Positions 1-64,000 of a stretch of DNA of 64,000 nt are shown in pieces. The stretch is from NCBI GenBank assembly GCA_020631905.1, contig JACKGQ010000001.1, positions 357,854-421,853 of the forward strand, in the 5' to 3' direction. Within the stretch, counting starts at the first letter, position 1. The number at the start of each line of letters is the position of its first letter. The translations under genes were made by a program, and so were the position numbers. Below the pieces are notes generated by a model, which did not search any database, was not told the origin of the DNA, and saw only the letters and a program-made list of their open reading frames with translations. Source of the DNA: Candidatus Nomurabacteria bacterium (GTDB lineage Bacteria; Patescibacteriota; Saccharimonadia; Saccharimonadales; VXPC01).

Positions 1-775
<775 letters not shown>

Positions 776-1058
776 TGATTTATATATTCGCTAAATTGTG
801 GAGTATATAGACTCTTTTTGAGAGTTTATTTCAACTCCATTAACTGGTTTAACCAGCGTGCGAGTATATAAATTCTTCCCTAGGGAAGAGATGTGTCAAA
901 TGGTTTGTTCTTGGTGTTTTATAACACCCACACAATAATAAATATGACTCTATGTGAGTCAACGATTCGACCGCCTTAATTGGACGTCGAAAAATGTCGC
1001 CGAGCAGCTGGCACCTCGTTTTACTGAGGTTTATTGCCTAAACTTCGTCGCGACATCT

Positions 1059-1172
1059 TTCGGTGCCCATAGCGATCGGGAAACACCTGTTCCCATCCCG
1101 AACACAGAAGTTAAGCCGATCTACGGTTACAATACTGCAGCTTAAGCTGTGGGAAAATAGCAAGGTGCCGAA
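1059..1172 (+). rRNA. rrf: 5S rRNA
   Basis: Conserved 5S core cctgttcccatcccgaacacagaagttaagc. Terminal helix I pairs ttcggtgcc (1059-1067) with ggtgccgaa (1164-1172): 9 bp including 2 G-U pairs. Length 114 nt. Confidence 0.9.
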
Positions 1173-1181
1173 TTATGCTTC

Positions 1182-1213
1182 AGAGCCTCCTTAATGGGAG
1201 GCTCTTTGCTTTT
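1182..1213 (+). terminator. Rho-independent terminator of the rRNA operon
   Basis: Stem agagcctcc / ggaggctct with loop ttaatg, followed by ttgctttt. A second 9-bp hairpin aggagggga-gta-tcccctcct follows at 1214-1234. Confidence 0.7.
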
Positions 1214-1344
1214 AGGAGGGGAGTATCCCCTCCTAACGCGCAGGGCACCGGAATAAATCCGGTACTCTGGCTGTTCTCCCCTGGAATATGTATAGATTTT
1301 AGCGAAGTGAATCGCCAAGATCTATAATGCTATAATCAATCAAT

Positions 1345-1920
1345 ATGCGTAAACCATACGTAAAAGACCTAAGGGTACTAGATGGGCAACTAAAAGGGTT
1401 GCTAGATGATGAGATTGTAGATCGTAGCGAGGTGGGTGTGCTGCAAGATAGAATTAATAGCTTTAGTGATAGCTACACCGACGAAGATTTAGGGGAACAC
1501 GCTTACAAACTATACGAGATACAAGCCTACGCACTCTTTCTAAAGGATGACATTAAAAACGCAGAGAAGTTCTTGAGTGATGCTATTAGTCTTAGGGGAA
1601 GGAATTATTATGAAGCTAGTGTTCTCTCAAGGTTTATTGAGGATAAGAAAATTTACATACAAAAGTATGTTGTGAATCAAGTCAAACATCATGGAAAAGT
1701 TGAAATTCTAAAAGGGCTTGCTTGGTTTATCGTGGCCACAATAATAACTTCTGTTTCTTACGCATGGGCCGGTAGCCGAGCAGAGAGTTCCGCTGACGGT
1801 GAGTCAAGTTACTATGTTTTTTGGGGCGCGATGCTATTTGGCTTATACACACTTGGAAGAGGGATCTATCTCTATGCTAGCTCTTACGCTAAAGCCAAAC
1901 AAATATTGGATAGGCTGTAA
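1345..1920 (+). CDS. hypothetical protein with soluble helical N-terminal part and two C-terminal TM segments
   Basis: 191-aa ORF. Hydrophobic stretches LAWFIVATIITSVSYAW and VFWGAMLFGLYTLGRGIYLYA. I recognise no family. Confidence 0.5.
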   Translation: MRKPYVKDLRVLDGQLKGLLDDEIVDRSEVGVLQDRINSFSDSYTDEDLGEHAYKLYEIQAYALFLKDDIKNAEKFLSDAISLRGRNYYEASVLSRFIEDKKIYIQKYVVNQVKHHGKVEILKGLAWFIVATIITSVSYAWAGSRAESSADGESSYYVFWGAMLFGLYTLGRGIYLYASSYAKAKQILDRL

Positions 1921-1922
1921 GA

Positions 1923-2561
1923 TTAAGGGAGTAATTTAAACTTGGGTGGTGGGTTTAGTTTTTGGCGGCGGGTGATTATCATTAGGGCAAAACCGCCGTT
2001 TAGTACTGCCCACACGGCTGGCCACAGGGTAGCTAGCAGGCTGTAGTTTTCGATTGCCAGCAGGGCAAAACCAAACCTAAAGGTGTTGGTTACGTAAAGC
2101 GACAGGGTCTCGGTATACGGTTTATGCCAGGTTTTACGTACAGTTGGGGCAATTGCCAGCACATCGGCAATAACAGCCAAAATAATCGACCACTCGGGCA
2201 AATCTGCTAACAGCCAAAAGGCAATGGCCCCTAGCGCCAATATAAACACAGCTGTGTCGAACTTAGTTATATATTTGGTGCCTTGCTTAAAGCCAAAATA
2301 AGTCACCCCTACAGACAGCACCCCGGCTGCCACTGTAATGTAAGTGCCAGGCCCAGCACCGCCCTTAAACTGCAAAGCAGCAATCAGAATGGTTAACAGT
2401 GCCCATAAGAACCAGCTGTAGAGGTGCGGGTGGGTTTTACCTCTAAACAAGTCTCGATAGTACGGCACATAGCCAACAAAAGTTAAAACAACCGCAACAA
2501 TTCCTATAACTTCTTTCATGAATAGAAGTATACATAAACAAGTACGCAAACTATAAATCAA
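1923..2561 (-). CDS. multi-pass integral membrane protein (unknown family)
   Basis: 212-aa ORF that is almost entirely hydrophobic helices (about 6-7 TM). The ATG at 2519 (MKEVIGIVAV...) is an equally plausible start. Confidence 0.6.
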   Translation of the reverse strand: MIYSLRTCLCILLFMKEVIGIVAVVLTFVGYVPYYRDLFRGKTHPHLYSWFLWALLTILIAALQFKGGAGPGTYITVAAGVLSVGVTYFGFKQGTKYITKFDTAVFILALGAIAFWLLADLPEWSIILAVIADVLAIAPTVRKTWHKPYTETLSLYVTNTFRFGFALLAIENYSLLATLWPAVWAVLNGGFALMIITRRQKLNPPPKFKLLP

Positions 2562-2608
2562 GCCAAGATACCTGTTTTTGATCTGTTAGTTCCTTTTAGG
2601 CAAAAAAT

Positions 2609-2637
2609 TTGATAAGTAATCCATAAAGTGTTATAAT
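2609..2637 (+). promoter_or_regulatory. sigma70-type promoter for the 2666 gene
   Basis: ttgata (2609-2614), a 17-nt spacer, then tataat (2632-2637), about 29 nt upstream of the ATG. Confidence 0.45.
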
Positions 2638-2665
2638 GATAGCTGTAAAAGTAAAATAAAAAAAG

Positions 2666-3211
2666 ATGAAAACAGAATCAATTTCAAGCACACTCCCCGA
2701 CATAATATTGGAGGGCGGTGTCACCAACGAGAACGCTCCATGCGCTCTAGATATAGCGCAAAGACTACAGGGTCTTGGTGTAGCTAGTGATGCCATTGCC
2801 GGCACTACGGTGATAGTTGATGACAGGAATAGGCTCACAACAAGGGGCTCTGCATGGCCTGCGGGTCTGGCAAAAATAAGGTTTCGCAAGTATAAACCTG
2901 AAGGGCCTGTTATTTCCTTAGGGACAAAACTCAGAGGTAAACCCATCACACCTGATCAACGCGATACTACGGTTCAGCACGAGCTGATTCACGTTGCGCA
3001 AGATCTAGATCCGAATAATCACAAGATTGAACAAGGATGGGCATTAAGAGTAGGTGCAATAGCAGCCGGAGCAGTTCTTGGCTATAAGGTGGCTGGAGCA
3101 AAGGGTGCTTTTGCGGGTGTCGTGCTGGGTGACAGGCTTGGTTATACCTATGGGCCACATGAAGTCGAAGCTAGAAAACTGTCGAATAAGGGCGGCACCA
3201 GTATTAGGTAA
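2666..3211 (+). CDS. hypothetical small HExxH protein (putative metallopeptidase-like)
   Basis: 181 aa. HELIH motif (TTVQHELIHVAQD) followed by a Gly/Ala-rich hydrophobic segment. Its 3' end overlaps the convergent 3204 gene by 8 nt. Confidence 0.5.
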   Translation: MKTESISSTLPDIILEGGVTNENAPCALDIAQRLQGLGVASDAIAGTTVIVDDRNRLTTRGSAWPAGLAKIRFRKYKPEGPVISLGTKLRGKPITPDQRDTTVQHELIHVAQDLDPNNHKIEQGWALRVGAIAAGAVLGYKVAGAKGAFAGVVLGDRLGYTYGPHEVEARKLSNKGGTSIR

Positions 3212-3857
3212 GAGCTAGGATTTCTTGTGGGGTCATGTGGGCGAGGTCTTGGATTTTTAGGTTAGGGTTTTTGGCTAGGACTTGGTCAATAAACCACACT
3301 CCAGCTTTATAAACTATCCATTTGCGGCCTGATTCGGGGTCGTAGAACTTATACTTGCGCCAATCGTCCCAACTTAACTCTTTGGGCAGAGTTTGAAGCA
3401 TAGCAAACATGGCATCCGGGTTCTCGCCAACTAGTGGCATGGCGTAATCAACCGGTCTACCAGTGGTCTCACGCTCGTATACGCAAGCAGCGCCTTCCAT
3501 GATTGCCTGGCTAACCATATCGGTAGCGTTGGTATATTTGCTTTCAAACATTGCCCAGCCCTGGGCTATGTGAAACATCTCGTGCTTAATTGTAGCCTCT
3601 AGTGCTTGCATTTGTAGTGCTTTATCTGCAAATTCGGGGGCAAAACTCAAGTGCAGCAGGCTAGGTGTAACAGTGGCGCCACCACAACCATAATCTTCCA
3701 TCAGCTGATTATTGTCCCACTCCCAAGTTACGGTATCCGGTATTCCAGGCAGCTCTGCTCGAACTTGATCGACCCACCCCTTAACTAGCGGCTCCAAGGG
3801 TTCAGTAATAGATTTATCAACTGGCATCGGTTGCCATTTCATAGACTCATCATTCAT
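3204..3857 (-). CDS. putative Zn-dependent peptidase (HExxH; DUF2268-like by memory)
   Basis: 217 aa. HEMFH motif (TIKHEMFHIAQG) with a downstream MEGAACVYE that could supply the third ligand. The family assignment is from memory only. Confidence 0.55.
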   Translation of the reverse strand: MNDESMKWQPMPVDKSITEPLEPLVKGWVDQVRAELPGIPDTVTWEWDNNQLMEDYGCGGATVTPSLLHLSFAPEFADKALQMQALEATIKHEMFHIAQGWAMFESKYTNATDMVSQAIMEGAACVYERETTGRPVDYAMPLVGENPDAMFAMLQTLPKELSWDDWRKYKFYDPESGRKWIVYKAGVWFIDQVLAKNPNLKIQDLAHMTPQEILALT

Positions 3858-3987
3858 AAAAGAATATTAACACGTTTACATAATTGTAAAGTTAAGTAAA
3901 AAGTTATACAATATGTTTATAATTCCTTCGAAAGTTCGAGGGTCGCTCATAGCAGAGTAAGGGAGGGCTCGTAATCCTAATACGGGC

Positions 3988-4503
3988 ATGTACATCAAGG
4001 AGGTGAGCCAAGTGGCTCGCGTTGAAATTTCCGATGGTCCATCGCCCTGGCACTTAATGCTGGCGATGTTCGACCCACACCCCGAGAATGCGCACGGTGA
4101 GCGTATCGTGATATTCAGGCTCAAGGTTGGGCCAGGGTGGCCTCTGAATGTCAAGGTGCGTGGAGTCGTGCGTCCCAAGCGAGAGAGTATGAACGACCCG
4201 TGGACAATCGTGGGTGACGCCATGAACCTGCCGAGGGGCTACTACTACTACGATGGGCTCGAAGTTCACTGGGATCCGTTCGGCCGTGAGGGCTGGATCG
4301 ATCTGGAGCTGACGTCGTCATGCCATGCGGCGGTGATTCGCGCCACGCTTGCCGATGGTATTCTGGCTGGTTATTGCAGTCGGTGTGATCGGCCGGTTAC
4401 AAGAATTCACCCGGTCAGCGGTAAGCTCGAATGGCTCGATGGCGCTTCGCTATGGTCGAACGAAGTGCACGAAGAGGTGGTCATGCTGTACAACCGGAAC
4501 TGA
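3988..4503 (+). CDS. hypothetical protein, compositionally foreign (G+C-rich)
   Basis: 171-aa ORF with an intrinsic terminator just downstream. Hand-counted G+C in three 60-nt lines (4021, 4081, 4261) is 53%, 60% and 60%, against 37% in line 4621. C-terminal CxxC (CSRCDRP). No recognisable family. Confidence 0.6.
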   Translation: MYIKEVSQVARVEISDGPSPWHLMLAMFDPHPENAHGERIVIFRLKVGPGWPLNVKVRGVVRPKRESMNDPWTIVGDAMNLPRGYYYYDGLEVHWDPFGREGWIDLELTSSCHAAVIRATLADGILAGYCSRCDRPVTRIHPVSGKLEWLDGASLWSNEVHEEVVMLYNRN

Positions 4504-4553
4504 TTTGGAAGATGTACGGGTGTGGTGAGCTGAAATAGGACTCACCAGCCCTG

Positions 4554-4581
4554 GCGACTTGATTAATCAAGTCGCTTTTTA
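4554..4581 (+). terminator. Rho-independent terminator after the G+C-rich ORF
   Basis: Perfect 22-nt palindrome gcgacttgatt/aatcaagtcgc followed by ttttt. Confidence 0.7.
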
Positions 4582-4620
4582 ATTGTTGTGGGGTACTATT
4601 TAATCCTTGTTCTTAAAGTT

Positions 4621-4697
4621 GAAACTAGGCGTATGAAAGATACGAATTTATTGTTTTGGTGCCAAGATAACACCTTGAGTGAAAAGTTTTTTACAAA
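4621..4697 (+). repeat. Direct repeat copy 1 (partner 5378-5453): duplicated RBS plus 5' end of the VOC gene
   Basis: gaaactagg...atgaaag...aatttattgttttggtgccaagataacaccttgagtgaaaagtttt. A 46-nt perfect core (4645-4690 = 5402-5447), with 4 mismatches in the 24 nt before it. Confidence 0.85.
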
Positions 4698-4728
4698 AGA
4701 CGGCTCTAGACAGTCTTACATTTATTAG
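4633..4728 (+). pseudogene. Truncated 5' fragment of a VOC/glyoxalase-family gene (32 codons, then stop)
   Basis: Encodes MKDTNLLFWCQDNTLSEKFF... compared with the intact gene MKVTNLLFWCQDNTLSEKFY... at 5390. Similarity ends at c.4697 and the frame stops at tag 4726-4728. Confidence 0.65.
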
Positions 4729-4850
4729 GATTATATAATCCTAATTCTTTTAAGGTTTGTACTTAAGCTTCCTGATGCGTTCTAGGCGTTTAAGTCGGTT
4801 TTTCTCTCTTAGTTTCTTAGCACGGTCTAGATTTAAATAGAGTCGATTAG

Positions 4851-5288
4851 TTAATTTTGGAAATGAATACCCATGGTTGTTACGGATGAAATAGGGAAAA
4901 TAAACAACATCCCAGGCAACAATAGAAATATTAATGGTTTACTGATAAGCACAGAGGCATAAGCTAGCCCAACGCACTGGCCGATATATATCCCAAATAA
5001 CAGTAACTTGTAAAAAAAGTTCTGAAAAGGGTGATTCTTGATGTAAATATATTCTGATGACGGCTTAGGACAGTGTCTTCCGCCACCAGTTAGAGTTCCA
5101 CTGATTTCACTCATTAGTTCAAGCCTCTCGCTAAAGTGCCTCTGATTTACTGGTGCTCCACAATAGCGATTTTTCTTTTTTGAACCTATGGCAGTAAACC
5201 TTTTATACGTATGTCTAACTAATATAAAAACCAGAATAGGTGACAGGAATACGAATAAGAGCAAACTGTAACCTGTTAGATAATCCAT
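4851..5288 (-). CDS. hypothetical membrane protein
   Basis: 145 aa with one N-terminal and two or three C-terminal hydrophobic helices. It lies inside the AT-rich segment bracketed by the 4621/5378 direct repeats. Confidence 0.45.
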   Translation of the reverse strand: MDYLTGYSLLLFVFLSPILVFILVRHTYKRFTAIGSKKKNRYCGAPVNQRHFSERLELMSEISGTLTGGGRHCPKPSSEYIYIKNHPFQNFFYKLLLFGIYIGQCVGLAYASVLISKPLIFLLLPGMLFIFPISSVTTMGIHFQN

Positions 5289-5389
5289 AGTCCTTAGTAT
5301 ACAGCTTAAGCATTCTCAATCCGTTGATAAGCGTATACTGTTGTAAGATTTACTTTGAAAACAAATCAGTATAGTTCGAAACTAGGTAT

Positions 5390-5764
5390 ATGAAAGTTAC
5401 AAATTTATTGTTTTGGTGCCAAGATAACACCTTGAGTGAAAAGTTTTACAAAAAGCTCGGATTTGAGCGGGTCGAGGGTGACGATCAATACACTAGGCTT
5501 AGATTGGGTGGTTTTGAAGTTGTGCTGATTACTATGCGCGACGAAGACGAATTCGCCAAAGACAGTCTTAACCCCGAAAAAGGTCGGGGTATGTATGTTT
5601 ATCTGCAGGTCGAAGATGTCGATGCCGAATACACTCGGCAGTTAAAGATTGGCCTTAAACCGTCTACCGAGCCCCAAAACTGGCCTTGGGGAAATCGCGA
5701 GTTTATCCTCAAAGACCCAGATGGTTATAAGTTGGTATTTTGGCAAAAAGTGGGGAATTCATGA
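5390..5764 (+). CDS. VOC (glyoxalase/bleomycin-resistance/dioxygenase) family protein
   Basis: 124 aa. Typical VOC beta-alpha-beta-beta-beta pattern, ending FILKDPDGYKLVFWQ. Confidence 0.7.
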   Translation: MKVTNLLFWCQDNTLSEKFYKKLGFERVEGDDQYTRLRLGGFEVVLITMRDEDEFAKDSLNPEKGRGMYVYLQVEDVDAEYTRQLKIGLKPSTEPQNWPWGNREFILKDPDGYKLVFWQKVGNS

Positions 5765-6246
5765 AGGTAGAGTTAAACCTAGAAGAACTTAGAGTATTTC
5801 TTAATAAAGCTGATAAGCCACATGCCGACGGCACGGCCAAGATAGTCCGCGAACCGGATGGTTCGAGTTCGATTAGCTTTGCTGACGGTAACTGGAAAAT
5901 GCACGACAACTTCTTTGGTGGTGAGCCTTATGGTGGCCGACAAGTAGTTTACTTCAAGAACCAACCAGTCTGGCTGTTTGTATATTACGGCCAGATTACC
6001 GACAAGTCGTTGGATGTACATCCTATCTATAACTTTCTTAGAAAGAGTTTACAACAAGCTCCGGTCAATGGCTTTAGTCGCGGTCCGGCGAGTTACAGGG
6101 ACGGCAGTCTTGAATACAGAAACCAGGCCACAGGTAGTCTCGAATCTTTTAAGGGCAGAGAAGTGATACTATCGAACGACACACAAGTTTACTGGGCCGA
6201 ATATATGGGAGGTTTAGTCGATATTCATGCCAGGGGCGAATATTAA
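5761..6246 (+). CDS. hypothetical protein (DUF5680-like by memory)
   Basis: The ATG at 5761 overlaps the VOC stop (ATGA), suggesting translational coupling. An alternative in-frame ATG lies at 5740. The motif HDNFFGGEPYGGRQVVYFKNQPVWLFVYYG resembles DUF5680 proteins; this is not verified. Confidence 0.55.
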   Translation: MKVELNLEELRVFLNKADKPHADGTAKIVREPDGSSSISFADGNWKMHDNFFGGEPYGGRQVVYFKNQPVWLFVYYGQITDKSLDVHPIYNFLRKSLQQAPVNGFSRGPASYRDGSLEYRNQATGSLESFKGREVILSNDTQVYWAEYMGGLVDIHARGEY

Positions 6247-6265
6247 CTATCTAAACAAAAGCATA

Positions 6266-6294
6266 TTGACACATAAGCAATAGCGTGATACAAT
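6266..6294 (+). promoter_or_regulatory. sigma70-type promoter for the KGG stress-protein gene
   Basis: ttgaca (6266-6271), a 17-nt spacer, then tacaat (6289-6294). Confidence 0.45.
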
Positions 6295-6360
6295 AGCTAC
6301 ACATAAGGAGGGGTTCCGTAATCGGGCCCCTTCTTTTTATTAATAATTAGGAGAGATGTG

Positions 6361-6585
6361 ATGGCAGGAAACGCTAAAGGTGGCAAACTAGCCGCCAAAA
6401 CTAATCGTCAACGTCATGGTGCCGACTTTTATGCCCGTATTGGTGCAAAAGGTGGCCGCAAGAGCAAAACTGGTGGTTTTGCTAGTAGTGTCGTTGGTAA
6501 AGATGGCTTGACTGGCCGCGAGCGAGCAAAACTTGTTGGCGCACGAGGTGGCACTGTTAGCCGCCGAACCAAGAGCGCTAAATAA
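6361..6585 (+). CDS. KGG-repeat general stress protein (YciG/con-10 type)
   Basis: Small basic protein with repeated KGG/GG motifs (NAKGGKLAA, GAKGGRKSKTGGF, GARGGTVSRR). SD aggag lies 7 nt upstream of ATG 6361. The ORF track starts at GTG 6358. Confidence 0.75.
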   Translation: MAGNAKGGKLAAKTNRQRHGADFYARIGAKGGRKSKTGGFASSVVGKDGLTGRERAKLVGARGGTVSRRTKSAK

Positions 6586-6597
6586 GGCACGATTTAC

Positions 6598-6629
6598 AAA
6601 AACCAGTTCAGTAAAATGAACTGGTTTTT
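6598..6629. terminator. Bidirectional terminator between convergent genes
   Basis: aaaaaccagttca-gtaaaa-tgaactggttttt. The 13-bp stem has an A-tract on one side and a T-tract on the other. Confidence 0.7.
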
Positions 6630-6634
6630 GTGTT

Positions 6635-7099
6635 TTAGTTAGTCTTTAGTAATCTTCGACGAGTTGCGCATGTCTGTTCGTCTGGTACCGACCATTTGTT
6701 TGAGCAGTTAATACAGTGGTAATTTAGGCTTCTAGATGATTGAATACCAACTAAGCGACAGTCTGGGCAGGTGGCTCGCGATAGTAGCCAATCACGGTAT
6801 GTATCTAGGCAGTCTTCGATGTGGTCGTTAGGTATCTCTATGCCGTAGTGCTTGGCGATCACGATAGCCCGTTCCCAGGCTTCACGCTCAATCTCGATTA
6901 GTTCGGTGTCGGTGTGAAAGTTTTGGTGATCGCTTAGTGCGTGGCCAAGCTCGTGGAGCAAGCTGTACGTACCGGTTGTCTGCGCAAGTTGCTCGGAGCA
7001 ATAAATGAGCTCGTTTTTGGCTGGCGACCAAACAAATTTGCTACCATCGACGAATTTAATGTCTGGGTAGTCTGTTTTTAAATTTTCTAGTAACTCCAC
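6635..7099 (-). CDS. ImmA/IrrE-like HExxH metallopeptidase-domain protein with C-terminal zinc ribbon
   Basis: 154 aa. LLHELGHALSDH motif and a C-terminal CPDC...CINC pair. It sits 5 nt downstream of the ROK gene on the same strand. Confidence 0.55.
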   Translation of the reverse strand: MELLENLKTDYPDIKFVDGSKFVWSPAKNELIYCSEQLAQTTGTYSLLHELGHALSDHQNFHTDTELIEIEREAWERAIVIAKHYGIEIPNDHIEDCLDTYRDWLLSRATCPDCRLVGIQSSRSLNYHCINCSNKWSVPDEQTCATRRRLLKTN

Positions 7100-7104
7100 G
7101 ATAT

Positions 7105-7917
7105 CTACGCTTCGCCGTCGAGCTGTTTTGCCAGTTGCCAGGCGCCCAAGATAACTGCTTCCTCAGGTCGTGATGCTTGAACTATTCTCGGTATATCGAC
7201 AAGTGGTGGTTTGATCTTTTTGAGCTCTTCGCCAAGGATATCTTTATACTTAGAAAAATGCGTACCAACTCCGCCACCGATAATTATGTAGTTGGGCTTA
7301 AACATACTTAGAATATTAATAATACCGTGGGCTAGAATTGCGCAGATTTCGTGCCAGGAGGCGGGATCGTTCAAATCAGAGGCTCGTTTACCGTAGTCGC
7401 GCACGATTGCACTACCAGAGGCCAGTTTCTCGAACATTACTAGTTGGCCATTGTGTTCTATCAGCATCTCGCCAGGTTCACTGTCGAGGTGTTCTGGGTC
7501 TAGGCGCCCATCTGTTACTACACCTCCACCAATCCCAGTGCTAACAGTTAAATAAAGGCACTGGTGCGGGTGTTCGTTGAGAGCATAGTATTCTCCTAGT
7601 CCTGCCAAATTTGCATCGTTTTCGATTCGTACTGGACTACCTAATTTTGCTTCCAGATCTGCTTGTAGGGGTACATTTTTCCAAGGTAAGTTTCCAAAGC
7701 CTATTACCTTACCATGGTGTCTATCTATTTTTCCTGGAGCACCAATTACAATTGTTCCGTCGCTTTTAGGTTTGCCTTCTAGGGCTTTTGCTACTGCCAA
7801 GACTAGATCTGCATATTCTTTAGGTGTTTCAAACTTGATACTCGTAACAATCTCGCCAGCTTCATCTAGCCAGGCGATGAGTGTTTTTGTGCCCCCGATG
7901 TCGATACAGATTCTCAT
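7105..7917 (-). CDS. ROK-family sugar kinase (glucokinase-like)
   Basis: N-terminal ICIDIGGTKT, ENDANLAGLGE and TVSTGIGGGVV. The usual CxCGxxGCxE zinc motif is absent. Confidence 0.8.
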   Translation of the reverse strand: MRICIDIGGTKTLIAWLDEAGEIVTSIKFETPKEYADLVLAVAKALEGKPKSDGTIVIGAPGKIDRHHGKVIGFGNLPWKNVPLQADLEAKLGSPVRIENDANLAGLGEYYALNEHPHQCLYLTVSTGIGGGVVTDGRLDPEHLDSEPGEMLIEHNGQLVMFEKLASGSAIVRDYGKRASDLNDPASWHEICAILAHGIINILSMFKPNYIIIGGGVGTHFSKYKDILGEELKKIKPPLVDIPRIVQASRPEEAVILGAWQLAKQLDGEA

Positions 7918-8077
7918 TCGTGCCTAGTATATACATTTTCAGGTGCGTGGGCTAGGATTTTAAGCTCGACTAGGGGTTTACAGATTACCACCCCTGATGA
8001 TAGAATGTCTCTAATCTGAAATATCAACTAATTAATTAGTCGAACTCAGAAATACGTATTAAGGAGTTAAATTAATA

Positions 8078-9133
8078 ATGTCAAAATCATTAACTATGGA
8101 TGATCTGCTAACGAGTGCAGATTTCGGTCGCCTAAACACAGGCGATGTAGTTGAAGGCACTGTACTGAATGTTAAGAAGCACGAAGTATGGGTCGATCTA
8201 GGAAATCATGGGATCGGGGTAGTATCACGCCGAGAACTAGGCCATGGTGTCAAACTAGAGGAAGGAGCAAGCGTTTCAGCCAGCGTAGTTGAGCCAGAAA
8301 CCGAAGAAGGCCATGCCTTACTTTCACTACGTCGAGCCTCGAAAGACAAGGGCTGGGATGAACTACAGAAGATTCATGACGACGGTCAAACCATTGAAGT
8401 TACTGCTTTTGATGCGAATCGTGGTGGCCTGTTGGTCGAACTCGAAGGCATACGTGGTTTCTTGCCAGTATCTCAGCTGTCTGCCGACAACTACCCAAGG
8501 GTATCTGGAACAGATAAAGATGAAATCTTACAGAAACTTCACGGCCTGATTAATAAGCCACTCAAGGTTCGGGTTTTAGATGTTAGTCGTAAAGACAACA
8601 AGCTAATTTTCTCTGAAAAAGAAGCGCTTAAAGATGCAATTTCTCAACGATTCGAAAAACTGAGCGTTGGCGATACGGTTAAAGGTGTCGTAACAGGTGT
8701 AATTGACTTTGGTGCATTCGTTAATGTCGATGGAATCGAAGGTTTAATCCATATATCAGAAATTTCCTGGGAAAGAATCGACGACCCGCGCAAACACGTT
8801 AAGGTTGGCGATCAGATAGAGGCAAAAATCATCGCTATCGATAAAGAACGCCTAAGCCTAAGCCTAAAGCAGATGACAGCCGATCCTTGGGTTAAAGAAG
8901 TCGAGAGTTTGAAGAAGGGCGATGTAGTCGAAGGTTCGGTAACTCGGATCACTCCATTTGGAGCTTTTGTACAGATTAGTCCATCTGTTGAAGCTCTGGT
9001 GCATATTTCCGAGATTGGTGGCGCCAACGATCAAGCAAACCCAGAAGAAGTATTTAAGCTAGGTGAAACCAAAAAGTTCACTATTCTAGAAGTTGACAAA
9101 GACGGTCGCAAGATTGCTCTCAGCATGAAGTAA
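8078..9133 (+). CDS. rpsA: 30S ribosomal protein S1 (four S1 domains)
   Basis: Four OB-fold S1 repeats (GDVVEGTVLNV..., GDTVKGVVTGVIDFGAFVNV, GDQIEAKIIAIDKERLSLSLKQ, GDVVEGSVTRITPFGAFVQI). An aaggag SD lies upstream. Confidence 0.9.
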   Translation: MSKSLTMDDLLTSADFGRLNTGDVVEGTVLNVKKHEVWVDLGNHGIGVVSRRELGHGVKLEEGASVSASVVEPETEEGHALLSLRRASKDKGWDELQKIHDDGQTIEVTAFDANRGGLLVELEGIRGFLPVSQLSADNYPRVSGTDKDEILQKLHGLINKPLKVRVLDVSRKDNKLIFSEKEALKDAISQRFEKLSVGDTVKGVVTGVIDFGAFVNVDGIEGLIHISEISWERIDDPRKHVKVGDQIEAKIIAIDKERLSLSLKQMTADPWVKEVESLKKGDVVEGSVTRITPFGAFVQISPSVEALVHISEIGGANDQANPEEVFKLGETKKFTILEVDKDGRKIALSMK

Positions 9134-9159
9134 ATAAATCCACACGAAAGGAGGCTGAC

Positions 9160-10917
9160 ATGGCCAGGAAGATCGAAATCGATAACATGGTGACAGTTGG
9201 CAGCCTCGCTACCGAACTGGATTTACCAGCAACCAAATTGATTACCGAGCTGTTTAAAAACGGCATAATGGTAACTATCAACGAGAAAATTGATATCGAT
9301 ACTGCGTCGATCTTAGTTGATGAGCTTGGCCTAGAAGTAGAGCTAGCTCCTCGTCAGATTCCTGCTTCCGAAATATCAAAGCCTACTCAAAGCCAGAGGC
9401 AGAATCCAAAACTCGAACCACGTCCACCCGTCGTGGCAGTTATGGGGCATGTTGATCATGGCAAAACTAGCCTGCTCGATAAGATTCGTTCCAGTAATGT
9501 CGTGGCCGGAGAAGCTGGTGGCATCACTCAACATATCTCTGCCTATCAAGTAGAGCGTAAAGACCGCAAAATTACATTTCTTGATACACCTGGTCACGAG
9601 GCATTTGCGGCCATTCGTGAACACGGGGCAGTACTTACAGACTTGGCAATAATAGTAGTTGCCGCCGATGATGGTCTTAAGCCTCAGACACTCGAAGCGA
9701 TTAGGTTTGCAACCAAAGCTGGTGTAAAAATGGTCTTTGCTGCCAATAAAATCGACAAAGAAGGTGCCAACATTGATAGGCTTAAGCAACAGTTAGCTGA
9801 GCAAAATTTGCTACCAGAAGACTGGGGAGGACAGACGATTGTTGTACCGGTTTCGGCTAAAACTGGCGAAGGAGTCGATAAGCTTCTAGACATGGTCTTA
9901 CTAGTTGCAGACCTGGAAGGCTTAGAAGCCGATAGCCATGGACCAGCCGAGGGCTTGGTAATCGAAGCTCATATGGAAAAGGGTCTAGGCCCCGTAGCTA
10001 CTGCCATGATCCAACAAGGTGTACTCAATCAGGGAGATTTTCTGGTGGCTGGATCTGTGTATGCAAAAGTTAAGGTTTTGAACGATTCACGAGGTCAAGA
10101 AATCAAGTCGGCCGGGCCATCGACTCCAGTCCAAATTAGTGGGTTTAAGTCTTTGCCAGAATTTGGTGATTCTTTCCATGTAGTTGCTAATGAAAAAGAA
10201 GCAAAAGCACAATCTATGGCAAACGTTAAGTCAGATGCACACTCAAGCAACATGACCAGCACAGAGATGCTACGGATTATTAGTCGTCGGACTACAGTTG
10301 ATGAGCTCAAGGTATTAATAAAAGCAGATGTCCAGGGCTCCTTGGCGTCTGTGATCGACAGCATCAAATCAATCGATAACGACGAGATTTCGACCAGAAT
10401 TGTGGGTTCGGGTGTAGGTAATATCAACGAGAACGATGTCCGTACTGCTGCTGCGTCGGGTGCAATTATTTATGGATTTAATTTAACTTTGCCACCAGCC
10501 ACAAAGCGCTTAGCTACTGAAAATAACGTGTCCGTCAGATTATTTAAGATAATTTATGAGCTTCTAGACGACATCCGAGCCGAACTCGAAAATATGCTAT
10601 CTCCGGAACTAGTAACAACCGAACTAGGCACGCTCAAAGTTAAGGGTATCTTTAAGACTACAAAAACAGAAGTCATTGCGGGAGGAGAAGTTCTAAAAGG
10701 CACCCTTAGGTCGCCGGCAAAAGCTCGTGTGATACGCGACAAGCAAGAGATTGCGAAAGTCGAAGTAACAGGCCTAAAGCGTGGTCCGCAAGATGCTAGT
10801 GAGGTCCAAGAGGGCGAGCTGTGTGGCATTGATCTAGTTACCGAAAACCGACTCCAGCTAGAAGAGGGCGATCGCCTCGAACTTTACACCGAAGAACTTA
10901 AAGACCGCAAGCTATAA
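9160..10917 (+). CDS. infB: translation initiation factor IF-2
   Basis: GTPase motifs GHVDHGKTSLLD, DTPGHEAF, NKID and SAKTG, plus IF2 C-terminal domains. SD aaggagg upstream. Confidence 0.95.
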   Translation: MARKIEIDNMVTVGSLATELDLPATKLITELFKNGIMVTINEKIDIDTASILVDELGLEVELAPRQIPASEISKPTQSQRQNPKLEPRPPVVAVMGHVDHGKTSLLDKIRSSNVVAGEAGGITQHISAYQVERKDRKITFLDTPGHEAFAAIREHGAVLTDLAIIVVAADDGLKPQTLEAIRFATKAGVKMVFAANKIDKEGANIDRLKQQLAEQNLLPEDWGGQTIVVPVSAKTGEGVDKLLDMVLLVADLEGLEADSHGPAEGLVIEAHMEKGLGPVATAMIQQGVLNQGDFLVAGSVYAKVKVLNDSRGQEIKSAGPSTPVQISGFKSLPEFGDSFHVVANEKEAKAQSMANVKSDAHSSNMTSTEMLRIISRRTTVDELKVLIKADVQGSLASVIDSIKSIDNDEISTRIVGSGVGNINENDVRTAAASGAIIYGFNLTLPPATKRLATENNVSVRLFKIIYELLDDIRAELENMLSPELVTTELGTLKVKGIFKTTKTEVIAGGEVLKGTLRSPAKARVIRDKQEIAKVEVTGLKRGPQDASEVQEGELCGIDLVTENRLQLEEGDRLELYTEELKDRKL

Positions 10918-10951
10918 CTATGCTAGAATACAAATCATAAGGGGAAATACT

Positions 10952-11401
10952 ATGTTCAAACTAGACAATAACTTCCTAAACGATATCGGCCTTGGCAGTC
11001 TACCCGACCAAGATAAGGCTGCTATGCTTCGTCATATTTACGAAACTTTAGAGTTGCGCGTAGGTATGCGTCTTGCCGAGCAGATGACAGATGCCCAACT
11101 AGATGAATTCGAAGCTTTTATCGACAAGAACGATGAGGCTGGAGCCAAGCAGTGGCTAGATACCAATTTGCCTCAGTACAAACAAGTTGTCGCCGAAGAG
11201 CTGGAAAAACTAAAGAATGAAATCAAGGCCAGTGCTCCACAAATTCTGGCCGCTAATCAACAGGCGGCAGCCCAAGCTACGCAAGCTCAGGCTCCTATTA
11301 CACAGCCTCAAGCGCCAGTGGATAATATGGCTCAAATGCCTCCGCAACAGCCACAACCTCAACCAGCACAAGATCAACCACAGCCACCAATGGCTGCTTA
11401 G
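10952..11401 (+). CDS. hypothetical protein (DUF5663-like) with Q/P-rich tail
   Basis: 149 aa. The N-terminal pattern LPDQDKAAMLRHIYETLELRVGMRLAEQMTDAQLDEFE resembles a small family common in CPR genomes (from memory). The C-terminus is low-complexity, PQQPQPQPAQDQPQPP. Confidence 0.55.
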   Translation: MFKLDNNFLNDIGLGSLPDQDKAAMLRHIYETLELRVGMRLAEQMTDAQLDEFEAFIDKNDEAGAKQWLDTNLPQYKQVVAEELEKLKNEIKASAPQILAANQQAAAQATQAQAPITQPQAPVDNMAQMPPQQPQPQPAQDQPQPPMAA

Positions 11402-11404
11402 GCT

Positions 11405-12331
11405 TTAATGTAGATATCCGTTAATAAATTCAACTGCCGTCATCTCTGACCTTCCAACAGGCTTAAGAGTTTGGACACATAAATAACCACTTCCAGTTTC
11501 GATAGCAAGTAGGTTTGCTTCTTCGACAATCCAGTATTCACCAGCTTTTTTTGACTGGTCATTAGATGGTACACCGTACGCACTCGTAATAGTTACTTCT
11601 GTCCCGTTGATGGTTGTTTTGCTGCCTGGCCATTCGGCTAATGCCCTGATTTCGCGTTCAAGTTGTTCTGCGGATTTTGAAAAATCAAGCCGAGAGTCCT
11701 CTTTGGTTAGCATTTTTGTGTAGCTGGCACGTGATTCGCTTTGCGGGGTGGCTTTAATTGAACCATCAAAAATACCAGGCAAAACATTTATTAGGAGTGT
11801 CGCTCCCAAGCTATCTAGAGAGTCGGTTAGCTGGGCCTTCGACTCTTTACCGGTAAGTATCTGGATCGCTTGGGCGAATATCGGCCCAGAGTCCATGCCG
11901 CTTGTGAGCTTCATGATACTTACGCCAGTTTCTTTATCTCCATTAAGTATGGCAGTTTCGATTGGAGTTGTACCGCGATATTTTGGCAACAAAGAAGGGT
12001 GAATGTTGATAATCCCATGTTTAAAATGGTTTATAACGGCCTGATCAATGATCATCCCAAACGCCGCTAAAATAGCCACTTCTGATGTAAATGTGTTGCA
12101 TATCTCCAGAAGCTGCGTCTTATCACTCAGTCTAATTATCGGTACATTATTCTTGTTGGCTATGTTTACGATTGCCGGTTCGTTTGGCTGTCGGCTTTTT
12201 TGGGGTCGAGCTTTGATGACAAGTGCTTCTATCGGATAACCGCTATCAATAAGACTTTGAAACGCATGCACAGAAGATGGTTGGCGAGTCGAGCTCAGCT
12301 GCTCATTGCCGAAAAATACAACGCTATTCAT
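11405..12331 (-). CDS. fmt: methionyl-tRNA formyltransferase
   Basis: INIHPSLLPKYRG formyltransferase motif and a C-terminal Fmt domain. Overlaps the def stop by 8 nt. Confidence 0.9.
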   Translation of the reverse strand: MNSVVFFGNEQLSSTRQPSSVHAFQSLIDSGYPIEALVIKARPQKSRQPNEPAIVNIANKNNVPIIRLSDKTQLLEICNTFTSEVAILAAFGMIIDQAVINHFKHGIINIHPSLLPKYRGTTPIETAILNGDKETGVSIMKLTSGMDSGPIFAQAIQILTGKESKAQLTDSLDSLGATLLINVLPGIFDGSIKATPQSESRASYTKMLTKEDSRLDFSKSAEQLEREIRALAEWPGSKTTINGTEVTITSAYGVPSNDQSKKAGEYWIVEEANLLAIETGSGYLCVQTLKPVGRSEMTAVEFINGYLH

Positions 12332-12908
12332 CTTGAAGAATCCCAGACTGCTTTACTTGTTCAAGTACAACTGGCTCCATTTCACCTTTATCATTAATAA
12401 TTCGAAATCCATTTTTTAAATCCTCGACACGATCAACTATCGTAATTCCTTTTGTGTGGTCTACCTCATGCTGAACTACCCGGGCTAGAAATCCATCTGC
12501 ATTAAACCTAACTTCCTGGCCTTCAACCGTAGTTGCTTTTACGCGAACCTTCGAATACCTAGGGACTTTTGCATAGTAGTCCTTTACACTCAAACAGCCC
12601 TCAAAGTTTTCAACGATTTCGCCTTCGTATTTAACGATCTCTGGGTTAATAAGTGCAATATAGTTTTGATTATTGTGATCATCGAAATCTTCTCGGATAA
12701 TCACAACTTTCCATAACTCGTCTATCTGTACCGCAGCGAGCCCCACAGTTACTTCGTGTTCTCTGGAGATATCCCAGGCATTGGCTTGATCTGTCATAGT
12801 CTGGATTAGTTCGATAATTTGCTCGTTTATTAAACCGACTTTTCTAGAGGCTTGTCTCAAAGACGAATTTGGCAAAGTAATTATTTTGGATTTTGGCTGA
12901 ACAGACAT
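12324..12908 (-). CDS. def: peptide deformylase
   Basis: The three PDF motifs are present: GLAAVQI, EGCLS and QHEVDH. Confidence 0.9.
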   Translation of the reverse strand: MSVQPKSKIITLPNSSLRQASRKVGLINEQIIELIQTMTDQANAWDISREHEVTVGLAAVQIDELWKVVIIREDFDDHNNQNYIALINPEIVKYEGEIVENFEGCLSVKDYYAKVPRYSKVRVKATTVEGQEVRFNADGFLARVVQHEVDHTKGITIVDRVEDLKNGFRIINDKGEMEPVVLEQVKQSGILQDE

Positions 12909-12938
12909 AGCTAAATTATAACAGATTAACAGGGGTAC

Positions 12939-14843
12939 TTAAAATAACTGTGTGGGATCCAGGTCAAAATACTCCTGGCTTCCAAGCACTTGCTTAACTT
13001 CTAGCAGTTTACTGCGTTTTCGGCTTAGAGTCTGGAGTGTCCACTCATAGTATTTTGAATGTTTTTCAATTAAGGCGGGAGCCGGACCGATAATCTCAAT
13101 ACCAGGGATATTACCTATCTTTTTGGCAACGGCTAGGGCAGCAGTCTCAACCCCTGACTCAGTTTTTCGGCGGATTCGAATATTCGCCATGTATCTGAAA
13201 GGTGGTAGTTTTGCATTTCGCCGATTTTCAATTTCGTTTTGGTAGAAACCATTCCAATCCTCTCTAGCCGCTAGTTGAATTGTGGGATTACTGGGATTGT
13301 GAGTTTGTAGATAGACGGCAGTATGTTCGATATGACCACGTCCAACCCTGCCAATTAGCTGTAAAATTTGCTGGAACATCTTTTCGTCGGCTCGGTAATC
13401 TGGTATTGCTAGTACCGATTCAGATTTAATTACCACGACAGTCTGGAGCAGGGGAAGGTCCAGACCCTTACTTAGAATCTGAGTGCCAACTAAGACTGTA
13501 TTTGGCTTATTTCTGAGCTTAGACAGCTGGCTGTAGAGAGCATCGCGTTTGTTGGTATCGCTATCAAAACGTACAACTTTGGCACCAGGCAAGGCAGACT
13601 GAATGTCTGCCTCTAGCTGCTTGATCCCCGGCACAGTATAGCGCAGTGGGTTTTGGCATTCAGGGCATACCGATCTAGGCTGTCGTTTGTAGCCGCAGGT
13701 ATGACAGATCAACAGATTCTTATCCCGATGTAGCACCAATGCTGTAGAACAATTTGCACAGCGCTCCTCGAAGTCGCATAATTCACACGCCACTAAACGA
13801 CTAGAGCCGCGGCGGTTAAAGAATACCAAGGCCTGATTTCCTTGTTCGAGCGCACTCTCAATAGCTCGAAGGCATTTTTTGGACATAAGTCTTTCTGGTT
13901 CCTTGCGCATATCGACTATATCTACCCGTGCTGCCTGTGCCGGTAAAGCCTTTTTACTCATACTAACAATCGGGTAGCTTGCAAGCTTAAAGTAATAGTA
14001 ATCTCCGACATTTGGACTGGCAGATCCACATACGAGTGTGGCTCTACTGGCTTTCGCTAACAAGCTTACGGCGTGGAGTGCGTGGTACCGGGGATCGTTA
14101 TCTTGTTTGTATGAGTCATCATGAAACTCATCCATCACAATTAACCCAAGATTACGGATAGGTAGGAAAATACTTGAGCGTGGCCCTACAATGACTAGGG
14201 GTTTATCAGAAGCCAGACAGTTGCCCCAAACTTGCTGTCTTTGTTTTGGTGTTAAGCTAGAGTGAGTAAAAATTGTGTTCAACGGAAATGCTTTAGCTAC
14301 CTCTGTTGCAAGCTGTGATCCCAGGCCGACTTCCGGCGACAATAGTAGGCAAGAGCGACCGCTTGCTAGTTGCTCGCGAACTAGTTCTAGGTAGACACGT
14401 GTTTTTCCAGACCCTGTTACTCCATGCAGCAAAACCGGCTTACTATCATTATCGCGGATGAGTTTGATAGCTTGCTGCTGCTCGTGTGTTAGTTCGGGTA
14501 ACGACACAGGCTTTGTCTGTCTACCCGGCATTTCGATTTTTACTGGCTTTGTTTCGATATGGCTCAAGAGCAATTGAGCGACTCCAGATAGGTCTATTCC
14601 TGAATTCCGAGCAAGCGTTAGGGTAGACGTCAGTAATGGCCTAGGTATGACTAGGTTGCTCTCCGGAATACATTCTTTTGCGGCCGAATACGCAGTTGAA
14701 TTATTTACAACGACACCTTTAAGAAATTGATTTCTAAAAGGAACCTTAACAATTTGACCTTCAGTTAGTTTGAGGCTACTTTTATAGGTGAATAATTGGT
14801 TATGCTTCGTCTTTGACGCAACCAGCACATCGTAATAATTCAT
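12939..14843 (-). CDS. priA: primosomal protein N' (replication restart helicase PriA)
   Basis: Walker A GVTGSGKT, a DEFH box and a Cys-rich zinc region (CELCDFEERCANC...CHTCG...CPECQ). Lies upstream of def-fmt on the same strand. Confidence 0.9.
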   Translation of the reverse strand: MNYYDVLVASKTKHNQLFTYKSSLKLTEGQIVKVPFRNQFLKGVVVNNSTAYSAAKECIPESNLVIPRPLLTSTLTLARNSGIDLSGVAQLLLSHIETKPVKIEMPGRQTKPVSLPELTHEQQQAIKLIRDNDSKPVLLHGVTGSGKTRVYLELVREQLASGRSCLLLSPEVGLGSQLATEVAKAFPLNTIFTHSSLTPKQRQQVWGNCLASDKPLVIVGPRSSIFLPIRNLGLIVMDEFHDDSYKQDNDPRYHALHAVSLLAKASRATLVCGSASPNVGDYYYFKLASYPIVSMSKKALPAQAARVDIVDMRKEPERLMSKKCLRAIESALEQGNQALVFFNRRGSSRLVACELCDFEERCANCSTALVLHRDKNLLICHTCGYKRQPRSVCPECQNPLRYTVPGIKQLEADIQSALPGAKVVRFDSDTNKRDALYSQLSKLRNKPNTVLVGTQILSKGLDLPLLQTVVVIKSESVLAIPDYRADEKMFQQILQLIGRVGRGHIEHTAVYLQTHNPSNPTIQLAAREDWNGFYQNEIENRRNAKLPPFRYMANIRIRRKTESGVETAALAVAKKIGNIPGIEIIGPAPALIEKHSKYYEWTLQTLSRKRSKLLEVKQVLGSQEYFDLDPTQLF

Positions 14844-14923
14844 ACATTCATTGTAGTTCGAAAAAAAATCTTGCCAAATTCAAAATGATTCGGCATACTG
14901 TTGTGTGAAAGACAATAGAGGTT

Positions 14924-15226
14924 ATGTTAGACGTATTTATTACATCACGAGTTCGACGAAAAATTGTAGTTGTGTACGCCAAGTACCCAGACTTCAAAAC
15001 ACACGTTCGGGGTCTTGCTAAACTTATCAAAGAAGATGCAGGCAACATTCAGCGTGAGCTCAAACGACTCGAGAAAACAGGCTTTTTAGTAAGCGAAAAG
15101 CAAGGTAATACCAAGGTGTACTCAACTAACAAACACTTTATTATATTTAAAGAACTCCAAAGCATTGTTTTAAAAACTCAAAAACCATCAACCCGCCGAA
15201 GTGGTACTGGTGGCATGACAATCTAG
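14924..15226 (+). CDS. small winged-helix (ArsR/MarR-like) transcriptional regulator
   Basis: 100 aa. The pattern HVRGLAKLIKEDAGNIQRELKRLEKTGFLVSEKQGNTKVY fits a wHTH recognition helix plus wing. Confidence 0.6.
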   Translation: MLDVFITSRVRRKIVVVYAKYPDFKTHVRGLAKLIKEDAGNIQRELKRLEKTGFLVSEKQGNTKVYSTNKHFIIFKELQSIVLKTQKPSTRRSGTGGMTI

Positions 15227-15273
15227 GCCTACTAGTTTAGATACTTGCAATAATCTTACCCCTATAGTAAACT

Positions 15274-15480
15274 GTGCAATCGATGATACAAGTTACCCGC
15301 AAAGATGGAAAAGAATCGGCCGATGCAATGTTGCGTCGTTTTACCCGCAAAGTTCAGCAATCTGGTGTTTTAGCTGCCGCAAAAAATCAGCAGTTTCACA
15401 CCAAGCCACTTAGCAAAGTCGAACGTCGTAAATCTGCCATTGCCCGAAAGAATTACAAGGCTAAAACCGGGAAGCGCTAA
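15274..15480 (+). CDS. rpsU: 30S ribosomal protein S21
   Basis: S21-like sequence ...VTRKDGKESADAMLRRFTRKVQQSGVL... with a basic C-terminus. The start is either GTG 15274 or ATG 15283. Confidence 0.85.
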   Translation: MQSMIQVTRKDGKESADAMLRRFTRKVQQSGVLAAAKNQQFHTKPLSKVERRKSAIARKNYKAKTGKR

Positions 15481-15483
15481 GCC

Positions 15484-15918
15484 ATGCAGCGCCTGGATGC
15501 AGAGCTAAAGCAGGCACTGATTAGCCGCGACCAAGTTCGAGTTGATGTATTAAAGATGCTTAAGAGCGCCGTAAATCTCGAGCAAAAAGAAAAGCAAGAT
15601 TATGATCAGTCCGACTTCATTGCCACCGTACGCAAACAAATAAAAATGCGCACAGATGCAATTGAGCTGTATATGCAAGCAGGACGTGATGACCATGCCA
15701 AAAAAGAGACTGCCGAGGTGGCCGTACTCGAAGAGTTTCTACCTAAGCAACTAACCGAGCCTGAACTGCTAGCAGTGATTCAAGAAGTAGCAAAAACAAA
15801 CGATATCGCCTTCGAGAAACAGAATATGGGCAGGCTAATCGGTTTAGTTGTCGGCAAAGTGGGTGAAAGCGCCAGTAAGGCAGACATTGCTAAGGCAATT
15901 AACTCTAGGCTAAACTAG
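15484..15918 (+). CDS. GatB/YqeY domain-containing protein
   Basis: LKQALISRDQVRVDVLKMLKSAV... is the typical YqeY N-terminus. 144 aa. Confidence 0.8.
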   Translation: MQRLDAELKQALISRDQVRVDVLKMLKSAVNLEQKEKQDYDQSDFIATVRKQIKMRTDAIELYMQAGRDDHAKKETAEVAVLEEFLPKQLTEPELLAVIQEVAKTNDIAFEKQNMGRLIGLVVGKVGESASKADIAKAINSRLN

Positions 15919-15922
15919 TAGA

Positions 15923-16462
15923 ATGTTTATTATTTCAGGACCACCCGGAGCCGGTAAGACTACCCAAGCAAGACTTCTGTCAGAGCGGTCTGACTTTATC
16001 TGGATATCAGCTGGAAATTTATTACGCAACCAGGCAAAGGGCGAGGAATTAGCCGAAATGCTCGACGGAGAGCTAGTCGACGACGATTATGTCGATAAAC
16101 TTGTAAGTACTGAGTTGGATAAATATCAAGAAGACCATAGCCGAGTTATGCTCGACGGTTTTCCGAGAGATTTCTACGAGGCTCGATGGTTGGTAGAGAC
16201 ATACGGTGCCGATGTTGTCGGATACATCATTATCCAGGTTGACGAAGCCGAGATAAGACGTCGCATGCAATTGCGCGGTCGTCAGGACGACAACGCAGAG
16301 GCTATAGAAGAACGCATCAAGATATTCCATAAACAGACAGAGCACGTGGCCGAATATTTTGCCGAACAACTGACGCCTATCTATATTGTTGATGGTAATA
16401 GCGATGTGGAGTCAGTATATTCACAAATAAAACAGATAGTTGAAGAAAATGGGCAGAATTAA
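15923..16462 (+). CDS. adk: adenylate kinase (short form, no zinc lid)
   Basis: P-loop GPPGAGKTTQ, GFPR motif and RGRQDDN. Confidence 0.8.
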   Translation: MFIISGPPGAGKTTQARLLSERSDFIWISAGNLLRNQAKGEELAEMLDGELVDDDYVDKLVSTELDKYQEDHSRVMLDGFPRDFYEARWLVETYGADVVGYIIIQVDEAEIRRRMQLRGRQDDNAEAIEERIKIFHKQTEHVAEYFAEQLTPIYIVDGNSDVESVYSQIKQIVEENGQN

Positions 16463-17210
16463 AACCGACCAGCAAATTGCCGCCATGCGTGAATCGGGTT
16501 TAATTTTAACCTCAGTTCTAGATATGCTAACGGCAAAAATCACTCCTGGTATATCCGGTAAAGAACTCGCCAAAATGGCTCGCGATGAAATCAAAAGACT
16601 GGGGGGAGAACCGGCTTTTCTTGGTGTAAAGAATATGCCTGGACTGCCAGATTTCCCAGATGTTATATGTATTTCAATCGCAGACGAAGTTCAGCACGGA
16701 ATTCCTAGCGAACGAATAGTCAATGAAGGAGATGCGGTCAATCTCGATCTGGGTGTTCGCTACAAAGACATGATTACGGACGCTGGTAGAACGGTGTGTG
16801 CTGGTCAACCAAGCAAAGATGTAGCCAGATTAATTAACGGTACCAAAGAGGCGCTTGCTGCAGGTTTGAAGCAAGTAAAAGCCGGTGCTTATGTTTCGGA
16901 CATATCCGAGGCTATAGAAGCGGTTCTGGAGAGACATCGACTAGGAATCGTTCTTGAGTTAGTCGGTCATGGTGTTGGTGAAAAGCTTCATGAGGATCCA
17001 GAGATCCCTAATTATTTAGCCTATGCGCGTCCTTACCAGCTTCAGGCGGGAGAAACAATTGCTATCGAACCGATCGCTACACTTGGCAGCGGTCAAATAT
17101 ATATTCATGAAGATGGCTGGACGATTCTGTCGGCCGATCGTACTCAAGCTTCGCAACATGAGCATACGGTCCTAGTTACAGATAAGGGTTACGAGATAAT
17201 CGCACGCTAG
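16440..17210 (+). CDS. map: type I methionine aminopeptidase
   Basis: MetAP fold with a metal-ligand pattern (GDAVNLDLG, DMITDAGRT, GHGVG, IAIEP, HEHTVLVT). Overlaps the adk end by 23 nt. Confidence 0.9.
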   Translation: MKKMGRIKTDQQIAAMRESGLILTSVLDMLTAKITPGISGKELAKMARDEIKRLGGEPAFLGVKNMPGLPDFPDVICISIADEVQHGIPSERIVNEGDAVNLDLGVRYKDMITDAGRTVCAGQPSKDVARLINGTKEALAAGLKQVKAGAYVSDISEAIEAVLERHRLGIVLELVGHGVGEKLHEDPEIPNYLAYARPYQLQAGETIAIEPIATLGSGQIYIHEDGWTILSADRTQASQHEHTVLVTDKGYEIIAR

Positions 17211-17256
17211 GCTTGCTTGCCGAGGTAATCGCTTAAGGTTATAATTTGGTGCAGTC

Positions 17257-18474
17257 ATGCGTAACCAAAGCCTTTTTGCTGGACTAGACATTGGAACTAC
17301 AGGTGTCAGGTGTGTTGTAGGTGAACCAGACAGACTCAACGACGGAGCCTTAAGTATCATTGGTTTTGGATCTAGTCCAAACCGAGGAATGCGTAAAGGA
17401 GTAATTGTTCATCCCGAAGAGGTTGGGCAAAGTATTGCGGCTGCGGTCGAGGAGGCCGAAAGAGTGACAGGTCACCGAATTCAATCAGTAACAGTCAATG
17501 TTAACGGCAGTCATGTTGAATCGGAGACTTCACGGGGTGTGGTTGCTATTAGTAATTCAGACCGGACGGTGCATGTTGATGATCGATATCGAGTCGAGGA
17601 TGCAGCTACGATTATGCAACTACCCCCTAACAGGGAGATAATCCAGCTTTTTGCGAAGAACTATTTTATTGATGGGCAGGGTGGGATCAAAGATCCTGTT
17701 GGTATGCAAGCTGTAAGACTGGAGGTTGATGCACTAATCATGACGGCTAGCACACCGATTTTGCGGTCGCTTGACGATCTACTGACTAATAATCTGAGAC
17801 TTAACATCAATCACCATACTACCTCGGCACTAGCAGCTGCAGAGGCCGTCCTAGATAGAGAGAGCCGTGAGTCTGGATCTGCAGTTATCGATATTGGTGC
17901 GGGCACAACCAACATTGCTGTCATGGATGAAGGCGAAGTTGAGCACGTTGCGGTCATACCTGTTGGCTCGATGCATATCACGAACGATCTGGCTATTGGC
18001 TTAAGAACAGAGCTAGAAGTAGCCGAAAAAATTAAGCGCGAATATGTCGACCTAGAGCAAAAACAACGAGGTACAAAACAACTTGCTATAGGTAGAGAAC
18101 ACCTTACTTTTAGTCTAGAAGATGTTGATATGATTGTACGCGCAAGGCTAGAAGAGTTGGCTGAGCAAATCGATAAAGAGTTAAAACGCGCCGGCTACTC
18201 ACGCAAGTTACCAGGAGGCATCATTATTACTGGCGGAGGCGCTCAGCTTAGTGGTATCGAGCATATTTTGAAGGACAATCTTCAGTTAGCGGTCAGAAAA
18301 GGTAAGCTAGCCGGATTTAGTGGTCTGTCGGACTCTGTGAGTCAGTCACACTACCATACGGCAGTTGGTTTAATGACATTGGACATGCTTCTTTCGGGCA
18401 TTCAGGATGCCCATGTTAAGGGCGCTCAGTTGGATGGTCTAGGTAAGCTGAAACAAATCTTTCGTCGACGCTAA
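17257..18474 (+). CDS. ftsA: cell division protein FtsA
   Basis: Actin-like ATPase motifs GLDIGTTGVRCVV, IDIGAGTTNIAV and ITGGGAQLSGI. Immediately upstream of ftsZ. Confidence 0.9.
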   Translation: MRNQSLFAGLDIGTTGVRCVVGEPDRLNDGALSIIGFGSSPNRGMRKGVIVHPEEVGQSIAAAVEEAERVTGHRIQSVTVNVNGSHVESETSRGVVAISNSDRTVHVDDRYRVEDAATIMQLPPNREIIQLFAKNYFIDGQGGIKDPVGMQAVRLEVDALIMTASTPILRSLDDLLTNNLRLNINHHTTSALAAAEAVLDRESRESGSAVIDIGAGTTNIAVMDEGEVEHVAVIPVGSMHITNDLAIGLRTELEVAEKIKREYVDLEQKQRGTKQLAIGREHLTFSLEDVDMIVRARLEELAEQIDKELKRAGYSRKLPGGIIITGGGAQLSGIEHILKDNLQLAVRKGKLAGFSGLSDSVSQSHYHTAVGLMTLDMLLSGIQDAHVKGAQLDGLGKLKQIFRRR

Positions 18475-18569
18475 ATACTCTGAGCACAAAAAAATCGCAT
18501 TGATATAAACAACTTATTCAGTTCGTGGTACACTGGTACATATTAAAGCGAGGAGAATCCTACATAGCT

Positions 18570-19820
18570 ATGGCCAAGCAAGTTGTACCAGAGATAGAAA
18601 CGTTTGCAAGGATTAAAGTTGTTGGTGTCGGCGGAGCCGGAGGAGCAGCAGTTAACCGGATGATTGAGTCTGGGGTTCAGAATGTTGAATTTGTTGTTAT
18701 TAATACAGACGCTCAGGCCTTACATCATTCGCTAGCAGACAAAAAAGTGCATATCGGTAAAGAAACTACACGTGGTCTCGGATCTGGAGCGGATCCAATG
18801 GTCGGCCAATCAGCCGCCGAAGAATCTCGCGATGAAATTGCTAAAGTACTTGAAGGCGCTGATATGGTCTTTATCACTATTGGGGCTGGTGGTGGCACAG
18901 GTTCAGGAGCTGCTCATATCGTGGCCGACGTCGCTCACGAGCAGGGTGCGCTTGTAGTAGGCTTTGCTACTAAGCCATTCCTGTTTGAAGGTGATCGTCG
19001 TCGTCGCAATGCTGAGTTTGCAATACATCACTTAGCGAGCAATGTCGATACGCTGATAACCATCCCAAACGATCGACTTCTCCAGACAATTGACCGCAAA
19101 ACTCCTCTTCTCGAAGCTTTTAAGATTGCTGATGACGTCTTGCGTCAAGGAGTTCAGGGTATATCCGATCTAATTACCGTACACGGTGTCATTAATCTCG
19201 ACTTTGCAGACGTCAAGACGATTATGCAGAACTCTGGCTCGGCGCTTATGGGTATCGGACGTGCCAGTGGAGAAGACCGAGCGGTTGTGGCTGCTACCCA
19301 AGCAATCGAATCGCCGCTTCTTGAAGTATCTATAGATGGCGCTAGAGGCATATTGTTTAATGTTATTGGTGGTTCGGACATGGCCATGCATGAAATCAAC
19401 CAGGCCGCCGAAACAATTACAGCTGCTGCAGATCCTGACGCGAATATTATTTTTGGAGCTACAATTAACCCAGAGATCGAGGGCGAGATAATCGTAACTG
19501 TTGTAGCAACAGGATTCGACGAAGCTTACTATAATAATCGATCAAAAGCTCCTACCAAAGGTGTCGCTGACGAAGCTGCTCGTGCCGAGGCAGCAAAGCG
19601 AGGTGAGCCTCTAGACGATCATTCAGAAGTCAGAATCGAAGACCTAGCCAAAGATATCGATATGAGTCTCCAAGACGAAGGTGCTCTAAATAAAGAAGTG
19701 ATCGATAGTTTTAACACCGACAATACAGTCAACATGTGGACAGACGATGTCGAAGCAGAGCTCGATAAGCCCTCATTCTTAAGAAGATTAAAAAAGGGTA
19801 AAAAAGACAACAAGAAATAA
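18570..19820 (+). CDS. ftsZ: cell division protein FtsZ
   Basis: GVGGAGGAAVNRM, NTDAQAL and the tubulin signature GGGTGSGAA. I prefer the ATG at 18570, preceded by gaggag, over the upstream in-frame start at 18525. Confidence 0.95.
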   Translation: MAKQVVPEIETFARIKVVGVGGAGGAAVNRMIESGVQNVEFVVINTDAQALHHSLADKKVHIGKETTRGLGSGADPMVGQSAAEESRDEIAKVLEGADMVFITIGAGGGTGSGAAHIVADVAHEQGALVVGFATKPFLFEGDRRRRNAEFAIHHLASNVDTLITIPNDRLLQTIDRKTPLLEAFKIADDVLRQGVQGISDLITVHGVINLDFADVKTIMQNSGSALMGIGRASGEDRAVVAATQAIESPLLEVSIDGARGILFNVIGGSDMAMHEINQAAETITAAADPDANIIFGATINPEIEGEIIVTVVATGFDEAYYNNRSKAPTKGVADEAARAEAAKRGEPLDDHSEVRIEDLAKDIDMSLQDEGALNKEVIDSFNTDNTVNMWTDDVEAELDKPSFLRRLKKGKKDNKK

Positions 19821-19862
19821 CGTCCCAACTTCTTAAAATGATGCGTATTATACAATTGCAAA

Positions 19863-19910
19863 ACGCTACTGCTAGGACTAAAATAACCATAACTACGCTA
19901 CATGTAGGGT
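19863..19910 (+). promoter_or_regulatory. Candidate tandem NrdR boxes upstream of nrdR
   Basis: acgctacatgtagggt (19895-19910) matches 12 of 16 positions of the NrdR-box consensus acaCwAtATaTwGtgt (quoted from memory). A weaker box acgctactgctaggac lies at 19863-19878. The centres are 32 bp apart, the usual spacing for tandem NrdR boxes. Confidence 0.4.
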
Positions 19911-19928
19911 ACGTTGATAGGATATTAG

Positions 19929-20399
19929 ATGAGATGTACGCAATGTGATTTCGGTGATACTCGGGTAATTGAGTCGCGAACTGTTGGTGAAGGCGAGTCG
20001 ATTCGACGTCGTCGAGAATGCCCGATCTGTAAGGTTAGGTTCACTACGTATGAACGTGTCGAGCTACCCCAACTTGTAGTTGTTAAGAACAACAATACAA
20101 GAGAGCTATTTAGTCGAGACAAACTGCTTGCCGGCCTAATCCGTGCTTGCGAGAAAACTCCCGTATCTAAGATGCAGCTAGAATCTGTGGTTGATCATAT
20201 CGAAAAGGAGCTGATTGAAGCAGGCGAGTCCGAGATTTCAAGTCGCGCAATTGGCGAGATTGTGATCGAGCACTTGGCCGACGTTAATGAAGTCGCTTAT
20301 GTACGATTTGCTAGCGTTTATCGGCGATTCGATACTTTAGCGAGCTTCGAAGCTGAGCTAGCTAGAATTCGCGCACATCGTAAAACAAAAAAACTTTAG
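19929..20399 (+). CDS. nrdR: transcriptional repressor NrdR
   Basis: N-terminal zinc ribbon (MRCTQCDF...CPICK) followed by an ATP-cone. 156 aa. Confidence 0.9.
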   Translation: MRCTQCDFGDTRVIESRTVGEGESIRRRRECPICKVRFTTYERVELPQLVVVKNNNTRELFSRDKLLAGLIRACEKTPVSKMQLESVVDHIEKELIEAGESEISSRAIGEIVIEHLADVNEVAYVRFASVYRRFDTLASFEAELARIRAHRKTKKL

Positions 20400-20411
20400 T
20401 TCTTAGTAATT

Positions 20412-20449
20412 TCTAGATATCTCAAAAAAGTCTTTTTGCGATATCTAGA
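20412..20449. repeat. 10-bp perfect inverted repeat between nrdR and nrdJ (operator or weak terminator)
   Basis: tctagatatc (20412-20421), 18 nt, then gatatctaga (20440-20449). No T-tract follows. Confidence 0.5.
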
Positions 20450-20510
20450 AGCATGCTATGTGTGAGGTGTGTTTCAAAACAAACAAATATTAATTAATGA
20501 GGGTACAAAT

Positions 20511-23285
20511 ATGACACAAAATACGCTGTTGGCGCCAAAGCGCTTATTTACTAAACCGGGGAGCAAAGCTTACGAAGACCTCCAGTGGGAAAAGCGAGAA
20601 TCAAAACTAGTAAACCCGTCGACCGGAGAAATAGTTTTTGAGCAAAATAATCTAGAATTTCCGGTTGGCTGGTCGCAGAATGCGATAAATATTGTTGCCC
20701 AGAAATACTTTACTGGTACACCTGGTACCAAAGATCGGGAACACTCCCTAAAACAGCTTATTAATCGTGTTGTCGAGACTGTTGCCAAACACGGCCTAAA
20801 AGAGGGTTATTTTGCGGATGAAGCAGAGGTAGAGGTTTTTTGTGAAGAATTAAGATACATCCTAGCTACTCAGAGGGCCTCGTTTAATTCACCTGTATGG
20901 TTTAATATCGGCGTTCCAGACCGCTCGCAACAGGCAAGTGCCTGTTTTATTCTGGGTGTTGAAGATACTATGAGCTCCATCCTAAACTGGTACACCGAAG
21001 AGGGCGTGATTTTTAAAGGTGGTTCTGGGGCCGGAGTTAACCTAAGTCGGATTCGATCCTCGAAAGAGCTACTATCTGGCAGTGGCGGCTATGCGAGTGG
21101 ACCAGTTAGCTTTATGCGTGGCGCCGACGCAAGTGCCGGCACAATTAAGTCTGGTGGTAAAACTCGACGAGCAGCCAAAATGGTAATTCTAGATGTCGAG
21201 CATCCAGATATCGAAGAGTTCATCTGGTGCAAAGCTCGCGAAGAACGTAAAAGTAGAGCCCTAACTGAGGCTGGTTTCGACATGAGCTTGAATGGTGCTG
21301 ATGCTTTCAGCATACAGTACCAGAATGCCAATAACTCAGTTCGTGTGACTGATGATTTTATGCATGCAGTTGAGCAAGACGCAGACTGGAGCCTGAACGC
21401 GGTTACTACCGGTAAGGCGGTTGAAACAGTAAAGGCCAGGGAACTATTTCACCAGATAGCCGAAGCCGCCTGGGAATGTGCAGATCCGGGCCTGCAATTC
21501 GACACAACAATCAATAAATGGCACACAACACCAAATGCTGGTCGGATTAACGGTAGTAATCCCTGCAGTGAATATATGCACCTCGATAATTCTGCCTGTA
21601 ATCTAGCTAGTATCAACTTACTCAAGTACCTGAAAGCCGATGGTAGCTTCGACACTAGTCAATTTAAGCACACGGTCGAGATTGTTTTTACTGCCCAAGA
21701 GATATTAGTAGGTTATTCAGAATACCCAACCGAGTCTATTGCTAAAAACGCTAGAGCATACCGTGAGCTAGGAATGGGGTATGCAAACCTCGGTGCACTG
21801 CTAATGGCACAAGGATTACCATATGATTCAGATGAGGGTCGAGCACAGGCTGCTAGCATCACCGCCCTAATGACAGGCCATGCCTATGCTACCAGTGCTC
21901 GAATAGCCAGAAGAGTTGGGCCTTTTGCTGGGTATCATAAAGATCGTGAAAATATGAACAAGATAATTAAGCTGCATCGGCAAGCCGTTTCAGATATTGA
22001 TGCAAGTATGGTTCGTGAAGATCTCCTCAGTGCAGCCACCACAGCTTGGGATGAAGCTGTTGAGCTGAGTGAGCTATATGGAGTGCGCAACTCACAAGCT
22101 ACCGTGCTAGCACCTACCGGCACCATCGGTTTAATGATGGATTGCGACACAACCGGCATCGAACCAGACCTAGGCTTAGTAAAACTTAAGACCCTTGTGG
22201 GTGGTGGTTCGATGACAATTGTCAATCAGACAATTCCACAGGCTCTACACACTCTTGGCTACAACAAGGCACAAATTAAAGAGATAACAGAATATATCGA
22301 TGTAGAAAAGACAATAGTAGGGGCGCCACATCTTAAGCAAAAAGACCTCCCTGTCTTTGCTTGCTCTATGGGTGATAACCCGATTCACTACTTAGGCCAT
22401 ATTAAGATGATGGGCGCTGTTCAGCCATTCCTATCGGGCGCAATTAGCAAGACGGTTAATATGCCAGAGAATGTTTCTGTTGAAGAGGTAGAGCAGCTTC
22501 ATATGGAGTCGTGGAAGCTTGGCCTCAAAGCAGTCGCAATATATCGTGATAACTGTAAAGTTGCTCAACCGCTCAAGATGGCCAAAAAAGATTCTGATAC
22601 TTCGGATGTAGATAAGACCGTGCCTTTAACATCTGATGGCTCAAACAGTGGATTCATCTTAAAAGGCGCCGTGCGCAAGAAAATGCCGAAAGTGCGCAAC
22701 TCGAAAACATTCTCCTTTAAAATTTCTGGTAGTAGTGGCTATGTGACTGTTGGTGAATACGAAGATGGCAACCCAGGAGAAGTATTCATGAGTGTGGCCA
22801 AGCAAGGCTCAACTCTGGCAGGCATCATGGACGCGTTTGCGATTAGCGTTAGTCATGGTCTCCAGTACGGGGTACCTCTCAAAAGCTATGTAAAGGCGTT
22901 CATAAATATGTCCTTTGCCCCAGCCGGTATCACCGACGATACAGACATCCGGACAGCTAGTTCGATAGTCGACTATATTTTTAGAAAGCTGGCTGGATTA
23001 TACCTGTCTTTCGACGATCGTTTAGAGCTAGGTCTTGCAAGTATTGATGACATGGAGCATCAAATAACAGATAGGCAAGTTAGTTTAGATGTAGACATAA
23101 GCACAACGGATAGTTTAGGCACAGAAGATGAAATAATCGAGTCGAGCACTAAAATAACTGCTCAAAAAGTAACAAAAGTTCTCGACACATCTGGCCCAAT
23201 GTGTTTTAACTGTGGCAATCAAACACAAAGAAGTGGCAGCTGTTACGTGTGTACGGCGTGTGGGACAACAACCGGCTGTAGCTAA
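20511..23285 (+). CDS. nrdJ: adenosylcobalamin-dependent (class II) ribonucleotide reductase
   Basis: About 925 aa from ATG 20511 (SD gaggg 8 nt upstream). Active-site region SNPCSEYMHLDNSACNLASINL and a C-terminal redox/zinc tail CFNCG...CYVCTACG. The ORF track extends to 20469. Confidence 0.9.
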   Translation: MTQNTLLAPKRLFTKPGSKAYEDLQWEKRESKLVNPSTGEIVFEQNNLEFPVGWSQNAINIVAQKYFTGTPGTKDREHSLKQLINRVVETVAKHGLKEGYFADEAEVEVFCEELRYILATQRASFNSPVWFNIGVPDRSQQASACFILGVEDTMSSILNWYTEEGVIFKGGSGAGVNLSRIRSSKELLSGSGGYASGPVSFMRGADASAGTIKSGGKTRRAAKMVILDVEHPDIEEFIWCKAREERKSRALTEAGFDMSLNGADAFSIQYQNANNSVRVTDDFMHAVEQDADWSLNAVTTGKAVETVKARELFHQIAEAAWECADPGLQFDTTINKWHTTPNAGRINGSNPCSEYMHLDNSACNLASINLLKYLKADGSFDTSQFKHTVEIVFTAQEILVGYSEYPTESIAKNARAYRELGMGYANLGALLMAQGLPYDSDEGRAQAASITALMTGHAYATSARIARRVGPFAGYHKDRENMNKIIKLHRQAVSDIDASMVREDLLSAATTAWDEAVELSELYGVRNSQATVLAPTGTIGLMMDCDTTGIEPDLGLVKLKTLVGGGSMTIVNQTIPQALHTLGYNKAQIKEITEYIDVEKTIVGAPHLKQKDLPVFACSMGDNPIHYLGHIKMMGAVQPFLSGAISKTVNMPENVSVEEVEQLHMESWKLGLKAVAIYRDNCKVAQPLKMAKKDSDTSDVDKTVPLTSDGSNSGFILKGAVRKKMPKVRNSKTFSFKISGSSGYVTVGEYEDGNPGEVFMSVAKQGSTLAGIMDAFAISVSHGLQYGVPLKSYVKAFINMSFAPAGITDDTDIRTASSIVDYIFRKLAGLYLSFDDRLELGLASIDDMEHQITDRQVSLDVDISTTDSLGTEDEIIESSTKITAQKVTKVLDTSGPMCFNCGNQTQRSGSCYVCTACGTTTGCS

Positions 23286-23306
23286 AACAATAGTGTTTAT
23301 GTATAA

Positions 23307-23339
23307 TATACCCTCAGAGATGAGGGTATATTTATTTTA
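23307..23339 (+). terminator. Rho-independent terminator after nrdJ
   Basis: Stem tataccctca / tgagggtata with loop gaga, followed by tttatttta. Confidence 0.65.
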
Positions 23340-23580
23340 TCGTTCACATACCGAAAACGAACCAGTGATTCGTGATTTTATGCATGATCTTAAAGGTCGT
23401 GGAGAAAATGATATTCAACTTATGGACTTAAATACCAGAGATGGCAGCTCGCTAGCTTCGCTGTACGATGTTATGCAAACACCAAGCCTGCTCGTAACAT
23501 CCGACGACGGTCAAGTGGTTAATCTATCACAGGGCACTCTGCCTTTAGCAAACGATGTGTCTTACTACACACATCAATAA
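23320..23580 (+). CDS. small thioredoxin-fold-like protein lacking the CxxC motif (hypothetical)
   Basis: 86 aa from ATG 23320, with a glutaredoxin/NrdH-like secondary-structure pattern: VYLFYRS, a helix, IQLMDL, then QTPSLLV (cis-Pro position), then DGQVV. It has no cysteines. The start lies inside the nrdJ terminator hairpin, so expression is uncertain. Confidence 0.4.
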   Translation: MRVYLFYRSHTENEPVIRDFMHDLKGRGENDIQLMDLNTRDGSSLASLYDVMQTPSLLVTSDDGQVVNLSQGTLPLANDVSYYTHQ

Positions 23581-23674
23581 ACAAGTACTGTCCCAGGGTA
23601 CGACCTTGCAATAATTTCACTCTTTATAGTACTTGTGTTACAATTTACTCACAATTTACAAAATACGTTTCACA

Positions 23675-23849
23675 AACAGTGAATGAGTGGTTATCAGCCA
23701 CGAAGTAGGAGAAAGAAAGCCATTACGGCAAGTAAAATCTCTCGCCAGATGTCCGCGTAAGTGACAGTAACCAAAAGTGTCTGTAAATCAGAAACTTGGA
23801 TGGTACCTCCTATTACAAGGATCCAAGCATATAACATATAGGGATTCTT
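23675..23849 (+). promoter_or_regulatory. T-box riboswitch leader (Ile specifier), apparently acting on translation
   Basis: Hairpin gtgg-ttATCag-ccac (23687-23701) presents the Ile codon AUC followed by A, flanked by agtga / cgaag (GA-motif-like). The antiterminator-type element is canonical: helix cttgga (23795-23800) / tccaag (23822-23827), a 7-nt bulge tggtacc (23801-23807, i.e. UGGNACC), and helix tcct/agga. The 3' strand aaggatcc (23817-23824) can instead pair with ggattctt (23842-23849), which covers the aggga SD just before ATG 23850. Confidence 0.7.
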
Positions 23850-26762
23850 ATGAAATACACTAAATTACCCAAAACTAGTCATGCTGAGCTTGAAAAAAAG
23901 CTTATTAAAAAGTGGAAAGCAGATAAAACTTTCGAAAAAAGTGTTGCTTTTAGGAGTTCTGATAATGGCTATGTTTTCTACGATGGTCCACCTTTTATTA
24001 CAGGACAACCACACCACGGTACGCTGCTATCTAGTGTCGTTAAAGATGTAGTGCCTCGATTCTGGACAATGAAAGGCAAGCGCGTTGAACGGCGTTGGGG
24101 CTGGGATTGTCATGGACTACCTGCAGAGGTTTTTACAGAGAAAAAGCTCGGAATTCACGACAAACGCGATATAGGCAACAAAATCAGCCTCGAAGATTAT
24201 ATTATTACCTGTCGTGAAAACATGATTCAGACTGGCAGCGAGTGGGAAGATACTATCGACAGAATTGGTCGCTGGGTCGAGTTTAAGAATGCCTACAAAA
24301 CTATGGACAAAGACTTTATGGAAAGTGTCTGGTGGGCGTTTAAAACGCTATACGACAAAGGTAGTATCTATGAAGGTGAAAAAGTCCTGATGTACTGTAC
24401 GCGAGATGCTACGCCGCTTGCAAAGGCCGAAATAGCCATGGATAACTCTTACCAGGATGTGACAGATCCTAGTGTCTATGTACGTTTTAAACTTTCTAGA
24501 ACTGCCAATACCAAACTTGGCCTAAAAAGTGCAAGCCTACTAGCTTGGACTACAACACCGTGGACTTTACCGTCTAATAGTGCTTTAGCCATAGATCGAA
24601 ATATAAACTACGTGGCCGTTGAGCTCGATGGGGAGATACTTGTACTTGCCGAAGATTTACTCGATAAAGCTTTGACCGACGAAAAACACCAAGTATTGGT
24701 ATATAAAAAGCTTAAAACAATCACTGGAAAACAGCTCGAAGGCATGAGCTATGAACCACTTTTTGAGCCCGTAGAAGTACTCAAGCACGAAAATGCTTTC
24801 AAGATATGGCATGCAGATTTTATTCATACAGATGAAGGCACGGGTATTGCACACGAATCACCCGCATATGGTGAAGAAGACTACGAGCTGAGTAAGCAGA
24901 ACGATATACCCTGGGTAATGTCTACAGATGAGAATGGCTTTTTTACCATGGGAGATTGGCTGGGTCATAATATCTGGGAGGTAAACAAACAGATAGCCAA
25001 AGAGCTCAAAGAACGCGGTATAGTCTGGAAGATTGAGTACATTACGCACAGCTATCCACATTGCCATCGCTGTCAAACAAAACTGATGTACCGGGCCCAT
25101 CCTAGCTGGTTTATGGATATTGCTAGCCAAAGACACGAAATGCTTGAAACGAACAAAGAAATTAATTGGTGGCCGAAACATATAAAAAATGGTCGATTTA
25201 AAAATACTGTCGATAGCGCACCGGACTGGAACTTGTCTCGTGACAGATTTTGGGCGACTCCACTACCTGTATGGCGTGGTAAAGACGACAACGGAGTAAC
25301 TCACACCAAAGTGTTAGGTAGCTACAAAGAACTAGAAAAGCTGTCTGGCGTGGTCTTAAAAGACTATCATCGACCGTGGATAGATGATGTTACATTTACA
25401 ATAGATGGTGTTAAATATGAACGCATAGACAAGGTTATGGATAGCTGGTTCGAGGCTGGGTCTATGCCTTTTGCGCAATATCATTATCCGTTCGAGAATA
25501 AGCAACAGTTCGAACAAAATTTCCCCGGAGACTTTATTGTCGAGTATGTAGCTCAGGTGAGAGCCTGGTTTTACTACATGCATGCTGTTTCTATAGGGCT
25601 GTTTGGTAAACCAGCTTTCAAAAACGTTGTAGTAACGGGCACGATAGCCGGTAATGATGGTCGCAAAATGAGCAAAAGTTTTGGCAACTATACCGATCCA
25701 GTCGAGCTTGTCGATACCTACAGTGCCGATGCGTACCGACTACTATTAGTCGGCTCACCACTATTAAACGGCGAAGATTATGCCTTAATCGACAAAGATG
25801 TAGCGGATGTCCATCGTAAGTTAACTACGTTAATGAACACATTAGATTTCTTTATTTTGTACGCTGAGGCAGATAACTGGCAATCTAAACCAGAACACCT
25901 AATTGCTCCAGACTCTACCAACATCCTTGATCGCTGGGTGCTATCAGTTTACGAAGATCTAAGGGCTCATGTAGAGCAGCATATGTTGGTCTACGATTTA
26001 CCTAACGCCGTAAAGACAGTTGGTCAATTTATCGATGATCTTTCGAATTGGTACGTTAGACGCAGTCGAAAGCGCTTCTGGAAGTCGATAAACGACAACG
26101 ACAAGGAGATGGCCTACCATACTCTGTATTACATATTAGTTAACTTCTCGAAAGTTTTAGCACCGTTTGCACCGTTCATGGCCGATTATATCTATCAGCA
26201 GGTGAGTGGTGATGAACAGTCGGTCCACTTGCAAGATTGGCCTGATGCAATCGCTAAGGATGCAGATTTACTCGAGGTGATGCAACGAACCAGAACCTAT
26301 ATTACGGATGGACTAGCCGCTCGAGCCGAATCTGGAATTAAGGTTCGCCAACCGCTCGCCAAATTAACTATTTACGACAATCAAGAGCTAGCCGCCGATG
26401 TGCTAGAAATAGTTGCCGAAGAAATGAATGTTAAGCAAGTCAGCTTTGAAGTCTCTAAGCAATACAATATATTGCTGGATACAGATCTGACCAACGATCT
26501 TATTGCAGAAGGTGCAATTAGGGAATTTGTGCGACTTGTTCAGCAAAGTCGAAAACAAATTGGGTTAGATATTAGCGACCATATAAAACTAGAGTTTAAA
26601 GCCGACACACTGGCAAAAGCGGCAATTAAAGACCATGAGGCATATATTCAGACCGAAACCCTGGCAGATGCGGTTGAAGAAGTCGTTGGCCTAGAGGGTG
26701 ATTCGGAGAAGATTTATAAGTCAGATGCTTGGGGTGTTGTTTTTAGGGTATCTAAAATATAG
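23850..26762 (+). CDS. ileS: isoleucyl-tRNA synthetase (type 2, eukaryote-like signature)
   Basis: PPFITGQPHHGTLLSS (HIGH region in the PPF.TG.PH.G style of type 2 enzymes), the CP1 editing region and KMSKS (DGRKMSKSFGNY). 970 aa. Confidence 0.95.
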   Translation: MKYTKLPKTSHAELEKKLIKKWKADKTFEKSVAFRSSDNGYVFYDGPPFITGQPHHGTLLSSVVKDVVPRFWTMKGKRVERRWGWDCHGLPAEVFTEKKLGIHDKRDIGNKISLEDYIITCRENMIQTGSEWEDTIDRIGRWVEFKNAYKTMDKDFMESVWWAFKTLYDKGSIYEGEKVLMYCTRDATPLAKAEIAMDNSYQDVTDPSVYVRFKLSRTANTKLGLKSASLLAWTTTPWTLPSNSALAIDRNINYVAVELDGEILVLAEDLLDKALTDEKHQVLVYKKLKTITGKQLEGMSYEPLFEPVEVLKHENAFKIWHADFIHTDEGTGIAHESPAYGEEDYELSKQNDIPWVMSTDENGFFTMGDWLGHNIWEVNKQIAKELKERGIVWKIEYITHSYPHCHRCQTKLMYRAHPSWFMDIASQRHEMLETNKEINWWPKHIKNGRFKNTVDSAPDWNLSRDRFWATPLPVWRGKDDNGVTHTKVLGSYKELEKLSGVVLKDYHRPWIDDVTFTIDGVKYERIDKVMDSWFEAGSMPFAQYHYPFENKQQFEQNFPGDFIVEYVAQVRAWFYYMHAVSIGLFGKPAFKNVVVTGTIAGNDGRKMSKSFGNYTDPVELVDTYSADAYRLLLVGSPLLNGEDYALIDKDVADVHRKLTTLMNTLDFFILYAEADNWQSKPEHLIAPDSTNILDRWVLSVYEDLRAHVEQHMLVYDLPNAVKTVGQFIDDLSNWYVRRSRKRFWKSINDNDKEMAYHTLYYILVNFSKVLAPFAPFMADYIYQQVSGDEQSVHLQDWPDAIAKDADLLEVMQRTRTYITDGLAARAESGIKVRQPLAKLTIYDNQELAADVLEIVAEEMNVKQVSFEVSKQYNILLDTDLTNDLIAEGAIREFVRLVQQSRKQIGLDISDHIKLEFKADTLAKAAIKDHEAYIQTETLADAVEEVVGLEGDSEKIYKSDAWGVVFRVSKI

Positions 26763-26834
26763 CCAGTCTCTTGTAAACTTTGGGTATATCTGTTAAAATT
26801 TGACCCGTATTTTAAGGAAAAAGAGTTAAACACA

Positions 26835-27143
26835 ATGAAAAAAGCAGTTATCAGTACCGGTGGTAAACAGTATCTTGTAAGCGAAGGCGACCAAATAAAG
26901 GTCGAACTGCTTAAGGGTGTCGGCAAAACAGTAGACTTTAGCCCACTTCTAGTGATAGATGGTGATTTAGTCAGCGTAGGTAAACCTGAGGTTGATAAGG
27001 CCAAGGTCAGCGCCAAGGTGTTAGAAGAAATGGTTAAAGAAGACAAAGTTACCTCTATCCGCTACAAAGCCAAAAAACGTGTTCATAAACAGCGCGGTCA
27101 CAGGCAGCAAAAAACAGTTCTAGAGATTACTGAAATAGCTTAG
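26835..27143 (+). CDS. rplU: 50S ribosomal protein L21
   Basis: MKKAVISTGGKQYLVSEGDQIKVE... is the typical L21 N-terminus. 102 aa. Confidence 0.9.
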   Translation: MKKAVISTGGKQYLVSEGDQIKVELLKGVGKTVDFSPLLVIDGDLVSVGKPEVDKAKVSAKVLEEMVKEDKVTSIRYKAKKRVHKQRGHRQQKTVLEITEIA

Positions 27144-27295
27144 TAGTTGTCTTGATTCTGGCTGTGGAAAACTCATCAGAGAACAATTAGTTAGTCCAGC
27201 CATATAAGTTGTAAAATATTGCTGAGTGAACAAATTTTTTGTCTAAATAAATACAAACATCACTCAAATAAATACAAACAAAAACAGAGGTAGTA

Positions 27296-30200
27296 ATGCA
27301 CCAAACGGGAAGGGACTCCCTAAAATCGTGCTGTACCAGTCGGAATGGTAAAAAAAGCGCCTACAAGCGCTGTTTTGGCATGTCCAGACCTAAAATTTCA
27401 ACCAGCACACTGCTGCAGCGAGCAATTTTCGTACTGTTCGCTGTCATCGTCCCCAGCAGTGTGCTGTTTGGTGTTTTAGCTAAACCTGCCCAAGCCGCCC
27501 CCAGTAGCCAACTAAACTTCCAGGCTAGACTTCAATCTAACACTGGGGCTCTAATCCCTGATGGTAACTACCATGTAGAGTTTAAGATCTACGACTCTCT
27601 AGCCTCTGGAGCCTCAGCTCAGGGTGTCTGTTCACTCGACAGTAGCACTGACGACTGTCTGTGGCTGGAAACTCGAACTGGAGCTAACGTGATCGCTGTC
27701 CAGAATGGCTATCTGACAGCCAACCTCGGTAGTGTCACTGCCTTTGGTTCTGGCATCGACTGGAGTCAACAACTCTACCTCAGCATCAACATTGGTGGTA
27801 ACGGTGGCTCCCCAAGCTGGGATGGTGAAATGAGTCCAAGGTTGCAGATAACCGCCACACCATTCTCGTTTGTCTCGGCTATCTCTAGAGCTCTGAACAG
27901 TGCCGACACTAACTCGGCCTCAACTGACTCGTCAGACGTCGTGATTGGCTCAGGAGATGCCAGTGGAGCCACATCAAACTCTGGAGACATCCTGATCGAC
28001 ACTGGTACAGCTACCGGTACTACAGGTGTCATCCGACTCGGTGCAGCTAACGCCAGTGCTCTCTACTTTGGTAACGCCACTACCGACCCAGACTTCACCT
28101 TCAGTGGGGCTGGAGCCTTCACCATTGCCAGTCTAGACTGTACCGGCAATGCCAATGGTGGAGCACTAACAGCCAATGGCTCAGGAGTTATATCCTGTTC
28201 TGATGATGATGGGGGAGGTGGGGGGTCGGGTGTTACGACAGTCGGAGCATTAGATGGAGGCACGCCAGATGCCAAAGGTGCATTTATATCTGGTACAACC
28301 ATCTATCTGCAATCTGCAAGTGCTACCTATCCAGGACTAGTCAATACTACCACTCAAACCTTTGCAGGGGATAAGACGTTTAGTGGTTCGCTAACAGTAG
28401 CAAATGTTGGTGCAATTGCGACTCAAAAAGGAACGGACTATTCTACAACCGGTACTTCTAATAACGTTAATTTTGGCAATGCAGGACTTTACCGCCTAAC
28501 CGGCGCTAGTGCTCAAACTATTACCGGTATCGCTGGTGGTGCAGATGGAAAAATCCTAACCATAGTTAATGCCGGATCTGCTAGTGCTACTATATCTAAC
28601 AATTCTGGCTCCTCAAGCGCAGCTAATCGTATTACGACCGGTACTGGTGCGGACGTGTCGTTGCCAGTCGGCTCATCTATTACTCTTATCTATGATGCGG
28701 CCGATGCACTATGGCGAGCAAATGGTGATGTAGCCGGGGGCTCCGGCTCCGGCATAACTAGCTTTACCTTAGCCGGGACATCAGGCTCTAATCAGACGAT
28801 TACCAATGGTGACACCTTAACGATTGCTGCCGGTGGCAATATTACTACGACGGGTGGAGCGACAGACACAATAACCATTGCTACAGTTAATAACCCAACA
28901 TTCTCTACTAGTGTATCCACACCATCAATTACATCTGCTGGGGCGCTCGCCATTAGCGCCGCAACCGCAACTGATACTACAATTAACGCTGGCACCACTG
29001 GCCAAGTCCAGATAGGCGGCACAAGCACTGGTGACATCCTCCTAGGTGGTGGCTCAGGCTCAACTGGCTGTACAGTCACTAACTCTACTGGAGCATTTGC
29101 TTGTAGCTCTACACTAAACGGCGCTACTATCTCTGGTGGTACCATCTCAGGTGGTAGCCTAAGTGCTACAGCCGTCAATGGTCTATCTGTTTCAGGTGGA
29201 ACCATAACGGTCGGTACCTGGAATGGCACAGCCCTAACAGATGCCTATGTCTCAGATACTCTAACCTCATCTATATTTATTGGTTCTGGCTCGACCACTG
29301 ATGCCATAGATCTAGCTACAGCTGAAGTCGCTGGTACGTTAGCTGACGGTAACGTAAGTGATACTCTAACCATTGGTTCATCTAGTACTGTCGATTGGAC
29401 AGCTCTATCTAACTACCCAGCAGCCTGTTCTGCTGGTACAGCCGTAACCACCATAGGTGACACGCTGACATGTACAGCGTTTGCCCCATCCTCAGGATCA
29501 TCTAACTATGTACAGCTTCAAGGTACTACACCGGGCTCACAACAGACGGGTCATCTAAATATATCTGGCACTGGTATCTTTGGAAGCTCAGTACTTACAT
29601 CAGCACTAGATACCTCAGCAGCTGGAGCGTTAGCAGTTGGCAATACTACGGCTACTAGCGTTTCTATCTGTAACTCCGCTGCCTGTGACACCCTCACTCT
29701 AGCCAACAATGCTGATGCTGACACGATCACGATTGGGGATAGCTTAGATACTACTGCCATCAACTCAACTGGCTGGTCTGTTACCGGAGCCGGAGCGCTT
29801 AAAGTAGTATCCATAGACTCAAATACTGCTACGACTCTAGGTATTGGTAATACTACAGCCACAGCACTAAGTCTATGTAACTCCGCTGCCTGTGACACAC
29901 TGACTCTCGGAACTAACGCCGACGCAGATACGATCACAGTAGGGGATTCATTAGATACCTTCAGCCTTGCGTCGACAGCCTTCACAGTTTCTACGGCAGG
30001 AGCCCTCTCAGGAATTACGACTATATCTACTAGTTCAACCATTAATACCAACACCTTCAATGCCACAACACTTACATTCTCAGGTGCTAACCCAAGCATA
30101 AGTGCTTCTACCGCAGCTACTAACATTAGTCTTAACGCTGGCACCACTGGCCAAGTCCAGATAGGCGGCACAAGCACTGGTGACATCCTCCTAGGTGGTG

Positions 30201-33049
30201 GCTCAGGCTCAACTGGCTGTACAGTCACTAACTCTACTGGAGCATTTGCTTGTAGCTCTACACTAAACGGCGCTACTATCTCTGGTGGTACCATCTCAGG
30301 TGGTAGCCTAAGTGCTACAGCCGTCAATGGTCTATCTGTTTCAGGTGGAACCATAACGGTCGGTACCTGGAATGGAACACAAATAGGTGCAACTTATGGC
30401 GGCACTGGTCAAACAACGGTGACTACAGGCGATTTACTTTATGGTTCAGCAGCTAACACATGGGGTAAGTTAGCAGCCGTAGCTTCCGGTTCGTGTCTAA
30501 TATCTAATGGAGTAGGGGTAGCTCCTAGTTGGGGTAGTTGTGGAACTGGTTTATTCACCGATGCCGGCGCACACACCTATCTCACGTCTACGTCTGATCA
30601 ACTTGTTGTCGGTTCTAGCTCATCGCAAAGTGCCAAATTTGCCGTCGTAGGCACTGCAGACGAAATCCAACTATTGATTAAGGCGAACGCAACTCAAACA
30701 AATACCGCAATCGTTCAGGGTCAAGACTCAACTGGAGCTGAGCTATTTAGCATCCGTGCCCCAGATGAATATACAGTCTATTTAGGATACAGAGCAGGCT
30801 ATATCGATGACGGTTCTGGAGGTCAAAACGTTGGCGTAGGTAGTAACGCGCTCCTAAACAATGTGGCCGGATACTATAACGTAGCAATCGGCTCTAATGC
30901 TCTAAGTTCTAATGATGACGGTGCTTCAAACATTGCCATCGGTCAACAAGCATTAACTACAAACGTTAGCGGTACTCAAAACACTGCAGTCGGTGGCTCA
31001 GCATTAATAAACAGTACTGGCAACTACAATACTGCCCTTGGCTTTGAAGCTGGCTCTACTACAACAGGAGCAGAAAACCTTTTCTTAGGCTACAAAGCAG
31101 GAGATAACTTAACCACAGGTAGTTACAACATCCTTATCGGTAACGAGATTGATGCAACTTCGGCAACAGGTGATTACCAGTTGAATATTGGAAATATACT
31201 GTATGGGACAACTATTAACGGAACAGGCACAACACTTAGTACAGGTAACCTTGGTGTAGGTACCGCATCCCCTGGCGCAAGACTAGAAGTTAAGTCTCAA
31301 GCAGGTGGCTCACAAGTAGGACTGATAGTAGATAATAATACTTCTACGGGGGATATCTTGCAGCTTAAAGATGGAGGTTCAACAGTATTTACCGTAGCGA
31401 ATGGAGGTAATGTCACGATTCAGGGAAATGTTCTACCGGGCACAGACGACACTTATGATTTGGGCGACAACACTCATAGATGGGCTAATATTTACTTGGG
31501 TGGCGAAACAATTCACCTTGGGACTTCAACATCAGATGAAGCTACGTTTGGGTATAACACAACCACAAATGTACTTACTGTTCAAAGTACAGGCAGTATA
31601 ACCTTGGCAAACGATACAACAGTTTCTTCAAATACTATCTATCTTGGAGTTAACGATTCTGGTTCAGGTGATAGGCAATTAAGGATTTATGGTGGTGGTG
31701 CGGGTACATCAGAAGGTGGACAGATAACACTTTACACCTCAGCTGATTACGATACCTCCATAGACAGCTATGTACTGGATGTCTACCAAGACTCCTTTAG
31801 AATTTTTACGGGTGGTACTGTAAGATTCTCAATCCAATCTACGGGTGTCGCCGATTTCGCTGGTGATCTCACGGTTTCCGGGGGTAATCTGGGAATAGGC
31901 ACCGCAGCTAACTCATCATACATCTTGTATGCCTATTATGACTCCGACACCTATGCTCGGCTTAACAATGATGACAACGGTGATTTTTACATAAGCGGAG
32001 CCAATGCAGATCTATATGTAGTAGATGATACGAACGCATCGTACTATACGCGTATTCATCATAATGGAACCAATGGCTATATAGATACAGGAGCAGGGGA
32101 TCTATACCTTAGGCCAAACTCTAATACTGTACGTGTAACGAACATAAATGCATCGAATTCAGTTTTTGGTGGTTACATAGGTGGAGGTATAGCGTCTTCA
32201 AACACAGCCGTAGGCGCTACAAACGCTTGTCGGTCTACGGCGACAGATGGATTTGGTGCTTACATAATTGGAACCTGCAGCTCCCTAAGAAAGTTTAAAG
32301 ACAACATAGCGGATCTTACGCTTGACATAAATACGTTAAGGTTACTGCACCCGGTCGAATTTGACTGGAATATTGACAATAATCAGCATTCGATTGGTTT
32401 TGTTGCTGAAGAGGTCGAACAAGTTAGCCCATTATTGGCAGAGTACGCAGACGGTCAGCTGTCTGGAGTTGCATATAACTTGATGTCATCACTTCTGGTT
32501 AAATCAGTCCAACAACTCGACGTCCAAGTCCAATCCATGGATGCTCGACTATCAGTGGTCGAGTCTGGAAACTTCTCTGGTAACTTACGTGTCGCTGGTA
32601 ACACTCAATTAATCGGTAATCTTACTGTAGCTGGTTATACAACTCTAACCAACCTAACTGTAACTGGCAACACCACCGTAGCTAACCTAACGGTCAATGG
32701 AAAGATTATCACCGCTGGAGCTACTCCAACAGTAGTTCTTGGCGCCAACACTGTAGTAGGTCAAAACGGAACAGTATCAATAGAAGGTAATGACACAGCC
32801 GGAACAATAACCTATATCAGTGGAACTCAAAACTTACCAACTCATGACCTATCAACAGGAAAACAGCTGGAGGTAACATTTAGCTCTGAGTATGGCTCGG
32901 CACCAAAAATAACCCTAACATCCACTAGTAGTTCAGCTTCACTTGTGAGCTACTATGTTACCAAAACGACTACGGGTTTTGCGATTAACTTTACATCTGC
33001 TCCCGCTGCTGGGCAGACATACTCGTTTGATTACCAAGTTGTCCAATAA
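27296..33049 (+). CDS. giant secreted/surface protein 1 (tail-fibre-like, with internal Peptidase_S74 chaperone domain)
   Basis: 1917 aa. Signal-like segment LLQRAIFVLFAVIVPSSVLFGVLAKPAQA, then the shared N-module APSSQLNFQARLQSNTGALIPDGNYHVEFKIYD...WDGEMSPRLQIT. Long G/T/S/N/A-rich beta-repeat body. The S74-like segment is at nt c.32275-32570. SD agagg upstream of the ATG. Confidence 0.85.
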   Translation: MHQTGRDSLKSCCTSRNGKKSAYKRCFGMSRPKISTSTLLQRAIFVLFAVIVPSSVLFGVLAKPAQAAPSSQLNFQARLQSNTGALIPDGNYHVEFKIYDSLASGASAQGVCSLDSSTDDCLWLETRTGANVIAVQNGYLTANLGSVTAFGSGIDWSQQLYLSINIGGNGGSPSWDGEMSPRLQITATPFSFVSAISRALNSADTNSASTDSSDVVIGSGDASGATSNSGDILIDTGTATGTTGVIRLGAANASALYFGNATTDPDFTFSGAGAFTIASLDCTGNANGGALTANGSGVISCSDDDGGGGGSGVTTVGALDGGTPDAKGAFISGTTIYLQSASATYPGLVNTTTQTFAGDKTFSGSLTVANVGAIATQKGTDYSTTGTSNNVNFGNAGLYRLTGASAQTITGIAGGADGKILTIVNAGSASATISNNSGSSSAANRITTGTGADVSLPVGSSITLIYDAADALWRANGDVAGGSGSGITSFTLAGTSGSNQTITNGDTLTIAAGGNITTTGGATDTITIATVNNPTFSTSVSTPSITSAGALAISAATATDTTINAGTTGQVQIGGTSTGDILLGGGSGSTGCTVTNSTGAFACSSTLNGATISGGTISGGSLSATAVNGLSVSGGTITVGTWNGTALTDAYVSDTLTSSIFIGSGSTTDAIDLATAEVAGTLADGNVSDTLTIGSSSTVDWTALSNYPAACSAGTAVTTIGDTLTCTAFAPSSGSSNYVQLQGTTPGSQQTGHLNISGTGIFGSSVLTSALDTSAAGALAVGNTTATSVSICNSAACDTLTLANNADADTITIGDSLDTTAINSTGWSVTGAGALKVVSIDSNTATTLGIGNTTATALSLCNSAACDTLTLGTNADADTITVGDSLDTFSLASTAFTVSTAGALSGITTISTSSTINTNTFNATTLTFSGANPSISASTAATNISLNAGTTGQVQIGGTSTGDILLGGGSGSTGCTVTNSTGAFACSSTLNGATISGGTISGGSLSATAVNGLSVSGGTITVGTWNGTQIGATYGGTGQTTVTTGDLLYGSAANTWGKLAAVASGSCLISNGVGVAPSWGSCGTGLFTDAGAHTYLTSTSDQLVVGSSSSQSAKFAVVGTADEIQLLIKANATQTNTAIVQGQDSTGAELFSIRAPDEYTVYLGYRAGYIDDGSGGQNVGVGSNALLNNVAGYYNVAIGSNALSSNDDGASNIAIGQQALTTNVSGTQNTAVGGSALINSTGNYNTALGFEAGSTTTGAENLFLGYKAGDNLTTGSYNILIGNEIDATSATGDYQLNIGNILYGTTINGTGTTLSTGNLGVGTASPGARLEVKSQAGGSQVGLIVDNNTSTGDILQLKDGGSTVFTVANGGNVTIQGNVLPGTDDTYDLGDNTHRWANIYLGGETIHLGTSTSDEATFGYNTTTNVLTVQSTGSITLANDTTVSSNTIYLGVNDSGSGDRQLRIYGGGAGTSEGGQITLYTSADYDTSIDSYVLDVYQDSFRIFTGGTVRFSIQSTGVADFAGDLTVSGGNLGIGTAANSSYILYAYYDSDTYARLNNDDNGDFYISGANADLYVVDDTNASYYTRIHHNGTNGYIDTGAGDLYLRPNSNTVRVTNINASNSVFGGYIGGGIASSNTAVGATNACRSTATDGFGAYIIGTCSSLRKFKDNIADLTLDINTLRLLHPVEFDWNIDNNQHSIGFVAEEVEQVSPLLAEYADGQLSGVAYNLMSSLLVKSVQQLDVQVQSMDARLSVVESGNFSGNLRVAGNTQLIGNLTVAGYTTLTNLTVTGNTTVANLTVNGKIITAGATPTVVLGANTVVGQNGTVSIEGNDTAGTITYISGTQNLPTHDLSTGKQLEVTFSSEYGSAPKITLTSTSSSASLVSYYVTKTTTGFAINFTSAPAAGQTYSFDYQVVQ
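27486..27852 (+). repeat. Shared N-module repeat, copy in giant gene 1 (partner 34302-34668)
   Basis: 367 bp with only 2 mismatches to the partner (t/c at 27573; a/g in gtcaacaac vs gtcagcaac). Constant offset 6816 bp. Confidence 0.95.
28983..29226 (+). repeat. 244-bp intragenic direct repeat, copy 1 (partner 30132-30375)
   Basis: Read line by line, I see no mismatch. Offset 1149 bp (383 codons, in frame). Confidence 0.9.
30132..30375 (+). repeat. 244-bp intragenic direct repeat, copy 2
   Basis: Identical to 28983-29226 (ttaacgctggcaccactggccaagtccagataggcgg...cggtacctggaatgg). Confidence 0.9.
30992..31155 (+). repeat. 164-bp perfectly identical block shared with giant gene 2 (37070-37233)
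   Basis: The block is embedded in a homologous region (30749-c.31200 vs 36827-c.37278). The flanks of that region differ at many mostly synonymous positions. Confidence 0.9.
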
Positions 33050-33200
33050 TCAAAATAATATATTTCAAAACTGTATGCTATAGATATGGCCGGCAAACTA
33101 CCCTCTATGCACAATTACTTCTAGGATATCACTGCTAGTAGCAGTTCAGAATATTTCAATGAGAGTGTGAGCTATATAAGGACTGTTCTTAGGACAGTCC

Positions 33201-33229
33201 TTGACAACTTAAATTAGTTAAAATAATAT
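33201..33229 (+). promoter_or_regulatory. Promoter abutting the Y1-transposase-like gene (leaderless-type)
   Basis: ttgaca (33201-33206), a 17-nt spacer, then taatat (33224-33229). The ATG at 33236 is only 6 nt after the -10. The -35 overlaps the 3' arm of an 11-bp hairpin (33178-33202). Confidence 0.4.
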
Positions 33230-33235
33230 ATAAGC

Positions 33236-33853
33236 ATGCCAGCAAAAAACACTATTAAAAATTTTTTACCAAACGGCTACTACCATATATTCAACAAGGG
33301 CACTGGATCGGCAAAAATATTTAAGTCCGATCAAGATTACATACATTTCTTGAGACTGCTAAAAAAGCATTTAGAAAAGCACCCCAAGCAAGACGAATAT
33401 GGCCGAGTGCCTGTAAGTTATCACAACCAAATCGAGCTACTCGCGTACGGCTTAGAGCCAAAAAGCTTTAGTTTGCTGGTATATGTTGGAAACGAGCCAA
33501 GAGCCATTAGTGAGCTTATGCGCCGGGTATGTACGGCCTACACAATGTATTTCAATCACAAATACAACCACTCTGGGACGATTTTTGAAACACGCTACAA
33601 AGCACGTTTTGTCGACGACCACACAAGCTTGCCAAACATTACCAGGCACGTTCATCGATTGGTCGACGATTACAAAACGTGGCCATACTCAAGTCTGCAA
33701 TACTATATAGGGTCGGCCAAAAGTGATTGGGTTCGGCCGGCTAAAATATACAAAATGTACGAATGGGGTACTTACGAAAAATATTTAGATAGTTATGGAT
33801 CAATGAATCACGACGAGGCCGAGCACATGCACTCGCAACTAGCCAATTATTAG
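33236..33853 (+). CDS. IS200/IS605-family (RayT-like) Y1 transposase homologue with degenerate catalytic motifs
   Basis: 205 aa. The family pattern is recognisable: YYHIFNKG..IF..DQDY..FL...LLAYGLEPKSFSLLV....Y..YFN.KY...G..F..RYKA..V........RHVHRLV....WPYSS. The HUH position reads SFS, not HxH. The Tyr of the usual RYIH.NP motif reads His (TRHVHRLV). Confidence 0.7.
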   Translation: MPAKNTIKNFLPNGYYHIFNKGTGSAKIFKSDQDYIHFLRLLKKHLEKHPKQDEYGRVPVSYHNQIELLAYGLEPKSFSLLVYVGNEPRAISELMRRVCTAYTMYFNHKYNHSGTIFETRYKARFVDDHTSLPNITRHVHRLVDDYKTWPYSSLQYYIGSAKSDWVRPAKIYKMYEWGTYEKYLDSYGSMNHDEAEHMHSQLANY

Positions 33854-34036
33854 CTTAAGCACTGTGGATAAGTACCAGTAATAAACTAAAAATAGACTAG
33901 AAATTGTGAACACATTTTTGATACAATTTTGTTAATCTGTTAAGCACAACCGTGTATAACAGAGGTACAGGGCGCAAGGATTAGATTTATCTCGCAGATG
34001 TCTAATCACTTGTGTTGCTAATAAAAAAAGCAACAC

Positions 34037-37000
34037 ATGAAAAAAACAAATTATCAAACACACCAAAACAAAAACGTTTATATACGTTTAATAGGGCTTA
34101 CTCGCAGAGCCCTATTAAGCATTTATAAACATTGCGACCAGCACAAACTAGGCTCAGCCCTCCGCGCCCTTGGACTGAGCTTGTTTGTGCGTGTAAAAGT
34201 CCTGCCTAGTCTAGGCTCAGCCCTCCGCGCCCTTGGGTTGAGCCTAGTTTGGGTTGGAATTGCAGCCTTGGTGGCTGTACCGACAATCCTAAATGTTGGC
34301 TCTGCCCAAGCCGCCCCCAGTAGCCAACTAAACTTCCAGGCTAGACTTCAATCTAACACTGGGGCTCTAATCCCTGATGGTAACTACCACGTAGAGTTTA
34401 AGATCTACGACTCTCTAGCCTCTGGAGCCTCAGCTCAGGGTGTCTGTTCACTCGACAGTAGCACTGACGACTGTCTGTGGCTGGAAACTCGAACTGGAGC
34501 TAACGTGATCGCTGTCCAGAATGGCTATCTGACAGCCAACCTCGGTAGTGTCACTGCCTTTGGTTCTGGCATCGACTGGAGTCAGCAACTCTACCTCAGC
34601 ATCAACATTGGTGGTAACGGTGGCTCCCCAAGCTGGGATGGTGAAATGAGTCCAAGGTTGCAGATAACATCCGTGCCATACGCATTTGCTGCGGGCACAG
34701 CTGAAAACGTCAAGAGTACCGATGTCGATAGTGCCGATAGCGCAGATGTAAACATCTCGACAGGTGATTCGACTACTAGCGGTACCACAGGTGACATTAT
34801 TGTAGACACTGGGGTTGGTGCAACCGCTAATGGTGGTATTACACTCGGTGGAGTTAACGCCAGCTCGGTAAGTATCGGTAACTCCGGCGCTGTATTAACT
34901 TTAGCCGGCTCAAGTATCCTACTTAACTCAGCTACCCTACAAAGAACAGCTACTGGTACCACCAGCCTAGATCTAGTAGATGGATCAGACACTACTCTAG
35001 CACTCCTAAACTCCGGAGCAGGTGTAGCTAACCTTACAGTAGACGGTAGTATTACTGTAGCTACACTAGGTTCTGCAGACTCTGATGCAGTAATATGTAG
35101 AAATACATCCAACCAACTAGCTACCTGTAACTCTACCTTCCTAACAAGTGCTAATGCCTTTGTGCAGAACGGCAATAGCTTCACAGCAAATGCAGTACTG
35201 GGCACTAATGATGCATATAGCTTACTATTTGAAACTGGCGGTAACACGCAGGTAACTATTGCTGACGGTGGAGCTACTACGTTCAAGAACTCAACTAATT
35301 CAACTACTGCATTCCAAGTACAGAACTCATCATCTGGTTCCGTTTTCAATGTTGACACAACTAATGGTAGAGTAAGTTTAGGCACAACTACTACAACAGC
35401 AGGACAATTAGTCGTAACAAGTTCAAATGCCAACCCATCTAACAACTACGCAGGAATTGTATCGACACCAACAATAGACTACACAGCATTATCCACCAAT
35501 ACAAATTATGCTGGATACTTTAATATAACAAACACATCTGCAAACGACACAAGCGGTACATTTACCGGTGTTTATGCTCGTGCTCAACACACTGCTGGCT
35601 ATGACACTACGTATTTATATGGTGTTGATGCAAGTACGTTCAGTACAGGAAGTGGTATTATTACTACCAATTCTATAGCTATCAATGCTTCGAATACTTT
35701 ACAAGGCTCCGGGTCAGCCATTAACGCAACAAACGTTAAAGGGTTAAATGTTGAAGCTCCTACCCTTAGTACAGTATCGGTAACAAATAGTTTAGGAGTA
35801 GATATAGCAAATCAAGGCTCAGCGTCCGTTGCTAACACTTATGGAATTCGTGTAGCAGCACAAACTTCATCTACTACAACCAATGTAGGTGTTGCCATAG
35901 GTGAGGCTGCTAACAATAACAACACTAACCTATTAATAGGTACCACAACAGCTCCATCAGGTAGTTTCTCGATTTACAACAACTCAGCCGACGATAATGT
36001 ATTCGCTGGTAACTTACGAGTCGGTTCTACTTCTGCCCCTACTGTCGCATTGGATGTAACTGGTGCTGGAACTTTCAGCGGTTTACTAACAGGCAGTGCT
36101 GGCCTAACAGTAACCGGTGGCACAGTAAACCTTAATGCTTCAAGCAACAACAACACCAACATCAACACAGGTACATCAACTGGTACTGTAGCTATTGGTA
36201 ACTCAGCTTCTACTACTACAGTATTAGGTACTACTACTATTAACACTACTGGTACAGCTACCACTGGAATAGGTAACTCAGGAGCTGTATTAACTCTATC
36301 TGGTTCAAGCATCCTACTTAACTCAGCTACCCTACAAAGAACTGCAGCTGGTACTACCAGCCTAGACCTAGTAGATGGAGCAAACACTACTCTTGCCCTA
36401 ATAAACTCAGGAGCAGGAGCAGCTAACCTCACAGTAGATGGTAGTATTACGGTTGCAACATTAGGATCAGCAGATACTTCTAACTATCTATGTAGGAATT
36501 CCTCAAATCAGCTAGCTACTTGTACCGGTTCAATATTGTCATCTTCGTTGACTGACAATATAACTGATGCTTTTGATCTACAAGAAGGCACCAACAACTA
36601 CATAAACATTAATACCACCAATGGTTCTGAAGAGATTCAGTTCGGAAACGCAACCACTAACCCTGACTTCACATTCTTGGGAAGTGGCAATACAAACATC
36701 GCAGGTCAACTGACAGTAAATGGTACAGCAGCTGATCAAATTCAGCTGGTAGTTAAAGCAAACGCTTCCCAAACCGCCACAACTCCTTTATTCCAAGCTC
36801 AAACATCTGCCGGTGCAGAAATATATAGCATCCGCGCCCCAGATGAATATAGTGTCTTCCTAGGCTATCGAGCCGGTTACATTGATGACGGCTCAGGTGG
36901 TCAGAACACTGGCGTAGGTAGTAATGCACTCCTAAACAATGTAGCTGGATACTATAACGTAGCTGTCGGTTCTAATGCTCTAAGTTCTAACGATGATGGT

Positions 37001-39730
37001 GCTTCAAATATAGCAATAGGTCAGCAAGCATTAAACACAAACGTCAGTGGCACACAGAACACTGCAGTTGGTGGCTCAGCATTAATAAACAGTACTGGCA
37101 ACTACAATACTGCCCTTGGCTTTGAAGCTGGCTCTACTACAACAGGAGCAGAAAACCTTTTCTTAGGCTACAAAGCAGGAGATAACTTAACCACAGGTAG
37201 TTACAACATCCTTATCGGTAACGAGATTGATGCCGTATCGGCAACAGGTGATTACCAACTCAACATCGGTGATAGTATCTATGGTGATTTGCAAAATGAC
37301 CGAATCGCGGTCGGAACTTCGACTACAAGCGCTGCTAGGTTGACTGTCAGCAATTCTTCATCAACCGATGCAATATTTGTAGCCCAAGATAATGCGACGG
37401 CCGTACTAACTATTGCTAACGGTGGGGCAGCTACGTTCCAGAACGAAACCGATTCAACAACTGCATTTAGAATTCTACAATCAAGCGGAGCAGGCGGTGG
37501 AGCCTTACTAACAGCCGACACTACAAATTATTTGCTCAAGGTAGCGCCAACTCAGTTCGTTTCTTCAGGATCTACCCAATCCTTCGCCGCAAATGGCAGT
37601 GTAACCGGTGTAGACAGCTATAGCACAATAGCAGTTAACGCCACTGTTGCCGGAGTCACGGTAACAATCCCAGCACCTGCTGCCGGCGGGCAAGTTGTTG
37701 GACGTGTGCTTTATGTTGCAGCTGTGAATGGCTCACAAGACTTCGTGCTTTCATTGGCTGGGACATCAGTAGATATAAATATGAAAGCAAACAGCACTGC
37801 AACACTTATTTGGAACGGTACAGGTTGGACGGCTGCAGGTGCATCTAGTTCGACAGACTTGCAGGCTGCATATGACAATACCGCAGCAACGGCAGGTGGT
37901 GCAGAAATAGTATTGTCATCAACGGGTACGGGTGGTTTAACAATCAGAAACGATGCCTCGACTCCTATTACGGGTGGGTTATTAGAGATTCAAACATCAA
38001 TTGGTTCTAACTTGTTTAGTGTAAACAACAATGCCACAGAGTATGCATCAAACGGTGGTGCCGAGACATCATCGACATTTAGCTCTGATTGGGTAGCTCA
38101 CGGTACGGGTCCATCAATATCCAGATATACAACAACAGGCAATAACATTGCTACTGGTGTGGCGTCAGTGTTCGTAGATACAACCTCAACAGCTAATACT
38201 GGTGTCAAGAACGTACTCAACACAACTCTAACAGCAAATCTTAAGTATAAAGTTTCTTATACAGTACGTCACACATCTAGCACCTCAACATTCACAACTT
38301 TAGATACATATTTCTCATCAGACGGTACGACGGCATCAACTGCATGTAGTACTGGTGACACAGTTACATATAATCAGTGGACAAGAATTGACTGTACCTT
38401 CACACCAACATCAGTAAGCTCGTCAAATGCAATAATAATCCGACATAGCGATGCCGTTGAACATGACTTCTATGTAGATAACTTCTCGGTAACCGTTAGC
38501 GCGGATGCCAACCACGCAGTAGACGGAAGTGTAGATAGCGCTCTCGGCACAAATTGGCAAGCATATGACGCAGATGGTGGTGCAGGAACTTCAGGTGTGG
38601 CAAGAGATACTACCAATATCTACGACACAAGTGGTTCTGTTGCAGTTACGACAACAGCTGGCAGTGCGGAAGGTGAGGGTGTTCGCAACAATATGGCCAT
38701 CGCACCTTCAGTTAGCACACAGTATCTTGTAACATTCTACGCCAAGAGTTCAACCTCTTTCAGCGATATTAAAGTAGGCTTCCTGCCTGCAGGTGGAAGT
38801 AGCTTGCCAAGCGCAGCTCAACTTTGTGCAGATTACAACACCCAGAGCGTGTCAACTAGCGGCTGGACAAAGATAACTTGCGTATTCTCAACTCCAAGCT
38901 CAGGAATCAGTGATCCAGACTTAGTTATATATCAAGGCTCAGCTGCTGCGAGGACATTCTATGTAGACGCGTTGTCGATTACGTTGAACACCAATAATTC
39001 ATCTAATGTCCAGGTCGGTGGTGGTCAAAAGGGTGGTCCAACAACCCTATTCACTCTAGACCGATCAGCTGGCGCACCGATTGCAGATAACAACGACGCC
39101 TACTTGGGATCGATGTATTACGACACCGTAACCGGTAGGATTCAGTGTTACGAAGCTGATGGCTGGGGTGCTTGTGGTGCTGCGCCGGATAACATAGTAA
39201 ACCTTAACCCAGAGTATTCTGGCGCTGTCCTCAATGGATCGGGTGTCGGAACAATGACAGCAGACTTCTGTTCGAACGACACAGCTCTATCAGTAAACGA
39301 TACTTTGTGTGACACAGGTGAAGCCAAAAACTACTATCGATGGACTAGTCCACAGGCGACACAACAAACTTACTCTATCTATGTGACTTATCAGCTACCA
39401 GCGACATTTAATGGTTTTGCGAGTGATGATACTGTTCAACTCACTGCTCGAGTAGATAGTACATCAAATGCATCGGTAACATACGAAATGTTTAAGAGTA
39501 CAGGTAGTGCAGTAACTCAGTGCGGCACAAGTGAGACCGATGTAATAACTGGTGGTGGCGGATCAGCGGACACCTGGCATACATATGGCATAAATGGAAA
39601 TGAGGCAACAGGCTGTAGCTTCACCAGTAGTTCTGCCGGAGATTTTATAATCTTTAAGATAAATCTCAAAGCCAATAGCAATGCGAATGCCTATGTCTCG
39701 ACCCTAAGCTTTACAACAACTGGTAGATAA
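34037..39730 (+). CDS. giant secreted/surface protein 2 (shared N-module; two CBM-like jelly-roll domains near the C-terminus)
   Basis: 1897 aa. After ...VGSAQA it carries the same N-module as gene 1. It has an internal c.270-bp imperfect duplication (c.34860-35130 vs c.36270-36530), CBM4/9-like segments ending FYVDNFSVT and FYVDALSIT, and a C-terminal module with GSMYYDTVTGRIQCYEADGWGACG. The start is uncertain; a GTG at 34187 would give a cleaner signal peptide, MRVKVLPSLGSALRALGLSLVWVGIAALVAVPTILNVGSAQA. Confidence 0.85.
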   Translation: MKKTNYQTHQNKNVYIRLIGLTRRALLSIYKHCDQHKLGSALRALGLSLFVRVKVLPSLGSALRALGLSLVWVGIAALVAVPTILNVGSAQAAPSSQLNFQARLQSNTGALIPDGNYHVEFKIYDSLASGASAQGVCSLDSSTDDCLWLETRTGANVIAVQNGYLTANLGSVTAFGSGIDWSQQLYLSINIGGNGGSPSWDGEMSPRLQITSVPYAFAAGTAENVKSTDVDSADSADVNISTGDSTTSGTTGDIIVDTGVGATANGGITLGGVNASSVSIGNSGAVLTLAGSSILLNSATLQRTATGTTSLDLVDGSDTTLALLNSGAGVANLTVDGSITVATLGSADSDAVICRNTSNQLATCNSTFLTSANAFVQNGNSFTANAVLGTNDAYSLLFETGGNTQVTIADGGATTFKNSTNSTTAFQVQNSSSGSVFNVDTTNGRVSLGTTTTTAGQLVVTSSNANPSNNYAGIVSTPTIDYTALSTNTNYAGYFNITNTSANDTSGTFTGVYARAQHTAGYDTTYLYGVDASTFSTGSGIITTNSIAINASNTLQGSGSAINATNVKGLNVEAPTLSTVSVTNSLGVDIANQGSASVANTYGIRVAAQTSSTTTNVGVAIGEAANNNNTNLLIGTTTAPSGSFSIYNNSADDNVFAGNLRVGSTSAPTVALDVTGAGTFSGLLTGSAGLTVTGGTVNLNASSNNNTNINTGTSTGTVAIGNSASTTTVLGTTTINTTGTATTGIGNSGAVLTLSGSSILLNSATLQRTAAGTTSLDLVDGANTTLALINSGAGAANLTVDGSITVATLGSADTSNYLCRNSSNQLATCTGSILSSSLTDNITDAFDLQEGTNNYININTTNGSEEIQFGNATTNPDFTFLGSGNTNIAGQLTVNGTAADQIQLVVKANASQTATTPLFQAQTSAGAEIYSIRAPDEYSVFLGYRAGYIDDGSGGQNTGVGSNALLNNVAGYYNVAVGSNALSSNDDGASNIAIGQQALNTNVSGTQNTAVGGSALINSTGNYNTALGFEAGSTTTGAENLFLGYKAGDNLTTGSYNILIGNEIDAVSATGDYQLNIGDSIYGDLQNDRIAVGTSTTSAARLTVSNSSSTDAIFVAQDNATAVLTIANGGAATFQNETDSTTAFRILQSSGAGGGALLTADTTNYLLKVAPTQFVSSGSTQSFAANGSVTGVDSYSTIAVNATVAGVTVTIPAPAAGGQVVGRVLYVAAVNGSQDFVLSLAGTSVDINMKANSTATLIWNGTGWTAAGASSSTDLQAAYDNTAATAGGAEIVLSSTGTGGLTIRNDASTPITGGLLEIQTSIGSNLFSVNNNATEYASNGGAETSSTFSSDWVAHGTGPSISRYTTTGNNIATGVASVFVDTTSTANTGVKNVLNTTLTANLKYKVSYTVRHTSSTSTFTTLDTYFSSDGTTASTACSTGDTVTYNQWTRIDCTFTPTSVSSSNAIIIRHSDAVEHDFYVDNFSVTVSADANHAVDGSVDSALGTNWQAYDADGGAGTSGVARDTTNIYDTSGSVAVTTTAGSAEGEGVRNNMAIAPSVSTQYLVTFYAKSSTSFSDIKVGFLPAGGSSLPSAAQLCADYNTQSVSTSGWTKITCVFSTPSSGISDPDLVIYQGSAAARTFYVDALSITLNTNNSSNVQVGGGQKGGPTTLFTLDRSAGAPIADNNDAYLGSMYYDTVTGRIQCYEADGWGACGAAPDNIVNLNPEYSGAVLNGSGVGTMTADFCSNDTALSVNDTLCDTGEAKNYYRWTSPQATQQTYSIYVTYQLPATFNGFASDDTVQLTARVDSTSNASVTYEMFKSTGSAVTQCGTSETDVITGGGGSADTWHTYGINGNEATGCSFTSSSAGDFIIFKINLKANSNANAYVSTLSFTTTGR
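34148..34243 (+). repeat. Two copies of a G+C-rich 33-nt hairpin-forming element (REP-like), period 63 nt
   Basis: ctaggctcagccctccgcgcccttggactgagc (34148-34180) and ctaggctcagccctccgcgcccttgggttgagc (34211-34243). Each has arms gctcag/ctgagc or ggctca/tgagcc. They lie in the annotated 5' end of giant gene 2. Confidence 0.8.
34302..34668 (+). repeat. Shared N-module repeat, copy in giant gene 2
   Basis: See 27486-27852: 365 of 367 nt identical. Confidence 0.95.
37070..37233 (+). repeat. 164-bp block identical to 30992-31155
   Basis: ggtggctcagcattaataaacagtactggcaactacaatactgccc...ggtaacgagattgatgc, identical in both genes. Confidence 0.9.
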
Positions 39731-39799
39731 GAGTTTGTTGAGACCGTAATCGTGCTATAATTTAAGCTAAGCTTAAGAGGTATAAAAGTCTACAAATCT

Positions 39800-42700
39800 A
39801 TGAAAAATATGGGTTCGGTTTTTCTAGAGAGAAAAAACAAAAAAAACCAGTCTCCTAAAGGTAATCAGTTTAGTATTGGGCAAAATAGCGAGCCAAGCCA
39901 AGCCAAAAAACACAAATTTATCTCGGTCAGTACAAAAGGGTCGATACTTATTCAACCCCCGAAGACTCTTAGAAGAATTGCTGTATTCCTCAATACCCAT
40001 AAAGTTTTCCGAAGACTACTGTATATTTTTATGGCTTTATTAATTTTATTTGAAGTCTTTAATCAGAGTTTTGGAGGCTTAATAAAGCAGATTGAATATA
40101 AACTTTCGCCGAAGGCAGAGGCGCTACTTAACACGCAAGTTGAACAATATGGCGATAAGCTCGTATACGACAACAACTCGGACTCCTACGAATACAATAA
40201 AGACTACAAATCAGCTTATACCGATGTCGCCGGTCAGGTGTCGGGCCCAAAAATCACGGCTAATTTTCCAGCTAATCCAGAGCTAGGGACGGAGATTAAG
40301 GATCCTAAATATGGTGTGAAGGTGAAGATTGTGCCAAAGTTTAAATTGGCAACACCAAAGAAGGTTAGCAATCGTCTCTACTACCCGATAATCGGCAAAG
40401 ACGCCATTAAGGTAATTTCGTTGGCTGCATCTGGCTATAAGGAAGATATAGTTTTCGAGAAATTTAGCAGTCAAGAAGTAAACTTCGATTACGAGCTTAG
40501 TCTACCAGAAGGTGTCGAAGCTAGATTGGAGTCAGATGGCTCGATTGGCATATATGGATCAAATAATACGGCTTTACTTGGAGATGTTAGTGCTAGTAGC
40601 GAGAGCGACTCTACTTTATTGGCAAAAGCTCGACAGAATTCGAACAAGACAAAATTATTATTCACTATTCCTGCGCCATTTATCAAACAATCTGGTCTCA
40701 GGCCCGTCTATAGTAATGTACGCTATAAGTTAGAGGGTAATCAACTGACAGTTAACGCTACCAGCATGGATGCGATGGTCTATCCGCTAAGTATTGACCC
40801 AAGTATATACGTCGAAACAGCGGCCAAGTTAATGCGTGGCAACAACGAGACAAATATCGATTTTGATGTTGATAATGAATTGATTCAAAAAAGTCAGACT
40901 ACTGGTGCGCGGATCGATGCGTGGTCTGGCAACTTAGACATGACCGAGGGTACTTGGGGTCAAGGAACCACAGCGGCTGGTGGCTATGTTTATCGGACTG
41001 GAGGCGAGACAGGCTTATACACAAAACCATCTATTGTCGACCAAGAAGCATCGGCACAATCTTCCAACAGTACCTCTTTTGTAATGAATATGCCTGACAC
41101 CCGTCCCGAAGGTGATTTATATATTGCGCTGATGTGCCATGATGGAACTGGTGCTATTACCCCACCGAGTGGTGGTGGTTGGACTGAATACGCTGATACC
41201 AGGGAGCATGCTGCATACTATAAAGTTGGGACAGATGCGGGTGGTGGGAGCGAGGCGTCGAGTTACACCTGGACGGGCAGTAGTGAGGAGTGGTACGGTG
41301 TGATAATGCGGGTGACTGGCTTTAACGCGTCCGACCCGGTAAGTGGCACGCCCGGAACTGGAAGTAGTGCTAGTGACGCTGTGCCAACATTGCCGGCTAC
41401 AACCCCAGATGCAAGCGCCACGTTAGTGATTAGTTCTACGGGTGTTGATGACGATATCCCGGACGACACCAGCTGGCTACCTTATGGGTATACTATTATC
41501 GCCTCAGGCAATAGCAACAGTTCGACACCGACAGATACAAACGACTGCGGTTTTGCTGCGGCCTCTTTAGATACTCCGCCAACCAACGGTGTATCTACAG
41601 GCACTACCGACCTAGTAAGTTCATCACTGTTAGATACATACGGTGCCAGCACGATTGCAATTAATCCGAGTGGCTCACCATCTAGACCCCAAGTTGAAGA
41701 CTCGATTGAGACCCTCCAAAACTCAAATTCAACGAGTTTTACGATGGATATGCCGACTACACGTCCTGCTGGTGATCTTTACATCGCTGTAATGTGCTAT
41801 GACGGCGATAGTGGTGATGGCACTGGTGGAAGTAACAGTGGCAATACTATAAGTACACCAAGTGGATGGACAAAATATGCAAATAGAAACGGCCATGCGG
41901 CGTACTACAAAATAGGGACTGACGCTGGCGGCGGTAATGAAGCAGCGTCTTATACTTTTTCTGGAAATAGCGAAAAATGGGGCGGTGTAATAATGAGAAT
42001 TACAAATTTTGATAGTTCTGACCCAATCAGTGGAACACCCGGTGTTGGTCATAGCAACTCAGCAAGCCCTACACCAGTTTTTCCAGCAGTCACACCTGAC
42101 ACTGACAACACACTTATCATAAGAGCTGTAGGTGCAGATAACGATGAACCTAGTGCAACGGGATGGGTACCTTCAGGTCACACAAAAATTGCTTCTGGTG
42201 GCCCGACTGGTACGCAAGACTGTGCATACATGACAGCATCATTAGATGCTTCGCCTGCATCCGGAGTATCTACAGGTACCGCAACCATGGGTGATACTTC
42301 CGTACAAGATACATATGGAGCTAGTTCAATAGCAATTAACGCAGTTCCTAGCTCAACACCAACACCTTCTACTAGAGCATCATTAAACTGGGCGCAGTTC
42401 GATCCGGCAACATCACAGATTACTAGCCCAAATCCAGGCACTGGAGTCTGTGATGGTTGGTGTACTGATCCGACGTACGATTTACCAGCTGGACGTAAAG
42501 CACACGCTATGGTTGCGTACAACGGTTATCTTTATGTTATCGGTGGTTTAGATTCCGGAGGCAATCGAGTGTCTACAATATATATTGCAAAACTTGGAGC
42601 AAACGGCGAGCCGCAATTATGGCACCCAACTGATAAAAACCCAGATAACTGGCTATATTGGTATAGCGACAGCGGCTTGAGTAGCGGGACAGCGCGCAGC

Positions 42701-45700
42701 TACATGTCAGCGGTTGCGTATCGAGACAGGATGTATATTTTGGGAGGAGACACAGACTCTAGTCCTGGTGGTATCACGACGGTCGAAGTGGCAGATATAT
42801 TACCGAACGGGACATTAAGTGCTTGGAGCACCTCTGGCATGCAAGCCTTACCTAGTGGTGCTGGTACCCATATGATGGGTGTAGAAATCTACAATGATGT
42901 CATGTATGTGTTGGGTGGATTTGAGGGAGTGACTACATCGTCTTCTAACTTACGCAGCTCGGTATACTATAGTCGCCTCGATAGCGACGGCTCAATGAAC
43001 ACATGGCAAACTGGGGATAGTTTTAGTACTGCTAGATCTACTTTCGGAGGTAATTTTAGCTATATATGGGGAGCATATATATACATATCTGGTGGTTGTA
43101 CAACCGTTAACGGTAGCGGTTACTGCACGGCTTTTGCAGAGGATATGCAGGTAATTAGTATCAATTCTGACGGCAGTTTAGATGGCTGGCATGATATGGG
43201 TATTAGTACAGCAAGGTTTGGCTATAATCTAGTAGGTTGGCAAGGTGGACTCTATCGAATCGGTGGCTGTACAGAGCAAGACAGCAGCACCGGAGAGTGC
43301 ATCGCTTCTTTAGCAGATGTTGATTTTGGTATCGTTAACCCGGCGGGAGAAGTTTCAACGGTTAGTATTTCTGAGCCCTCAGGCAGCGGTGATTGTACGG
43401 GTGGATCTCCATTTGACTGTGATTTGCCTCCACCAGGGGATGATGCTGGAGAAGGCGGACAGTTGTTGGCAATGTCGGTTATCTTAAATGGGTATCTGTA
43501 TGTTATTGGAGGGTGCGTAGATTATGACTGTAACGGCACAACTCCGGCGAGTGATGATTATGATGCAACTGGCAACACCTCGTATGTAGCCATAGCCTCA
43601 GATGGAGGGCTAACAAAACCTACATCTTGCAGTGGTACCAGTTATGGTGCTTGGTGCGTAGATTCAACCAATAAGATAAACAATACTGGTAACAACCAAA
43701 CAGACGGTGTAGCTGCGGCTGGCGTGACAACTTTTAATAACCGAATTTATATAGTTGGAGGTTTGACCGGTAATGGTATATCAACCAACATTTACTATAA
43801 TTCGACCAATTCCGACGGAAGTTTATCTGGGGCTTGGTCATCTGTCGATACGACTACGGTTGGTGCTACAGACGTAGCCTATACGTACTCTTTTGCTCGA
43901 GCAAACCCATCATCTGCAGGCACCAATCCTGGTAACCTATATATCTTGGGTGGTTGTGGCACAATTTCAACTGGTGCTGGATGTGGTTCGAGCGACTACC
44001 GACAAGAAGTTTACAAGTGCAATATTACTACATCAGGAGCAGTTTCTGGTTGTTCTACTAGTGGTCAGTTACAGATTGACTCAACTCCTGGCTATGGTAG
44101 TAGTGGTGATGGACTAGGAATTCACTCTGGGACCCTATACGCTAATTATATTTTCTTGATCGGTGGCTACAGCCAGTCCGAGGCTGATAAAGATGATGTT
44201 CTGTATGCAAAAATCGACAACAGCAATAATATAGTTGCTGTGAGTGGTAGTGACTGGATAGAGTCATCGTATAAGCTGTCGGTAGGTAGGCGTCGTGGCT
44301 GGGCTTTTGGCTACAATGGTCACATATATTCCCTAGGTGGATATGATGCAAGTGGTGGGGGCGTCGGCGGGATTATCCCATTCATTGAGTGGTCAAAAAT
44401 GAATGTCAGTGATGGTAGTATTGATGAGTTTATTACATCAAGTATCACCATAAATCAGAGGTGGGGATTAACAGTTGCTGTTTCAAATGCCTATGCCTAT
44501 GTTATAGGAGGTTGTGATGTGGGTGCCGCTCCTAGTAGCTGTTCTAGTTTTGAGCCATCAGTACAGACCTTCCAGCTTTATAATAACGATAGTGGCTCTA
44601 TAGCAGACTTCACAACTCAATCAGATCAAACATTTACTACCGATACAGACAGATGGGGCGCAAGTTCGGTGGTCTATAACGGATATCTATATGTAGCTGG
44701 TGGATGCATTAGCGCTACCGATTGCACAGATGCCACGAGCAGTGTTCAGTATGCAGCGATTAATGCTGCCGATGGTAGTGTTGGTACATGGTCGGCAGGT
44801 GGAAGCTTGCCGGCCGATAGAGCTTGGGGAAGCTTAGAAGAAGTGGGTGGAACACTATATTACATTGGCGGTCAGGATGACACTGCTACCAATGAACAGT
44901 CAACGGTCTATTACACCTCGTCTATCTCTTCGGGTAATCCAACCTGGAATGGGACTGCGGCCACAAATGGCTTGCCTGCAGCAAGAACCAAATTTGGATC
45001 GACTGTATGGAATGACAGAATGTATGTGGTTGGTGGGTTAGATGGGAGCGCTACTTCAGCATCAACTGTGTATGTGAGCCCAAAACTTAGCACTGGCGGT
45101 GATATAACTAGCTCTTGGTCGTCAAGCACTGCCTTCAATGTGGCTAGGTCTGGCTTAGCCGTTACTTCATATGCCAATAATCTATATATATTTGGTGGCT
45201 ACGACGGCACAAACTATCTTTCAGACGTTCAATTTGCGTCTATAGGCTATAAGACAGGCACGATAAGTCAGTCTGGCACCACCACAGTCACAGGTAGTGG
45301 TACATCTTGGACGACAGCAATGGAAGGTAGTCAGCTACTTTACGGCGATGGTTATACAGCTACAATTGTGACAGTTTCTAGCACAACATCGATGACGGTA
45401 GATATTAGTAGGACGGTCAGTGCTGGCTCTATCTATACTATTGATGATGGTTCGGTGGGTTCATGGTCCTATACCAAAAGTCTATCTGGCTCGCTCAGAA
45501 ATTCTAAAGCGCTATCTGCGAATGGCTACGTATATCTAGTCGGTGGACGATCGGCAACCTCAACCTGTAAGCCAAAAGTACTGATTGCTCCAATAAGCGC
45601 CAATACCACAATTGCAACTGGTAATAACCCAACGGGCGTAGGCGAGTGGTACGAAACTAACACACGTTATGACGGTGGAAGATATGGGGTTGCAGCAGCT

Positions 45701-46480
45701 TATTATAACGGCAAAATATACACTATGGGCGGTGGCTGTACATCGCCACTTGGGACGGCCTATACTACTGGGACAATGTCTCAATCTGGCACCACAGTAA
45801 CTGGTAGCGGTACTAACTGGACAGACAACTACATTGGCTCGACGATAACATACCACGATGCAACCACGGCAAAAATTATTAGCGTAAATAGTACCACTTC
45901 CTTGACAGTCGATACTAGTAAAACAGTCTCAGCCGGTAACACATATTCGATTACCCCTAATCGTCATTTCTTGTCGTCTGTAAACTCGCAACCCCAAGTG
46001 GCTGCCTATTCAAGGTTAATTGATACCGATACCGACGTATTCCCGAATTCTTGGCTAATGAATGGACTAGATAACTCGATTGGCGCTAGGTGGCGAGTTA
46101 GCTATAAGACTATGAACGATACCGATGGTGTAGCCACAGATTGCGGTACAGCCGATATGACCGATTGGGGCCAGATAACCGATTATGGTGAAGTTACACT
46201 TGGTGATGTTGCACCATATGTGCCAAAAGATGGGAGTGGTAATGATATTGAATGCGCTAGGTACTATTTCTTCTACGTTAGTATAGATGCCTCTAAGACT
46301 TTCGGCTATCCAGAAGATGTTAATCGTGGTCCAACAATATCAGACCTATCATTATTCTTCACCTCAGATCCGTCAAAACGTTTACGGCACGGCAAGACAT
46401 TTACGGGCGGTGAACTTCAGCCTCTCGACACACCTTGTCGGCAGAACGAAGACGCTGATTGCCCGTTGCCAGCCCCCTAA
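39800..46480 (+). CDS. giant membrane-anchored protein with about 16 Kelch-like beta-propeller repeats
   Basis: 2226 aa. N-terminal TM segment LLYIFMALLILFEVF. A tandem pair of c.200-aa domains (nt c.41060-42350). Recurrent Kelch-like blades (GYLYVIGGLDSGG, DRMYILGGDTD, DVMYVLGGFEG, GGLYRIGGCTE, NRIYIVGGLTG, GHIYSLGGYDASG, DRMYVVGGLDG, NNLYIFGGYDG, GKIYTMGGGC and others) between nt c.42440 and 45950. Confidence 0.85.
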   Translation: MKNMGSVFLERKNKKNQSPKGNQFSIGQNSEPSQAKKHKFISVSTKGSILIQPPKTLRRIAVFLNTHKVFRRLLYIFMALLILFEVFNQSFGGLIKQIEYKLSPKAEALLNTQVEQYGDKLVYDNNSDSYEYNKDYKSAYTDVAGQVSGPKITANFPANPELGTEIKDPKYGVKVKIVPKFKLATPKKVSNRLYYPIIGKDAIKVISLAASGYKEDIVFEKFSSQEVNFDYELSLPEGVEARLESDGSIGIYGSNNTALLGDVSASSESDSTLLAKARQNSNKTKLLFTIPAPFIKQSGLRPVYSNVRYKLEGNQLTVNATSMDAMVYPLSIDPSIYVETAAKLMRGNNETNIDFDVDNELIQKSQTTGARIDAWSGNLDMTEGTWGQGTTAAGGYVYRTGGETGLYTKPSIVDQEASAQSSNSTSFVMNMPDTRPEGDLYIALMCHDGTGAITPPSGGGWTEYADTREHAAYYKVGTDAGGGSEASSYTWTGSSEEWYGVIMRVTGFNASDPVSGTPGTGSSASDAVPTLPATTPDASATLVISSTGVDDDIPDDTSWLPYGYTIIASGNSNSSTPTDTNDCGFAAASLDTPPTNGVSTGTTDLVSSSLLDTYGASTIAINPSGSPSRPQVEDSIETLQNSNSTSFTMDMPTTRPAGDLYIAVMCYDGDSGDGTGGSNSGNTISTPSGWTKYANRNGHAAYYKIGTDAGGGNEAASYTFSGNSEKWGGVIMRITNFDSSDPISGTPGVGHSNSASPTPVFPAVTPDTDNTLIIRAVGADNDEPSATGWVPSGHTKIASGGPTGTQDCAYMTASLDASPASGVSTGTATMGDTSVQDTYGASSIAINAVPSSTPTPSTRASLNWAQFDPATSQITSPNPGTGVCDGWCTDPTYDLPAGRKAHAMVAYNGYLYVIGGLDSGGNRVSTIYIAKLGANGEPQLWHPTDKNPDNWLYWYSDSGLSSGTARSYMSAVAYRDRMYILGGDTDSSPGGITTVEVADILPNGTLSAWSTSGMQALPSGAGTHMMGVEIYNDVMYVLGGFEGVTTSSSNLRSSVYYSRLDSDGSMNTWQTGDSFSTARSTFGGNFSYIWGAYIYISGGCTTVNGSGYCTAFAEDMQVISINSDGSLDGWHDMGISTARFGYNLVGWQGGLYRIGGCTEQDSSTGECIASLADVDFGIVNPAGEVSTVSISEPSGSGDCTGGSPFDCDLPPPGDDAGEGGQLLAMSVILNGYLYVIGGCVDYDCNGTTPASDDYDATGNTSYVAIASDGGLTKPTSCSGTSYGAWCVDSTNKINNTGNNQTDGVAAAGVTTFNNRIYIVGGLTGNGISTNIYYNSTNSDGSLSGAWSSVDTTTVGATDVAYTYSFARANPSSAGTNPGNLYILGGCGTISTGAGCGSSDYRQEVYKCNITTSGAVSGCSTSGQLQIDSTPGYGSSGDGLGIHSGTLYANYIFLIGGYSQSEADKDDVLYAKIDNSNNIVAVSGSDWIESSYKLSVGRRRGWAFGYNGHIYSLGGYDASGGGVGGIIPFIEWSKMNVSDGSIDEFITSSITINQRWGLTVAVSNAYAYVIGGCDVGAAPSSCSSFEPSVQTFQLYNNDSGSIADFTTQSDQTFTTDTDRWGASSVVYNGYLYVAGGCISATDCTDATSSVQYAAINAADGSVGTWSAGGSLPADRAWGSLEEVGGTLYYIGGQDDTATNEQSTVYYTSSISSGNPTWNGTAATNGLPAARTKFGSTVWNDRMYVVGGLDGSATSASTVYVSPKLSTGGDITSSWSSSTAFNVARSGLAVTSYANNLYIFGGYDGTNYLSDVQFASIGYKTGTISQSGTTTVTGSGTSWTTAMEGSQLLYGDGYTATIVTVSSTTSMTVDISRTVSAGSIYTIDDGSVGSWSYTKSLSGSLRNSKALSANGYVYLVGGRSATSTCKPKVLIAPISANTTIATGNNPTGVGEWYETNTRYDGGRYGVAAAYYNGKIYTMGGGCTSPLGTAYTTGTMSQSGTTVTGSGTNWTDNYIGSTITYHDATTAKIISVNSTTSLTVDTSKTVSAGNTYSITPNRHFLSSVNSQPQVAAYSRLIDTDTDVFPNSWLMNGLDNSIGARWRVSYKTMNDTDGVATDCGTADMTDWGQITDYGEVTLGDVAPYVPKDGSGNDIECARYYFFYVSIDASKTFGYPEDVNRGPTISDLSLFFTSDPSKRLRHGKTFTGGELQPLDTPCRQNEDADCPLPAP

Positions 46481-46493
46481 GTGTTTTGTAGTA

Positions 46494-47435
46494 CTATTTT
46501 GCTAAATATTCGTAGGCTAGCTTAGAGAGATTCGCGATATGGGAGTTAGTGGTGTCGTCGTCGTTACCCTCGAGCATAATACAGATTACATAGTTGTTAT
46601 TCTCTAAATAGACTATGCCACAGTCACTTTGGACTTGCATGTTAAAAACGCCAATCTTATGTGCGATTTCAATGCTTTTATCATCCACCCCAGCAACGAT
46701 TCGATTGTCAAAGCTAGTTTTAGTAAGTAGCTCTAAGATTGCTTGAGAATCTCCTTTACTGTTGTAGCAGGCAAAGTATAGACATTTCAAGAACGAACTA
46801 TACGATCTCGTTCCGATATCAATCGAACCGTCATTTGCCATACTAAGCTCGATATCGAGTGCACCAAGGGCTCGATCTTGGTCTTCTAAAATCGGGGTTG
46901 TTGTGTCGAGGATCGCACGGAGCGCGGTATTGTCTGAGTCTGTTAAGAGTATTTCAACCGCTTCACCCAAACTTAACATGTAGCCGGCACCTTTTTTGTA
47001 AAGTTCGCCATAGCCATCGTTTAGCCACTCTTGCTTGAGTTTGATTGTGTCACTAAGATTTACTTTACCCAATTCTTTGGCCTTATAAAGTTCCATAGCT
47101 ACAGGAAGCTTTATTAAGGATGCGGCACGATACTTGACGTCAGGATTTACCCTTACAGATGTACCTGTAGGCAGGTATTCGAAATATAACGAGCCCGACA
47201 GACTATTGTCGGAAAAATATTGTCTAAAGCTTGACCTAAGGCTGCTAAAATTTATACGTTTATCATTCGGATTATCTAAGAATAGGCGCTTTGCGAGCAA
47301 CCGATAACTTTGGGAGCTGGAGCTGTCTTGAATATCGTTAGAGCTGTTGACTGCATTGAATAGTATAATATTGCCAATGATCGAAACTATGAGTAAGAGG
47401 GTTATGGTAAATGATAGCTTGTTTAGCCGTCTCAT
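46494..47435 (-). CDS. membrane-anchored serine hydrolase (class A beta-lactamase / PBP-like fold)
   Basis: 313 aa with an N-terminal TM segment. SxxK (ASLIK), SDN (TDSDNTA) and a KTG-like motif (HKIGV). Confidence 0.7.
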   Translation of the reverse strand: MRRLNKLSFTITLLLIVSIIGNIILFNAVNSSNDIQDSSSSQSYRLLAKRLFLDNPNDKRINFSSLRSSFRQYFSDNSLSGSLYFEYLPTGTSVRVNPDVKYRAASLIKLPVAMELYKAKELGKVNLSDTIKLKQEWLNDGYGELYKKGAGYMLSLGEAVEILLTDSDNTALRAILDTTTPILEDQDRALGALDIELSMANDGSIDIGTRSYSSFLKCLYFACYNSKGDSQAILELLTKTSFDNRIVAGVDDKSIEIAHKIGVFNMQVQSDCGIVYLENNNYVICIMLEGNDDDTTNSHIANLSKLAYEYLAK

Positions 47436-47535
47436 GATGTAGGTTAAGTATCTCAGACATATAATCTCTCCACAAGCCCACTCGGAATCAATATATAATG
47501 CTAAAAGGGCACATAAATCGTATAATATATTCTAT

Positions 47536-48270
47536 ATGGATGGCGGGAAGAGAAAAGACGTAGGTAACGCGCTGCTTAAACGGCTTCAAGGCGTACAGGC
47601 TACTAATCGAGATATTGGTGAAATATGGCGCAGTCGCAATAACGTAAAAAACAAAGAGCTAGCGGAAGATGCTCAAAAAAAGCAAAAAGCTAAACAGATT
47701 CGACAAAAACGTCTTAAACAAACCGCTGCGCGTACAAAAAACATCTTAAAACCAAATAAACAAAAAGCCACAGTGGTTGCGACACTACTGGCCATAGTTA
47801 TCTTTGCAAATACGCGCGGAACAAACAATATTGCGCAAGAAGTATCAAAGACGACAACTACAGTACTAGGCGATCAATCTAGTCAAGAAGATATACCAAA
47901 AGTAGACTCAAGTGATCTTGAGTTTCAACTACTTTATCCTAACGGTGACCCCAGCAACTATACCGTAAGAAAGATAAATCCGCCGAATACCGCAACTACT
48001 TACACGTATATCGTTAGCCTAGACAAGCAATCTGAAATATACGTAAGCCAACAACAGGTACCAGATAATTTTGACCTCGCTAAGGTAGCAACTGACTTTC
48101 AGGCCACTAATATTATTGAAGTCGATAGCGTAAAACTATATAGCGGAATATCCGAAAAACAGGGCATACAATCTGTAGTGTTTATTAAAGACAACACACT
48201 ATTCTTAATTAAAAGCCCGACAAAGCTATCCGATGATGAATGGGTAAGTTTTTACCTAAGTCTCAGGTAG
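47536..48270 (+). CDS. hypothetical single-pass membrane protein (Lys-rich cytoplasmic N-terminus, extracellular C-domain)
   Basis: 244 aa. TM segment VVATLLAIVIFA. I recognise no family. Confidence 0.5.
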   Translation: MDGGKRKDVGNALLKRLQGVQATNRDIGEIWRSRNNVKNKELAEDAQKKQKAKQIRQKRLKQTAARTKNILKPNKQKATVVATLLAIVIFANTRGTNNIAQEVSKTTTTVLGDQSSQEDIPKVDSSDLEFQLLYPNGDPSNYTVRKINPPNTATTYTYIVSLDKQSEIYVSQQQVPDNFDLAKVATDFQATNIIEVDSVKLYSGISEKQGIQSVVFIKDNTLFLIKSPTKLSDDEWVSFYLSLR

Positions 48271-48403
48271 CCGTATATGGTTAGTACCATAAGGCTGTGC
48301 ATTATCAAACTAGTTTAGATTGTCTCGAGGCACAACAGATGAGACAATGATGGTGGCTTAAAAAAAACCAATACCAAAAGCCAAAACAAAAACAAACAAC
48401 AAT

Positions 48404-51400
48404 ATGCTAACTTCTCTCGTAGATCGCACCTACGCACGGTTGAGGGTTATGGTAATCATAGCTCTTGGCACGCTGTTGTTTGGCGTTGTTCTGCTAGTGT
48501 TAACCCGATCGGCCTCAGCCGCCACAAGTGCTGAACTAAATTTCCAAGCTCGACTGCAAAGTAACACTGGTGTATTAATCCCAGATGGAAATTATCATGT
48601 AGAATTCAAGCTTTATGATGCTGTATCTGGAGGCTCACTTCTTTGGACAGAGACCTACACCACCGGAAACTTGATTACAGTCAAGAATGGCTACTTAACG
48701 ACTCAGCTAGGGTCGTTAACTGCTTTCCCGGGCACAATTGACTGGTCGCAAGAGCTTTGGCTGAGTGTGAATGTCGGCGGTAATGGCGGGGCAGCTAGCT
48801 GGGACGGCGAAATGTCGCCAAGACTAAAACTAACAGCAGTACCATATGCTTTCTCGGCCGGCTCAGTGCAAAGCAGTGTTGGGGCTCTGACTGGTGACGA
48901 ATTAGTGCAACTAGCACCTAGCACTATTCAATCGATTGGCGATGCAGTCAGCGCGCTCAGAATAAACCAAACCGGCCTTGGTGGGCTACTGCAGTTACAA
49001 GGGGATGGGTCGGATGTATTTACCGTCAGCAAAAATGGCGAAACGACTATTGGTGGTGGACTAAAAGTTGGCAACAGTACGTCTACGATTGCTGGAACCA
49101 TTCGATGGACGGGCGCCGATCTAGAAGTATATAGCGGCGCTGGTTGGGTTTCGTTAACTACGGGAAGTGGAGGAGGTGGCTCCACCGGAACCTCTGTAAC
49201 CTATACTGCCGGGTTAAAAAATGCTCCGGCTAATACCACTGGTTTGGCTGTCGAGACATTGATCTTCACTTCGGCGACAGCTGTATCGAACACAGCTGGT
49301 GTGACAGGATTCACAGCTCCAGCAGACGGTAGTTTTCGAGCATGTTTGGTTAAAAACAATGCTAACGTAACCGGCGGCACCTTTACGATACGCTGGCGGG
49401 TAAATGGTGTATCTACTGGCTCTGGAGTCTGCCAGATGAGTACATCCAACAACCGCCAGAGATCTGAGCTTATAGATGGGGGCACGGTAACATTTAACGC
49501 CGGTGACACTATTGGCATAGCAGTCGATACCGTTGGTCTTGCTCCAACAACAGATGACTTCACAGTTTACTGGACCGTAGAATACAACAACTCAGCTACT
49601 AGTAGTTATTTCCAGAACGGTGGGAATGATTTCGGAGGCCTGGCAAGTTTAGGTACGAGCGCAGGGACTGGTGATGGCTTAAACATCATTACGGATGGGG
49701 CGACAAGATTGTCGATATCTGCAACTGGAGATACCACGTTCTACAATGGGCTAACTGCTAGCAATGGCTTAACCATCTCCTCCGGTGGTCTCGACCTTAA
49801 CACTACAGGCCTAACCAACGCTGGCGCAGTTTCTGGTCTAACTAGCTTGAGCGGCTCTAGTGCATTAACTTTACAGAGTGGCGGAGCGGGAGACCTAACT
49901 CTAGACTCAGCTAGCGACGTGCTTATTCTATCTGACCCAACCCTACGTCGAATTGCCGCTGGTACTACCACAATAGATTTGTCCGACAATACCGCCGATA
50001 CAACCCTATCCATCCAGAATAGCGACGGCACATATGTGGCTGGACTAAATGTAGAAGGTGGTATAACAGCCAGTAGCTTTAGTGGTGACGGGTCTGGATT
50101 GACAGATCTAAATGGTAACGAGATAACAAGCGGAACAATCGACGATGCTAGACTTAGTGCAAATGTAACTCTTCTTGGCAATACGTTTAATGGCACAAAC
50201 CAACTAGTACAGTTGGATGGCTCGGGCAACCTACCAGGACTGGACGGATCCGCACTTACGAACCTGAGTGCAGCTAATCTGACTGGCGTCTTACCCGGAC
50301 TAGATGGATCGGCATTAATAAATTTGAATGCGTCAAGCTTATCAAGTGGAACTGTATCAGACAGCTTATTAACTTCAAATGTCGCACTCCTCAACGGGAC
50401 ACAAACATTTACAGCAGAGCAAACATTTAATGGTGGCTTAGTGATTGGTGGTGGTGGGTCGGCAGTCGCGGGTACTATCAGATGGAATGGGGTTGATCTA
50501 GAACTCTACGACGGATCTAGCTGGGTATCATTAACCTCAGGTGGAGGTTCTGGGCCATTATCTGTAGCATTTATTCAAGCCTATGACACTACTGGTGGAA
50601 CAGATTTAAATACTGGAACACCTACTGCAGTGCCTTGGGATAGTGAAACCAAGAAAGACACCGGATTTACACACAGCAACGTGACCAACAATACCCGCAT
50701 CTATCTAGACGACCCGGGATGGTACAAAATAAGCTATAACATTAGTGGAGCAAACCAGTCTGCAAATCGAAACACAACTTTCTGTCAAGTTAGGATGAAC
50801 GGCTCCACATATAATACGCCTAGTGGCTCTTATTCTTATGCTCGCAATACTACCGACGCCTACACTACAAACAGCTCGTCAGTATATATCCAGACTACTG
50901 CTGCAAACGAGTATTATGAAGTTCTGTGTTCTCAGGCCGGATCGTCCGGTGCGCAATACGCTGTCGCCGGTAGCTCGTGGACAATAGCAGAGCTAACCAC
51001 AACACCTACAGGCGGTTCGGGTATTTCTTTCGATCAAGGTGGTAACTCTTTCGGAAGCGCGGGAGTATTAGGTACGACAGACACAAATGGCTTAAGTGTC
51101 ATCACAGATGGGACTACTCGAGTAACAATTACTTCTTCCGGAGATACGACTTTCCTTGGCTCCGTAACCATCTCCTCCGGTGGTCTCGACCTTAACACTA
51201 CAGGCCTAACCAACGCTGGCGCAGTTTCTGGTCTAACTAGCTTGAGTGGCTCTAGTGCATTAACTTTACAGAGTGGCGGAGCGGGAGACCTAACTCTAGA
51301 CTCAGCTAGCGACGTGCTTATTCTATCTGACCCAACCCTACGTCGAATTGCCGCTGGTACTACCACAATAGATTTGTCCGACAATACCGCCGATACAACC

Positions 51401-52666
51401 CTATCCATCCAGAATAGCGACGGCACATATGTGGCTGGACTAAATGTAGAAGGTGGTATAACAGCCAGTAGCTTTAGTGGTGACGGGTCTGGATTGACAG
51501 ATCTAAATGGTAACGAGATAACAAGCGGAACAATCGACGATGCTAGACTTAGTGCAAATGTAACTCTTCTTGGCAATACGTTTAATGGCACAAACCAACT
51601 AGTACAGTTGGATGGCTCGGGCTTAATCGTCGATTCTTTGCTTACAACCAATATTGCCAGACTAGACGGCACACAGTCGTTTAGTGGCACAAACACATAT
51701 AATAGTGGCGGTATAGTACTAGGGCTTTCGACATTCTCGACTTTGGCAAGTTCCTCAAGAAGCATTGTTCTACCAGATGCAAGTGGCACGCTGTGTATTA
51801 GTGGTACTGCGGCATGTGGTTTTGTGCTGTTTGGCCAAAGTAGTGCACAGGTAGACTCTAGTACAGATAGATCGATATATATTAATAAAACAGGGGCTAG
51901 TGGTAATATACTTGAACTTCAGCGCAGTGGTACGGGGGTCTTTACGATTGCAAACTCTGGTGCAGTTAGTATTATGCTTACCGATACAGCGGCATTATCA
52001 GTTAATAATGCTGGTGGCACTCAGTATCTAGGAGTTGATACTTCTGGAGGAATAATAAATATTGGATCAAGTACAACCGATGCAACTTCGATACTGTTTG
52101 TTCTAGATAGCTACAATTCAGGTACGGACCCAAGTGGCTATGCAGGAGCAATGTACTATAACTCTAGCTTAGATAAGTTCCGTTGTTACGAAGGCGGCTC
52201 CTGGAAAGATTGCATTGGCACAAGGCAAGTTCGAAGTTTTGTCGATACTACTTCAGACGCCGCCGCAGATAATAACACGACCGACTATTGGGATACAGCG
52301 GCAGAGAATAATAATTCTTTTGCAAACCTAACACCAAGTTCAACAGCTAAGTCAATCACAGGTAGTGTTAGTTTTGAAACTCAGGAAACAGGCAGTACGG
52401 CAGATAGATCAATTGTGGCGAGGGTCGAGCGGGGCATTGGTTCTCCGCCTACATGTGGCAGTGGCACACCAGTCGGCACCATACTCAGTACCTTCACTAC
52501 CAACAACAACGAGCAAGCATCTAATACCATGATCTTCCTTGACTCACCATCTACTACTTCGACTGTCTATTACACTCTGTGTGCAGATACAGCTACAAGT
52601 AGTGCAGCTAACATGACCATTAACCGGATTCGTATCACCCTTGAAGAGGCGAATAACACAAATTAA
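48404..52666 (+). CDS. giant secreted/surface protein 3 (divergent copy of the shared N-module; duplicated stalk and possibly jelly-roll-like modules)
   Basis: 1420 aa. Signal peptide ...LLVLTRSASA, then ATSAELNFQARLQSNTGVLIPDGNYHVEFKLYD...WDGEMSPRLKLT. Two GTIRW.G.DLE.Y.G..WVSLT motifs, each followed by a c.150-aa module. C-terminal module with GAMYYNSSLDKFRCYEGGSWKDC, homologous to the gene 2 C-terminus. Confidence 0.85.
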   Translation: MLTSLVDRTYARLRVMVIIALGTLLFGVVLLVLTRSASAATSAELNFQARLQSNTGVLIPDGNYHVEFKLYDAVSGGSLLWTETYTTGNLITVKNGYLTTQLGSLTAFPGTIDWSQELWLSVNVGGNGGAASWDGEMSPRLKLTAVPYAFSAGSVQSSVGALTGDELVQLAPSTIQSIGDAVSALRINQTGLGGLLQLQGDGSDVFTVSKNGETTIGGGLKVGNSTSTIAGTIRWTGADLEVYSGAGWVSLTTGSGGGGSTGTSVTYTAGLKNAPANTTGLAVETLIFTSATAVSNTAGVTGFTAPADGSFRACLVKNNANVTGGTFTIRWRVNGVSTGSGVCQMSTSNNRQRSELIDGGTVTFNAGDTIGIAVDTVGLAPTTDDFTVYWTVEYNNSATSSYFQNGGNDFGGLASLGTSAGTGDGLNIITDGATRLSISATGDTTFYNGLTASNGLTISSGGLDLNTTGLTNAGAVSGLTSLSGSSALTLQSGGAGDLTLDSASDVLILSDPTLRRIAAGTTTIDLSDNTADTTLSIQNSDGTYVAGLNVEGGITASSFSGDGSGLTDLNGNEITSGTIDDARLSANVTLLGNTFNGTNQLVQLDGSGNLPGLDGSALTNLSAANLTGVLPGLDGSALINLNASSLSSGTVSDSLLTSNVALLNGTQTFTAEQTFNGGLVIGGGGSAVAGTIRWNGVDLELYDGSSWVSLTSGGGSGPLSVAFIQAYDTTGGTDLNTGTPTAVPWDSETKKDTGFTHSNVTNNTRIYLDDPGWYKISYNISGANQSANRNTTFCQVRMNGSTYNTPSGSYSYARNTTDAYTTNSSSVYIQTTAANEYYEVLCSQAGSSGAQYAVAGSSWTIAELTTTPTGGSGISFDQGGNSFGSAGVLGTTDTNGLSVITDGTTRVTITSSGDTTFLGSVTISSGGLDLNTTGLTNAGAVSGLTSLSGSSALTLQSGGAGDLTLDSASDVLILSDPTLRRIAAGTTTIDLSDNTADTTLSIQNSDGTYVAGLNVEGGITASSFSGDGSGLTDLNGNEITSGTIDDARLSANVTLLGNTFNGTNQLVQLDGSGLIVDSLLTTNIARLDGTQSFSGTNTYNSGGIVLGLSTFSTLASSSRSIVLPDASGTLCISGTAACGFVLFGQSSAQVDSSTDRSIYINKTGASGNILELQRSGTGVFTIANSGAVSIMLTDTAALSVNNAGGTQYLGVDTSGGIINIGSSTTDATSILFVLDSYNSGTDPSGYAGAMYYNSSLDKFRCYEGGSWKDCIGTRQVRSFVDTTSDAAADNNTTDYWDTAAENNNSFANLTPSSTAKSITGSVSFETQETGSTADRSIVARVERGIGSPPTCGSGTPVGTILSTFTTNNNEQASNTMIFLDSPSTTSTVYYTLCADTATSSAANMTINRIRITLEEANNTN
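49770..50227 (+). repeat. 458-bp intragenic direct repeat, copy 1 (partner 51165-51622)
   Basis: I saw a single mismatch (gagcggc vs gagtggc, synonymous). Offset 1395 bp (465 codons, in frame). Confidence 0.9.
51165..51622 (+). repeat. 458-bp intragenic direct repeat, copy 2
   Basis: taaccatctcctccggtggtctcgaccttaacactacagg...agttggatggctcgggc, as in copy 1. Confidence 0.9.
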
Positions 52667-52668
52667 TC

Positions 52669-52890
52669 ATGAAAAACTTTACCTTTACCACACCAGTAAC
52701 AAACCTAAATAATCTTACCAAGAACATATTATATATTGGTGCAGGATTAACCCAAAAGAACGTCGTAAAATACATTTCTACATCTGCTAGCATCAACTAT
52801 AGTAGCAACTGGCTAAGCGGAATCATAAGCCGCGTCTATCGATACATTCAGCTCGCAGTTATCTATCAAAAAACTCTTGATGACCCATAG
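52669..52890 (+). CDS. small hypothetical ORF directly after giant gene 3 (doubtful)
   Basis: 73 aa. The ATG is 2 nt after the stop of the giant gene. No SD and no recognisable family. Confidence 0.25.
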   Translation: MKNFTFTTPVTNLNNLTKNILYIGAGLTQKNVVKYISTSASINYSSNWLSGIISRVYRYIQLAVIYQKTLDDP

Positions 52891-53001
52891 CTTTAGGGCT
52901 ATCGATATTAATTTTCTCGTATGATATTGATTAAAAACTAAAAAAAATTTTTGTTTAACTGTATAATACCTCGGTGATAAGTATGAGGGTTATAGGTTAG
53001 T

Positions 53002-53751
53002 ATGGTTATTTCTGTGATTAACCAAAAAGGGGGAGTAGGCAAAACGACTACGTCTATCAACCTCTCCGCAGAACTAGCCCGAAATGGCAAAAAAGTACTA
53101 CTTGTAGATTTAGACCCACAAGGTAATGCTACGAGTGGGCTTGGTATTGGTATAGCCGAAAATTCTTTTGGAGTCGATAGTTTACTTAGTGGTGAGGCGG
53201 AGCTAGCTGGAGTTGCTCAAAAACTTGTAAATTTAGGTTTTGATCTAGTGCCTTCAGATGGTTCGCTAGCCGGACTAGATCTGCAGCTAGTTAACCACGA
53301 ACACCGTGAACATATCTTGAGTAATGTACTAAAAGGCGCAAGCTACGACTATATTGTAATTGATTGTCCACCTTCGATGGGATTATTTTCGATTAATGCT
53401 TTGACGGCGAGTGATCAAGTAATAATTCCAGTTCAAGCGGAGTATTATGCGCTCGAGGGGTTGGGTCAACTTTTACAGCTTATTCAACGTGTCCAAGAAA
53501 CAGCCAATCCCAATCTGAGAGTAATGGGGTTGTTGTTGACTATGTTTGATAAACGAACAAGTCTTTCGACGGATGTTAAGCAGCAACTCCAAAATCATTT
53601 TGCCGATCTCGTAATGCAGACTGTTATCCCACGGAATGTTCGTCTAGCCGAAGCACCAAGTTACGGATTACCGATTTATCAGTACGATAAGTGGTCAAAA
53701 GGCGCCAAAGCCTATAAACTGTTGGCTAAGGAGGTTACGCAACATGGCTAG
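53002..53751 (+). CDS. parA: chromosome partitioning ATPase ParA/Soj
   Basis: Deviant Walker A NQKGGVGKTTT. Typical ParA length, followed by parB with an 8-nt overlap. Confidence 0.9.
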   Translation: MVISVINQKGGVGKTTTSINLSAELARNGKKVLLVDLDPQGNATSGLGIGIAENSFGVDSLLSGEAELAGVAQKLVNLGFDLVPSDGSLAGLDLQLVNHEHREHILSNVLKGASYDYIVIDCPPSMGLFSINALTASDQVIIPVQAEYYALEGLGQLLQLIQRVQETANPNLRVMGLLLTMFDKRTSLSTDVKQQLQNHFADLVMQTVIPRNVRLAEAPSYGLPIYQYDKWSKGAKAYKLLAKEVTQHG

Positions 53752-54619
53752 GGGATTAGGCAAGGGAATTGATGCGATTTTACCTAACGATATAAATATC
53801 AACCGACTTGTGCCGGGTGTCGTAGTTCAAGAAATTGAAGTGACTTCTATAGTCCCAAACCCAGAACAGCCACGTCGTACAATATCTGAATTTGAATTGT
53901 CTGAACTAGCTCAATCAATCGCCGAACACGGAGTATTACAACCACTATTAGTAAGTAAAACAAGCAGCGGTTACCAGGTTATTGCTGGCGAACGTCGCCT
54001 AAGAGCCGCAACTCAAGCTGGCCTCAGTCGGGTACCATGTATAGTCAGAACACTCGATGACCTGCAAACACTCCAAGTGGCTCTAATTGAAAATATGCAA
54101 CGCCAAGATCTGAGCCCACTCGAACAAGCGGTTTCCATAAAGCGTTTACACGATGACTTCGGACAGACATACGAGCAGGTAGCTAAAAGTCTCGGTAGGG
54201 CATACGCATCTGTTGCGAATACTGTACGCTTACTTAAACTGCCAGAAGAAATTCAGAATGCTCTTGCAAAAAAGCAGATTAGCGAAGGCCATGCCCGTAG
54301 TCTGCTTGCGCTTCAGGATACATCTGAGCAAATGATATTATTCAAGAACATTATCGAACACGGATGGTCTGTAAGACGTGCCGAACAGTACGTAGTCGAG
54401 GTCAAAGCTTCGGCAAAAATAGAGAATAAAAAAGTTGCTCAACGCCATACAAACTACCTTGAAGATGAATGGACTGCCAGCCTTACTAAGAAGTTGAATA
54501 GCCAAGTAGTGATCCAGCCTACAGCTAAGGGCGGATATATAAAAATTGAATACAAAAATGATGATGAGCTAAGTCGAATTAAATCACAACTCAGCCAACA
54601 GGAAACAAACGGACCGTGA
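53744..54619 (+). CDS. parB: chromosome partitioning protein ParB/Spo0J
   Basis: ParB box GERRLRAA, PNPEQPRR and an HTH region. Confidence 0.9.
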   Translation: MARGLGKGIDAILPNDININRLVPGVVVQEIEVTSIVPNPEQPRRTISEFELSELAQSIAEHGVLQPLLVSKTSSGYQVIAGERRLRAATQAGLSRVPCIVRTLDDLQTLQVALIENMQRQDLSPLEQAVSIKRLHDDFGQTYEQVAKSLGRAYASVANTVRLLKLPEEIQNALAKKQISEGHARSLLALQDTSEQMILFKNIIEHGWSVRRAEQYVVEVKASAKIENKKVAQRHTNYLEDEWTASLTKKLNSQVVIQPTAKGGYIKIEYKNDDELSRIKSQLSQQETNGP

Positions 54620-54627
54620 GTTGAGTA

Positions 54628-55302
54628 TTAGAAGCGATCGATTTGATCAAAAGGGTACATGCGCAAACTTAAAACCCCGACAATATCTTTTGAGCTCACT
54701 AGGCCAAACACTCGAGAATCTAGCGAGGCACTCGGTAATCGATTGTCGCCAATAACATAAATCGTGCCTGCTTCGACCACTTGATCTACATTGCCTTCGG
54801 TGTATTTGTAGAGATCTAAATTTTCCAGTTTGTCTGGGTTAAAACCATCGGGATTTTCCTGATTATAAACGGTAACTGTACCTTGGCTAACAACAACTCG
54901 GTCACCAGGTATACCGACGACTCGTTTTATGAGCTGTTTCCCAAGTTTATCGCTGTTAAAGATAACTATATCGCCACGACTTGGAATATAGTCGGTTTGG
55001 GTAATACGACTCCAGGTTTTGCCTGTTTTACTAACTATAAGCCTGTCGGCATTGTGGAGAGTTGGTTCCATGCTACTGCCTTCGACTTCGTAAGGTTGAA
55101 ACACGAATGCATTAATCATTAGTGCCGTCAAGAAAGCGGCACCAAACAGCATTAGAGATGATAATAGACTTTTATGTTGCCGATAGAAGCCCTTCAGGCT
55201 CCATTCATTCGATGTAGTAGGCGTCTGTTCTGGTAAGTTCTGAACCGGTTTATTTTCTTCATCCATGGGTTCATATTGTATCGCTTTGCTGTCCAGAGCC
55301 AA
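54628..55302 (-). CDS. lepB: signal peptidase I
   Basis: S26 boxes GSSMEPTL (catalytic Ser), IKRVVGIPGD (catalytic Lys) and GDNRLPSASLDSR. The start is uncertain: TTG 55302 or ATG 55266. Confidence 0.85.
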   Translation of the reverse strand: MALDSKAIQYEPMDEENKPVQNLPEQTPTTSNEWSLKGFYRQHKSLLSSLMLFGAAFLTALMINAFVFQPYEVEGSSMEPTLHNADRLIVSKTGKTWSRITQTDYIPSRGDIVIFNSDKLGKQLIKRVVGIPGDRVVVSQGTVTVYNQENPDGFNPDKLENLDLYKYTEGNVDQVVEAGTIYVIGDNRLPSASLDSRVFGLVSSKDIVGVLSLRMYPFDQIDRF

Positions 55303-55347
55303 AGCTTATTTTGTGTAAGCTTATATAAAATGGCGTGTTAAAATGTA

Positions 55348-56958
55348 TTGGTGTTTAAATACAGAAAGCACAGTACTACAGAAGCCGACAATGCCCAACG
55401 AAGTTTGGATGGTTTTGCGCGATCTGGGAATAAGTATACGGAAGGCTTTAAGTACAATAATCGTCAGTCAAATTTGGATTTGTCTGGCAAGGTAGATGAT
55501 GAGCAAAAGAAACAACATAGGACAGATGAACAGCAAGAAGCAAGTTTTCCAGGACTATCTGTAGCGTTTCAGCAAGGTAAGACAATGATTGATTTAGAAG
55601 GCATAGATGAGGCACCTCGGAAAAAACATAAAAAACGCCGACGTTTTGGCAAGCTTTTTAAACGACTAGCACTGGCATCGACAGTCATAGTTTTATCAAC
55701 AGCGGGGTATCTAACCTACAAAGGCTTAAGCACTGTCCGCACAGTTTTTAAAGGAAACGGTGATGGTTCTTTGGCATTAAACCAAAATATCGACCCAAGC
55801 TTACTCAAAGGCGAAGGTGATGGCCGGATAAACATTATGCTACTTGGAAAGGGCGGTGAAACACATCCAGGTGGTGAGCTGACAGATTCAATGATTATCG
55901 CGAGTATCGACCCATTCAACAAAAAAGCTGCCCTACTAAGCATACCTCGCGATCTATATGTAAATGTACCGGGATTTTGGTCTATGAAAATTAATGCCGC
56001 TTACGTATCTGGTAAACAGAAAGCTTACGATCAGGGATTAAATGATGATCAAGCTGAAGCCGCCGGCATAAAAACACTCGAGGAAACGATCGAGACATAT
56101 ATTGGGGTACCGATACATTACTATATTATGATCGATTTTCTTGCCTTCGAAGATGCTGTCGATGCAGTGGGTGGAGTTACGGTAGATGTAAAATCAAGAG
56201 TCTACGACACTAATTTCTTGCCGACGTACTTGCTAGATATTCAGCCTGGACCACATAAGTTTACCGGACCAGAAGTCTTATTCTATGTTAGGTCGCGCTA
56301 TACTAGTCCTCGAGGTGATTTTGATCGTGCCCAAAGACAAAGAGAAGTTCTGTTAGCGTTGAAAGATAAAATATTGTCGGCAGGTACTTTTGCAAATCCT
56401 CTAAAAATATCAGGTTTATTAGATAGCATAGGCAAGAATGTACACAGTAGCTTATCTGTCGATGAGTTACTGGCCGTATATAATATTGTCAAAGATGTTC
56501 AGCCAGCAGACATAAAGTCACTAAGTTTTGTCGACGACACCTTACTTGTAACTACTGGATATGTAGGTGATCAATCGGTTGTCTTGCCACTTGCTGGACC
56601 GAACGACTTTAGCCAGATTCAAGAATATGTTCGGTCAAATTTAGTTGACGGCTTTATCACTAAAGAGGCAGCTACAATCACCGTACTGAACGGTTCCGGA
56701 TATGTCGGCAAGGCATCGACGGCCACTAAAATGCTTCAATCATATGGGTACAATGTTACCCAAACAGCCGATGCCCCAACCAGCGATTACCTAGATACAA
56801 TAATTATCGACAACACTAATGACCAAAAACCATATACACGTTCATATCTAGAAAAGCGGTTTGGCGTAACTGCAGTCGATAAGTCACCCAAACCTGGCCT
56901 CGAAGCCTATCAGAGTGATTTTGTGATAATATTGGGCGCAAATGAAAAGAGCATTTAG
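55348..56958 (+). CDS. LytR-CpsA-Psr (LCP) family cell-envelope phosphotransferase with C-terminal LytR_C-like domain
   Basis: TM anchor, then INIMLLGKGG...TDSMIIASIDP..KKAALLSIPRDLYV and RSRYTSPRGDFDRAQRQREVL. The start is non-ATG (TTG 55348 or GTG 55351). Confidence 0.8.
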   Translation: MVFKYRKHSTTEADNAQRSLDGFARSGNKYTEGFKYNNRQSNLDLSGKVDDEQKKQHRTDEQQEASFPGLSVAFQQGKTMIDLEGIDEAPRKKHKKRRRFGKLFKRLALASTVIVLSTAGYLTYKGLSTVRTVFKGNGDGSLALNQNIDPSLLKGEGDGRINIMLLGKGGETHPGGELTDSMIIASIDPFNKKAALLSIPRDLYVNVPGFWSMKINAAYVSGKQKAYDQGLNDDQAEAAGIKTLEETIETYIGVPIHYYIMIDFLAFEDAVDAVGGVTVDVKSRVYDTNFLPTYLLDIQPGPHKFTGPEVLFYVRSRYTSPRGDFDRAQRQREVLLALKDKILSAGTFANPLKISGLLDSIGKNVHSSLSVDELLAVYNIVKDVQPADIKSLSFVDDTLLVTTGYVGDQSVVLPLAGPNDFSQIQEYVRSNLVDGFITKEAATITVLNGSGYVGKASTATKMLQSYGYNVTQTADAPTSDYLDTIIIDNTNDQKPYTRSYLEKRFGVTAVDKSPKPGLEAYQSDFVIILGANEKSI

Positions 56959-57679
56959 CTTTCGCAAAGGTTTCTCGAATTTTCTACACGAGCTTAGTCG
57001 AGCCTTACTGCCACTAATTGTATTCGGCTGGGTGCTGAGTGGTCTAACGGCGGTTGCCTATGCATCGATATTCATATATAAATGGCGGATTTTAGCAGTT
57101 AAGTCACGCTTTTGGGCAGCCAATATTCGAGCCAATATGACTGACATCTTAATAGGCTTGTCGATGGCCAAGTTTATGAGCATCTCTAGCCTGAAGTATC
57201 AGCTGGCCTGGCTAGGCTTCTATTTAGCATGGGTCTTATATATTAAGAAGCTTTCAAATCGAGGCGGGATCATGTTGCAAGGACTGACTGCTTATGCGAT
57301 ATCGTTATCTGCTTTACTCTGGAGTTTTAGCACCATGGAGTTTGGAGTGATGCTTGCTGGTGTTTGGCTTATAGCCTATTTTTGCTCGAGGCATATCCTT
57401 GGCGCCTTTAAGGAGGATCACGCCCCGGTTTTGGCACATGTATGGGCACTAACAGCTACCGAGATGGCCTGGATACTCTGGCATTGGCAGGCTTGGTACT
57501 GGTTTGTTAACCAATTAGTCTTAGTGACTTCAATCGCCTTAATCGGACTATCTTTGGCATATTATATGTCGAGAAAAGAATCGCCAAATTCAGCCGCAAT
57601 TAAGCAAACTCTAATAACCTCAGGTCTAATGATGCTAGTCGTTATCGTGCTACATAATTGGAGAGACACAAGTTTCTAA
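56942..57679 (+). CDS. hypothetical multi-pass membrane protein
   Basis: 245 aa with about 7 hydrophobic helices. Overlaps the LCP gene end by 17 nt and abuts the htrA-like start. Confidence 0.5.
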   Translation: MKRAFSFRKGFSNFLHELSRALLPLIVFGWVLSGLTAVAYASIFIYKWRILAVKSRFWAANIRANMTDILIGLSMAKFMSISSLKYQLAWLGFYLAWVLYIKKLSNRGGIMLQGLTAYAISLSALLWSFSTMEFGVMLAGVWLIAYFCSRHILGAFKEDHAPVLAHVWALTATEMAWILWHWQAWYWFVNQLVLVTSIALIGLSLAYYMSRKESPNSAAIKQTLITSGLMMLVVIVLHNWRDTSF

Positions 57680-58792
57680 ATGAAAAAACTAAGTACCGGA
57701 ATGGTGATAGTTATTAGTTTGCTAGCAGGTCTAGTTGGGGGCTATGCTGGGTCTGAGTTGAGTAATGAGCTTGGCCAGTCCGAACAAGCAAACCAAGAGT
57801 CTAAGCTGGTTATTGATAGCCAGAGCGATCTAATAGCTAACATCGCCCAGACTGTCGGACCGAGTGTGGTCTCGATTACTTCAACCACGACTACAAACTC
57901 TTTCTTTGGAAGCTACGATGAGCAAGGTTCTGGCACGGGGGTAATTATCTCGGATAATGGCTACGTATTGACTAATCGACATGTAGTTCCAGAAGGAACA
58001 ACAGCCATCCAGATAACTTTAGAAGATGGTACAGAGTATAACGATGTCGAGGTGATAGGTCGCGATCCACGAGGCGGAGTCGACTTAGCCTTTCTGAAGA
58101 TAAACGATGTAAAAGACCTAAAACCAGCCAAGTTTGGTGATTCTGACTCAGTTAGGGTTGGTGATAGCGTAATCGCAATCGGCAATGCCTTGGGCGAGTT
58201 TCAAAATAGCGTCACTACAGGTATTATCTCGGGGCGGAGTCGGCCAATTGTAGCCAGCGATGGTTTGAGTGGTGAAGCTCTAACCAATCTCCTCCAGACA
58301 GATGCGGCGATTAATCCTGGAAATTCAGGTGGGCCTTTACTTAACCTTGATGGTGAAGTGATTGGCATAAACACAGCCCGGGCTGATGCCGACAACATTG
58401 GGTTTGCTATTGCAATCAGTGACGTAAAAGGGGTAATCGATGGAGTTATCGCCAATGGTAAGCTCGAAGTTCCTTATCTTGGAGTCCGATACCAAACAAT
58501 CACAGATGCAACCGCCACGCGGGAAGATTTAGCTAGCAAGCAAGGTGCCTGGGTACGTGGCACACAAGGTTTTCCGGCGGTAATTAAGGATAGTCCTGCA
58601 GACAAAGCTGGTATAAAAGATCAAGACATAATTATTAAAGTCGATGGACAGGAGCTAAACCAAGATAATATACTTAATGTGATGATCGGTAGGCATAAAG
58701 TTGGCGATCAGCTAAGTCTAATAATTATTCGCAATAATGAAGAAATTGAGACCAAAGTTACTTTGGAGGCGGCTCCGACAAACCTCGAGTGA
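57680..58792 (+). CDS. HtrA/DegP-family trypsin-like serine protease with PDZ domain
   Basis: TM anchor. Catalytic triad contexts TNRHVV, DLAFLKI and GNSGGPLLN. C-terminal PDZ (PADKAGIKDQDIIIKVDG). Confidence 0.85.
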   Translation: MKKLSTGMVIVISLLAGLVGGYAGSELSNELGQSEQANQESKLVIDSQSDLIANIAQTVGPSVVSITSTTTTNSFFGSYDEQGSGTGVIISDNGYVLTNRHVVPEGTTAIQITLEDGTEYNDVEVIGRDPRGGVDLAFLKINDVKDLKPAKFGDSDSVRVGDSVIAIGNALGEFQNSVTTGIISGRSRPIVASDGLSGEALTNLLQTDAAINPGNSGGPLLNLDGEVIGINTARADADNIGFAIAISDVKGVIDGVIANGKLEVPYLGVRYQTITDATATREDLASKQGAWVRGTQGFPAVIKDSPADKAGIKDQDIIIKVDGQELNQDNILNVMIGRHKVGDQLSLIIIRNNEEIETKVTLEAAPTNLE

Positions 58793-60155
58793 GACTAAGC
58801 TCGGTGTAGTTGTAAGCTTTCTGTTGGCGTTTGGGTTTCGGCCATCTTACGAATTTGTGGTCGGGACTAGCAACATACAACTCAGTGTTGGGCTGTTAGC
58901 GTTTGTGCTTACAGCAGTAATAATAGGGCTGATATTTGTAAAAACGGCAGCCTATAAGCATATCTTGCCGGTGTTGCCGATCTTGTTCTTTCTGGCCATG
59001 CAGATGCTGTTCCAGTGGAACGGTCCCCGCAGTGGGCTACTATTTTTGCTCTGGGTTGCAATTGTCGTTTTAGCTGCATCTAGAATGTTCAATAAGAAAT
59101 TTGTCCGCGGTTTTATATATGGATTGTTTCTGGCAGCCATCTTTTCGGTTGCTCTTGGGGTGCTGCAGATCGCGCTCGATAGCTTTGGAATCAGGCTTTG
59201 GCTGAGCCCAGAGTATACCGGCGATGTTTTTGGATTCGCTCGGGCACAGGGTCTGTTTGAAGAGCCACAGTTTCTGGCCAGTTTCTTAATCTTGCCACTG
59301 TTTGCGAGTCTGATAATTAGACCGAAATACTGGAGACTAATCTTTATGGTTTGTGTCTTTGGGGTCACAATTACTATGTCACGGGGTGCTGCAGTAGCAA
59401 TGTTGACTGGAACTCTAAGCTACCTATGGCTCAGCCGTTCAACAGATCTACTCAAAACTGCCTATGCAACTAGCGCAGCGATAATTCTTGGACTAATAGT
59501 TGTTGGTGCAACTGGTTATGTGAGGAGTGACTACAACACTGGGCCGACATATTTTCAAAAGAATTACTTGCAACATATGCTAGGCCAAGAAATAGACAAC
59601 AAGCTGGTAGTGCGTAAATATGCTGTTAATCCTAAAACTTCGCAAAAGGCATCTGGCCAGATAAGCTCTGCTGGAAGCCGTGTCAGTACCGCCAAAGAGG
59701 GTTGGGAGCTGGTAACTCGCGATCGAAATTGGTTTTTTTACGGACATGGCTTGAGCGGCTATGATGCCTACAAGACCGATCAGCTAGGCACGACCGGATC
59801 TGGTAAGGGGTATACCGTTAATAATATGTATCTCGAAACTTGGCTGGAACTGGGTTTGATAGGCTTGAGTATGCTTTTTGCCTGGACCATAGGCGTTATT
59901 GGTAGGCTGATCAAACTTGCCAAGAAGCAAGATATTCTGGCGTTAGCTCTAACGGTAATGTTGGTTGCGGGTTCTACTCAACAATTATTTTTCAGCTCGC
60001 TAGTCAACAACTTGCACTACTGGCTACTATTAATACTGGCGACTAGCTATGTCGACAAAAACAACGCGCCAGACCTAAGGTCGAAACCAAAGCAAAACCG
60101 GCTTTCGCCGCCAAAGCGTCTAGCTCGGAAAACTGCTTCTCGAGACACTCAATAA
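58737..60155 (+). CDS. O-antigen ligase (Wzy_C)-like polytopic membrane protein
   Basis: About 10-12 TM helices, with an MSRGA motif in a loop that is typical of O-antigen ligase-like proteins. The 5' end overlaps htrA by 56 nt, so the true start is probably further downstream. The 3' end overlaps convergent prmC. Confidence 0.6.
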   Translation: MKKLRPKLLWRRLRQTSSETKLGVVVSFLLAFGFRPSYEFVVGTSNIQLSVGLLAFVLTAVIIGLIFVKTAAYKHILPVLPILFFLAMQMLFQWNGPRSGLLFLLWVAIVVLAASRMFNKKFVRGFIYGLFLAAIFSVALGVLQIALDSFGIRLWLSPEYTGDVFGFARAQGLFEEPQFLASFLILPLFASLIIRPKYWRLIFMVCVFGVTITMSRGAAVAMLTGTLSYLWLSRSTDLLKTAYATSAAIILGLIVVGATGYVRSDYNTGPTYFQKNYLQHMLGQEIDNKLVVRKYAVNPKTSQKASGQISSAGSRVSTAKEGWELVTRDRNWFFYGHGLSGYDAYKTDQLGTTGSGKGYTVNNMYLETWLELGLIGLSMLFAWTIGVIGRLIKLAKKQDILALALTVMLVAGSTQQLFFSSLVNNLHYWLLLILATSYVDKNNAPDLRSKPKQNRLSPPKRLARKTASRDTQ

Positions 60156-60861
60156 TAATATATTTAGGTTTTTGATCGAGTTCGGTTATCTGTTCCCAGA
60201 AACGACGGTAATGATCCAAACCATCTCTACCGCTGAACAAAGCTATGGCTGGTTCTTTTGTAATCTCGGCCGAAGTAATCAGGTTATCTGGGACGTAGGG
60301 TAGGTTGGCGAAAACCAAACCATCGCAACGACTAGCTGCGTACTTGCTTTCCAGAAGATTAGACACAGCGTACTGGGCGCGAATCTTGTGTCTACGTGCG
60401 TTGAGCTTGGCAACAATTAAAGCCTCAGGACTGATGTCACATAAAGTTAGCCAGTGGCGTGAGTTTGAATCTGGGTTGGCTTCAAGTGCGTAAGTTATTC
60501 CGAGTACGCCCGAGCCGCAGCCAATATCGGCTACAGGATAACTGTCTGGTAATTGCAGTTTTAAGGCTAGCTCGATCATAGCTTCGCTCTCTGGGCGAGG
60601 GATTAAGACATGTTTGTCGACATAATACTCACGCCCATAAAACTCTTTGTGGTGTAAAAGATAGGCCAGTGGAGCTCGCTTTGCCCGCTCATCAACCAGT
60701 TTCTGGATTTTTTGAGCCTGCCGAGGTGTTGGCTTGGTAATGTCGGCTATAACTAGGCTTTTATCGACATCTAAGACATGTGCAAAAATTGCCAATACGT
60801 CTAAGCGACCGGTATCTATACCAGCTTGTACCAAAATACTCGTCATGTCTTCGACAGTCAT
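60043..60861 (-). CDS. prmC: release-factor glutamine N5-methyltransferase PrmC/HemK
   Basis: SAM motif DIGCGSGVLG and substrate motif NLPY (an NPPY variant). 272 aa. Confidence 0.85.
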   Translation of the reverse strand: MTVEDMTSILVQAGIDTGRLDVLAIFAHVLDVDKSLVIADITKPTPRQAQKIQKLVDERAKRAPLAYLLHHKEFYGREYYVDKHVLIPRPESEAMIELALKLQLPDSYPVADIGCGSGVLGITYALEANPDSNSRHWLTLCDISPEALIVAKLNARRHKIRAQYAVSNLLESKYAASRCDGLVFANLPYVPDNLITSAEITKEPAIALFSGRDGLDHYRRFWEQITELDQKPKYIIIECLEKQFSELDALAAKAGFALVSTLGLARCFCRHS

Positions 60862-60931
60862 AACAACAGTTTATCATTCGAATATGGATACGCTTTGAAA
60901 TATCTATCTCTAAGATTAGAATTGTGAGTCT

Positions 60932-61813
60932 ATGGGAGTTATTTACACACCAGAACGATTCAGGTCCGGTCAAGTGCCATTCGGCGAAGACCTAAGCAAG
61001 GCGGTCAGAGAGCTGCAAAAACTTAAGCCTGTGGCTGAAGATAATGGCGTCGAGATGGTTCTTGTTCATGGTTCGGTGCCAGAGCATCGCCACACTCGAA
61101 GGAGTGATGTCGACGCACTAATAGTATACGATGACACAGCCGAATCTCGAGTGCTCGATAAAATCAGGCAGGGAATCGCACAAATTTCACTCGAGACCCA
61201 CGCCCAAGTCGAAGCTACAGTGATCCCAGGTTCCTGGACACAAGCAATGGTCGATACGTATTTTGCCGATCCCTTGTTTGTAATTTACCTTCAGAATGTC
61301 CTTTCTTCAGTTGGACCAAAAGTTTTGAAGGGTAGGCCGGATCCAAGAATTATGAACATACCCAACCCCGGAGAACAAGTCTGTAAGCAGAGTCTGGTAA
61401 GTTATTTTCTAGAAAAGTTTAGTAAGTTCGATGCTGCACTAAGTGCTCGATACACTCAAGGACAGTTGAATTACAAGGTACTACAGCGAGCGTTCGAACT
61501 ACCTAGATCAACAAAGCGTAAACTGCAGCAAGCTTTCCCTAATCTTGCCAACATTAGTGAATTTGACGCGTTTATAGAAGCGTGTCTAGAGGCTGGCTAC
61601 TTCGAGGTAAACGATGGTGCAGCCCTAAATCTCCTTCGGCAAAGAGATAGCGAGTATACAGATATAGTCGAATCTGCACCGCTGCGCGGGTTTCCCGATT
61701 GGCGTCTAGCGACCAAGCACGAAGAATTTATTGCCAAAAATTTTGATAACGCACTCAGACTAGCATTCCAAACAGTAGGATCAATCGCAGTCAAGCTTGC
61801 CAGAAAAGGTTAA
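60932..61813 (+). CDS. nucleotidyltransferase (pol-beta superfamily) domain protein with helical C-terminal domain
   Basis: HGSVPEHRHTRRSDVDALIVYDD fits the minimal NTase motif hG[GS]x9-13Dh[DE]h. Substrate unknown. Confidence 0.55.
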   Translation: MGVIYTPERFRSGQVPFGEDLSKAVRELQKLKPVAEDNGVEMVLVHGSVPEHRHTRRSDVDALIVYDDTAESRVLDKIRQGIAQISLETHAQVEATVIPGSWTQAMVDTYFADPLFVIYLQNVLSSVGPKVLKGRPDPRIMNIPNPGEQVCKQSLVSYFLEKFSKFDAALSARYTQGQLNYKVLQRAFELPRSTKRKLQQAFPNLANISEFDAFIEACLEAGYFEVNDGAALNLLRQRDSEYTDIVESAPLRGFPDWRLATKHEEFIAKNFDNALRLAFQTVGSIAVKLARKG

Positions 61814-61822
61814 ATTTAGGGT

Positions 61823-62878
61823 TTAGGTGTTTTCGGCACGCAGCAGTTCGGTCTCTTTGGCAATCAGGGCATCATGAATATCATCGATATCACCAGCCAA
61901 AGCCCCCGGAATATTGCTGCGACTATAGCCAACTCGGTGGTCAGTAATCCTATCTTGCGGAAAGTTGTAGGTGCGAATTTTCTCGCTGCGATCGCCACTA
62001 CCAATTAGCCCACGACGTTCGGCGCTTAGGGCTGCTTGCTGCTCCTCAATCTGAGCTTGCATCAGTCGGCTACGCAGTACACCCATGGCTTTTTCACGGT
62101 TCTTGATCTGGCTTTTTTCGTCTTGGCAGGTTACGACCGTACCAGTAGGTATGTGAGTAATTCGCACGGCCGAGTCGGTGGTGTTGACGCTTTGGCCACC
62201 ATTACCACTGCTTCGGTAGACATCAACCCGCAAGTCGTTCTGGTTTATCTCTAGTTCTTGTTCTTCGACTTCGGGCATAACTGCCACAGTTACGGTGCTG
62301 GTGTGGATCCGACCTTGGCTTTCGGTAGACGGCACACGTTGTACGCGGTGCACACCGCTTTCAAACTTTAAGCTTTTATAAACATCGGTGCCGCGTACGG
62401 CAAAAACAATCTCTTTGAAACCACCAACTTCACTTGGGCTTTCGTTGATTAGTTCAAGTTTCCAGGAGCGTTTTTCGGCATATCGCACATAGGTCCTGTA
62501 CAGTTCGCCAGCAAACAAGCTAGCTTCATCACCACCGGCGCCAGCCCGGACTTCAACAATCACATCTTTGCTGTCGTTCGGATCTCTAGGAAGCAATAAC
62601 TCTTCTAACTTAGAGCTGAGTTCGAGAATTTTGAGCTTTAATTCCTCGGCCTCATGTGCGGCAAGTTCGGCCAATTCATCGCTACCGATGGACATCTGCT
62701 CGGCTTCTACTAATTGTTTTTCGGCAGTCTGCTTTTGCTCAAACAGATCTACAATGTCTTCGATTTCTTTTTGGCGCTTTGCGAGTTTAGGGTATTCAGG
62801 CGAACTAAAAATATTAGAGTCTTGCAATCTGGACTGGATTGACTCGAGTTCGATTTTTAATTCGCTGTACTTACTCAT
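61823..62878 (-). CDS. prfA: peptide chain release factor 1
   Basis: RF1-type tripeptide region [17 protein letters not shown] and GGQ motif [11 protein letters not shown]. Confidence 0.95.
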
Positions 62879-62945
62879 AGTGCTCCTTTTAGTTTAACAA
62901 AAAAATCACCCCCAAAGTAGCAGGTGATATATTCGACCGGAGTAG

Positions 62946-63293
62946 CTAACGCTTGGTCTTGAGGTTGCCGATTTTCTGAACTTCTTTAGTCTCTTTTTTG
63001 GCAACAGGTTTTGTAGCGGCGGCTTTGCGGGCTTCCAGAGCTTTTTTAGCGGCTTCTTGGCGGGCTTTAAACTTGTCGACACGGCCTTCGACGTCGACTA
63101 GTTTTTCCTGACCAGTAAAGAACGGGTGAGAAGCACTAGTGATATGCACTTTAATTAACGGGTAGGTGTTGCCATCTGCCCATTTAACAGTTTCTTCACT
63201 ATTAGCAGTACTTTTGGTTAAAAAGCGTTCACCGTTGTTTAGGTCTTCGAAGACAACAATCTGGTAGTTATCTGGATGTAGGTTGGTTTTCAT
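62946..63293 (-). CDS. rpmE: 50S ribosomal protein L31 (type B, no CxxC) with Lys/Ala-rich C-terminal extension
   Basis: [17 protein letters not shown]...HPFFTG. I prefer the ATG at 63293, because the conserved L31 N-terminus begins there, over the upstream in-frame ATG at 63350. Confidence 0.85.
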
Positions 63294-63302
63294 AACCGGT
63301 AG

Positions 63303-63331
63303 AATATACCAGATGTGCGACTTCTTTGCAA
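63303..63331 (-). promoter_or_regulatory. Promoter abutting rpmE (leaderless-type)
   Basis: On the minus strand: ttgcaa (63331-63326), the 17-nt spacer agaagtcgcacatctgg, then tatatt (63308-63303). Only 9 nt without an SD separate it from the ATG. Confidence 0.4.
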
Positions 63332-63630
63332 GGAGTATTGCCGAAAACATGGCAATGTGTTAAAGTCTACCTGTCTTAATTGAATTAAATAATTTAACGA
63401 AACAGTTTGCCTAAAATAAGACATTCCTCCCGACTATCGGGCGAGGCAAACGAAGGTAAAGGAAAAATGTCCTTAGAACTCATTTAGGGTAACCTTCCGA
63501 TTGCGAAGCATGCTTGACTCGCCAGGTCGCAGTTTTGCTCCGCAGCGTATCGTCAAGATATGCTTTGTCGCAAGAACTGTACCCTGAATCGAGAACAAGA
63601 CATACTCCTCATCAAGAAAGGAAACCCTAG

Positions 63631-64000
63631 ATGAGCTCTAAAGTAGACGTAGATATCAAGGCTTTGCTGGAAGCCGGTTCACATTTCGGACACAAAACCA
63701 GTCGCTGGCACCCAAAAATGGCCCAGTACATTCATAGTAAACGAGGTGGTAGCCATATCATCGACTTAGCCAAAACTGTCGATTCGCTCGAAGAAGCTTT
63801 AGGTGCAATTTCTAAAGCGACTAGCCACGGCAAAAAAGTACTATTTGTAGGCACAAAACGCCAAGCCAAAGAAATTCTTCGTAAGGCAGCCGAATCGGTC
63901 GATATGCCTTATGTGGTCGAACGCTGGATGGGTGGTATGTTGACCAACCAAAAAACCATCGGAGCCCAGATCAAAAAGCTTAAAGATCACGAAGCCAAAA
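63631..64000 (+). CDS. rpsB: 30S ribosomal protein S2 (5' part; runs off window)
   Basis: My own translation from ATG 63631 gives MSSKVDVDIKALLEAGSHFGHKTSRWHPKMAQYIH...VLFVGTKRQAKE...ERWMGGMLTN, the canonical S2 N-terminal half. Confidence 0.9.
   Translation, partial: MSSKVDVDIKALLEAGSHFGHKTSRWHPKMAQYIHSKRGGSHIIDLAKTVDSLEEALGAISKATSHGKKVLFVGTKRQAKEILRKAAESVDMPYVVERWMGGMLTNQKTIGAQIKKLKDHEAK

Follow-up and report, generated by a model that had tools for sequence, protein, structure and literature searches.

An Ile-specific T-box with truncated Stem I upstream of ileS in Saccharibacteria and a putative SD-masking variant

Introduction

How would a member of the Saccharibacteria sense its own tRNA-Ile, and by what means would a leader RNA pass that signal on to the isoleucine–tRNA ligase gene (ileS) when no terminator stands between the two? 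These questions are raised by the region upstream of ileS in the stretch of DNA analysed here, which is 64,000 nucleotides (64 kb) long and which we refer to as the window. T-boxes are classic tRNA-sensing riboswitches. Sherwood et al. in 2015 are said to have described translational ileS T-boxes with a truncated Stem I in Actinobacteria (M. tuberculosis ileS; class II in TBDB). Descriptions of T-boxes as such come mainly from Gram-positive bacteria and those of the translational class mostly from Actinobacteria, the only group to which TBDB applies its translational model; for transcriptional T-boxes, a long Stem I is the rule (PMC7583486). In a literature collection that is itself incomplete, we found no mention of a T-box in Saccharibacteria, CPR or Patescibacteria, and no native T-box in the papers that mention both riboswitches and Saccharibacteria.

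An original prediction, made from the letters of the window, had placed an Ile-specific T-box leader with a short Stem I directly upstream of ileS and had assigned it to the translational type. In this work, we follow up that prediction with covariance models, a collection of related leaders and folding energies. We find that the T-box identity of the leader and its match to tRNA-Ile stand, that its relatives are terminator-bearing throughout, and that the window carries in place of a terminator an alternative helix over the SD, for which control of ileS translation is the best single explanation, if by our estimate only somewhat better than evenly probable.

Results

The ileS locus and its host

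The ileS gene (23850..26762, + strand) encodes an isoleucine–tRNA ligase of 970 aa that scores 801.5 bits against TIGR00392 (cut-off 621) and whose N terminus (MKY...) lines up with the MKF... starts of its relatives. On its 3′ side lies rplU (L21; 26835-27143, PF00829), and upstream are nrdJ (20469-23285) and, downstream of the latter, a small unannotated open reading frame (23320-23580) without any Pfam or NCBIfam family. The leader sits in the 269-nt gap between the end of this small frame (23580) and ileS, which in our model is the gene under its control. By consensus scan, a promoter-like site was located on the + strand at 23616..23644 (TTCACT, a 17-nt spacer and TG-n-TACAAT), with 9 of 12 consensus matches and an extended −10 TG; should this site be functional, as its sequence suggests, the transcript would start near 23651.

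Among species-representative genomes, the best matches of IleS are all Candidatus Saccharibacteria MAGs (55-68% identity), and the CPR-like genome of the original prediction is, by these matches, a CPR genome of the Saccharibacteria. IleS recurs unchanged on contigs of two further assemblies of the same organism (three in total), where the leader is 100% identical as well, and it is therefore not an assembly artefact.

A T-box family below the Rfam threshold

The curated T-box model does not recognize the leader. A cmscan with RF00230 returned no match in the 64-kb window at the gathering score and none in 23560-23900 at E ≤ 10, and a scan of 17 relatives at the gathering score was equally empty. 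A permissive scan of relatives gave matches of 32.6-73.7 bits and E values from 1.4e-3 to 3.7e-14, all short of the 93-bit cut-off (L012, 73.7 bits and E = 3.7e-14; L125, 46.4; L088, 39.1; L005, 32.6). These alignments span model positions 1-219 and have about 74 Stem I positions deleted, which explains why RF00230 fails. The covariance-model match, whose absence was to refute the prediction, is thus missing, and a model of the family itself marks this as a false negative of Rfam.

This family model (R1) was built from 17 relatives with the window left out, and its E values are rough, as the calibration was shortened. It aligns to the window at 23675-23830 over its full length, with 87.5 bits (E of about 1.5e-20) and zero non-canonical pairs; besides it, the 64 kb hold one fragmentary match of 11 bits (E = 0.19), for which chance can account. 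Across 162 ileS loci from genomes and metagenomes, R1 gives 92 matches, 75 of them unique, and the score of the window is among the lower Saccharibacteria matches. Searching instead for the regular expression TGGNACC less than 450 nt from ileS badly under-counts such leaders, as it misses bulges of the type UGGUAUC or UGGUAAC and leaders that lie about 1 kb upstream.

In the 75 distinct leaders, the 25 core base pairs are paired in 97.4% of cases and 22 of them are altered on both sides, with pairing falling to 26-48% when the partner strand is slid; this alignment was fitted to the model and hence leans towards it, and a plain MAFFT alignment agrees with it. From the latter, which comprises 18 compact leaders, RNAalifold recovers Stem I, both parts of Stem II, Stem IIA, A1 and A2, and 21 of the 25 pairs show compensatory changes. 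The window retains all 25 core pairs and, in the core modules, those residues that are invariant throughout the family. Judged from these comparisons, the ileS leader family of Saccharibacteria is a truncated-Stem-I T-box that lies below Rfam's curated threshold.

Decoding module

The Stem I domain, as read from the sequence, occupies 23664..23707 (+ strand). Its base helix pairs UAC (23664-66) with GUA (23705-07), and the corresponding helices in relatives read UGC/GCA, GAC/GUC and AAC/GUU, as judged by eye and without statistical scoring. Above it lies a K-turn-like GA motif with tandem GA on both strands (23685-86 and 23702-03), whose 5′ bulge contains, in the window, the bulge GUU and an inserted hairpin, UCAC-aaaca-GUGA (23670-82). 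The specifier hairpin of the domain, GUGG-UUAUCAG-CCAC (23687..23701, + strand), has 4 bp and a 7-nt loop, in which the codon AUC (23693-23695) has the conserved purine A23696 as its 3′ neighbour. An AUC(A) specifier in the 7-nt loop of a short hairpin, with a GA-type motif 5′ of it, had been the reading of the original prediction, and each of these elements lies where it had been read. In the 75 leaders, all four pairs of the specifier stem covary, 98% of cells are paired and AUC falls inside the loop in 74.

With Stem I reduced to a 4-bp hairpin, the distal platform that contacts the tRNA elbow (distal bulge and loop) is absent; this does not exclude membership among T-boxes, as accepted actinobacterial ileS T-boxes also lack it.

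[quoted passage not shown]

Stem II lies at 23708..23742 (+ strand), where both of its helices are found by RNAalifold: a basal helix of GGAGA (23708-12) with UCUCU (23738-42), and an upper one of GCC (23719-21) with GGC (23727-29). All five basal and all three upper pairs covary in the 75 leaders. The purine strands between them, AAGAAA and AAGUAAAA, are conserved, with motifs of the AGUAGA/AGAAA type being near-invariant across leaders, and would be expected to adopt the S-turn geometry of Stem II.

Directly 3′ follow Stem IIA, an F-box and a pseudoknot (23743..23766, + strand). Stem IIA pairs CGC (23743-45) with GCG (23755-57), the latter being part of the F-box-like GCGUAA (23755-60), and its pairs are 98% paired in the 75 leaders; in the Stem IIB pseudoknot, the loop UGUC (23750-53) is complementary to the linker GACA (23763-66). 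The partner sequences of the pseudoknot vary between leaders, and the complementarity of loop and linker averages 3.56 nt, compared to 3.01 ± 0.07 in 500 permutations. Stem II, Stem IIA with its F-box and pseudoknot, the RRRxG–Stem III–AA motif and the base helix with its inserted hairpin had been left out of the original prediction.

Discriminator module and match to tRNA-Ile

The discriminator region begins with an RRRxG–Stem III–AA motif, defined as in PMC7583486 and read from the sequence at 23775..23794 (+ strand): AAGUG (RRRxG, 23775-79), Stem III UCUG-uaaau-CAGA (23780-92) and AA (23793-94). Stem III is short in the window (4 bp), and the local MFE fold differs from it; in relatives, the hairpin lies no more than 4 nt from A1 in 66 of 73 and the AA flank is present in 64 of 73. 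The antiterminator- or antisequestrator-like element follows at 23795..23827 (+ strand). It consists of A1, CUUGGA (23795-800) with UCCAAG (23822-27), the 7-nt bulge UGGUACC (23801-07) and A2, UCCU-auuaca-AGGA (23808-21), so that the element that had been predicted, down to the UGGU facing an ACCA end, is indeed present. In the 75 leaders, A1 is 99% paired with five of six pairs covarying and A2 is 98% paired with four of four covarying, and UGGU opens the bulge in 73. Folded alone, the element has −8.1 kcal/mol. The closing pair of A2 is a U-A in the window and a G•U wobble in 44 of the 75 relatives, a wobble that has been described as a steric sensor (PMC7583486).

For the tRNA partner, we turned to locus L163, which is 100% identical to window positions 1-7677. 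There, about 3.1 kb upstream of the window start, a tRNA-Ile gene with anticodon GAU (L163 1496-1572) lies inside an rRNA operon and ends in ...CAGCCCC-A-CCA. The AUC specifier matches this anticodon, and the discriminator base A73, which the original prediction had asked to see confirmed as A, is complementary to the U of UGGU.

We therefore see next to no probability in a chance resemblance to a T-box at this site. Such a reading could draw on the failure of RF00230 at the gathering score and at E ≤ 10, and is opposed by an R1 match with E of about 1e-20, by strong covariation across 75 leaders, by the significant sub-threshold Rfam matches to relatives and by the fit of AUC and UGGU to the GAU anticodon and A73 of tRNA-Ile upstream of the very gene ileS; on this comparative evidence, we regard it as already refuted. 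The same evidence bears out the predicted Ile-specific T-box leader with a short Stem I, and 23664-23849 would, from sequence, be an ileS T-box specific for Ile beyond reasonable doubt.

Terminators in related leaders

A U-rich terminator tract follows A1 in 75 of 75 unique relatives, typically 9-20 nt downstream, and the window is the sole leader among the 76 without one; its tail from bulge to AUG measures 49 nt, compared to about 60-210 nt in relatives. Terminator classes were assigned by simple duplex energies, and by this measure the terminator is in competition with Stem III, with an intact A1/A2 inside it, in 64 of the 73 classifiable relatives. In these leaders, the strand 5′ of the U-tract finds its partner in Stem III (loop and 3′ strand) instead of in the A2/A1 3′ strands, and the terminator is accordingly a long hairpin whose apical part contains A1, bulge and A2 intact. 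Five relatives (L036, L041, L050, L121 and L052) show the canonical terminator topology; outside both topologies, four are unclear and two have an A1 that was not located.

Pairing in the enclosing helix amounts to 91%, compared to 35-58% when slid, and 11 of its 15 pairs are altered on both sides; in 63 of 73 leaders it overlaps the Stem III 3′ strand. Its mean stability is −16.1 kcal/mol, compared to −7.3 kcal/mol for Stem III. As Stem III is reported to be indispensable for the capture of the tRNA 3′ end (PMC7583486), a toggle between terminator and Stem III would be a plausible mechanism for these relatives. We found no description of this topology in the literature collection consulted. 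A helix of this enclosing, Stem III-competing type was also considered for the window and rejected, as just an irregular duplex of −8.3 kcal/mol is available.

Searches of genomes, metagenomes and 5.8 billion proteins for close relatives in which the SD-masking helix could be compared returned IleS identities of 66-68% at most. Among the nearest IleS relatives tried, one (L161) has a terminator and another (L162) has no leader in the 600 nt upstream. Leader identities between the window and its relatives are flat (65-71%), and the clues to the ancestry of its tail, in an enclosing or a canonical terminator, diverge, one being a likeness to AAAUAGGGAUUUUU of L010 and another the Stem III and canonical design of L050.

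An alternative helix over the SD of ileS

Scanning the window from the A1/A2 element to the AUG revealed neither a terminator-like site nor a U-tract, as had been predicted. The distance from the end of A1 to the AUG is 22 nt, and the SD, AGGGA (23840-44), lies 5 nt 5′ of the AUG at 23850 and is weak to modest relative to the anti-SD ...ACCUCCUUU. The proposed sequestrator (23817..23849, + strand) is present in the MFE fold of the leader. Its 5′ side is AAGGAUCC (23817-24), to which A2 and A1 contribute their 3′ strands, and its 3′ side is GGAUUCUU (23842-49); the helix of 8 bp, one of them G•U, is mutually exclusive with A1/A2, has a mini-hairpin inside it and extends over the SD up to the last base before the AUG. 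This is the pairing of the A1/A2 3′ strand with an SD-overlapping ggattctt that the original prediction had put forward, and it is present as an 8-bp helix. Conservation of the pairing in homologues, by which the prediction was likewise to be judged, was not found: an SD-sequestering platform occurs in 0 of 75 relatives, all 75 having a U-tract, and the helix has no support from comparison or covariation.

Set against shuffled tails, the alternative helix is better than expected (P = 0.005; P = 0.025 with GGGA fixed). The two conformers, whose comparison had been proposed as a check, give a divided picture. The sequestrator hairpin alone has −6.6 kcal/mol and is weaker than A1/A2 (−8.1 kcal/mol), the opposite of what a default-OFF switch would show. 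In the full leader under constraints, the OFF fold is favoured by about 8 kcal/mol (−47.0 versus −39.5 kcal/mol for ON; ensemble −52.8 versus −44.6), with the reservation that these energies leave out tertiary contacts and the pseudoknot. The full-leader fold gives SD bases 23842-48 a pairing probability of about 1, and in the full-leader MFE CCUCCUAU is joined to GUAGGAGA of Stem II. When 23775-23865 is folded locally, A1/A2 persists in the MFE, and SD and AUG come to lie in a small hairpin. In the M. tuberculosis ileS T-box, the energy gap between sequestrator and antisequestrator is also small (PMC11297988), so that the energetics of the window are compatible with a translational switch.

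The strand GGAUUCUU is itself a copy of GGA|UCCU, in which the last bases of the A1 5′ strand run on into the A2 5′ strand with the bulge omitted. The canonical-terminator relatives are built in like manner, with UUGGAGCU corresponding to UUGGA|GCUC in L050, and the Stem III region of the window resembles that of the canonical-terminator subgroup. The copy strand of the window includes the SD and is followed by the AUG, not by U's.

Discussion

A candidate switch at the start of ileS

Established for the window are the T-box identity of the leader, its specificity elements, their match to tRNA-Ile, the lack of a terminator and the alternative helix. Binding of tRNA, the switch and its translational output are inferred, and the scheme that we favour would run as follows. 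[quoted passage not shown] With uncharged tRNA-Ile bound, A1/A2 would be held and the SD AGGGA left free; with no tRNA or with charged tRNA, AAGGAUCC would pair with GGAUUCUU, the SD would be buried up to the AUG and translation of ileS would fall. Control of ileS by SD sequestration is, in our model, the best single explanation of the leader, one that we hold to be slightly more probable than not. The translational control of the original prediction stands in so far as a helix lies over the SD, no terminator is present and the helix beats shuffled tails and is of canonical design; it is weakened by its derivation from a single sequence whose relatives, 75 of 75, are terminator-bearing, and further by a Stem III of 4 bp, the U-A pair that closes A2, the modest SD and the stability of A1/A2 relative to the isolated sequestrator.

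IleS identity to any of the relatives is 66-68% at most, and yet the aptamer has been preserved in full, which argues for continued selection. A rival view is that the expression platform was lost through deletion or remodelling of the terminator 3′ strand, the U-tract and the former SD; ileS would then be constitutive or marginally dependent on tRNA, the tRNA-binding part would persist intact and AAGGAUCC/GGAUUCUU would be a leftover of a terminator. That view fits a leader that is the only one of 76 without a U-rich tract and whose tail is 49 nt long, compared to roughly 60-210 nt in relatives, in which AUAGGGAUU is similar to AAAUAGGGAUUUUU, a 3′ strand of terminators in L010 and L013, and in which the isolated sequestrator is weaker than A1/A2, Stem III is cut to 4 bp, the R1 score is lowish and the G•U sensor pair of A2 has become U-A. 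A useless aptamer, however, should decay, and the window has kept 25 of 25 core pairs and the invariant residues in spite of deep divergence; its remodelled Stem III region is still a hairpin flanked by RRRxG and AA, the SD helix outperforms shuffles and the full leader favours the OFF fold. We consider the loss of the platform rather unlikely.

Still lower, as a quite improbable reading, we place a functional T-box with an output of another kind, in which the SD is masked by the 5′ strand of A2 or by a local hairpin with the AUG, or in which attenuation depends on Rho or an RNase. A 6-bp pairing of the SD region can be drawn between UCCUAU (23808-13) and AUAGGG (23838-43); UACCUCCU (23804-11) equals 8 nt of the 16S 3′ end, the A2 5′ strand thereby mimicking the anti-SD; the hairpin UAUAGG/CUUAUG that the local MFE of 23775-23865 forms next to A1/A2 involves SD and AUG, if weakly; and the full-leader MFE has the pairing with Stem II described above. 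None of these pairings reaches 8 bp or has comparative support, and chance-complementary 6-mers are to be expected in an RNA of 200 nt. Sequestration of the SD by the 8-bp helix remains the reading that we prefer.

Relation to known T-boxes

Compared with the translational ileS T-boxes of Actinobacteria as reviews and later papers describe them, the window is alike in its gene (ileS) and its AUC specifier for tRNA-Ile, in having neither a distal tRNA-elbow platform nor a terminator, in Stem II, the IIA/B pseudoknot and Stem III with A1/bulge/A2, in an SD-covering helix drawn from the 3′ strands of A2 and A1, and in a small energy gap between the conformers. This shared set of modules agrees with the short-Stem-I architecture of actinobacterial ileS leaders that the original prediction had invoked. 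The window differs from them in its host (Patescibacteria/Saccharibacteria) and in its 75 terminator-bearing relatives, in a sequestrator of only 8 bp that is weaker than A1/A2 on its own, in the hairpin within the GA-motif bulge and in an A2 closed by U-A rather than G•U.

With the canonical transcriptional T-box (RF00230; Firmicutes tyrS and glyQS), the window shares, next to a GA-type motif as judged by eye, the specifier followed by a purine, the S-turn Stem II, the IIA/B pseudoknot and F-box, RRRxG–Stem III–AA and UGGNACC, whose N matches the tRNA discriminator; whereas that T-box has a full Stem I and a terminator, the CPR leaders miss about 74 Stem I model positions and the window also lacks the terminator. 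With the other Saccharibacteria/CPR ileS leaders, the window has decoding module and discriminator in common and matches their model over its full length; these leaders keep a U-tract terminator, be it enclosing or canonical, whereas the window has neither. The original contrast with the terminating form of Firmicutes consequently applies to the window, which has no terminator, but not to its family, which as a whole is transcription-terminating.

As the relatives carry terminators, one can argue that the translational form arose within the lineage of the window, where it would seem to be a derived feature and not a design of the actinobacterial type passed down by inheritance. The evolutionary link to Actinobacteria that the original prediction had raised gained no support from the Saccharibacteria/CPR leaders compared here. 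A wider reading, to which we give somewhat less than an even chance, is that the Saccharibacteria ileS leaders form an undescribed class, in which an ultrashort Stem I is combined with termination and the terminator invades Stem III, and that the lineage of the window was converted to SD sequestration. If so, A1/bulge/A2 would not be unzipped in this class, and tRNA sensing would be read out through the stability of Stem III.

Implications

In a phylum of obligate symbionts with reduced genomes, a T-box with a score under the Rfam gathering cut-off thus lies upstream of ileS. The Saccharibacteria clade to which it belongs challenges the rule that transcriptional T-boxes have a long Stem I, and its competition of terminator and Stem III is an apparently new switching geometry that can be tested in vitro. 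The leader of the window would be a natural experiment within this clade, in which a terminator platform would have been replaced by an SD-masking one. According to authors in the field, Patescibacteria are still without inducible expression systems, and a native tRNA-responsive leader could become a regulatory tool for them.

Terminator architecture in related leaders

In most Saccharibacteria ileS T-boxes, alignment of the related leaders (A3) shows that the Stem III loop and 3′ strand are the pairing partner of the strand preceding the U-tract, as in the pairing of AAUCACUUCUUUUG with CAAAAGAAGUGAUU. We found this Stem III-competing terminator at the ileS loci L001 (1403-1485), L004 (1383-1472), L014 and L088 and at 60 more loci. 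Because the pre-U-tract strand takes up Stem III rather than the antiterminator, the terminator encloses an intact A1/bulge/A2 element, with no unzipping of it. The same leaders combine the terminator with an ultrashort Stem I, against the rule given for transcriptional T-boxes, by which Stem I must be long. A third terminator topology is possible in L060, L141 and L142 (about 1380-1440), where complementarity links the pre-U-tract strand GGUGGCAUGUCGG with the T-box 5′ strand plus bulge, CCGAGAUGGUACC; duplex energies do not separate this topology from the enclosing type (-10.9 versus -11.4).

Sequence variation and detection of the T-box

Across the 75 distinct leaders of alignment A5 (columns 345-351), the usual bulge UGGUACC is replaced by UGGUAUC in 26, for example in L129, and by UGGUAAC in three; variant loci include L129, L095 and L014, as well as L011, L038 and L121. 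One leader of the 75 has UGGC. Every CPR leader tested with the Rfam T-box model RF00230 scored below the gathering score of 93 bits (best, 73.7 bits), so that annotation based on this score would miss them.

In the window, the 3′ part of the bulge and the 5′ strand of A2 form the stretch UACCUCCU (23804-23811), which is identical to eight nucleotides of the 16S 3′ end (anti-SD) of the same genome (L163, about 238-245). It could pair with SD-like sequences, either GUAGGAGA (about 23704-23711), its partner in the minimum free energy fold of the full leader, or the alternative candidate AUAGGG (23838-23843). The rRNA operon carrying this 16S gene (L163 1-5839, the 3′ part of which is window 1-1173) is itself unusual: a SET-domain protein gene (L163 594-1049) lies between the 16S gene and the tRNAs, which follow in the order tRNA-Ala, tRNA-Ile, and the 23S gene covers 3589 nt where the model has 2925 positions, implying large insertions.

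Genes flanking the T-box

Directly 3′ of nrdJ (stop at 23285), a 12-bp hairpin with a U-tract (23305-23342) indicates that the 122-aa ORF called at 23212-23580 probably starts later. The 86-aa version at 23320-23580, which is the form annotated in GCA_020428525.1, is probably the true ORF. This small protein matched no family in Pfam or NCBIfam, but its C-terminal sequence (..PL.N.VSYYT..) is seen again 5′ of the T-box in L001 and other relatives.

Between terminator and ileS, three relatives have a short ORF (L034, about 1360-1500; L134, about 1340-1500; L145, about 1345-1500) with an apparent common motif, judged by eye, of ..RMTDSEA...D.R.HMG.FA.FIDM..RG.., and the ORF may encode a small conserved protein that shares its regulation with ileS. 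At many loci 0.6-1.1 kb separate the T-box from the downstream ileS gene (start at 1501), as in L024, L018 and L021 (361-524), L086 (531-693), L109 (632-822), L113/L114, L009, L028 and others. With at least one other gene in between, these distant leaders would control an operon rather than ileS alone.
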